Origin: Synechocystis sp. PCC 6803 substr. PCC-P
GTDB taxonomy: Bacteria; Cyanobacteriota; Cyanobacteriia; Cyanobacteriales; Microcystaceae
DNA length: 32,000 bases
NCBI RefSeq assembly: GCF_000284455.1
Contig: NC_017039.1
Coordinates: 2,700,001 to 2,732,000 of the forward strand
Reading direction: 5' to 3'
Program-made: the position numbers and the translations under genes
The notes under the pieces: model-generated
Seen by the model: the letters and a program-made list of their open reading frames with translations, nothing else
Told to the model about the DNA's origin: nothing
Databases searched by the model: none
Shown here: piece after piece, positions 1 through 32,000 of the stretch
How the letters are laid out: every line of letters begins with the position of its first letter
Position numbering within the stretch: position 1 is the stretch's first letter

Positions 1-3000
1 AATGCGAGAAAAGCCTAAGGATTTGGCTAAATGCTTGAGCTTAACCACTTTAAATAATTCCTCCACCGGACTTGGTAACATACCATACCGATCGCCCCAA
101 TCCAAGGCAATTTTCGGCAACTCATCAGTGGATTCAATGCTAGTAATGCGACGATAGGCGGCCATTTTTTCTTCTAAATCGGGAATGTAGTCGCTGGGAA
201 TAAAGGCAGTGAGAGGTAAATCTATTTGGGTATCTTCCACTTTGGGAATTTCCTGACCCTGGATTTCTTTAATGGCATCTTGCAACATCTCCATATAAAA
301 CTCATAACCGATCGCCTCCATTTGCCCCGATTGTTCTGCACCCAAAAGATTACCTACGCCCCGAATTTCCATATCCCTAGTGGCCAGTTGATAACCGGAA
401 CCAAGTTGGCTGAATTCTTGCAATGCCCGCAGTCTTAATCTAGCTTTTTCCGTTAACTGTTTTTGGTTAGGATAGAGCAACCAAGCATGGGCTTGAATAC
501 CCGATCGCCCTACCCGACCCCGCAGTTGATAAAGTTGGGCCAAGCCAAATTTTTGGGCATCTTCAACAATAATTGTGTTTACCCTGGGAATATCCAAACC
601 AGCTTCGATGATAGTAGTACAAACTAAAATGTCCGCCTCACCATCATTGAAAGCTAACATAGTACTTTCCAACTCAGATTCCTCCATTTGACCATGACCA
701 ATGGCAATGCGAGCACTGGGCACCATTTGTCGCAGTTGTCCTCCCAATTCCTCAATACCTTCAATGCGAGGCACGACATAAAAAACCTGCCCACCCCGGT
801 CTAGCTCGTTACGAATGGCGGTGCGAATTACTTCGGGATTGTAGGGAGATAAATGGGTTTTAATGGGGCGACGGGAAGGTGGCGGTGTGGTAATCAGACT
901 CATTTCCCGAATGCCGGAAAGGGACATATAAAGGGTACGGGGAATGGGAGTTGCCGTTAGGGTTAATACATCTACTTCCGTTTTCAGGGTCTTAATTTTT
1001 TCCTTTTGGTTAACACCAAAGCGCTGTTCTTCGTCAATAACTAAAAGTCCTAAATCTTTAAATTTTACCGATGTACCTAATACCTGTTGGGTACCTACCA
1101 CAATATCTAATTCACCACTTTTTAACTTGGCTAAAATCTCCTTTTTCTCCGAAGCAGTGCGAAAACGATTCAGTAAACCAATGGTGATGGGATAGGGAGC
1201 AAATCTTTCTTTAAGGGTGTGGTAATGCTGTTGGGTTAACACCGTGGTGGGAGCTAGTAAAGCCACCTGTTTATTGCCACTGGTCACGGCCTTAAAAATG
1301 GCCCGCACCGCCACTTCTGTTTTGCCAAAGCCCACATCCCCACACACTAATCTATCCATCGGGCGATCTCCTTCCAAATCCCTTTTCACATCCTGTACTG
1401 CTTTTAGTTGATCGGGGGTGGGTTGGTAGGGGAAAGAATCTTCCAATTCCTGTTGCCAGGGACTATCCGGCGGATAGGCATAACCCACCTGTTTTGCCCG
1501 CTTAGCATAAAGATTGAGCAAATCAACGGCCAATTTTTTAACTGCTTTGCGGACTTTATTTTTGGTGGCTTCCCACACTTTACCGCCCATTTTATGCAGT
1601 TCGGGAGGTCTAGTTCCCGTATGGCGAAAGCGGGATAAACTGTCCAAACTATCGGCGGGCACCCGCAAAATGCCGTCGGCATATTGGATCATTAAATATT
1701 CCCGATTAGCCAACGCATCCAACTTCAAAAATTTGCCAATGCCATGACTTTTGTGGACTACATAATCCCCAGGGGAAAGTTTATTAATGTCAACTTGTTT
1801 AGACGTAGCCCGTCGCCGTTTCCGCACATATTCCGGTGTAGCTAAAGCATGCTGACCAAATAATTCTCGATCCGTGACTAAAACTAAACGAAAGGTCGGT
1901 AAGATAAACCCTTCTAATTCCGCTAATCCTGAATACTTTAACGTCACCGCTGTCCGTTGAATCTGACTTTTTTCAATGGCAGGATAATCCCTCGGATTGG
2001 CAATAAATTGCACCGCACAATCATGTTCCTGCAACAAAGAAACAGTACGACTGGGCTGGGCTGAAATCAACCAAGTGCTGTATTGTCCCAACGTCAAACC
2101 GCTATAAATTTCCCGTTTCCCCCGTAAAATTTCTGCCAACTTAGCAAACTGGTGGGGCATGGTGGGGATGGGTCGAGCTGAAATATCTAAACTATCCCCA
2201 TTCGCTTCGTGGATTTCTGACAGGGTAATGTATTGAAAATCTGTTTTTAGGCGATCGCCAAGGGCCGAAAAATTTCGATGTAATTGGGGTAAATTCGGTA
2301 ACTGCAAAGCTGACCAATCCTGGGCCACCGCCTCAAACCACCGTTCACTGTGGGCCGCACATTGCTCTGGTTCATCCAGTACACAGACTGTTTCTGTCGG
2401 TAAATAATCTAATAAACAAGCCGGTTCAGTAAAGGCGAGACCCAAAAATCGCTGTAATCCCTCTTTGCCGAATAATTGCTCCGTTTCCGCATCTTCTCCC
2501 CAAGCAGAGAGATCAATGGCCTGGGCATTTAACGCCGGTTCGATCACCTGATCAAAACTGGTGGGGGTCAGCACCAAACCAGTTAAGTCATCCAAGGAAC
2601 GCTGGCTAGCAGGATCAAACTCCCGGATTTTTTCCAACTCATCACCAAACCATTCCAGCCGCACCGGTAGCTCCGCCGACACTGGGAAAATATCAACAAT
2701 ATCCCCCCGCCGACTCCATTGCCCCTCTGTTTCCACCGTACTGCCACGCTCGTAGCCCAACCTCGCTAGGGTAAGCTCCAGACTTTTGCTATCCATCTCC
2801 TGACCGCGTCGTAGGGCCAAACAGTATTCCCGTAAGGTTGCCACCGGGGGTAAATGGGGCTGTAGGGCCTTTTCTGTAGCGACGATCGCCTTGCCCTTAA
2901 CCTGATGGCCCTGGATTAATTCTGCCAACACCTGCATTTGTCCCCAAACCATTTCCGACTCTAGTCGCCCAGGGTCATAGGGGGAAGCTTCAGAAGTGGG

Positions 3001-3246
3001 GTAAAAATTAACGGTTTGCCAACCCATCAGTTCCAACTGGGCTGTCCAGCGCCCCGCTTCCTCCAACGTGGCAGTGATGACCAAAAGATTTTTCTCCAGG
3101 GACTGGGCCAAACTGGAAACGATTAGGCCTTTGGGTAACCGGGGTAGGCCACTGAGTTGCACATGGCCCCGCTTTTGCAATTTTTCCCGCAGGTCTTTGC
3201 TCAACGGTAAGGTTTGCAGATGGCGGAGTATGGAGGAAAAGGTCAT
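1..3246 (-). CDS. mfd: Transcription-repair coupling factor Mfd; N-terminal 1082 codons, with the 3' end beyond the window edge
   Basis: Not in the ORF track because there is no stop in the window. My translation from the ATG at 3246 starts [22 protein letters not shown]. It stays in frame through a CarD/TRCF-like segment ([14 protein letters not shown]), Walker A at ~1321-1350 ([10 protein letters not shown]) and a DEEQ helicase box at 1024-1035 (VIDEEQRFG). Position 1 closes a codon. Confidence 0.9.
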
Positions 3247-3504
3247 TGGGTTCAGAGCAGAGGAGATACTAACAAATCTTAGCCTGTTCCCCAGCCCGAC
3301 AGAATCCTTGTCCCTATTCCGATTGCCCTGTTTGAGGACAGCCCTAGGCTCAGCCATGGCCAATCATCCCTAGTAAGGTCGACCCCTAGGAAAACTTTTG
3401 CCCTTGTTCAGTTATCAAAAACAGGTACAGCAAGAACCCCATCCCAACTCCTAGCAAATTTCAGGGTGGAGGGAAGCTAAACAAATTCTGCAATTAGACA
3501 AAGT

Positions 3505-3810
3505 TCAATTACCCTTATCCTGGCGCAGAAAGACCCGATAAACTCCGTAGAGAATGACGAGCAAAATAGCCAAAGTGACCAGGGAAGCCACAAACTTCAG
3601 CACCTGGGTCAGCACCGAAAAAGCAACAAACAAAACGGCGATCGCCACAGCGCCTTTGGCGGGGAGGGGCAAATTATCAAACCATTGTTGGAACTGCAAC
3701 CAATATCTACGGGCTGCATCAGTGATGCCATCGTCTCCCGTATCGTAGGAATCTACCACCTCCACTTTGGGGGTTTTAACTTCCTGATCCTGATAATCTG
3801 ATGGGGTCAT
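3505..3810 (-). CDS. Hypothetical small membrane protein: acidic N-terminus followed by two predicted transmembrane helices
   Basis: 101-aa ORF with hydrophobic stretches AVAIAVLFVAFSVLTQVL and LVTLAILLVILYGVY. No family recognised. Confidence 0.5.
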   Translation of the reverse strand: MTPSDYQDQEVKTPKVEVVDSYDTGDDGITDAARRYWLQFQQWFDNLPLPAKGAVAIAVLFVAFSVLTQVLKFVASLVTLAILLVILYGVYRVFLRQDKGN

Positions 3811-4559
3811 AGATTGGTTTTCCTAACAAAAATCATCACCAAGTCAACCACTGGGGCTATTGGCCAAGGATCGTAGCATAACTCCCTGCCCTCTTTGGTA
3901 AGGTAACTGCTTGGGGTCTGGGGGGTAAGACTAATAATTGCGGTGACCCACAATCAAATTCTTTGGTCAACCACCAACTCTCCCGACCCTTTGCCAAGAC
4001 TGGCTAAGCATACCGCCATCAGAGGGAAGTTTCCTTGATGGGACTTTTTTGCCAACAGGATTCCAGCAGGGAGATCTGATACATGGACCAAAAATGGCTC
4101 AATCGCCATGTGGATTTTGACTCTCGACTAAAAATAGGTTGATTCAAGTAACAAAACCAGAAACGGGATACTTGTCTGAGCTTCCAGAACATGGTCGGTT
4201 TCCTCCCAAAACATTGAGTTGATATGTTCACAAAAGATTTGATCTGCTGTTGATCACCCACCACTATCCAAATTGTCCCACTGCTTTTTGGAAACGGAAC
4301 AAATTCTTTACACCTTGTAATGCAAGCTTTTACAGACCTTAATAAACTTTGTTTATCTCTCTAATAAGATTTTCTGGGGCCTAACCCCCAATTTACGTGG
4401 TAGTTTGTGGAAGCCCATAGCGAAAATCTTGTCCGCCTTTTTGTACTATGCGTGGATGAGTGGGACTGCCTGGGACTCACCAATCTATTTGCCTGAGTTT
4501 TCACCACCGACCTCTGATTCAATCGGGGTTTGCAGTCCTTGACCTTTACCTCTAAGTCT

Positions 4560-5525
4560 ATGAAAGGAATTAACGTTTGTCGCTCGATCGCCGGTGTTAT
4601 TGGCACAGCGAGTTTGACAACCCTGGTGTGGGGTAACTGCCCTTCTGGATTGTTGGCCTTAAATGCCATCACCCAAGCAGATGCTCCGACAGCTGTTTCA
4701 GAGAATAATTCTTCTCTAGCTCCCTTAGAATCTTCCGTTACCGCCACTTCTTCTACCCCGGCACCTGCTTTCCAAGACACCGAACTAATTTCTTTAGTTC
4801 CCCACCAAGGGCCGGAAAATCGTTTAGCTGTTACCCTGCGGGTGAACCAAATTCCCGTGGTCACCTTTTTGGGCACCGCCACTGAGTTGGCTGCTCTGAG
4901 CAATGACCAAGTCACCGACACCATGGAGCGGGCCCAGACCGTTGCCCGTCGCCTGGACGAACTGAGCGGGGCTGAGTTCTTTGACCCAAGCACCATCAAA
5001 GTGGGTCTAGATGCCACTACCCGCCAACTGGTGGTCAAATCTGAAGACGAAATTCTGCTGACTATCAACAAAAATACTGTTTTACCAGAAAAAAAACTCT
5101 CCGCCCCGGAAACTGCTCTGCAAACCGCTAACCGTCTGCGCCGTTTGTTGGGGGGAGCAGAACCCATTGTGGCTTTACCAGCAGCTCTGCAGGTGGCCCG
5201 GGTCAACACCTTTGATGCTGCCGCAACCATTAAAAGGATCAAGGGGGGTATTGCTTCCTGGTATGGTCCTGGATTCCATGGCCGACGCACAGCCAACGGT
5301 GAACGTTTTAACCAAAACGCTCTAACGGCGGCCCATCGAACTTTGCCCTTCGGTACTAGGGTGAAGGTGACCAATCTTCGCAACGGCCAGTCTGTGGTGG
5401 TGCGTATTAATGACCGGGGGCCCTTTACTGGGGGACGGGTAATTGATCTTTCCGCCGGAGCGGCCAGGGCGATCGGTATCCATAGCAGCGGCGTGGGTAA
5501 TGTTGCCCTGGACATTGTGCAGTAA
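4560..5525 (+). CDS. rlpA: RlpA-family lipoprotein-like protein with a double-psi beta-barrel domain
   Basis: The C-terminus [59 protein letters not shown] is the RlpA DPBB signature. I prefer the ATG at 4560 (MKGINVCRS..., signal-like) to the TTG at 4530 used by the track. Confidence 0.85.
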
Positions 5526-5867
5526 TAGTTAAAAACCTATAATTTCGGGCTATGCCATTGTCCCTCAGCATAATGACTTTCCCAGCTTTCCCCAGGGTCT
5601 TGGGGGCACAATTATCCCTGGCATAGTCCATGCTCAATATTTAGAGCAATTAACTCCTGCCGGTTTGATTTGTCCAAGGCGATCGGCGGTTTTATTTTGA
5701 TGATTGATGGGCGATCTCGTCCTCTATCCCTTGTCGTTGTTGTTGGAAGAATTTCAGAAAGTGTTTGAAAAGTTTGAGAGTTTCAAGAAAGTAATGAGAG
5801 GCGCCAGTTGCGTAGTAGTTCTATGCTGCCATTGACCCTGAATTTGGCAAATATTGCCATGGTGATA

Positions 5868-5945
5868 TCAATGCTTACCCTCGACAAAGCCATTTTTGAC
5901 GACATTTCCATAACCACATTGAGGACAGTGACAGTGTGTAGGCAT
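5868..5945 (-). pseudogene. Truncated 25-codon zinc-ribbon ORF, possibly a decayed N-terminus of an IS transposase
   Basis: My translation is MPTHCHCPQCGYGNVVKNGFVEGKH then stop. The CxxC...VVKNG...GK pattern resembles the N-terminal zinc finger of IS1-type transposases, but the second Cys pair is missing. The surrounding 0.4 kb is AT-richer and non-coding. Confidence 0.25.
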
Positions 5946-6083
5946 CTTTCCAAAAGCTCATTACCCAATATTCTCTATCATGCCATATCATTATTTATTT
6001 GAAAATCTAAAAAAGCTTAGAATGAAGGCTCCCCACTGCAACTAGCGGGGAATTAGACCCTAGAGATTCAACGTGATGCTTCT

Positions 6084-6785
6084 CTATACTGCCAAAAATT
6101 TTTGGATAACCTCCTGGCTCAAAGTTTGGGTTTCCCCGGATGCCACAATGCCCCCTTTTTGCATGGCGTAGTAACGATCAGCCTGGCGGACAAAGTGCAA
6201 ATGCTGTTCCACCAAAAGGACGGAAATACCTGTGGCGGCAATAATCCGTTTTACCGCTGCTTCAATTTCTAGAATGATGGATGGTTGAATGCCCTCCGTG
6301 GGTTCATCCAACAGCAATAGTTTCGGCTGGCCCATCAAAGCTCTGGCGATCGCCAATTGTTGTTGCTGACCACCACTCAAGTCCCCTCCCCAGCGAGAAA
6401 GCATGGTTTTGAGCACAGGGAAAAGCTCGAAAATTTCATCGGGAATGCCTTTTTGCCGTTGACTTTTATCGGCACAGGCTTCCAGTCCCAGCAGTAAATT
6501 TTCCTGCACTGTCAAGCGGGGAATAATTTCCCGCCCCTGGGGCACATAGCCAATACCTAAACGGGCCCGTTTATCCGTCGGCACGGAATTCAACTGGCGA
6601 TCGCCATATACTACGTAACCACTGCGGGGGGAAAGCAGTCCCATAATGGTTTTAAGGAGAGTAGTTTTACCAACCCCATTGCGCCCGATCAAACATACCA
6701 TCTGTCCCGGAGCAATGGACATGTCTACATTACGTAAAATATGACTTTCTCCGTAATACACATTCAGGTCGGAAATTTGTAGCAT
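6084..6785 (-). CDS. urtE: ABC transporter ATP-binding subunit, LivF/UrtE type (urea or branched-chain amino acid transport)
   Basis: Walker A GRNGVGKTT, signature LSGGQQQQLAIARAL and Walker B LLLLDEPTEG. The typical start MLQISDLNVYYG is at 6785, so the track's upstream start at 6833 is probably too long. The symbol comes from my memory of the dispersed Synechocystis urt genes. Confidence 0.85.
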   Translation of the reverse strand: MLQISDLNVYYGESHILRNVDMSIAPGQMVCLIGRNGVGKTTLLKTIMGLLSPRSGYVVYGDRQLNSVPTDKRARLGIGYVPQGREIIPRLTVQENLLLGLEACADKSQRQKGIPDEIFELFPVLKTMLSRWGGDLSGGQQQQLAIARALMGQPKLLLLDEPTEGIQPSIILEIEAAVKRIIAATGISVLLVEQHLHFVRQADRYYAMQKGGIVASGETQTLSQEVIQKFLAV

Positions 6786-6910
6786 GGGGACGATCCAATT
6801 AGCCAAGAATGGGGGAAAGGATAACATAGCCATCCAGAATGTTCAAACGTCCCGTCAACCTTTGCTAATTATTCCTCCCAATGGGATGGGATTGGGGCAA
6901 TTAAGAGCGC

Positions 6911-8212
6911 TTAAAGATCAAGGTGAGTAAAAGCTTTTGCTCCCTGGCCAGTATAGGTGGCGGCAATGTGACCATGGCCCCACAATTGGTACTTATAGGT
7001 GACCAAACCCTCCAAACCCACTGGCCCCCGGGGCGGCATTTTCTGGGTACTGATGCCCACCTCTGCGCCAAAACCATAACGGAAACCATCGGCAAAGCGG
7101 GTACTGCAATTGTGGTAAACCCCGGCGGAGTCCACCCGCTGACAAAACTGCTCTGCGGCGGTTAAATCTTCGCTAATAATGCCATCGGTGTGCTTAGAAC
7201 CGTACTGGTTAATATGGTCGATCGCCGCTTCGAGGGAATCAACAATTTTGATGGAGAGGATTAGATCACTATACTCGGTGCACCAATCTGCTTCGGTGGC
7301 GGGTTCACAGTCAATTAATTTTTGAGTTCCACTATCTCCCCGCAAACTAACCCCTTTTTCCCCCAATGCCTGGGCCAAGGGTGGTAAAAATTCAGCGGCG
7401 ATCGCCTGGTGGACTAAAAGAGTTTCAATGGCATTGCAGGCGGCGGGATATTGGGTTTTGGCATCCACTGTGATGGGGATAGCCTTACTAAGATCAGCTT
7501 GAGCATCCAGATAAAGATGACAAATACCATCGGCGTGGCCCAACACAGGAATTTGGGTGTTTTGTTGAATGTATTGGACAAATTCGTTGGAACCCCGGGG
7601 AATAATCAAATCCACATACTGGTTCAGACCCAATAATTCCCGAATTTCCTCCCTGGTGGTGAGTAGGTTGATCGCTTCAGGACTCACAACGGTTTTCGCC
7701 AAGGCCGTTTGAATCACTTCAGTCAAAACTTGACAGGAGCGGGTAGCCTCTCGACCCCCTTTGAGAATTACGGCGTTGCCGGATTTGATCGCCAAACTAC
7801 TAATTTGGATTAGGGCCTCCGGACGCGCTTCAAAAATCACCCCCAAAACCCCTAGGGGACAACCAACCCGCTTTAACACTAAACCCTCGTCCAATTGGCG
7901 GTGGAGGGTAACTTGGCCCAAGGGATCGGGTAAATGCTCCACATCCTTCACCCCCGCAATGGTGCTTTTGAGCTTACTTTCCCCCAACAACAGACGGTTA
8001 TAAAGGGGTTTGGCAATGCCCATGGCTTCCGCAGCCGCACAATCTTCCTGGTTGGCAGCCAAAATTTCTGGCATAGCGGCCGTTAAACCATCAGCTATGG
8101 CGGCGATCGCCTGATTACGTTCGGCGGTGTTTAAACTACCCAGATGGAGGGCCGCTTGACGAGCATTGTGGGCCAGGGTGTGGAGGGCAGAAAGGCTTGG
8201 GGAAATAACCAT
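6911..8212 (-). CDS. proA: Gamma-glutamyl phosphate reductase
   Basis: 433-aa ORF of the aldehyde dehydrogenase superfamily with ProA-typical blocks ([70 protein letters not shown]). Confidence 0.95.
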
Positions 8213-8337
8213 GGGTTAGACGTTGACGATGCAGATACTTTAGTTATTTTTCGGACAGGGCAACTTTGGGGGGCAAACAGCAAAGCGCAGGGGAAAGTAT
8301 TTAAAAATATTTACGGCTTGAACCTGGGGGAATGGCT

Positions 8338-8970
8338 TTAATGATCCAGAGCCGATCGCCCTTGACGACCCAAACGAAAAATCAGGAAAGAGAGGAAATA
8401 CATCACATAGGCCACTAGGCCCACAATGCCCAAAAAGCCGAGAAATCCGGTGTTGGAATTAGCGTGGAACCAAGCCTTGTAATGGAGAGGGGGCTGGAGC
8501 CAAACCTGACAGAAACTTTCTGCCCCACCAATGCCATTCAGCCCACAGGAGAGGAAAGGAATATTTACCAAGATGGCAAAGCAGGAAAAAATAGTGATGG
8601 CCCATCGCCAAGTGGTGGTGGCCAATTTCAAAGGAGAAGGGGGTAAATCTTTGATTTCATCATTGAGGTCCACCCAAAACCATAAACTAATGGGAATTAG
8701 ACAACGGGCGGCAAAACCAGTGAAGAAAGCCAATGACCAGCCGGGAATCAGGAGATAAACCGTTACCACCAACAGGCTGGCCACGCGCCAATAGATAATT
8801 AGCAAGCGATTGATGGCATCCACCCGCTTAAATGCCGACCAAATGATCAGCACCAAGGGGATAAACACAGAAACGATGACCGCTAAGCGATAGTCCAACC
8901 AGATTAACCGCAACCAAATACCGTCTACTTCCATAACACCATCGAAAAATTTGACAAAACCAAGGGGCAA
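8338..8970 (-). CDS. Multi-pass membrane protein, conserved-hypothetical type
   Basis: 210-aa ORF with about 5-6 hydrophobic helices and native GC. The track start at 8970 is TTG; an in-frame ATG at 8934 (MEVDGIW) is an alternative. Confidence 0.6.
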   Translation of the reverse strand: MPLGFVKFFDGVMEVDGIWLRLIWLDYRLAVIVSVFIPLVLIIWSAFKRVDAINRLLIIYWRVASLLVVTVYLLIPGWSLAFFTGFAARCLIPISLWFWVDLNDEIKDLPPSPLKLATTTWRWAITIFSCFAILVNIPFLSCGLNGIGGAESFCQVWLQPPLHYKAWFHANSNTGFLGFLGIVGLVAYVMYFLSFLIFRLGRQGRSALDH

Positions 8971-9069
8971 TGCACACCAAAATGTGAACCCCCAGCTTTG
9001 CTAGGCTACCAAATTTTCAGACCAGTTTACGGGATTAACCGTCAGCGTCATTCAGTGGAAACAAAAAGA

Positions 9070-9249
9070 CTACTTTGCGTCTAGACTTTTAAGGATTTTT
9101 TGAGCTAAAAACTCCTTGATTTCTGTATGTCGAGGCACAGCTTCAACAATTCCAGTTGTAGGATTAATCCAAAGAGAGTGGGAGCCACCTTCTTGCTTTA
9201 AACAACAACCAGCCTGCCGCAACTTTTTCTCTAAATCCTTACGCTTCAT
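9070..9249 (-). CDS. hicA: HicA-family mRNA interferase toxin (59 aa)
   Basis: Below the track's 60-aa cut-off. My translation is MKRKDLEKKLRQAGCCLKQEGGSHSLWINPTTGIVEAVPRHTEIKEFLAQKILKSLDAK. The GSH...VPRH.EI...IL core is the HicA signature. Its ATG overlaps the hicB stop as ATGA (9246-9249). Confidence 0.8.
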   Translation of the reverse strand: MKRKDLEKKLRQAGCCLKQEGGSHSLWINPTTGIVEAVPRHTEIKEFLAQKILKSLDAK

Positions 9250-9464
9250 GGAATTAGAATCGTTTCTTCAATGGCCTCTTCAGGTAAACCTCGACGAATA
9301 TCTTCCAGGCGATCTTCAACAATAAGTTGTATGGCACTTTTCAAGCTAGCTTTTGCTTCTGCTATAGTGTCACCTTGACCATTAGCTCCAGGAATTTCTG
9401 GACAAATAGCCCAATATCCCCCATCCTCAGCGGCTTCAATAATTGCAGTTAGTTCAGCTTTCAT
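9246..9464 (-). CDS. hicB: HicB/UPF0150-family antitoxin, short form (72 aa)
   Basis: MKAELTAIIEAAEDGGYWAICPEIPGANGQGDTIAEAKASLKSAI matches the HicB N-terminal fold motif (GGY.A..PE.PG....G.T.EEA). The GGGAGA Shine-Dalgarno sequence ends 8 nt upstream of the ATG. Translationally coupled to hicA. Confidence 0.8.
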   Translation of the reverse strand: MKAELTAIIEAAEDGGYWAICPEIPGANGQGDTIAEAKASLKSAIQLIVEDRLEDIRRGLPEEAIEETILIP

Positions 9465-9501
9465 GATGAGTTTCTCCCAATGGTAAATAGCAGTAAATGT
9501 C

Positions 9502-9529
9502 AGTTTATTTACGTTAACATTGCTTGCAA
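9502..9529 (-). promoter_or_regulatory. Sigma70-like promoter candidate for hicBA (TTGCAA, 16 nt spacer, TAAACT)
   Basis: On the minus strand the -35 TTGCAA is at 9529-9524 and the -10 TAAACT at 9507-9502. This would give a leader of about 30 nt to the hicB ATG at 9464. Sequence inspection only. Confidence 0.3.
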
Positions 9530-9566
9530 AATTGCTGGATATGCTATTCGAAGATAAAAAGTATTT

Positions 9567-11132
9567 TTAACATGAATTATTCTTTCCCTTTACCCATTTA
9601 GCTAGAATTTTTTCAAAGGGCCTGATCGAAGTACATAGATTGTTTATAAAATACTTTTTTTCATCTTGTGGTAAACCAGAAATGGCGTATAAATAAGCAT
9701 TTTTTTGCCAAGGATCCATCAATTGATAATTTTCTTTGTAATCTCGAAGCCAATCAAAAGCATGATTTTGTTTCGCAGCTAGTAGAATTTCTCTTCTTAC
9801 AAATGGGTCACTCGATGCGTATTGTTCAGTTAATTTTGAGAAATGATTAATATATTTGTTTTTAGTGAAAAGGCTTAAAAGAGAAAGTTTTAGATATTCA
9901 TTGCTCTTAATTTCATCAGAATTTAAGAGAGATAATAATCTTTCTCCAATCTGAATCCATTTATTTTTTTCAATAGATTGTACAGAAGTAAAATAAGCGC
10001 ATATGTTGGCAAGACAAGGACTTAAGTTCTCAATTTCTTGTAGTGAAATTGAAATATCTACGGCACCAGGATGACCTATTTGCGTTAATCTCCGATAAAA
10101 CCATCGAAGACGAATATAATCTACTTGGTCTTTGTCAAGATAATCTTTAATGATCTTCGTAATTATTTCATCAGAAATTGACAACCAATCCTCATCACTA
10201 ATTTTATTGAAAGAAATTGCAATATAAGGATTACCATCAGAATATTTTCTTATGATTCTTAGTATCTTATCTTCATCCGAGGAAATTGGTCTATCTTCAA
10301 TCATAGATGGACACAGCTTTTTAAATTCTTCAGAATTATATGTTTGGGTTTTATGCCTTTGAAGTGTTAATCTTTGTTGCTTATCTAATGTTGATGCAAT
10401 AGAATATGCTAACTGTTTAGCATGATTTCTGGATTTACAGAAAACTATGATATCATCAGCAAAACGAATGAAATTAATTCCCTTAGAAACCAAACAATTA
10501 TCAATAGGGATCATGGTACTTTCTGCGATTAAATGTAAAGCATGAGGCCCAACAGGTATTCCACGAGATACTTTTGCCGTTGTTGATTCTATTAAACTAA
10601 TTATCCATTTTTTTGCTTGATTTGGAAAACCTGATGCAAATAATTGATTTTCTACAGTGTGATGATAAATTTGATTGTAAAAGTCAGCAATATCACAGTA
10701 TAAAACTGTATCAAAGCCATTACTCAGCGCGTATGCACTCTGCCAGAATTGGTTCCAAGAGATTTGATTATCATAAAAACCTGTTTGAAAATCTGGCTTA
10801 AATCTATAACTAAATACTTTTTCTTTTGTTAATCTACGATTTTCAATCTCCTGACCATATTGATAGATTAATGCAGAAAGAATAATTGAATCTTGTGGAT
10901 CTAATTGTGTAGCTTGGCGGTATGCCAATTCATCTTTAGGGACAATAAAACGACGGCAAGAACCAGGTTTAAAACTATCTAAATCTAAGTTTTTATTCTC
11001 AACCTGTTCTACAAATTCATCTGCCATATTATAAATGGCATCTATTTCCAAGACTTTCGGAAAAAAGTCACCATCGGAATGATGATATAAAAAGTTAACT
11101 GCCCAATGAAGTGACTCGCTTGTTAAAGTCAT
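9567..11132 (-). CDS. Stand-alone reverse transcriptase (RNA-directed DNA polymerase) with a helical C-terminal domain; UG/Abi (defence-associated RT) like, class unassigned
   Basis: RT motifs 1-2: RRFIVPKDELAYRQATQLDPQDSIILSALI. Motif A: LYCDIADFYNQIYHH. Motif B: SRGIPVGPHALHLIAE. Motif C: IRFADDIIVF, with FADD encoded at 10452-10463. About 250 aa of helix-rich C-terminus follow. No endonuclease or maturase signature seen. Sampled lines are about 28-30% GC against about 52% in the flanks. Confidence 0.85.
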   Translation of the reverse strand: MTLTSESLHWAVNFLYHHSDGDFFPKVLEIDAIYNMADEFVEQVENKNLDLDSFKPGSCRRFIVPKDELAYRQATQLDPQDSIILSALIYQYGQEIENRRLTKEKVFSYRFKPDFQTGFYDNQISWNQFWQSAYALSNGFDTVLYCDIADFYNQIYHHTVENQLFASGFPNQAKKWIISLIESTTAKVSRGIPVGPHALHLIAESTMIPIDNCLVSKGINFIRFADDIIVFCKSRNHAKQLAYSIASTLDKQQRLTLQRHKTQTYNSEEFKKLCPSMIEDRPISSDEDKILRIIRKYSDGNPYIAISFNKISDEDWLSISDEIITKIIKDYLDKDQVDYIRLRWFYRRLTQIGHPGAVDISISLQEIENLSPCLANICAYFTSVQSIEKNKWIQIGERLLSLLNSDEIKSNEYLKLSLLSLFTKNKYINHFSKLTEQYASSDPFVRREILLAAKQNHAFDWLRDYKENYQLMDPWQKNAYLYAISGLPQDEKKYFINNLCTSIRPFEKILAKWVKGKNNSC

Positions 11133-11197
11133 TTTTTTGTTCTGTTGTATGGGACAAGCTAGGCTTAATGGGTCTAGAGCGTCCCAATCATGACAAA

Positions 11198-14100
11198 CTA
11201 GCCTAGATAATCCTGCAATGCTTTAACGTCTAAAGGGTGATCCTGCAGACTGCGGAGGGCGGCAACGGTGGCTTTTCCTCCGGCGATCGTGGTGATGATG
11301 GGCAATTTATAATCCAACGCAGCCCGGCGAATGGTGCGGCCATCCAACTGGGACTCCTCGCCGCTGGGGGTGTTGATAATAAATTGGATTTGGCCGTTTT
11401 TGATCCAGTCAATGACGTGGGGTCGCCCTTCGTGGAGTTTTAACACCACTTCCACCCCTTCAATGCCATGTTCCCGCAGAACTTTTTGGGTACCAGAGGT
11501 AGCGACAACCTTAAAGCCCAGGTCAATTAATTCCCGCACTACGGGCACCGCCGCCTCTTTGGTGCGATCGCTCATGGACACAAATACCGTTCCGGTGGTG
11601 GCTAAAATTACCCCCGCTCCCAACTCTGCCTTCGCAAAGGCTTTACCAAAGTCGCTGTCAATGCCCATGACTTCCCCAGTGGAACGCATTTCTGGCCCCA
11701 GCAAAGTATCCGCCCCGGGGAATTTACTGAAGGGAAGAACGGCTTCTTTAACGGCCACGTGTTGGGGAATAAATTCCTCCGTTACCCCTAATTCTTCTAG
11801 GGTTTTGCCGGACATGACCAGGGAAGCAATTTTGGCCAAAGGACGGCCGGTGGCTTTACTGACATAGGGAACGGTGCGGGAAGCCCGGGGGTTAGCTTCG
11901 AGGATATAAACCTGGTCCCCCTGCACTGCGTACTGAATATTCATTAGACCCACCACGTTTAAGGCCCGGGCCAATTGTTCTGTCCATTGGCGGATGGTGG
12001 TCAGAACGTTATCGGAAAGGCTGGTGTAGGGAATGGAACAGGCGGAGTCCCCGGAATGGATGCCCGCTTCTTCGATGTGTTCCATGATGCTACCGATGAC
12101 CACTTTGCCGGTGCTATCGGTGAGGGAGTCCACGTCCACTTCAATGGCATTTTCCAGAAACTTGTCAATTAAAATGGGGTGGTCCGGCTCAATTTGCACC
12201 GCATAGGTCATGTACCGTTCTAATTCTTCATCGGAATAGACGATTTCCATGGCTCTTCCCCCTAGCACGTAGGAAGGGCGCACCACAACGGGATAACTAA
12301 TGCGGTTGGCCACCACTCTGGACTCTTCATAATCCCTGGCAATGCCGTTGGGAGGTTGGCTAATTTCCAGCTCGTGGAGAATCTTCTCAAATCGTTCCCG
12401 GTCTTCAGCGGTGTCGATGGAGTCAGGGGAAGTGCCCCAAATTTTAGTCTGCACGGGGCAATCGGGACTGTTTAAATACTTTTGCAGGGGAACTGCCAGT
12501 TTCAAAGGCGTTTGACCACCAAATTGGATAATGATGCCCACTGGGTTTTCCGCTTCAATAATATTTAAAACGTCTTCTTTCGTTAACGGCTCAAAATAGA
12601 GGCGATCGCTCGTGTCGTAGTCGGTGGAAACGGTTTCCGGGTTGGAGTTGACCATGATGGTTTCATAGCCCGCATCACTGAGGGAAAAGGCGGCATGGCA
12701 ACAGCAGTAATCAAATTCAATGCCTTGGCCAATGCGGTTGGGCCCCCCCCCCAGGATCATCACTTTGGGTTTGTCCGATGGCAATACTTCGCACTCTTCC
12801 GGTTCGTAGGTGGAGTAGTAGTAGGGGGTGAAGGCTTCAAATTCCGCCGCACAGGTGTCCACCACTTTATACACGGGGGTAATGCCCAAGGATTTGCGGT
12901 AGGCCCGCACTTCGTCTTCCGTGGTTTTGGTGGCAAAGGCTATCTGGCGATCGCCAAAGCCCTGTTGTTTGATGTAGCGCAGATCTGCGGCCGTGAGGTC
13001 TTTTAAACTCCGTTGTTTCATATATTTTTCTGTTTTGACCAAATCCTCTAGTTTGTCTAAAAACCAAGGATCGATCGCCGTCAACTCATGAATTTCTTCC
13101 ACTGTCATGCCCAAATTAAACGCATGGTGCAAAGAAAAGACCCGCTCTGGGTTGGGAGTCCGCAACTGGGAACGCAAATGGGACAGCGTCGGCAAAGTCT
13201 CATGGCGATCGCAACCGAAGCCGAACCGTCCTGTTTCCAAGGAACGTAACGCCTTTTGGAAAGATTCTTGGAAAGTACGACCAATGGCCATGGCTTCCCC
13301 GACGGATTTCATTTGGGTGTTTAAAATTGGCTCGGCCCCAGGGAATTTTTCAAAGGCAAAGCGGGGAATTTTGGTCACCACGTAATCAATGGTGGGTTCA
13401 AAGGAAGCGGGAGTCTTCTTAGTGATGTCGTTGGAAATTTCGTTGAGGGTATAGCCCACTGCTAACTTGGCCGCAAATTTGGCAATGGGGAAACCCGTGG
13501 CCTTAGAAGCCAGGGCCGAAGAACGGGAGACTCGGGGATTCATCTCGATCACAATCACATCGCCATTGGCCGGGTTAACGGAAAACTGAATGTTTGACCC
13601 CCCTGTTTCCACGCCAATTTCCCGAATAATGGCAATTGAATAGTCCCGTAGCCGTTGATATTCCTTATCGGTCAAAGTCTGGGCGGGAGCAACGGTAATG
13701 GAATCCCCAGTGTGAACCCCCATGGGGTCAAAGTTTTCAATGGAGCAGATAATGACCACGTTATCGGCCAAATCCCGCATCACTTCCAGCTCGTATTCCT
13801 TCCAGCCCAACAGGGATTTTTCCACCAGAATTTGGGACATGGGGGACTGATCCAAGCCGTATTGCACCATCTCCTCATATTCTTCTTGGTTGTAGGCAAT
13901 GCCGCCCCCCGTACCTGCCAACGTAAAAGCAGGGCGAATAATTAACGGATAGGAACCAATTTCATGGGCCACCTGCCGAGCTTCTTCGATGCTACTGGCG
14001 ATGCCCGATGGACAAACGGGAACCCCAATGCGGGCCATGGCTTCCTTGAATAATTCCCGGTCTTCCCCCATTTCGATCGCCGGCAGTTTCGCCCCAATTA

Positions 14101-14443
14101 ATTCCACCCCATATTTTTCCAGCACCCCGGACTTAGACAGAGATACCGCCAGGTTCAATGCCGTTTGCCCCCCCATGGTGGGTAAAACTGCGTCCGGCCG
14201 TTCTTTTTCAATAATTTTTTCCACAATTTCCGGAATGAGCGGCTCAATGTAGGTGCGATCCGCCAACTCCGGGTCAGTCATGATCGATGCTGGGTTGGAG
14301 TTTACCAACACCACTTCATAACCTTCTTCCTTCAACGCCTTACACGCCTGGGTGCCCGAATAATCAAATTCGCAAGCTTGACCAATAACAATGGGGCCAG
14401 CCCCCAAAATCATAATTTTGTTTAAGTCGTTGCGGCGTGGCAT
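11198..14443 (-). CDS. carB: Carbamoyl-phosphate synthase large subunit
   Basis: About 1081 aa with two ATP-grasp halves ([17 protein letters not shown] and [17 protein letters not shown]) and an MGS-like C-terminus. The likely start [17 protein letters not shown] is at 14443; the track start at 14515 adds 24 atypical residues. Confidence 0.97.
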
Positions 14444-14561
14444 AGGTAAAACTGTCCGAGACGTGATGGGGATTTCGATCCCAATCATTGTATAGGCTTT
14501 ATCGGCGATCGCCACCCGTTCCCATATCCAGGTTTATTGACCAAAAATCCGGGTCCGAATC

Positions 14562-14990
14562 CTATTTAATCGCCCCCACCGCCCAGCCTAGGGCACAGGC
14601 GATCGCCACCACGCAAGAAGTCTTAAAAGCATTGATGGTAGTGGGTTGTACCTGGGCATCTTCCCTTTCTTCCTCAGTTTTGGCCCGACTAAATCGACGT
14701 TTTTGCACGGAGAAATAAACAATTTGGGAAACAATGGACAGGGTTAGGGGCAAAAAGACCCAGCGACTAGCTAAGACCAAAGTTATCCCGGTGGCTAAAG
14801 TGAAAATGCTACCCAAAAATAAAAAATAGCTCAGTAATTTATCCTGTTTTTTTAAGGCGATCGCCTCTATGGCCCGGTCTAAAAAGAGGGATTCCCGCGC
14901 CGCCTGTAGGGTCAGAAAGCCGCCAAAAATCCAAAACGCACCAAAAAGCCGCAGACAGGATTGAAAACCAATGACAAAAAAATTCTGCAT
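14562..14990 (-). CDS. Hypothetical membrane protein with about 4 transmembrane helices
   Basis: 142-aa hydrophobic ORF lying between pyrR and carB on the same strand. No family recognised. Confidence 0.5.
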   Translation of the reverse strand: MQNFFVIGFQSCLRLFGAFWIFGGFLTLQAARESLFLDRAIEAIALKKQDKLLSYFLFLGSIFTLATGITLVLASRWVFLPLTLSIVSQIVYFSVQKRRFSRAKTEEEREDAQVQPTTINAFKTSCVVAIACALGWAVGAIK

Positions 14991-15003
14991 TTTGAGTTGA
15001 AAA

Positions 15004-15540
15004 TTAACCTTTAATTAACTCCACCGTGTCCCGACCATCGGGATCCTGTAAATATACTTTCACCTGTTCCTCCGCCGCTGTAGGCAGGATTTTGCCAACA
15101 AAATCAGGATGGATGGGTAACTCTCGATGACCCCGGTCTACCAAAGTTAATAAACGAATTACCTGGGGACGACCATATTCTGTCACCGCATTGAGTGCCG
15201 CCCGGATAGTGCGGCCTTTATAAATTACGTCATCCACCAATACAACCCTTTTGCCAGTCAAACTGAGGGGAATTTTGGTTTTAGCCGGGGTGCGGGTTTT
15301 GATCCGTTTTAAATCGTCCCGGTAGAGAGTCACATCGATCGCCCCAACGGGGACTTTAACTTGTTCCAACATTTCAATTTGCTGGGCAAGCTGATGGGCG
15401 AGGGGTACTCCCCTGGTGTAGATCCCCAGTAAGACCAACTCCGACAGGTCACTATTTTTCTCAATTACCTGGGAAGCCAGACGGGTAAGGGTACGTCGGA
15501 TTTCCTCCGGGGAAAGAATTTCAATGATCTGGGCCGCCAT
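15004..15540 (-). CDS. pyrR: Bifunctional pyrimidine regulatory protein PyrR / uracil phosphoribosyltransferase
   Basis: 178 aa with a PRTase PRPP loop ([18 protein letters not shown]) and PyrR-typical blocks ([23 protein letters not shown]). Confidence 0.92.
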
Positions 15541-15876
15541 GGCTCACCACCTGCACCGATGCCAAAAAGTTGTTTTGTCACTGACACTGTAACAGGGGAA
15601 AGTCTCCTCTGTTCACCCTGCCGGACAGTGGGGGCGTGGTATGATCTAGAACGTCGATTGTTACATTTCTTAATGAATTCCTAATCTTTATGGCTCCAGC
15701 CCCGGAGTTTACCTCCAGGGGTAGTCTGGCTCGACTGTGATTATTGCCCATAATCCAGACCCGTCGGCGGTGCAGAGGTCTTTTACGGATACAATTTTAG
15801 AGACTGCATCATTCGATACAATCAAGGCGATTGGAGCATTAGGGCTAAAAAACATACCCATAACCTCCAGTTTATT

Positions 15877-16581
15877 GTGACCATTGCTTCTTCCCATTCC
15901 ATCAATAACGGCATGAACACCGGTAAATTAGTGAATCAGCTTTCCTCCCTACCTGACCGTAATACCCACAATGGGCAAGAGGTGAAATATCATCCCGAAA
16001 ATGTTGAGTTGAATAAAGAAAAAATGATGGACGCGGTGCGCGTCATGTTGGAGTCAGTAGGGGAAGATCCGGAAAGGGAAGGCTTGCTAAAAACCCCCAA
16101 ACGGGTAGCAGAAGCAATGCAATTTTTGACCCAGGGTTATGACCAATCCTTGGAAAAATTAGTCAATGGCGCCATTTTTGACGAAGGTCATAACGAAATG
16201 GTATTGGTGCGGGACATTGATTTTTTCAGTTTGTGTGAACATCACATGTTGCCCTTTATGGGTAAGGCCCATTTGGCTTATATTCCCAACCAAAAAGTAG
16301 TGGGACTGAGCAAACTGGCCCGCATCGTGGAAATGTTTTCCCGCCGTCTCCAGGTACAGGAGCGTCTCACCAGGCAGATCGCCGAAGCAGTACAGGAAAT
16401 CCTCGATCCCCAAGGTGTGGCAGTGGTGATGGAAGCCACCCACATGTGCATGGTAATGCGTGGTGTACAAAAACCAGGTTCCTGGACAGTGACCAGTGCC
16501 ATGATTGGTTCTTTCCAAAATGAACAAAAAACCAGAGAAGAGTTTTTGAACCTGATTCGCCATCAACCTAATTTCTATTAA
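15877..16581 (+). CDS. folE: GTP cyclohydrolase I
   Basis: [47 protein letters not shown] and [14 protein letters not shown] are FolE signatures. The track start is a GTG at 15877; an in-frame ATG at 15913 is equally plausible. Confidence 0.93.
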
Positions 16582-16604
16582 TTGTTTCCTGGGGAGAATT
16601 ATCT

Positions 16605-16631
16605 AAAACCCATCGAATTAGTTAGGGTTTT
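16605..16631 (+). terminator. Hairpin downstream of folE (AAAACCC, 13-nt loop, GGGTTTT)
   Basis: A 7-bp perfect inverted repeat at 16605-16611 and 16625-16631, starting 24 nt after the folE stop. The U-run lies within the 3' arm only, so this is a weak terminator candidate. Confidence 0.3.
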
Positions 16632-16789
16632 GGGAGAAATATTTAGTAATCAATCTCAGACATTGAAAATCTACTTGGATTGGTTTAGCAATGCTGAGAT
16701 GGATAGGGCTAGGTATAACTTCTCCCCCAGAAGTAGTTTTGATCATTCTAATGACCCAGTGATGTTTCCTTGTTAGCGGGCTTAATTCC

Positions 16790-18040
16790 ATGGCGGCTGA
16801 GATTATCTGTGTTGGCACCGAGTTATTGCTGGGGGAAATCCTTAACAGTAATAGTCAATATTTAGCCCAGGAGTTGGCCCGCCTTGGCATTCCCCATTAT
16901 TTTCAAACGGTGGTGGGGGATAATCCGGAGCGCATCAAACGGGCGATCGCCATTGCCCGGGAACGGGCCCAAATTCTCATTTTTACTGGGGGATTAGGGC
17001 CTACCCCGGACGATTTGACCACGGAAACCATAGCGGATTTTTTCCGGACTCCTTTACAGGAAAACATCGCTGTTATTGCCGATATTGAAGCAAAATTTGC
17101 CCAAACGGGGCGCCCCATGGCCGCCAATAATCGTAAGCAAGCTCTGCTTCCCCTGGGGGCAGAATTATTGGCCAATGCAACGGGAACGGCCCCAGGCATG
17201 ATTTGGCATCCCCAACCGGACCTATTGATTTTGACTTTCCCTGGGGTGCCATCAGAAATGCGTCAAATGTGGCAAGGGGTGGCGGTGCCCTATCTACAAA
17301 GCCAGGGCTGGGGAAAAACCACCATCTACAGCCGAGTGTTGCGCTTTCAGGGCATTGGCGAATCGGCCCTGGCAGAAAAAGTAACGGATTTTTTCACTTT
17401 GACCAATCCCACCGTGGCCCCCTATGCCGGTAAAGGGGAAGTGCGTTTGAGAATTTCCTGTCCCGCTTCTTCGGAAGCCCTGGCCAAAGAAATTATTGAT
17501 CCAATAGCAGAGGAAATTAAGGCGATCGCCGGTTTGGACTATTTTGGCCAGGATGAAGATACCATTGCGTCGGTGGTGGGGGCCCTGTTGCGAGAACGGG
17601 GAGAAACCGTAGCGGTGGCGGAATCCTGCACAGGCGGCGGTTTAGGAGCTTTGTTGACCGATCAACCAGGCAGTTCTGACTACTTCTGGGGCGGAGTCAT
17701 TGCCTACTATAATCAGGTGAAAATTAAACTTCTCGGGGTGGATCCGGAAATCATTGAATACTGTGGGGCGGTTAGTGAAGCCACAGCGGAGGCGATGGCC
17801 CTGGGAGTGAAAGAAAGACTGGGTACAGATTGGGGCATTGCCATTACCGGCATTGCTGGCCCCGGTGGTGGGACGGAGGAAAAACCTATTGGTACAGTGT
17901 ACGTTGGCCTGGCGGATCCCCATGGTCAAGCTAGCCATATCTTGTTGCAATTTGGCGATCGCCGGGGACGGGAATGGATTAGATATTTGAGTGCTTGCCA
18001 AGCATTGGATCATCTGCGGCGGCGTTTACAGAGTAGCTGA
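16790..18040 (+). CDS. cinA: CinA-family competence/damage-inducible protein (MoCF-binding domain plus PncC-type NMN deamidase domain)
   Basis: N-terminus AEIICVGTELLLGEILNSNSQYLA and C-terminal domain AVAESCTGGGLGALLTDQPGSSDYFWGGVIAYYNQVK. Confidence 0.9.
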   Translation: MAAEIICVGTELLLGEILNSNSQYLAQELARLGIPHYFQTVVGDNPERIKRAIAIARERAQILIFTGGLGPTPDDLTTETIADFFRTPLQENIAVIADIEAKFAQTGRPMAANNRKQALLPLGAELLANATGTAPGMIWHPQPDLLILTFPGVPSEMRQMWQGVAVPYLQSQGWGKTTIYSRVLRFQGIGESALAEKVTDFFTLTNPTVAPYAGKGEVRLRISCPASSEALAKEIIDPIAEEIKAIAGLDYFGQDEDTIASVVGALLRERGETVAVAESCTGGGLGALLTDQPGSSDYFWGGVIAYYNQVKIKLLGVDPEIIEYCGAVSEATAEAMALGVKERLGTDWGIAITGIAGPGGGTEEKPIGTVYVGLADPHGQASHILLQFGDRRGREWIRYLSACQALDHLRRRLQSS

Positions 18041-18076
18041 GTTAGCTGAATCCCACTAATTTTTCCCCATTTTTCT

Positions 18077-18529
18077 CTAGCCTCCAAAAGCATCGGTTAA
18101 ATATTGCTCCAACCGCAGGCGGTAACCTTGCCAGACAATGGTTTGGCCCATCTGGAAATTGGTCGGTAAATTAGCAAACTTCCCCTCGGCATTCTCCCCT
18201 GTAGGAACGGAACCCTGGGAAAAAACGATCATCACATCGAAACGACAGTTCCAATCACTCCACTGGGGCTGACTAGCAAGGAAATGGTTGGCTGTTTGCC
18301 AGATTTTTTCCTGCTTACGGGCGTTGACCGCCAACAATCCCCCCTGGTCCCAATTGCCGCCGCTACGGGTTTTTACCTCCACAAAGGCGATAATTTTGGT
18401 GTCCGGAAAATGGGTAATTAAGTCAATTTCTCCCCACGGCGATCGCCAGCGTTGTTGCAGGATTTTTCCGCCCTGCTGTTCAAGCCAGGCCGCCACCAAA
18501 CTTTCCCCGGCCTGTCCTAAATCCGTCAT
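18077..18529 (-). CDS. YraN/UPF0102-family endonuclease-like protein
   Basis: GESLVAAWLEQQGGKILQQRWRSPWGEIDLI...AFVEVKTRS matches the UPF0102 (restriction-endonuclease-like fold) core. Confidence 0.8.
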   Translation of the reverse strand: MTDLGQAGESLVAAWLEQQGGKILQQRWRSPWGEIDLITHFPDTKIIAFVEVKTRSGGNWDQGGLLAVNARKQEKIWQTANHFLASQPQWSDWNCRFDVMIVFSQGSVPTGENAEGKFANLPTNFQMGQTIVWQGYRLRLEQYLTDAFGG

Positions 18530-18555
18530 GGTTGCTTGTTCGTTTACACCATTAA

Positions 18556-20061
18556 CTACTTTTTGGATTGGATGGGCCCCGGCAAACCATTGTTATTGTT
18601 CAGGCCAGGAGCTTGGCTTTGGGTTTCTTCTGCTTCTGTTTCCCCATTATTGCCATTGGGTTGGGGCGGCACAATGGAAGGAGCCTGATTTTGTTGTAGC
18701 AACATTTCTCCCTTCGTTTTCGGCAAAGAAGGTTGAGATGAAGTCGGGGTTGGGGTGGCTGTTGGGGCTGGCGCCGGTGCAGAACGGGTAGGGGACGGAG
18801 CCACGTTCATAGGAGGATCACTGGGAGTGGTAGTGGGCTGTCGTCGGGGCGCTGGGGCATCGGGCATGGGGGAAGACCGCACCGCCGGTGGAGGCGTGGG
18901 CTGAGGCTGCAGGGGAGCAGGGGAAGGAGCTATGCCTGGGGCGGGGCTAATCGTGGGGGCCGGGGTAACTTGGGAAGGCGTAGGGACAGTCGGCACTGCT
19001 GGATTGGTGGTTTCTCCACCGGGGGGAATGAATTGATCCACACCACCACAAATCTCGGCATCATATTTAAAGGAAACTGTCACCTGGGTGGGTTCACCAT
19101 AGGTTCTGTTGGCGATCGCCTGTTCAGCTAGCTGATTGAAGATGGGATAGCGGGAGCGGCCCACCAGATCTTTCTGACCGCTGGGAAAAACGTTATAGAC
19201 CACCGTAGCTTCCGTACGATTACGACAGGCAATGGGGGGATAGGCGCCGCTAATGGTGTCCTTCGCTTTTAAAGCCTGGCCTTGCTGGGCAATGGAAACC
19301 AGCGTATTTTCCCGCAGCTTTTCTGGAGAAGTGTCTTCTCCCTCCGCCCTCAAACCCGGTTCCTGGGGAGTAGTAATGCCCTGGGGAGCCCTAGTAATAA
19401 AGCCTGTGCCCTGGGAAGGAGGTAAGGGTCCAAAATCAGGCCGGTTGGGGCCGGGGCCCAGGGGATTCATGCCCTGGTCTGGGGTGGGAGCAAATAGGCC
19501 TGGGGGACGGGGAATCTGTCTGGTGGAAGGGAACCGGGGTAGGGAAGGAATGGGGGGACCAGTGATGGGTAAACGGCTCAAATTGCCATAGCTAGTCAGG
19601 GGGGGCAAATTGGGGTAGGCCGGTAAATTGGGCATGGCCGGTGGCGGTGGCATAATGCCCGGCCCCGAAGGCAAGGAATAGTTGTAGTCGCCGCTAGGAG
19701 GAATGGGCAAATTTGGGTCAGCGGGAATGGCACCTGGGTCACTACCACTGGGGGCAGTGGGAAAAAGGCCACTGCTAGAAAAAATGTCCGTTTCTGGTAA
19801 ACGACTTTGTTCTGCTGGAGTTAATTCGATCACTCCCACGGGATTGCGGTCTGTCAGGTTATCCCCAGCGGATTCTTGCCATTGCCAATGGGGTAAAGCC
19901 AAGCCCAAAATAAAGCCATGGATGCCGAGGGAACTCAAAATAGCCACATTGACCGGAGTGAAAACCTGGCCCAATGAGGGAGCATTGCTTAACCTGAGGG
20001 GTAAATCCATTGCCATAGGTTGATCGCCATCCAGAAAAACTTTGACGGTCCCAGTCTCCAT
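18556..20061 (-). CDS. Proline-rich membrane-anchored protein of unknown function, possibly with TonB-like architecture
   Basis: 501 aa. One N-terminal hydrophobic helix (VAILSSLGIHGFILGLAL), a long Pro-rich low-complexity spacer, a compact segment of about 80 aa (YPPIACRNRTEATVVYNVFPSGQ...VTVSFKYD), then a second Pro/Ala/Thr-rich tail. Confidence 0.6.
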   Translation of the reverse strand: METGTVKVFLDGDQPMAMDLPLRLSNAPSLGQVFTPVNVAILSSLGIHGFILGLALPHWQWQESAGDNLTDRNPVGVIELTPAEQSRLPETDIFSSSGLFPTAPSGSDPGAIPADPNLPIPPSGDYNYSLPSGPGIMPPPPAMPNLPAYPNLPPLTSYGNLSRLPITGPPIPSLPRFPSTRQIPRPPGLFAPTPDQGMNPLGPGPNRPDFGPLPPSQGTGFITRAPQGITTPQEPGLRAEGEDTSPEKLRENTLVSIAQQGQALKAKDTISGAYPPIACRNRTEATVVYNVFPSGQKDLVGRSRYPIFNQLAEQAIANRTYGEPTQVTVSFKYDAEICGGVDQFIPPGGETTNPAVPTVPTPSQVTPAPTISPAPGIAPSPAPLQPQPTPPPAVRSSPMPDAPAPRRQPTTTPSDPPMNVAPSPTRSAPAPAPTATPTPTSSQPSLPKTKGEMLLQQNQAPSIVPPQPNGNNGETEAEETQSQAPGLNNNNGLPGPIQSKK

Positions 20062-20257
20062 CAGGGCAAAGTGAGGAAAAATGCCGGTGCTGGAGGCCGT
20101 TTACACAGTTCCCTCAAAATAACACAAACCCTTTGGCGATCGGTGTTAGCCCTGGGCCACTGTCCCCATCCCCTCCAGATGGCAGAGCAAAAATGATAGG
20201 TTAGGATGCTAGATTGCCTTTGATTCCCTCGCCAATATAGATCGCCGTTGATTATTT

Positions 20258-21865
20258 ATGTTTATTTCCCCCCCCCGTAACTTACTGAAGGTTGCTGTCC
20301 AACGTGTGGGTGGCTTAGTCATTGCCCTGGGCTTAGTGGCTGGGGGAGCTTTACCCAGTTTTGCCAAGGATGTGCTGCTCCAGGTGGGGGTCGTGCAGCG
20401 CTTTGGGGATGAAGACCGAGACCAACTGACCATTAGCGGGGTGGGCAACGATGACTTAACCTTTACCGCAGTTAACAACCAGGGAGAAAAGGTCACTCTC
20501 CAGGGCAAACAGGGCACCATTGCCATTAGCCGTCGGGCCGTGCCAAGGAAATTGGCGGAAGTATTAGTGCTCGGAGACCATGCCACCTTTGAAACAGCAG
20601 AAGACGATGCTCTCCGTTGGCAAGCTCAAGGCATTGCGGTGGAAGTTACCCAGCCAGGACGTTGGCAAGTATGGGCTAAACGGGATGTATACGATAGTCC
20701 CCTGGTGCGCCGTTGGTTACTGGCGGATCTAAAAAAGCAGGGTCATCAATTGCCCTACCTGGAAAGTGTACTGTTGGATAGTAAGCCCCAGGCGATGGTG
20801 GTCATCAATGGTCAAAGCTATCCCGCCGACCGAGTGACTGTCACTGCGGCCAAAAATCAAATTCAAGTTACGGAAGGGGAGAAAAAATTTGTCTATGGCG
20901 GTTGGTTACAACTCCAGCCCAACTCCTACGGCAATTACACTCTGGTGAACCATGTGCCCCTGGAAACCTATCTCCGGGGGGTGGTGCCCCATGAAATTGG
21001 CCCAGGTGCTCCCCCCACGGCCGCCAAGGCCCAAACCATCATTGCCCGCACCTATGCCCTGCAGAACCGGCGTCGTTTTGCCGCCGATGGCTACGAGTTA
21101 TGTGCCACCACCCACTGTCAGGTTTACTACGGTTTAAGTGGGACTACCCCCAGGGCCGATGAGGCGATCAAGGAAACGGCGGGGCAGGTTTTAACCTACA
21201 ACAATCAATTGGTGGATGCCCTCTACTCCTCCACGGCGGGGGGGGTGACGGCTAAATTTAGCGATGTGTGGAATGGGGAAGAGCGGCCCTATCTCCAGGC
21301 AGTTATCGACTCGGCCCAGCCCATTTGGAACTTATCTACCCAAAGTTTGGCCGATGAAGCTACTTTCCGTAAATTTATTAACCTCCAGGAGGGTTTTAAC
21401 GAGACGGGGCGGAAGTTCTTGCGCTGGCGCTACCCGGCCACGTTGGCAGAGTTGAATCAGGATTTGAAAAAGTATCTGACTAACCGGCGTCATCCCCTGG
21501 CGGACTTCACCACTATTTACGATATGAAAGTTACCCGTCGATCGCCGTCGGGCAGAATTTTGCTCCTGGAAGTGCTAACGGATAAAGGCGTAGTGGAATT
21601 AGCCAAGAACGAAGCCCGCAGTGCCTTTGGCCCTCCGCGCAGTACCTTGTTTTACCTGGAACCCACCTACGATGCTAACCAGCGACTTCAAAGCGTTTTC
21701 TTTGTGGGGGGGGGCTTTGGCCATGGGGTCGGCATGAGTCAATTCGGTTCTTATAAACTGTCCCAGTTGGGTTGGTCGGCGGAACAAATTTTGGCTTTTT
21801 ATTATCCTGGCACTCAAATCAGACAGCTCAATGAGCAAATTCTGGGGCAAACCCCCCGCCCTTGA
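20258..21865 (+). CDS. SpoIID/LytB-domain protein (cell-wall amidase enhancer / lytic transglycosylase family)
   Basis: Signal-like N-terminus. Contains YLRGVVPHEIGPGAPPTAAKAQTIIARTYAL, ELCATTHCQVYYG, ALYSSTAGGVT and GFGHGVGMSQFG, which are SpoIID signatures. Confidence 0.85.
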   Translation: MFISPPRNLLKVAVQRVGGLVIALGLVAGGALPSFAKDVLLQVGVVQRFGDEDRDQLTISGVGNDDLTFTAVNNQGEKVTLQGKQGTIAISRRAVPRKLAEVLVLGDHATFETAEDDALRWQAQGIAVEVTQPGRWQVWAKRDVYDSPLVRRWLLADLKKQGHQLPYLESVLLDSKPQAMVVINGQSYPADRVTVTAAKNQIQVTEGEKKFVYGGWLQLQPNSYGNYTLVNHVPLETYLRGVVPHEIGPGAPPTAAKAQTIIARTYALQNRRRFAADGYELCATTHCQVYYGLSGTTPRADEAIKETAGQVLTYNNQLVDALYSSTAGGVTAKFSDVWNGEERPYLQAVIDSAQPIWNLSTQSLADEATFRKFINLQEGFNETGRKFLRWRYPATLAELNQDLKKYLTNRRHPLADFTTIYDMKVTRRSPSGRILLLEVLTDKGVVELAKNEARSAFGPPRSTLFYLEPTYDANQRLQSVFFVGGGFGHGVGMSQFGSYKLSQLGWSAEQILAFYYPGTQIRQLNEQILGQTPRP

Positions 21866-21901
21866 TATTCATTTTTCTCCCTAATTACCACCTCACTGCG
21901 T

Positions 21902-22246
21902 ATGACTTCCATGCCCATCGAAATTTCTGTTCAGGATCTGGCTCTGATGTTGGCTCACCCCAACGGCGATCGCCAGTTGATTGATGTGCGGGAACCCCAT
22001 GAGGTGGAAATTGCGGCCCTGCCAGGCTTTGAAACCCTATCCTTGAGCGAGTTTGCCCAGTGGTCTGGCACCATTCGGGAGCGCTACGATGGGGAGAAAG
22101 AAACCGTAGTGTTGTGTCACCACGGCATCCGTTCAGACCAGATGGCCCACTGGTTAGTGGATCAAGGTTTTAGTAAAGTTAAAAACGTAGTGGGGGGAAT
22201 TGATGCTTATTCCCGTTTGATTGATGCCACCATTCCCTGTTATTAA
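21902..22246 (+). CDS. Rhodanese-domain protein
   Basis: 114 aa with LIDVREPHEVEIA and the active-site loop VVLCHHGIRS. Confidence 0.8.
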   Translation: MTSMPIEISVQDLALMLAHPNGDRQLIDVREPHEVEIAALPGFETLSLSEFAQWSGTIRERYDGEKETVVLCHHGIRSDQMAHWLVDQGFSKVKNVVGGIDAYSRLIDATIPCY

Positions 22247-22474
22247 CTCCCATTGGATAACTGCAGGGGGCCGAACTGTTTGGTTTTGAGGACAATAGCC
22301 GATATTATTAAGAAAAGTAACCGGGGCGGACGGGACTGTCCCCATGGCCTGGTGTCTATTATCGTCATAAACTTGGTTAACTGTTAGCCCAATAGTCAAC
22401 TTTTTTAATATCCAACAGGGCCCTTTGCCCGAGCAATTTCTCCTACAGAAAATATCCCCGGAGGTATTTAGATC

Positions 22475-22930
22475 ATGTCCATTCGTCTCTACGTCGGTAA
22501 CCTACCCAAAGAATCCATTGAGCGGGAAGCACTGCAGGAAGTATTTGCAGAAGCCAATGCTGTTGTTTCCACCAAAGTTATCAAAGACCGTAAAACGGGT
22601 AAATGCCGGGGATTTGCTTTTGTAACGGTTTCCACTGACGAAGCGGCGGATGAATTCATCGAGAAATATAATGGTCAATCCTTCATGGATAGCCCTTTAA
22701 AAATCGAGAAGGCTAACCCCCGCTCCAAGGATGACGAAGAAGGGGGCAGTGAAACTCCGGTGGCCAGTGGGGAAAAAACTAAGCAACCCCGCACCGATAA
22801 AAAACGGACTAATAAAAAAGCCGCGGCCACTAGCACTAACACCAGCACTGCTTCTGAAGGTTTCCAGCCCGACCCCCGTTGGGCAGACCAGTTGGCCCAA
22901 CTAAAAGAAAAACTGACAGCGGCCCAGTAG
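22475..22930 (+). CDS. rbp3: RRM-type RNA-binding protein with a basic, low-complexity C-terminal extension
   Basis: RNP2 LYVGNL and RNP1 CRGFAFVTV. A GGAGG Shine-Dalgarno sequence lies upstream. The 151-aa length and the rpiA neighbour match my memory of Synechocystis Rbp3. Confidence 0.88.
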   Translation: MSIRLYVGNLPKESIEREALQEVFAEANAVVSTKVIKDRKTGKCRGFAFVTVSTDEAADEFIEKYNGQSFMDSPLKIEKANPRSKDDEEGGSETPVASGEKTKQPRTDKKRTNKKAAATSTNTSTASEGFQPDPRWADQLAQLKEKLTAAQ

Positions 22931-23152
22931 GTCCACAGGTTTTCCTGAACCGGAACTGTTCTGATAATGTTCGCACTGTAGAGATTTCGGCGATCGCCGG
23001 ATTGCTTTGTCCTGTTTAGAGTTTAATAAAAAACGCCATAGAGCCTAGAGAAAGGTTGGGTAATTTGGAGTGATAGGATTTTGCCCAATGTCACTCTGAT
23101 TGGTCCATTAATTAAAAAATTTAAAACAAAAAATAACGGAGGTTAAATTTTT

Positions 23153-23860
23153 ATGGCTGAGCTAGATGCGGCCAACTTAATGAAACAGGCAGTGGGTAAA
23201 GCCGCCGCTGACCGAGTTAAATCCAACACCATTGTTGGTTTGGGTACCGGTTCCACCACCGCCTACGCCCTGGAATTCATTGGCGATCGCCTGAAAAAAG
23301 GAGAATTGGAAAATGTAGTGGGCATTCCCACTTCCTTTCAGGCGGAAGTATTGGCCCGTAAATATGGCATTCCCCTAACCACGTTGGATGTGGCGGATCG
23401 CATTGACATTGCCATCGATGGAGCGGACGAAGTTGACCCCCAGAAAAATTTGATCAAAGGGGGAGGGGCCGCCCACACCAGGGAAAAAATTGTTGACGCC
23501 TTGGCGGAAACTTTTCTGGTGGTGGTAGACAGTGGCAAATTGGTGGATAAATTGGGTTCCACTTTTTTACTGCCGGTGGAAGTGATTCCCATGGCCCTAA
23601 CTCCTGTAATGCGAGCTTTAGCTAAATTAGGTGGTAAACCAGAACTACGCATGGGGGTGAAAAAAGCTGGCCCCGTTGTCACTGACCAAGGTAACCTCGT
23701 CATTGACGTTAAATTTGATGCCATTACCAACCCAGCGGAGTTGGAAAAAACCATTAACAATCTCCCCGGTGTGTTAGAAAACGGCCTATTTGTGGGGGTA
23801 GCGGACGTAATTTTGGTAGGGGAAATTATTGACGGCCAACCCACGGTGCGGGAATTCTAG
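23153..23860 (+). CDS. rpiA: Ribose-5-phosphate isomerase A
   Basis: [29 protein letters not shown] and [15 protein letters not shown] are RpiA signatures. Confidence 0.95.
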
Positions 23861-23915
23861 TTCTCTCTCAACTCCATCGTCTTAACTAGAGTCAAGGTGG
23901 GAAAATAGAAGGGAT

Positions 23916-24467
23916 ATGGATACCCTTTCCCCCAGACTTTACCTCCAAACATTCACTAACTTGCTCAAGCGGTTTTTAACTTGGGCAGGTTTGTTGCTTT
24001 TATTGGGGGGTTGTGGCTATCCCCGTTACTTGAGTCTTTCCTTTGACCGCAGTGGCCGGGGCGTTAACAGTGCCTCCGAGGAAATTTTTCCCCAGGTCAC
24101 CTATCCCTTTTTGGTCTTTACCTCCGACCGCAACGGGACCCAGGGAATTTATCTATACAATCTCCAAAATAACCGCCTGGAAACCCTGCCCCGCCTCAAT
24201 GCCCTGGACCAGGTGGCCAGTCATCCCACCATTACTGAGGACGGACGCTATATTGTCTTTGCCCTCAGTCGCCAAGGGAAGACTGACATTGTCCTTTACG
24301 ATCGCCAAACGGAACAAAAGCGTAATTTAACCGCTGATTTAGCCGCCGACACTAGAAATCCCGTCATCAATGCCAACGGCGATCGCATTGCGTTTGAAGT
24401 GGCCCAGGACGGCCAGTGGGACATTATGGTAATGGATGCCCAGGGCAAAATTATTACTACCCCTTAA
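23916..24467 (+). CDS. PD40 (TolB-like beta-propeller repeat) lipoprotein
   Basis: Lipobox LLLGGCG. Repeated PD40-like units: SDRNGTQGIYLY, HPTITEDGRYIVF and NPVINANGDRIAFE. Confidence 0.7.
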   Translation: MDTLSPRLYLQTFTNLLKRFLTWAGLLLLLGGCGYPRYLSLSFDRSGRGVNSASEEIFPQVTYPFLVFTSDRNGTQGIYLYNLQNNRLETLPRLNALDQVASHPTITEDGRYIVFALSRQGKTDIVLYDRQTEQKRNLTADLAADTRNPVINANGDRIAFEVAQDGQWDIMVMDAQGKIITTP

Positions 24468-24502
24468 CAATTGCAAAACTCCTGGGCCAAGAGAATTAGA
24501 AT

Positions 24503-24886
24503 ATGACCAAAGTGCTAACACCAATGAAACCTATTTCCTTTCCCCTATGGTTGACTCTCTGCTTTGGTGCGGTTGCATGCACTGCAATTAAAGAACTGCC
24601 CCCGGTGCAGGCCGAGCCGATGGAAGCGAATTTGCCCACAGTTGCCACCATCACAGAGTTGGTCAATGGAGATTTAGCTTGTTATGTGGACTTGATGGAC
24701 AGTCAAGGTAATCAGTATCAGGGGCTATACGCCGCCTTTGAAATTTGCGAACAGGTTGCCCTGATTGGCCAAAAGGTCAAACTCACCTATCAACCCTTAT
24801 CCTTTAACGATTGCCAGAGTAGTGAGCCCTGCGGTAAAAGTAAGACCGAGTTGGCGATCGTCCAGATTGAACCATGGGAAAACTAA
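24503..24886 (+). CDS. Small secreted or lipoprotein-like hypothetical protein
   Basis: 127 aa with a signal peptide and possible lipobox (FGAVAC). Overlaps the next gene by 13 nt, which suggests co-translation or a shared operon. Confidence 0.5.
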   Translation: MTKVLTPMKPISFPLWLTLCFGAVACTAIKELPPVQAEPMEANLPTVATITELVNGDLACYVDLMDSQGNQYQGLYAAFEICEQVALIGQKVKLTYQPLSFNDCQSSEPCGKSKTELAIVQIEPWEN

Positions 24887-26535
24887 ACAGAGGCTGGAAA
24901 CCAAACCCCGTTGTCATTTTTGTTGCCCTGGCCCTACTAGTGGCGATCGCCGTCATTGGCATTGGCAAAGTTGATCCATTGGGGTTAGGACAATCCCTGG
25001 CCCGACCAGATCCTTTACCACAACAAGAGGAGATCCAGGTTTACTTTAACCTCAACAATGCCAAGGGAGCCGATTTCATTGACCCAGACCGCGACTTTAA
25101 ACGTCAGGGGGACAATTTTGAGCAGATAATTCTGGAGCAAATTGACCAAGCCCAGTCCACCATTGACCTAGCAGTACAGGAATTACGCTTACCTCGCATT
25201 GCCCAGGCATTGGTCGAGAAACAAAAGACCGGGGTCCGGGTCAGATTGGTGCTGGAAAATACCTATAACCAAACCATCAAAGAAGCAGTAGAAACAGAAA
25301 AGGATCCCTTCCGTTACCGTGGTCCCCTAGCCTATTTAGATCAAAATCAAGACGGTCGCATTAGTCCCGCAGAAAGCGCAGAACGGGATGCCATTGAAAT
25401 TCTCCGCACTCAGAAAATTCCCCTCATTGACGACACAGAAGATGGCAGTAAAGGCTCAGGCTTAATGCACCATAAATTTATGGTCCTGGATAATAAAACG
25501 GTCATTGTAACTTCTGCTAACTTTACCCCTAGCGACCAGCATGGCGACTATGATGACAATTTTACTCGAGGCAACGCCAATAACCTATTGGTGGTCCAAT
25601 CCCCCGCTGTCGCCCATCTTTTCACAGAGGAATTTAATCTACTTTGGGGGGACGGGCCTGGAGCAGAAAAAGACAGTCTCTTTGGTATTAATAAGCCCAG
25701 CAGACCAGCTAAAGTGCTAAAAGTAGGAGAGACAACGGTAACAGTAAAGTTTTCCCCCGATCGCCGAGCAATCCCTTTTCCCAACACCAGTAATGGTTTA
25801 ATTGCCCAATACCTCAATCAAGCCCAACAAAAAATTCAATTAGCATTGTTTGTTTTTAGTGAACAAGCATTATCTAATGTGATCAACCAAAGATTTCAAG
25901 CGGGCACGGAGGTTAAAGCTTTAATTGATCGGGGATTTGCCTTTCGTTACTACAGCGAAGGGCTGGATCTATTGGGAGTAACTTTGCTAGAAGACTGCCT
26001 AGAACAACCTGGTAATAGTCCCTGGGCTTTGCCAACTGAATTTGTCGGTACCCCGGCCCTACCAAGGGGAGATAAATTACACCATAAGTTTGCCCTGGTG
26101 GATGATGACACCGTGATCACCGGCTCCCACAATTGGTCCCCCGCCGCTAACCACAACAACGATGAAACGGTATTGGTTTTACAGAATGCCCAAATAGCAG
26201 CCCATTACCAACGGGAATTAGACCGACTTTATGCCGTCACAGAATATGGTTTACCTCCCACAGTACAAGCCCGCATCGATCGCCAGGAGCAGGAGTGCGC
26301 CAATCCCCGACCTAGCCCTAAGCCCCTGGCAAAAGCAACTCCCAATCGTTTGGTGAATTTGAACCGAGGGAGTCAAGAGGAACTGGAAAGTTTACCCGGC
26401 ATTGGCCCCAGCACCGCCGAAAAAATCATCTCCACCAGGGAGCAAAAGGCTTTCACTTCCCTAGAAGACTTGGGCCGGGTCAAAGGCATTGGTCCCAGCA
26501 AAATCGAAGGTTTACGGGGCAAAGTTACCTGGTAA
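24874..26535 (+). CDS. comEA: ComEA-type DNA receptor fused to a two-HKD phospholipase D / Nuc-like nuclease domain
   Basis: N-terminal transmembrane helix. HKD motifs HHKFMVLDNKTVIVTSANFT (HHK at 25468-25476) and HHKFALVDDDTVITGSHNWS (HHK at 26080-26088). C-terminal helix-hairpin-helix pair LESLPGIGPSTAEKII...LGRVKGIGPSKIEGL is typical of ComEA. Confidence 0.85.
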   Translation: MGKLNRGWKPNPVVIFVALALLVAIAVIGIGKVDPLGLGQSLARPDPLPQQEEIQVYFNLNNAKGADFIDPDRDFKRQGDNFEQIILEQIDQAQSTIDLAVQELRLPRIAQALVEKQKTGVRVRLVLENTYNQTIKEAVETEKDPFRYRGPLAYLDQNQDGRISPAESAERDAIEILRTQKIPLIDDTEDGSKGSGLMHHKFMVLDNKTVIVTSANFTPSDQHGDYDDNFTRGNANNLLVVQSPAVAHLFTEEFNLLWGDGPGAEKDSLFGINKPSRPAKVLKVGETTVTVKFSPDRRAIPFPNTSNGLIAQYLNQAQQKIQLALFVFSEQALSNVINQRFQAGTEVKALIDRGFAFRYYSEGLDLLGVTLLEDCLEQPGNSPWALPTEFVGTPALPRGDKLHHKFALVDDDTVITGSHNWSPAANHNNDETVLVLQNAQIAAHYQRELDRLYAVTEYGLPPTVQARIDRQEQECANPRPSPKPLAKATPNRLVNLNRGSQEELESLPGIGPSTAEKIISTREQKAFTSLEDLGRVKGIGPSKIEGLRGKVTW

Positions 26536-26540
26536 AAAAA

Positions 26541-26584
26541 TCCCGACCAAGGAAACAGCAATAACTCACATCCTTTGGCCGGGA
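26541..26584. terminator. Bidirectional intrinsic-terminator candidate between two convergent genes
   Basis: Imperfect 12-bp stem (TCCCGACCAAGG / CCTTTGGCCGGGA) with a 19-nt loop. An A7 run on the left gives U7 on the minus-strand transcript, and T-rich sequence lies on the right. Confidence 0.45.
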
Positions 26585-26638
26585 AATTTATGATTTATCT
26601 CGTTTAAACAATGGCAAATAAATTGGAAACGAGCCAAT

Positions 26639-27898
26639 CTAGCTAAACCATTCCGGTACGGCTTCTTCCTTTGTATTGGTGTTACGGGAAGGAGTCTCTC
26701 GGGTAAACTTCATATGCACATTACGGGTTTGTTCCCCATCCACCGCTACAGCCACAATGGGATAGTCAATCAAGCCATCTTGGAAGGACATTTGGAAACG
26801 GAAAGTGCCATCTTCATTGAGTTTAATCGGACGGCCACCAATGGTCACCGTGGCATCGGGTTCTGTGGCACCGTAAACAATCAGTTCAGCATCGGCCACC
26901 AACCAGAACTGCCGGGGACGGACTGGAGCTTCCGAAGCCATAAATTCCCTGCTGGAAAGGCCATAACCCATGCCAATGCCGGACATATTCAATCCAGAAA
27001 CATTGGGAGCAGCCCACAGACCCACCCCGGAGGGAAACACATAGGAACTCAAGGTTTGCTCATGGGTGATGGAACCGGGTACATGTTGCATAGAACCGTA
27101 GAGGGAACCGGCCATCCGCATTGCCTCCGCTCCCTGGGCCATGTCAAATACTTGGTCATACACAGCGGTGGAAACTCCCACGGGCCGTTTGCTGGGGGGA
27201 ACCAATTGGTAAATGGTTTTACCTTGGAGGTCTTCGTCCCAATTGACGGTGACAAATACTTCCTCCACCCAGTCGGAGGGATAAACGGGGGGAATGCGAA
27301 TGGGGGTGGAACGGGCCAGGGTGAGCCAGCGACCATCAAAGGTGCGGTAGCCAATATCTAGGGCATAATCCCGGTCACTAACGGGGATCGGTAAATACCA
27401 TTCCCGGGCCAATTCATCACAGAGATATTCCTGAACACTGTGGGGGCTGGCGGTTTGCCAATCGAGGTCAGTTACATCGTAGAGCCGTAGGGCCAATTGC
27501 TGTCCCCCTTGACTGCGGAGAGCATCTTTATGTTCTTTGGGAATATCCCAATAGGCGTAGGCCCACTGGGGATCCCTGGGCATGAGGGTAATGCGGCTTT
27601 CACCATAACCACCGGGCAAATCCCCCAAAACTTCATCAACGGCGGTGAGGGGAGCGCCAACTTTATCATCTTGACCAAGTTCAAATTTAGAAGCTTCCAC
27701 AGCTTGTTCCTCCTGGGGACGGTTAAGGGGTTTGACAGAAAATGGGGCAGGGGCAGGTTTGTTGAGGGCTTTTTCCACCTCTGCTAGTAGCTGGGATTTA
27801 CGCATCCGACTGTACCGGGAAATATTACATTCACTGGCAACTCGGCGTAATTGTCGCAGCGTCATGTCTTTGAGGGAGGGTCGGTCTTCTTTAGCCAT
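26639..27898 (-). CDS. Protein with a Rho_N (SAP-like) N-terminal domain and a DUF4912-type C-terminal region
   Basis: LKDMTLRQLRRVASECNISRYSRMRKSQLLAEVEKAL is a Rho termination factor N-terminal type motif. The rest (PRDPQWAYAYWDIP...) resembles the cyanobacterial DUF4912 family as I remember it. Confidence 0.75.
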   Translation of the reverse strand: MAKEDRPSLKDMTLRQLRRVASECNISRYSRMRKSQLLAEVEKALNKPAPAPFSVKPLNRPQEEQAVEASKFELGQDDKVGAPLTAVDEVLGDLPGGYGESRITLMPRDPQWAYAYWDIPKEHKDALRSQGGQQLALRLYDVTDLDWQTASPHSVQEYLCDELAREWYLPIPVSDRDYALDIGYRTFDGRWLTLARSTPIRIPPVYPSDWVEEVFVTVNWDEDLQGKTIYQLVPPSKRPVGVSTAVYDQVFDMAQGAEAMRMAGSLYGSMQHVPGSITHEQTLSSYVFPSGVGLWAAPNVSGLNMSGIGMGYGLSSREFMASEAPVRPRQFWLVADAELIVYGATEPDATVTIGGRPIKLNEDGTFRFQMSFQDGLIDYPIVAVAVDGEQTRNVHMKFTRETPSRNTNTKEEAVPEWFS

Positions 27899-28321
27899 AA
27901 CAATTACTCTGGGTTTATGGGACAGTCCATACTACGGGTTTCCACAATCAGCCCGTGGAAAGAGGATGGGTTTAGTTACTTCCAATGGTGGATACAGGGG
28001 GAGCAAAGGTGAATGTTGTTAAAGTTCCTGACCTTGAGCCAGGGCGATCGCCGGAGAGAGTCCTACGGGGATCACGAACTTCACCTTTTGTAACATGGAG
28101 CAGCGGCGGAACGTCAAGGGGATCAAAACCCCAAGATCACCGACTACTACAGAGTTTCAGGCATTTCACTGAATCCTATGTCATGAATCCTTGATTTATT
28201 TTGTGAAGTTTTATGTTTTTTGCTCCCATCAATTCCGGAGTGAAGCGGCAAAAGTCAAGTTTTCTTGATAATCAACCCAGGCGCTGTGACAATCTCTTAA
28301 CTGTCATAGTGTCCATGGGGT

Positions 28322-28360
28322 AGGTGGGTGAGGAAGTTATTATCTAGAGGTGTGTGAGGA
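28322..28360. repeat. Tandem 13-nt repeat AGGTG(G/T)GTGAGGA with a 26-nt period
   Basis: The copies at 28322-28334 and 28348-28360 differ at one position. On the minus strand each reads as a CCUCAC-containing, anti-Shine-Dalgarno-like element. Confidence 0.7.
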
Positions 28361-28408
28361 GTAAGTTGAAGCCCCCGGAGTCGAAACAAGGAAAGACGCC
28401 CAGGGGCT
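28322..28408 (-). ncRNA. yfr1: Yfr1-like small RNA candidate; ends not defined
   Basis: The minus strand carries an exact ACUCCUCACAC (complement of 28352-28362), which I recall as the ultraconserved Yfr1 core. Seven nt upstream is a 9-bp hairpin, AGCCCCUGG / CCGGGGGCU (28408-28400 and 28378-28370). That hairpin contains a G-U wobble on the minus strand but a C-A mismatch on the plus strand. Confidence 0.4.
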
Positions 28409-28553
28409 TTTTCTTGCCTTTTTTTTGCCCTGAAAGATTTTTCAAGCTGGTCTATGCTCCCCGTAAAAGTTCGGGATGGGCAGCCACTGTCCTTTGGTTT
28501 CCCCGTCGGTAGGGATGATTTCAGCGGGCCGCCAAGATTATCAAAAGTTTTTT

Positions 28554-29390
28554 ATGTGTCGTCTTTTAGGGTATCTGGGTCAACCACTGCGACCAGAGCA
28601 ACTAATTTATCGCCCGGAACATTCCCTGATTGTCCAGAGCTATCAACCCCAGGAAATGACAGCGGGGCTTTTGAATGCTGACGGTTTTGGCTTGGGTTGG
28701 TTTGACCAGGAAAGTTTGCCCAATCCCTATCTCTACAAAAATGTCCTGCCCATTTGGAGTGATATTAATCTGCCCCACTTGAGTCGGTATATCCAGTCTA
28801 GTTGTTTTGTCAGTTATGTCCGTAGCGCCACACCGCCGTTGGCAGTGGATTTGACTAATTGTCAGCCCTTTACTGAGGAAGGACTTTTATTTGTCCACAA
28901 TGGCTTTATTAATAATTTTCGCACCACTCTCTACCGGCCTCTACGCAATTTATTGAGCGATGCCAGTTATCAGTTTATCCATGGCACCACCGACTCGGAA
29001 CATATTTTTGCCCTAATTTTGGATAATCTCCGGCGGTTAAGGCAAACTTCTCCTGGTGATAGTGATTGGGCAAAGACGAGCTTAGGAAAAGCGTTGGAGG
29101 CAAGTTTACTGACGTTGGTGGAGTTGGCTCGACAACATGACACGTTTTTTTCCGCCAATATTCTGCTGGCCGATGGTCAGCGCATTGTGGCCTGTCGTTA
29201 TGCCAGTCGTCAACCGGAACCTAGTCTATATTGGTTGGCTAATAGTGAGCGGTGTCCGGGGGGAGTGATTGTGGCTTCGGAACCCCTATTTGCCGACCAA
29301 AAATGGCAGGCCTGTCCCTCCCAAAGTATTTTGGTAATTAATAGTCCAGAGGCGATCGCCGTTAAAGTTTTAGCGAATTCAGTGGCCTAA
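28554..29390 (+). CDS. Class II (Ntn) glutamine amidotransferase domain protein, EgtC/YafJ-like
   Basis: MCRLLGYLG gives the Cys2 nucleophile right after the initiator Met, so the ATG at 28554 is preferred to the track start at 28476. Also has NADGFGLGW and [11 protein letters not shown] blocks. Confidence 0.8.
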
Positions 29391-30601
29391 CCCAAATTTT
29401 CGTAATAGTCCCGGATGCGGTCCCGGCGGCGGGGATGGCGCAACTTTTGCAGAGCCTTAGCTTCAATCTGTCGTACCCTTTCCCTCGATAAATTCAAAAT
29501 ACGCCCAATTTCAGATAGGGAGTGGGCTACGCCGTCTTGAAAACCAAAGCGCAGGGCGATTACTTCCTGTTCCCTGGGGGTCAAATCTAGCAAAATTTCC
29601 TGCATGTCATTCTGGAGAGCCTCCCGCATCAATTCATCCTCCGGCGACTGGGTGTCGGTTTCCAGTAAATCCATTAGCTCCGTATCCTTATCCTGCCCCA
29701 CCTTGAGTTCTAGGGAGACGGAACGGGGCACTTGGGTCAGCACTTCCCGCACCTGCTCCGGGGTCATGCCTAATTCTTCCGCCACTTCGTCAATTTTCGG
29801 AGTGTGGCCCTTTTCTTGGGAAATTTTCCGCTGGGCTCGTTTGATTTTATTTAACTTCTCGGTGATGTGCACCGGCAAACGAATCATACGACTCTGGGTG
29901 GCGATCGCCCTGGTGATGCCCTGACGAATCCACCAGTAGGAATAGGTGCTAAAGCGGTAACCCTTGGTGGGATCAAATTTTTCCACCGCCCGCTCCAACC
30001 CCAGGGTGCCCTCTTGGATCAGATCTAAAAGTTCCAAGCCCCGATTTTGGTATTTCTTGGCGACGGAAACCACTAGCCTTAAATTGGCTTTGATCATGTG
30101 GGCTTTGGCCGTAATGCCCTGCTTTTCAATATTCTCTAATTCTTCCACCGTCAACCCCGCCAACTCCGCCCATCGTTTTTTACCGCTTTTGAGGGTTTGC
30201 TTAAGGGTCGCTACGGTTTGCCCGAGGATTTTGGCCCAACGTTCATAGGAAGGACGATGACCCAACTGGACTAAAAGTTGATCGTGGACGGCGATCGCCG
30301 TTTGGTATTGGTCAATGGCAGCATCGGATTCTGCGGCCCGATTTTGGATTTCCACTAGGCGGAGATAGCTTTGCACCTGCTGGGCTATGTGCACCTCTTC
30401 ATCTCGCTTCAACAGGGGAATGCGACCAATATCCTGGAGGTAAAGGCGCACTAAATCAGTACTAAATTGCTGACGATGGGCTACAGCGGTGTATTCCAAA
30501 TCCTGGGAGTCTGCCGTTAAATCCTCTTCCTCCAGCGGCAACATAGCTTCCAAATCTCGTACATTAGTCAGTGGCGGCTCATCGTTGCTTGGTTTAGTCA
30601 T
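29387..30601 (-). CDS. sigC: Group 2 RpoD-family sigma factor
   Basis: Region 1.2 [16 protein letters not shown]; region 2 [55 protein letters not shown]; regions 3 and 4 ([20 protein letters not shown]). The 404-aa length and the neighbours match my memory of Synechocystis SigC. Confidence 0.88.
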
Positions 30602-30694
30602 GGAGGTCCGGGGGTGACTGGGACTCGATGTTAAGTCAAGGGTAACATTCTTTAATTGTCTATTTTTTTGTCGGCGCTGCCCCTACAAACTGTT

Positions 30695-30708
30695 CCGACT
30701 ATAGTCGG
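30695..30708. promoter_or_regulatory. 14-bp perfect palindrome CCGACTATAGTCGG in the sigC / CCG-domain gene divergent region
   Basis: The sequence is its own reverse complement and lies about 95-105 nt upstream of the sigC ATG. Its function is unknown. Confidence 0.25.
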
Positions 30709-30907
30709 GGTTTGCCTGGACAATATGGTTCTATAATCCCGGTCTCTCCATTGTAAACCTTTCAAAAAATCTATGGCCGATGGCAGGCTTTTCCATTGAC
30801 GGAGAGCATTAAAGACGTTGACTAAACTTAGTGGGGAATGGCGTTTTTTGTTCCCCGACCAAAAGCCCACGATATACTGCCTAGAGAGAACACTTCCCGT
30901 CGCCGCC

Positions 30908-31813
30908 ATGATTACTGCCCTTGAATATGCCTACTTTCCCGGTTGCGTTGCCCAGGGGGCCTGTGGGGAATTGCACCTGGCCACCACCGCTCTGAGCAAA
31001 GCTTTGGGCATTAAATTATTGGAGCTAAAAAAAGCTTCCTGTTGTGGCTCTGGCACCTTCAAAGAAGATTCCCAACTGTTAGAAGATAGCGTTAATGCCC
31101 GCAATATCGCCTTGGCAGAACAGTTAAATTTGCCCTTATTAACCCATTGCAGTACCTGTCAGGGCGTAATTGCCCATGTGGACGAACGGCTAAAAAAAGC
31201 CCAAAAAGATGACCCAGCCTATGTGGAACAAATCAACGGTTACCTAAAAAAAGAAAGCTGTGCTCCCTATCGAGGCTCCAGCCGGGTGACCCATTTACTC
31301 TGGGCTTTGGTACAGGATTTTGGGCTAGAAGCTTTGGCCCAGCGGGTCAGGCAAAGTCTAACTGGCCTCAACTGTGCTTCTTTTTATGGTTGTTACCTGC
31401 TCCGGGCCCAGGAAAATTTGCCGGAAGCTAACCCTTTTGATCCCCAATCTCTGGAAAAAGTCTTTACTACCCTAGGGGCTAACCCCATTTACTACGAAGG
31501 TCGTACCCAATGCTGTGGTTGGCCCATCTCCAGCTATGCTACGCCCCAATCTTTTCAACTGGCCGGCCGGCATTTACAAACGGCGATCGCCGCCGGGGCC
31601 GATTGTTTAGTTACCCCCTGTCCCCTATGCCATCTGCAACTGGATTCCCGTCAACCGGAAATTGGTCAGGTATTGGGGCAACCATTAAATTTACCGGTGT
31701 TACATCTGCCCCAATTGGTAGGTTTGGCCCTAGGCATTGATCCCAAGGAGCTGGGACTTGACCGCCATGTGGTTTCTACTACCCCAGTGTTAGCTAAGCT
31801 TGGTCTTACTTAA
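30908..31813 (+). CDS. CCG-domain protein: heterodisulfide reductase subunit B-like, or succinate dehydrogenase/fumarate reductase SdhE-like subunit
   Basis: Two cysteine-rich CCG motifs (ASCCGSG and TQCCGWP) plus CPLCH. Family-typical start [13 protein letters not shown] at the ATG at 30908; the track's TTG at 30818 is probably too far upstream. Confidence 0.82.
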
Positions 31814-31856
31814 CTTATCTAACAATTAGTTCAGGCAAATAAGGCTTAACTCGGGT

Positions 31857-32000
31857 TTACTGCAAGCGACTGGCCATGGTGATCAGCCCCTGCTGACCGA
31901 TAAGAATTTCCCGTAAAAAGGTACAGATGAAGACCCAGAGGATAGGAGCTAGGTCAACGCCGCCGATGGGGGGCACTAGCTTACGCAGGGGAATTAATAA
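31857..32000 (-). CDS. YggT/Ycf19-family membrane protein; C-terminal 47 codons, with the 5' end beyond the window
   Basis: My translation is LLIPLRKLVPPIGGVDLAPILWVFICTFLREILIGQQGLITMASRLQ then stop. P.IGG.DL.PI is the YGGT repeat signature. Confidence 0.65.
   Translation of the reverse strand, partial: LLIPLRKLVPPIGGVDLAPILWVFICTFLREILIGQQGLITMASRLQ

Follow-up and report, generated by a model that had tools for sequence, protein, structure and literature searches.

The DNA between carB and a membrane-protein gene of Synechocystis sp. PCC 6803 holds a reverse transcriptase (RT) gene and a toxin-antitoxin (TA) pair, which raises the question of whether these genes arrived there together, and recently, and what they do. 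The window that we analysed is a stretch of 32,000 nucleotides, and all features described here lie on its minus strand. The conserved left flank is carB (sll0370; 11198..14443), which encodes the large subunit of carbamoyl-phosphate synthase, recognised by its CPSase_L domains, and is 96% identical to the S. salina orthologue. The conserved right flank is sll0372 (8338..8970), which encodes a DUF3177 membrane protein (Pfam, E=4e-83; 219 related cyanobacterial loci). Between them lie sll0371 (9567..11132), encoding an RT of 521 aa; ssl0738 (9246..9464; HicB family / UPF0150 in the sources), encoding a short HicB-like antitoxin of 72 aa; and hicA (9070..9249; HicA family toxin in the source, ssl0739 of Kopfmann et al. 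2016), encoding a toxin of 59 aa. In BA000022 coordinates, the locus is at 2711243-2713370.

The initial annotation had described this segment as compositionally foreign. The GC content of the RT open reading frame was 31.4%, compared with 49.7 ± 2.4% in 534 equal-sized windows outside the interval (z = -7.6), the lowest of which had 45.1%; hicBA, at 41.5%, fell within the lowest 1.8% of 399-bp windows. GC3 was 0.21 in the RT gene, 0.19 in hicB, and 0.35 in hicA, compared with 0.46-0.59 in 12 neighbouring genes. These values support the description, and recomputation agreed with all four hand-counted 60-bp lines (30%, 28%, 40%, and 52%), giving 30.0% for 10381-10440, 28.3% for 9901-9960, 40.0% for 9301-9360, and 51.7% for 8701-8760. 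As a sign of foreignness, low GC holds in that the segment deviates from its host; however, it is also a general trait of this RT family, which lay below its flanks in 31 of 35 loci. A second argument, the absence of the HIP1 octamer, was likewise only partly sustained. HIP1 (GCGATCGC) occurred at 8103 and next at 11564, with no copy in between, at a density of 28 copies per 32 kb (approximately 0.9 per kb) in the window. This gap of 3461 bp was the largest of 27, the others reaching 3101, 2854, and 2708 bp. With approximately 2.1 copies expected over 2227 bp, the probability of finding none is approximately 0.12; the absence of HIP1 is thus not significant alone and is weak evidence for an islet.

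We compared the carB-sll0372 interval among relatives, and three cargo alleles were seen. The RT-hicBA allele was present in PCC 6803, strain B12, and one salina-type metagenome contig (L145). A LEGE strain (L002; GCA_015207645.1) carried a near-identical hicBA next to sll0372 and no RT; the AT-rich segment upstream of hicBA was a different one, with a C5-methyltransferase fragment at its end. The contig with this allele (JADEWK010000100.1) is truncated. Five salina-type Synechocystis genomes (LEGE 00031, a second LEGE genome, PCC 7338/7339, and FACHB-383) carried a DUF29 gene instead (PF01724, E=2e-43). This absence of the segment from the same interval in close relatives supports the initial annotation. 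In PCC 6714, synteny broke exactly at this site. Among 80 representatives of cyanobacterial species, none had the RT or hicBA beside its DUF3177 gene, and only two weak Hic-like matches (37-39%) were detected, 5-8 kb from that gene. An empty site, with carB directly beside sll0372, was looked for and was found in none of these 80 representatives or 6 further Synechocystis genomes, and each of the seven non-RT genomes examined carried some cargo. The interval is thus a polymorphic cargo slot, not the site of a single recent insertion. It resembles known defence hotspots (P2/P4 and integron cassettes) in having conserved flanks and alternative cargo (RT, methyltransferase fragment, TA pair, or DUF29). 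Unlike them, it has no integrase, attC, tRNA, or phage context, its cargo is only 0.6-2.2 kb long, and its DUF29 allele has no known defence role.

The edges of the cargo were placed by comparing the alleles. Clearly non-homologous sequence extended from approximately 9070 to 11132, and the alleles were all alike again from 9022 towards sll0372 and from 11193 towards carB, the latter point lying 5 nt past the carB stop. The hicA-proximal part (9023..9069) of the spacer between hicA and sll0372 was partly alignable across five alleles, with an 11-bp indel. As the initial annotation had stated, 65 bp separate the RT ATG (11132) from the carB stop (11198-11200). This spacer (11133..11197), presumably the RT leader with its ribosome-binding site, was identical to that of contig L145 at 65 of 65 positions, within a 197-bp tract free of differences (11067-11263); its alignment with the spacer between carB and DUF29 in the other allele was weak (p 0.0015-0.01), and its predicted fold was not significant (z=-1.2). 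The RT-hicB spacer (9465..9566) was homologous to the RT-less LEGE allele, the match covering 9432-9533 at 77% and ending there. Positions 9465-9533 therefore belong to the hicBA module, presumably as its promoter and leader, and the RT module ends in a 3' tail at approximately 9534-9566. The RT-hicB spacer gave no Rfam match, and its predicted fold was not significant (z=0.02).

These boundaries bear on whether the RT and hicBA reached an empty carB-sll0372 site together, as one 2.2-kb islet, in a single recent horizontal transfer. Such an origin would fit three co-oriented, tightly packed genes with low GC and GC3 that occur together in PCC 6803, strain B12, and L145. However, the LEGE allele has hicBA at the same site without the RT, its homology stopping 69 bp upstream of hicB, and this largely refutes the idea of acquisition as a unit; because of this allele, we regard the RT and hicBA as independent modules. 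The two modules also differ in GC content (31% vs 41%), and an empty site was seen in none of the seven non-RT genomes. Furthermore, between the 6803-type and salina-type (L145) lineages, which share the carB-RT-hicB order, dS was 0.28 for the RT gene and 0.32 for carB. The RT of L145 is as diverged as carB, and a recent acquisition is not demonstrable. A single transfer is thus unlikely. The gene identities given here, together with a strain-variable slot that in PCC 6803 holds two independently acquired low-GC modules, are probably correct. Module 1 (approximately 9534-11192) would be a compact single-gene cassette carrying sll0371, and module 2 (approximately 9023-9533) would be the hicB-hicA (ssl0738/ssl0739) type II TA pair. 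The window contained neither a tRNA nor an integrase ORF, and a search for terminal repeats or att sites yielded only short repeats at chance level. Because integrase, tRNA, and terminal repeats are absent and the dS values of the flanking genes are mosaic, the most likely route of cargo exchange is natural transformation followed by homologous recombination within the conserved flanks.

The RT encoded by sll0371 matched the PADLOC Drt8 profile over its full length (E=8.8e-161), residues 3-517 aligning with positions 2-492 of the 493 in the profile. The second-best PADLOC family, UG21, scored only 133 bits. The RT also matched Pfam RVT_1 (E=1e-16). The RT core occupied approximately residues 60-270. 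Its catalytic motifs were intact, with D147 and D150 of motif A in LYCDIADFY and D226 and D227 of motif C in F-A-D-D; D147, D150, and D226 were invariant among 116 homologues, and D227 was present in at least 90% of them. In the AF2 model (pLDDT 91.3, pTM 0.91), residues 285-516 were all helical and formed an alphaRep-like C-terminal domain. This arrangement of an RT domain followed by alphaRep, found with AF2 and Foldseek, is that of Class 1 UG/Abi RTs. The top Foldseek matches were DRT6, DRT4/UG15, AbiK, AbiA, and Abi-P2, all with a probability of 1.00, in alignments of approximately 460-650 columns, most of which spanned the whole chain. The TM scores against solved Class 1 RTs were moderate (0.45-0.60; 0.58-0.60 for the DRT6 hexamer 9wy8) at a sequence identity of 13-17%, and DRT6 was also the best match in a profile search of the PDB (E=3e-13).

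DRT8 (UG7) protected E. coli against T5 in a manner that required the RT active site (Mestre et al. 2022, PMC9226505). The variant tested there was only the nuclease-associated one, in which the nuclease active site was also required, and the nuclease-less variant made up 165 of about 360-385 members, both totals being printed (PMC9226505). Like DRT8, sll0371 combines a full-length profile match with a Class 1 RT and C-terminal helical repeats. Unlike the T5-validated system, it has no PD-(D/E)XK nuclease gene beside it, the adjacent genes being only hicB, hicA, and carB, and none was found at approximately 45 close homologues. Because Mestre et al. describe a nuclease-less variant, this absence places sll0371 in variant 2 of UG7 and does not exclude it from the group; judged by sequence, it is a member of the DRT8 variant without a nuclease partner, whose role in phage defence, including that of sll0371, is putative.

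The stand-alone status of the RT was judged from 53 metagenome loci together with genome loci. No neighbouring gene of at least 50 aa and no small ORF of at least 25 aa was conserved beside the RT in approximately 45 homologous loci. An all-vs-all blastn of the flanks (33-49 loci) revealed no conserved non-coding DNA, a 33-sequence codon alignment contained no window of synonymous constraint within the RT gene (relative entropy 0.90, p=0.78), and no Rfam RNA matched within 8800-11400 at E values up to 1. These searches, together with the spacer folding, revealed no conserved ncRNA upstream of, downstream of, or inside the RT gene, in keeping with the lack of an ncRNA template in Class 1 UG/Abi RTs.

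The nuclease-less clade of sll0371 is unusually conserved across Bacteria and Archaea: its members from cyanobacteria, Vibrio, Firmicutes, and methanogenic archaea share at least 59% identity, with saturated synonymous sites. More distant representatives had 39-51% identity. No match to the RT was found in the phage collection; in the plasmid collection, close matches occurred only on Rhizobium megaplasmids (54% identity), and six others were distant (23-26%). In V. cholerae, the homologue makes up one superintegron cassette with VCR repeats on either side, so that the same RT also travels as an integron cassette.

In module 2, the toxin matched PF07927 (HicA_toxin; E=8.7e-10, 39 bits vs a cut-off of 27) and contained a GGSH motif with His24, and the start of hicA overlapped the stop of hicB by 4 nt (ATGA). 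The conserved His of the HicA domain and the overlap with an upstream gene, here for a putative antitoxin, are features of HicAB type II TA systems. The antitoxin matched PF15919 (HicB_lk_antitox) at E=1e-5 and 26.1 bits, just under the gathering threshold of 27, over the N-terminal 54 of 123 profile positions only, and UPF0150 at E=3e-4. Unlike the usual HicB, it is only 72 aa long, and no C-terminal DNA-binding domain was detected with Pfam. The pair ssl0738/ssl0739 has already been catalogued as a TA pair, with ssl0738 as the antitoxin (PMC4963859). The proposal that the segment carries defence-type cargo was thus supported by a Drt8-type RT and HicAB. No transcription start site was found for ssl0738/ssl0739; the published site 'ssl0350a' (2740742 R) was considered for hicBA and rejected after an offset test failed, since the BA000022 coordinates put that pair approximately 27 kb off, outside the window.

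The RT and HicAB might instead form one three-gene system, in which the activity or DNA product of the RT frees HicA as the effector, replacing the PD-(D/E)XK nuclease of canonical DRT8. The genes share a strand, are separated by only 102 bp, co-occur in the same orientation in three lineages, and include a nuclease-less variant without an obvious effector; TA cassettes are likewise found around the homologue in V. cholerae. However, those TA genes occupy cassettes of their own, and neither HicA, HicB, nor any other conserved neighbour was present at approximately 45 homologous RT loci. In addition, hicBA persists without the RT in the LEGE allele, and the RT-hicB spacer was the fastest-diverging part between PCC 6803 and L145 (74.5% identity). 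A three-gene system is therefore quite unlikely.

Because the divergence of the RT keeps pace with that of carB and its dN/dS was 0.15, we consider the RT old and under selection. Little room is left for the view that it is a decaying or domesticated passenger without function, its low GC reflecting mutational bias in a non-essential gene. No report on expression or phage phenotype of sll0371 was found in the literature, and one assembly (L086) showed an internal rearrangement, as a passenger might. Against this, the ORF is unbroken and retains every invariant residue of the family, the assembly collection lists the exact protein in 211 blocks, and the low dN/dS extends over a dS of 0.28; the RT is under purifying selection, and a functionless passenger is very unlikely. 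The idea that sll0371 is a retroelement RT (retron, group II intron, or DGR type) and not a defence enzyme can be dismissed as highly improbable. In its favour, sources label homologues as 'retron-type reverse transcriptase', and NCBIfam gave weak matches to the RTs of group II introns and of retron St85. However, these matches scored only 53 bits where 300 are required and 38 bits where 235 are required. Neither conserved non-coding flanking DNA nor any Rfam RNA, whether of an intron, a retron, or another kind, was found within 8800-11400, and at its C-terminus the protein has the alphaRep of UG/Abi RTs in place of a maturase/X domain.

For the mechanism of the RT, we drew on the structurally closest characterised enzymes, DRT6, DRT4, AbiK, and Abi-P2. 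In the Class 1 RTs that have been studied, DNA synthesis is untemplated and often primed by protein (PMC13174585), and the mechanism of DRT4 and DRT6 has been described (PMC12783706). Like DRT6 (UG12) and DRT4 (UG15), sll0371 is a single-gene RT with alphaRep and no ncRNA (TM 0.48-0.60); unlike them, it is only 13-15% identical in sequence. The priming Tyr125 of DRT4 could not be mapped on sll0371, the HMMER alignments stopping short of it, and the invariant Tyr120 of sll0371 sits opposite Arg in the DRT6 alignment; further invariant tyrosines include Y71, Y109, Y145, Y152, Y303, Y331, and Y380. AbiK, Abi-P2, and AbiA, which share the fold class, work alone as DNA polymerases that need no template and are primed by protein; they differ in belonging to other UG/Abi groups and in the positions of their priming residues, and AbiA has an extra HEPN domain. 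By analogy, we tentatively propose protein-primed, untemplated DNA synthesis leading to abortive infection. The RT would assemble as an oligomer and make ssDNA without a nucleic-acid template, using one of its own conserved tyrosines as the primer. Host exonucleases would normally clear the ssDNA; upon phage infection, the product would build up or be stabilised, and the cell would be stopped. HicA would be an independent, ribosome-independent mRNA interferase restrained by HicB, and it may stabilise the slot or supply a second abortive response.

A more specific proposal is that the nuclease-less DRT8 clade is a self-contained antiviral enzyme that makes a protein-specified DNA product and not random ssDNA. 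A product of this kind is now proposed for DRT3b and DRT7. This reading is suggested by near-complete surface conservation, by the high identity of the clade despite saturated synonymous sites, and by the lack of a partner gene or RNA; we nevertheless consider it doubtful.

The locus is a genuine small defence islet, though a rather ordinary one, and it overturns nothing: the RT is detectable by standard defence-annotation tools, and the TA pair had been catalogued. The slot offers a clean, small case of differing cargo in close strains without recognisable mobility genes. As of mid-2026, DRT8 is among the DRTs without an established mechanism (PMC13213688), and this model cyanobacterium natively carries a partner-less DRT8 that is intact, under purifying selection, and contained in a compact, easily deletable cassette. 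If the nuclease-less clade is indeed a self-contained antiviral enzyme, PCC 6803, being naturally transformable, would offer a native setting for dissecting a DRT mechanism.

The locus lies on the minus strand of the window and comprises urtE (6084-6833), proA (6911-8212), the DUF3177 membrane-protein gene sll0372 (8338-8970), hicA (9070-9249), hicB (ssl0738; 9246-9464), the reverse transcriptase (RT) gene sll0371 (9567-11132), and carB (sll0370; 11198-14443). sll0371 corresponds to 2711740..2713305 on the complementary strand of BA000022.2, and the locus in CP129343.1, BA000022.2, and the Bacillus/Synechocystis chimera AP012495 is identical to that of the window. The carB start (window 11198-14515) differs among records, being GTG at 14515 (1105 aa) or ATG at 14443 (1081 aa). 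The initial annotation described 8971-11197 as a foreign, horizontally acquired 2.2-kb islet free of the HIP1 octamer. Its GC values for four 60-bp lines were reproduced exactly (30.0%, 28.3%, 40.0%, and 51.7%), and recounts agreed on the 65 bp between the carB stop and the RT ATG and on the absence of HIP1 (GCGATCGC) between 8103 and 11564. The computed GC and GC3 of the RT and hicBA also gave a strong signal distinct from the flanks: RT GC was 31.4%, against 49.7 +/- 2.4% in equal-sized windows elsewhere (n = 534; z = -7.6), and GC3 was 0.21, 0.19, and 0.35 for RT, hicB, and hicA, respectively, against 0.46-0.59 for neighbouring genes. The lack of HIP1, however, is a weak argument alone, because only about 2.1 sites were expected in the insert (P(0) ~0.12); three other HIP1 gaps of 2.7-3.1 kb occurred in the window. 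Low GC relative to the locus's own flanks was found at 31 of 35 RT-homologue loci (mean difference 6.7 points) and is a trait of the RT family.

The PADLOC Drt8 profile matched sll0371 over its full length (E = 8.8e-161; the runner-up family reached only 133 bits), Pfam returned RVT_1 only, and the NCBIfam retron and group II intron models scored far under their cut-offs. Full-length homologues at 59-72% identity were present in cyanobacteria, Vibrio cholerae, Paenibacillus, Desulfuromonas, Halomonas, Methanococcus, and Methanoperedens. In a library reduced to 50% identity clusters, the top representative was only 51% identical and 337 representatives had E < 1e-30, indicating that sll0371 belongs to one tight clade in a much broader family. 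Mean column identity in a 116-sequence RT alignment was 65%, with catalytic D147, D150, and D226 invariant and D227 kept in at least 90%. RT synonymous sites were saturated (relative codon entropy 0.90) and no window along the gene showed synonymous constraint (p = 0.78), indicating that conservation acts on the protein and that there is no embedded RNA element. Among 53 metagenome loci and the genome loci, no conserved flanking non-coding DNA, neighbouring gene, or small ORF was detected, and the V. cholerae homologue (61% identical; L089:4944-7271) makes up one superintegron cassette with VCR repeats at both ends. These results show the RT to be a stand-alone, single-gene unit. About 490 bp of uncharacterised sequence follows the RT stop codon in the V. 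cholerae cassette, and RelE/MqsA, CcdAB, and ParE cassettes lie nearby. UG7, the group name for DRT8 in Mestre et al., has two variants, one linked to a PD-(D/E)XK nuclease and one without an associated gene; the former was validated against T5, requires the nuclease active site, and was named DRT8 (PMC9226505). In contrast to that validated system, sll0371 belongs to the nuclease-less variant.

HicA (59 aa) scored above the Pfam threshold and retains the GGSH histidine. HicB (72 aa) matched only the N-terminal half of a HicB-like profile, just under threshold, and has no DNA-binding domain. The pair ssl0739/ssl0738 is already in the PCC 6803 toxin-antitoxin catalogue, in antitoxin-toxin order and without a TSS entry (PMC4963859). 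The hicAB pair 'ssl0350/ssl0350a', for which a TSS has been mapped, is a separate locus that lies beyond the window, at a distance of about 27 kb; its order is antitoxin-toxin in one paper and toxin first in the other (PMC4963859, PMC10243305). The local gene arrangement would be compatible with the RT and HicAB forming a three-gene system; however, about 45 other loci gave this reading no support, and hicBA is not a conserved RT partner across RT loci.

A scan with the DUF3177 protein, using one genome per species, returned 80 loci, and carB adjoined the DUF3177 gene only in Synechocystis salina LEGE 00031. There the interval is about 700 bp, RT and hicBA are both missing, and a 156-aa DUF29 gene (PF01724, E = 2e-43) is present instead; this allele also occurs in a second LEGE genome, PCC 7338/7339, and FACHB-383. 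A third allele, in GCA_015207645.1 (L002), encodes hicBA proteins 97-99% identical to those of PCC 6803 beside an identical sll0372 protein. Its homology to PCC 6803 stops 69 bp upstream of hicB (window 9533), beyond which lies unrelated DNA of 31.8% GC ending in the C-terminus of a C5 cytosine methyltransferase. This C-terminus takes the position of the RT (L002:63-305), and the Mastigocoleus RT (72% identical) is flanked by a 498-aa C5 cytosine methyltransferase (L087:7811-9307); such genes recur as neighbours of RT family members or as occupants of this slot. In the PCC 6714 lineage (L152-L155, around 5900-6000), a GT2 glycosyltransferase gene rather than carB precedes the sll0372 orthologue, indicating that a synteny break coincides with the slot; gene order beyond proA differs too. 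The empty site sought, with carB directly abutting sll0372, was found in none of the genomes examined. The most fitting description of the carB-sll0372 interval is a small cargo slot that varies among strains.

Since hicBA occupies the slot without the RT in L002, the 2.2-kb cargo consists of two separately acquired modules, an RT cassette (about 9534-11192; 31% GC) and a hicBA cassette (about 9023-9533; 41% GC). On L145, a 2.4-kb metagenome contig, the 3' end of a salina-type carB leads into an RT (91% identical at the amino-acid level) and then hicB, and the junctions match those of PCC 6803. Compared with PCC 6803, carB was 91.5% and RT 91.7% identical in nucleotide sequence, dS was 0.32 and 0.28, respectively, and RT dN/dS was 0.15, indicating that the RT has been under purifying selection for approximately as long as carB has diverged between these lineages. 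Arrival of the cargo at the slot is not demonstrably recent. The initial reading of a foreign, defence-type insertion was broadly right, but both L002 and the dS parity with carB contradict the idea that RT and hicBA form one recently acquired islet. Two further candidates were rejected: a decaying passenger, given the dN/dS and the intact invariant residues, and a retron or intron RT, given profile scores, no associated RNA, and domain architecture.

PCC 6803 and L145 are identical over 197 bp (window 11067-11263), a stretch that takes in the 65-bp spacer together with 66 bp of the carB 3' end and 66 bp of the RT 5' end. About 16 differences were expected there, given about 8% divergence in the sequence around it. 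Its predicted fold was not significant (z = -1.2) and Rfam gave no match; a leader under constraint or a short recombination tract could explain the identity. In one assembly of a PCC 6803-type strain (Logan SRR27213186; L086:6270-6420, corresponding to window about 10640-10860), an inverted, partly deleted segment within sll0371 removes motif A and leaves a 476-aa product; the change is either a laboratory variant or an artefact of assembly at short inverted repeats.

Sequence common to all alleles restarts at 9022 on the sll0372 side and, on the carB side, at 11193, 5 nt past the carB stop. Spacers adjoining the cargo showed only weak alignment between alleles (p 0.0015-0.01). In the RT allele (window 11121-11197) and the DUF29 allele (L006:7522-7615), the carB-proximal spacers aligned weakly but above chance, and both cargo ORFs start ATG-(A/T)CT-TTA-AC; either chance or microhomology at an old crossover point may explain this. 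The locus showed no tRNA, integrase, or convincing terminal repeats. Divergence of the flanking genes is mosaic (for instance, sll0372 dS 0.17 and proA dS 0.49 between PCC 6803 and L002), which is what between-strain recombination would produce. In salina-type strains (L150:8950-9580; also L151 and L156-L158; corresponding to window 5526-6183), urtE is directly followed by a 63-aa ORF and PemK-toxin pair and then by a repeat of its own final ~98 bp (89% identical to window 6085-6182), a pattern characteristic of an insertion duplicating the gene's end. PCC 6803 lacks this insertion and has a low-GC (39-43%) spacer in its place.

A confident AlphaFold2 model built from the 116-sequence alignment (pLDDT 91.3, pTM 0.91) placed an all-helical domain (residues 285-516) behind the RT core. 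The best Foldseek PDB matches were the DRT6 hexamer (9wy8, TM 0.58-0.60), DRT4/UG15, AbiK, AbiA, and Abi-P2 (all probability 1.00), and DRT6 likewise ranked first in a sequence profile search (E = 3e-13). These relatives are Class-1 UG/Abi enzymes, which, as far as studied, synthesize DNA without a nucleic-acid template, often primed by their own tyrosine (PMC13174585). Hexameric DRT4 produces random ssDNA constitutively, starting from Tyr125; the T5 DNA-binding protein ORF55 shields this ssDNA from host exonuclease, leading to toxic accumulation and abortive infection, and DRT6 acts likewise (PMC12783706). By analogy, we infer that Sll0371 would work in the same manner. No residue of Sll0371 could be assigned as the primer; its invariant Tyr120 lies opposite an Arg in the DRT6 alignment. 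For DRT8, a 2026 review states 'dedicated mechanism not yet established' (PMC13213688). The slot cargo is best described as a native cyanobacterial addition to a known defence family together with a separately acquired, already catalogued toxin-antitoxin pair, and it is of value mainly in that the uncharacterised, nuclease-less DRT8 variant is native to a genetically tractable host.

Follow-up and report, generated by a model that had tools for sequence, protein, structure and literature searches.

We found that sll0371, a gene of Synechocystis sp. PCC 6803, encodes a member of UG7, the reverse transcriptase (RT) group named DRT type 8 (DRT8) within Class 1 of the UG/Abi RTs. It belongs to the partner-less, stand-alone variant of this group, which was already described in 2022 and accounts for 165 of 385 UG7 members (Mestre et al. 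2022, NAR 50:6084, PMC9226505). The gene lies in a 32-kb stretch of DNA (the window, to which all positions refer) and was acquired horizontally. On balance, we favor the reading that this single gene probably confers abortive-infection defense through template-free, tyrosine-primed DNA synthesis.

The 521-aa open reading frame (ORF) called in a first-pass annotation of the window was correct, and its translation is an exact sequence match to BAA10402.1 (sll0371, Synechocystis sp. PCC 6803). The quoted motifs, as well as the codons of the catalytic pair D226/D227, were all located where the annotation had put them (Table 1). In an alignment of 91 diverse sequences of the wider family, D147 of motif A was 100% conserved and the position of Y152 was occupied by Y or F in all sequences. 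Similarly, R223, D226 and D227 of motif C were 100% conserved. The N-terminal extension, which includes the stretch LHWAVNFLYHHSDGDFFPKVLE (aa 8-29), was at least 93% conserved at D20, P25 and E29 in this alignment, and the AF2 model of sll0371 predicted helices at residues 5-18 and 30-46. Judged by its motifs (D147, D226, D227), sll0371 has a catalytically intact fingers-palm RT core, with a helical alpha-repeat predicted in the position of the thumb.

Table 1. Features of the sll0371 locus (positions in the window; strand as in the window)
Feature	Position	Strand	Remarks
Variable segment RT + HicB + HicA, 2,170 nt	9023..11192		Slot between carB and the DUF3177 gene
HicA toxin, 59 aa	9070..9249	-	Pfam HicA_toxin, 39 bits vs cut-off 27
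HicB-like antitoxin, 72 aa	9246..9464	-	Pfam HicB_lk_antitox, 26.1 bits, just below cut-off 27
Gap of 102 nt, RT stop to HicB start	9465..9566	-	Rfam match and same-strand terminator-like site absent
RT gene sll0371, 521 aa	9567..11132	-	ATG start; ORF call, PADLOC Drt8, exact match BAA10402.1
C-terminal alpha-repeat domain, aa 285-516, predicted all-helical	9585..10280	-	AF2 secondary structure, structural matches, alignment
GNPY loop, aa 300-303, directly past palm	10224..10235	-	Y303, candidate protein-priming residue
RT motif C RFADDIIVF, aa 223-231	10440..10466	-	Catalytic D226/D227 encoded at 10452-10457
RT motif B GIPVGPHALHLIAE, aa 191-204	10521..10562	-	G191 and G195 100% conserved, P193 98% (91 sequences)
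RT motif A YCDIADFYNQIYHH, aa 145-158	10659..10700	-	Catalytic D147 at 10692-10694; Y152 at steric-gate position
N-terminal helical extension (predicted), aa 1-50	10983..11132	-	Family motif HSDGDxFPK; alignment and model
T6 homopolymer, codons 21-23 of sll0371	11066..11071	-	T7 in another assembly of this strain
Gap of 65 nt, carB stop to RT start	11133..11197	-	Shorter than a DRT2- or DRT9-type ncRNA would need

A helix-rich C-terminal domain, within which DPFVRREILLAAKQNHAFDWL (aa 442-462) is found, had been proposed as well. The AF2 model (pLDDT 88.2, pTM 0.89) bears this out, about 235 aa being predicted as all-helical at high confidence. This alpha-repeat domain was as conserved as the RT core, with invariant columns reaching W513 in an alignment of 38 sll0371 relatives. 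The sole Pfam match of the protein was RVT_1 (aa 112-271, E 1e-16, 61.6 bits vs cut-off 29.6); the same scan returned no maturase, endonuclease, nitrilase, primase or Cas domain, as the annotation had stated.

The protein had been described as a UG/Abi-type defense RT with an alpha-repeat C terminus, of unassigned class. The first part agrees with both the profile and the structural matches, but the class can be given from a single profile search. Indeed, the best PADLOC model was PDLC03783 Drt8 (UG7), with an E-value of 8.8e-161 and 534.6 bits, and the match ran over the full length (aa 3-517 on positions 2-492 of a 493-position model). The runner-up, RT_UG21, reached 133.5 bits, and DRT6 (UG12) and DRT4 (UG15) reached 69 and 62 bits, respectively. 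Because the full-length match to Drt8 was far above those to other UG/Abi groups, we placed sll0371 in UG7. In agreement with this class, the model predicts an RT fused to a C-terminal alpha-Rep domain, the criterion for Class 1. Among whole-chain matches in the PDB (about 500 columns), Foldseek ranked the DRT6 hexamer 9wy8 best (TM 0.60-0.63), and it gave TM 0.51-0.53 for UG15/DRT4 (9l9s/9vdo) and 0.41-0.50 for AbiA, Abi-P2 and AbiK. Structures of group II and retron RTs aligned to the RT core only, and those of DRT9 matched more weakly (TM 0.35-0.39).

The annotation had also named the outcomes that would speak against it, namely, a group II intron, retron or diversity-generating retroelement (DGR) RT, or a decayed pseudogene. 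A generic RVT_1 similarity is indeed present, and several databases call the relatives "retron-type reverse transcriptase." However, sll0371 scored only 38 bits against the NCBIfam retron St85 model (cut-off 235) and 53 bits against the group II intron model TIGR04416 (cut-off 300), and it has no maturase or endonuclease domain in Pfam. Neither an intron nor an msr/msd RNA was detected with Rfam, and the 2.4 kb around the gene (8900-11300) contained no direct repeats longer than 25 nt and hence no template/variable repeat pair of a DGR. Finally, the reading frame is unbroken, none of the invariant residues has been lost, and purifying selection acts on the gene. Scores, domains, RNA searches, repeats and selection therefore refute these four readings, whose probability we consider negligible.

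The ORF is also well beyond chance. It extends over 1.5 kb in DNA of 31% GC, it has 924 homologues in the database at E <= 1e-5, and more than 150 columns were invariant in the alignment of the 38 relatives. The sll0371 clade evolves under purifying selection, with dN/dS values of 0.04-0.23 (dS was saturated for distant pairs). This stand-alone clade ranges from cyanobacteria to methanogenic archaea and keeps about 60% identity across bacteria and archaea at a near-constant length of about 512 aa. Such conservation is unusually high for a defense gene. Among complete Escherichia coli genomes, the stand-alone clade was found in 4 of 5,426 and the nuclease-linked type in 105 of 5,426. The E. coli homologue of sll0371, WP_032256885.1, is 59% identical. 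No match to sll0371 was found in the phage GenBank records searched, and just six plasmids matched, half of them Rhizobium megaplasmids.

Some alleles deserve a separate mention. The T7 allele of the homopolymer listed in Table 1, seen in another assembly of this strain, frameshifts the full-length ORF. An apparent inversion-deletion was noted as well (the read sets concerned by the two changes being SRR13482451 and SRR27213186). If real, these alleles would point to counter-selection of an active, costly RT. Three truncated alleles from Logan assemblies were rejected as artefacts: the sequence of two (P0512 and P0515) runs into Illumina adapter, and the stop in the third (P0516) results from an insertion error at a contig end.

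We then looked at the genomic setting. Sequence similarity to two related Synechocystis genomes (GCA_015207985.1 and GCA_015207725.1) breaks at 11193 and returns at 9022, which delimits the variable segment of Table 1. In related Synechocystis genomes, the slot between carB and the DUF3177 gene is occupied by a DUF29 gene, and the RT gene is absent there. The GC content is 31% in the RT gene and 41-42% in hicBA, compared to 48-51% in the flanking genes. Short matches at the segment borders were considered as attachment-site or inverted repeats and rejected since the repeat finder flags matches of this size as often due to chance.

Within this segment, hicB and hicA overlap by 4 nt and follow the RT gene at a distance of 102 nt on the same strand, a pair that the first-pass annotation did not mention when it called the RT an orphan. 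One could thus imagine RT and HicBA as one functional unit, in which HicA would be a toxic effector under the control of the RT or its product. The arrangement itself fits this idea: no terminator-like site separates the genes, they share one 2.17-kb variable segment, their third-position GC is low (0.21 in the RT gene, 0.19 in hicB and 0.35 in hicA), and Synechocystis sp. B12 keeps the same order. However, the B12 DNA is 98.5% identical to the window, so the common arrangement reflects shared ancestry and is not independent evidence. Additionally, HicBA is a self-sufficient type of toxin-antitoxin, and a HicA or HicB homologue accompanied the RT in 0 of the other 51 loci. We therefore consider a functional unit of RT and HicBA very unlikely.

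The remaining neighbors of sll0371 in PCC 6803 are housekeeping genes (carB, proA and an ABC ATPase gene), HicBA being the sole adjacent exception. This neighborhood, together with the identity of about 60% between bacteria and archaea and the near-constant length, would suit a role other than defense in Synechocystis, either as a selfish or addictive passenger or as a domesticated housekeeping polymerase. Against this, the RT gene had a lower GC content than its surroundings in all 46 of the loci compared, which, combined with the patchy taxonomic distribution, points to an accessory, mobile gene, and the slot in sister Synechocystis genomes lacks it. Furthermore, some relatives are found in integrase or defense islands. 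In E. coli, the homologue is part of an integrase island at tRNA-Sec and has a retron as its neighbor, and PADLOC and Pfam scans identified sporadic neighbors of other relatives as IetA, HerA, Old, AbiEi and methyltransferase genes. Since all tested members of the wider lineage are also antiviral, a non-defense role of sll0371 in Synechocystis seems to us quite improbable.

The word orphan nevertheless holds in the sense that a conserved partner is absent. Clustering of the ORFs within 5 kb of the RT in 51 to 53 related loci yielded no recurrent protein family, and Pfam and PADLOC scans of 150 neighboring ORFs yielded no shared partner; the most frequent Pfam family, HTH_3, occurred in merely 4 of the 150. 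We also searched by tblastn for the RT-associated PD-(D/E)XK nuclease, using as query a protein from the loci of distant UG7 RTs in IMG/VR (L074-L078 in our numbering) that matches PADLOC RTasPDDEXK at E 5.5e-69. Neither the window nor the 51 clade loci, searched up to 10 kb from the RT, gave a hit below E = 2. Because of this, sll0371 was filed under stand-alone UG7 and not under the two-gene DRT8.

This result bears on whether the RT would depend on an effector encoded elsewhere, for instance a PD-(D/E)XK nuclease acting in trans, with a DNA product that senses infection or activates the effector. The validated DRT8 requires the active sites of both the RT and the nuclease, and effector domains (PNP, CHAT or EEP) are fused to the RT in other members of the family, implying that the RT and alpha-repeat core acts there as a sensor or activator module. 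On the other hand, besides the lack of a linked nuclease in the window and the 51 loci, a lone gene moving between phyla would seldom find the same unlinked partner, and DRT4 and DRT6 function as single genes. We consider a trans-acting effector unlikely, though it should be kept in mind.

A dedicated ncRNA template, as for DRT2, DRT9 or the retrons, was among the options raised by the first-pass annotation. There is precedent for it, since DRTs 2, 3a and 9 use ncRNA templates. However, the locus offers little room, with gaps beside the RT gene of just 65 and 102 nt, and a search of the surroundings of sll0371 with Rfam in permissive E-value mode gave no match at E <= 1. Furthermore, an all-against-all blastn comparison of the 300-nt flanks of 44 related loci revealed no conserved flanking DNA, the only matches being confined to near-identical species pairs. 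The predicted fold is that of a Class 1 alpha-repeat enzyme, and all characterized enzymes of this kind work without a nucleic-acid template; the weaker structural match to DRT9 and the low scores for the retron and group II models reported above point the same way. Copying of a dedicated ncRNA by sll0371 is thus highly improbable.

We come back to the reading that we favor, a single-gene, horizontally acquired stand-alone UG7 RT whose mechanism and function we infer by analogy with all biochemically characterized Class 1 enzymes (AbiK, Abi-P2, AbiA, DRT4, DRT6, Drt3b and DRT7). By this analogy, sll0371 would oligomerize and synthesize DNA in the absence of a nucleic-acid template, priming it on one of its own tyrosines, and the product would remain covalently bound to the protein. 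Phage infection would unleash or stabilize this DNA, and the infected cell would arrest growth or die, thereby protecting the population. As the stand-alone clade has no dedicated effector gene, the role of effector would fall either to the DNA product, in line with proposals for DRT4 and DRT6, or to a host factor that is not linked to the gene. In DRT4 and DRT6, synthesis of ssDNA is template independent and Tyr primed, and the product is covalently attached (PMC12783706). Some observations weigh against this reading: the one validated DRT8 requires its nuclease, and nuclease-linked RTs share only about 25% identity with sll0371; the surroundings in PCC 6803 are housekeeping genes and no defense island; and the clade is conserved to a degree that is unusual for defense.

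The best candidate for the primer is Y303 in the (D/N)PY loop. It is the most conserved tyrosine, being Tyr in 83 of 91 (91%) diverse DRT8-family sequences, and the AF2 model places it in a 10-residue coil (aa 298-307; block pLDDT 76). The (D/N)PY motif was also present in the nuclease-linked DRT8 RTs, i.e., in both variants of UG7. We thus propose that Y303 is possibly the priming residue. Y120 had been favored first, on the basis of its position relative to Tyr125 of DRT4, but it was dropped since 46 of the 91 sequences have Tyr there and 36 have Phe. The priming tyrosines of AbiK, Abi-P2, AbiA and DRT4 differ in place, the one of AbiA being located in the linker between the RT and the alpha-repeat (PMC12783706).

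More tentatively, stand-alone UG7 may be a self-sufficient, effector-less defense polymerase with a universal product or target, or it may have a conserved function other than defense; we regard this proposal as rather doubtful. The identity of about 60% at fixed length could reflect a universal rather than a host-specific product or target, and DNA primed at Tyr303 could itself act as a toxic or decoy molecule. If true, either case would make the stand-alone clade mechanistically distinct from the nuclease-dependent DRT8 after which the family is named.

The class was known already, and sll0371 adds to it a new member from a cyanobacterium. In terms of annotation the gain is small: the label UG7/DRT8-family (stand-alone) RT can replace "retron-type" or "unknown." Still, the partner-less variant represents nearly half of UG7, reviews from 2026 count DRT8 among the last DRT types still lacking a mechanism, and the UG7 defense assay covered the nuclease-linked variant only (PMC9226505). 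Our literature search returned no paper mentioning sll0371. PCC 6803 is the standard cyanobacterial genetic model and, together with the E. coli homologue, provides two tractable hosts. The questions opened are whether a lone RT with an alpha-repeat is sufficient for immunity, which DNA it makes, and whether the tyrosine of the (D/N)PY motif is the primer.

Compared to known systems, sll0371 shares with DRT9, DRT2 and the retrons the RT palm and the antiviral role of the family, but these systems depend on a conserved ncRNA next to the RT, no such RNA was detected at sll0371, and the structural match is weaker. The two-gene DRT8 is closer. Its validated form consists of a UG7 RT and a PD-(D/E)XK nuclease (cluster 17), is active against T5 and requires the nuclease (PMC9226505). 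It has in common with sll0371 the RT group by profile, the domain layout, and the N-terminal DxDxFP and the (D/N)PY motifs. However, the nuclease-linked RTs from IMG/VR are only about 25% identical to sll0371, their nuclease gene overlaps the RT gene, whereas sll0371 and the 51 related loci are without one, and the nuclease-linked type adjoins a phage-type integrase.

DRT6 (UG12) and DRT4 (UG15) are single-gene, hexameric systems composed of an RT and an alpha-repeat, and they gave the best whole-chain structural matches. Nevertheless, their sequences resemble sll0371 in the palm only (E 3e-12 to 1e-10), and Tyr125 of DRT4 primes from within the palm, whereas the conserved tyrosine of sll0371 is located past it. 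AbiK, Abi-P2 and AbiA share the Class 1 fold, and their chemistry is protein primed and untemplated. Moreover, the linker from which AbiA primes matches the location of Y303. These three proteins form separate UG/Abi groups with remote sequence similarity to sll0371, and AbiA has an extra HEPN domain. Finally, the stand-alone UG7 RTs (PMC9226505) show the same full-length profile match, the same layout of RT and alpha-repeat and the same absence of a partner gene, with no structural difference; sll0371 differs from other members in being cyanobacterial and in being located outside a defense island.

The open reading frame (ORF) described in the first-pass annotation was recovered as claimed by ORF calling, with an ATG start, and all the quoted peptides, including the two catalytic aspartates, were found at the expected positions. 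Searching Pfam with the protein yielded RVT_1 alone (aa 112-271, E 1e-16), in line with the earlier claim that maturase, endonuclease, nitrilase, primase and Cas domains are absent. By sequence look-up, the protein is an exact match to BAA10402.1 and other entries of Synechocystis sp. PCC 6803 and is thus sll0371, the upstream gene being therefore carB (sll0370).

Coordinates, in the window, of sll0371 and of the features discussed in the text
Feature	Position	Strand	Size	Basis
sll0371 (RT ORF)	9567..11132	minus	521 aa	ORF call
Codons of D226/D227	10452-10457			
(D/N)PY motif containing Y303	10224-10235			Alignment
T6 homopolymer, RT codons 21-23	11066-11071			
ATG in frame in the T7 allele	11074		502-aa product	
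Segment replaced in SRR27213186	10653-10859		207 nt	
Source of the inverted copy in SRR27213186	10709-10793			
Region compared with strain B12	11000-11197			
Variable slot (RT, HicB, HicA)	9023..11192	 	2,170 nt	Similarity break vs two Synechocystis genomes

We then assigned the protein to a class. Residues 3-517 aligned to positions 2-492 of the 493-position PADLOC Drt8 model (E 8.8e-161, 534.6 bits), the runners-up being UG21 (133.5 bits), followed by UG20 and UG23, and the Drt6, Drt5 and Drt4 profiles reaching 62-69 bits. The protein had been annotated as a UG/Abi-type defense RT of unassigned class; the superfamily holds, but a single profile search was enough to name the class. No NCBIfam model scored above its own cut-off, the group II models reaching 53 (cut-off 300) and the retron models 38 (cut-off 235). 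Interpretations of the gene as a retron, intron or diversity-generating retroelement RT, or as a pseudogene, are refuted.

The names DRT types 6 to 9 were given to UG12, UG10, UG7 and UG28 by Mestre et al. 2022 (PMC9226505), who assigned UG7 to Class 1, in which the RT is fused to an alpha-helical repeat domain. These authors described two phylogeny-congruent UG7 variants, one with a PD-(D/E)XK nuclease-like gene ("cluster 17," 150/385) and one without any associated gene (165/385). Their validation with phage T5 covered the nuclease-linked system, in which the active sites of both RT and nuclease were needed.

To place sll0371 between these variants, we scanned one genome per species and found 51 loci encoding relatives with 37-73% identity in cyanobacteria, Firmicutes, many Proteobacteria, Planctomycetota, Dehalococcoidia, Acidobacteriota and archaea (Methanoperedens, ANME-1). 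When all ORFs within 5 kb of the RT were clustered, no family besides the RT itself occurred in at least 3 distinct loci. Among the 150 nearest ORFs, searched with Pfam and PADLOC, the commonest family was HTH_3 (4/150), and defense genes were sporadic (IetA twice, HerA, Old, AbiEi and methyltransferases). The nuclease-linked variant was found in IMG/VR at five loci (L074-L078), where an RT of 542-550 aa (552 bits with the Drt8 model) is overlapped by 4 nt by a 246- to 261-aa ORF matching PADLOC RTasPDDEXK (E 5.5e-69), which adjoins a phage-type integrase. The identity of this RT to sll0371 is only 25%, and a tblastn search of the window and of the 51 loci with its nuclease returned nothing below E = 2. 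Therefore, sll0371 belongs to the stand-alone UG7 variant and falls outside the validated DRT8 system, which is defined by two genes. The main rival reading is that an unlinked effector acts together with sll0371; our search for a partner of sll0371 itself covered the 32-kb window. No mention of sll0371 was found in a search of the available library. We regard it as a new, previously unstudied member of a catalogued kind, and its host is a model cyanobacterium.

Among 5,426 complete Escherichia coli genomes, 105 carry the nuclease-linked type and 4 the stand-alone clade. In E. coli, the stand-alone RT is part of a tRNA-Sec integrase island and has a WYL-domain protein as its neighbor; a retron St85 follows after approximately 8 kb. 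In the wider UG7/DRT8 family, five proteins with Drt8 as their best profile (P0128, P0154, P0165, P0172 and P0237) harbor C-terminal fusions to CHAT, a caspase-like protease, to PNP_UDP_1, of the ATP-nucleosidase type, or to an endonuclease/exonuclease/phosphatase domain. The PNP_UDP_1 fusions are in agreement with a published report of a PNP effector in place of the nuclease in some DRT8 systems. Judging from these sequences, the UG7 RT with its alpha-repeat core appears to be a module that takes interchangeable effectors. Other candidate partners lie just downstream of distant UG7 RTs, namely, a PADLOC PDC-M05A nucleotidyltransferase-like protein (L053 2059-2664, E 1.5e-75), an FRG-domain/PDC-S15 protein (L080 7693-8793) and a second RT gene on an Aminobacter plasmid (L058 6791-8674). 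A Planctomycetota contig (L038 7216-12076) encodes tandem stand-alone RT paralogues of 662 and 534 aa with a 208-aa RT-related fragment in between. At L041, L048, L049 and L051, the RT frame is split or truncated (e.g., 106 + 423, 162 + 333 and 233 + 181 aa), possibly because the copies have decayed or because the metagenome-assembled genomes were misassembled.

The gene sits in a sharp GC trough (31.4% GC, third-position GC 0.21) between carB, DUF3177, proA and ABC ATPase genes of 48-51% GC. At all 46 loci inspected, the GC content of the RT was below that of its flanks, with a mean difference of 11 points, which is the hallmark of a mobile accessory gene. Two related Synechocystis genomes (GCA_015207985.1 and GCA_015207725.1) keep the gene order, with flanks 86-90% identical to the window, and harbor a DUF29 gene between carB and the DUF3177 gene (L061/L062 7307-7948). 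Because similarity to them ends at 11193 and restarts at 9022, the intervening stretch is a variable slot. PemK- and MazE-type toxin-antitoxin genes lie a few kilobases away in both genomes and are absent at the matching place in the window.

In Synechocystis sp. B12, 98.5% identical to the window here, the arrangement of RT and HicBA is the same; HicA scores above its Pfam cut-off and HicB just below its own. No HicAB homologue was found beside the RT at other loci, and a functional unit of RT and HicBA is thus unlikely. Between PCC 6803 and B12 (L069), there are 13 differences in 133 nt at the RT 5' end, 10 in the 65-nt upstream gap and 7 in the remaining 1,433 nt of the gene, which suggests a short recombination tract over the RT 5' end and promoter region.

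Some RTs of this superfamily copy a dedicated noncoding RNA (ncRNA), an alternative raised in the first-pass annotation. For sll0371, such a template is unlikely: the gaps measure 65 nt to the carB stop and 102 nt to the hicB start, Rfam in permissive mode gave no match at E <= 1, and 300-nt flanks from 44 loci showed similarity only between near-identical species pairs. A promoter and terminator scan near the gene gave no RNA-delimiting signal above shuffled expectation, and an RNA conserved in structure only would have little room here.

Within the clade of sll0371, 38 sequences are 59-92% identical to it and nearly constant in length (511-513 aa), with more than 150 invariant columns, found as far as the C-terminal end of the helical domain. 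This conservation is notable because in another UG7 subclade the top matches are just 36-42% identical. Where dS could be measured, dN/dS was 0.04-0.23, distant pairs being saturated; the clade diverged long ago while under strong purifying selection, and its pattern is neither that of recent spread nor that of decay. Such conservation, together with the housekeeping neighborhood, would also fit a role other than defense, which is possible. In the Nostoc, Roseofilum and Moorena homologues, approximately 33 aa are inserted where the helical domain begins (columns 338-374 of the clade alignment, after aa 337 of sll0371); this insertion is missing from sll0371 and the rest of the clade.

Two Logan assemblies carry variant alleles. 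In SRR13482451, which comes from the same strain and shares 99.987% identity with the window across 15 kb, the T6 run is T7 (L001 position 10009). The extra T puts the full-length ORF out of frame, and a later ATG comes into frame, from which the product would lack the invariant residues of the N terminus. The extra T may reflect a sequencing error or be genuine, as a null or slippage allele. SRR27213186 is 100% identical over 13 kb save for 207 nt in the RT, replaced by an inverted copy of part of the same region (L060 8268-8352) with 6- to 7-nt microhomology at the junctions (TATCAA, GAAAATC). The net loss of 135 nt is in frame and removes aa 92-160, and with them the catalytic D147. If the rearrangement is genuine, the RT has been inactivated a second, independent time in a laboratory lineage; caution is needed, since three further truncations seen in Logan data proved to be artefacts, two ending in adapter and one at a contig-end error.

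The AlphaFold2 model built from the 38-sequence alignment was confident (mean pLDDT 88.2, pTM 0.89). It places an N-terminal helical extension (aa 5-46) before the fingers/palm core and an unbroken helical domain at approximately aa 285-516, bearing out the helix-rich C terminus proposed earlier. A PDB sequence search found no solved DRT8, and its matches were confined to the palm. In Foldseek searches of the PDB, Class 1 enzymes took the top ranks over approximately 500 aligned columns, led by the DRT6 hexamer 9wy8 (TM 0.60-0.63) and UG15/DRT4 (TM 0.51-0.53) and followed by AbiA, Abi-P2 and AbiK. In contrast, group II intron and retron RTs matched only the RT core, and DRT9 was a weaker match than the Class 1 enzymes.

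Reviews of May and June 2026 still list the DRT8 mechanism as open. All Class 1 enzymes studied so far make DNA without a nucleic acid template: AbiK, Abi-P2, AbiA, DRT4 and DRT6 synthesize protein-primed, covalently attached single-stranded DNA, and Drt3b and, according to a preprint, DRT7 make protein-templated repeats. The priming tyrosine differs, lying in a fingers loop in AbiK (Y44) and Abi-P2 (Y61), in the palm in DRT4 (Y125) and in the RT/alpha-repeat linker in AbiA (Y298 or Y303). In sll0371, Y152 occupies the steric-gate position of motif A, and Y120, our first guess by position, was rejected (Tyr in 46/91 and Phe in 36/91 sequences in an alignment of diverse UG7-family representatives). 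No tyrosine is better conserved in this alignment than Y303 (83/91), which lies in a coil of 10 residues shortly after the palm; its (D/N)PY motif is common to stand-alone and nuclease-linked UG7 RTs, and we found no mention of it in the literature examined. Given this conservation and the Class 1 precedent, we propose that an sll0371 oligomer may carry out untemplated DNA synthesis primed at the candidate Y303. By analogy with the models put forward for DRT4 and DRT6, phage-dependent build-up of this DNA would lead to abortive infection.
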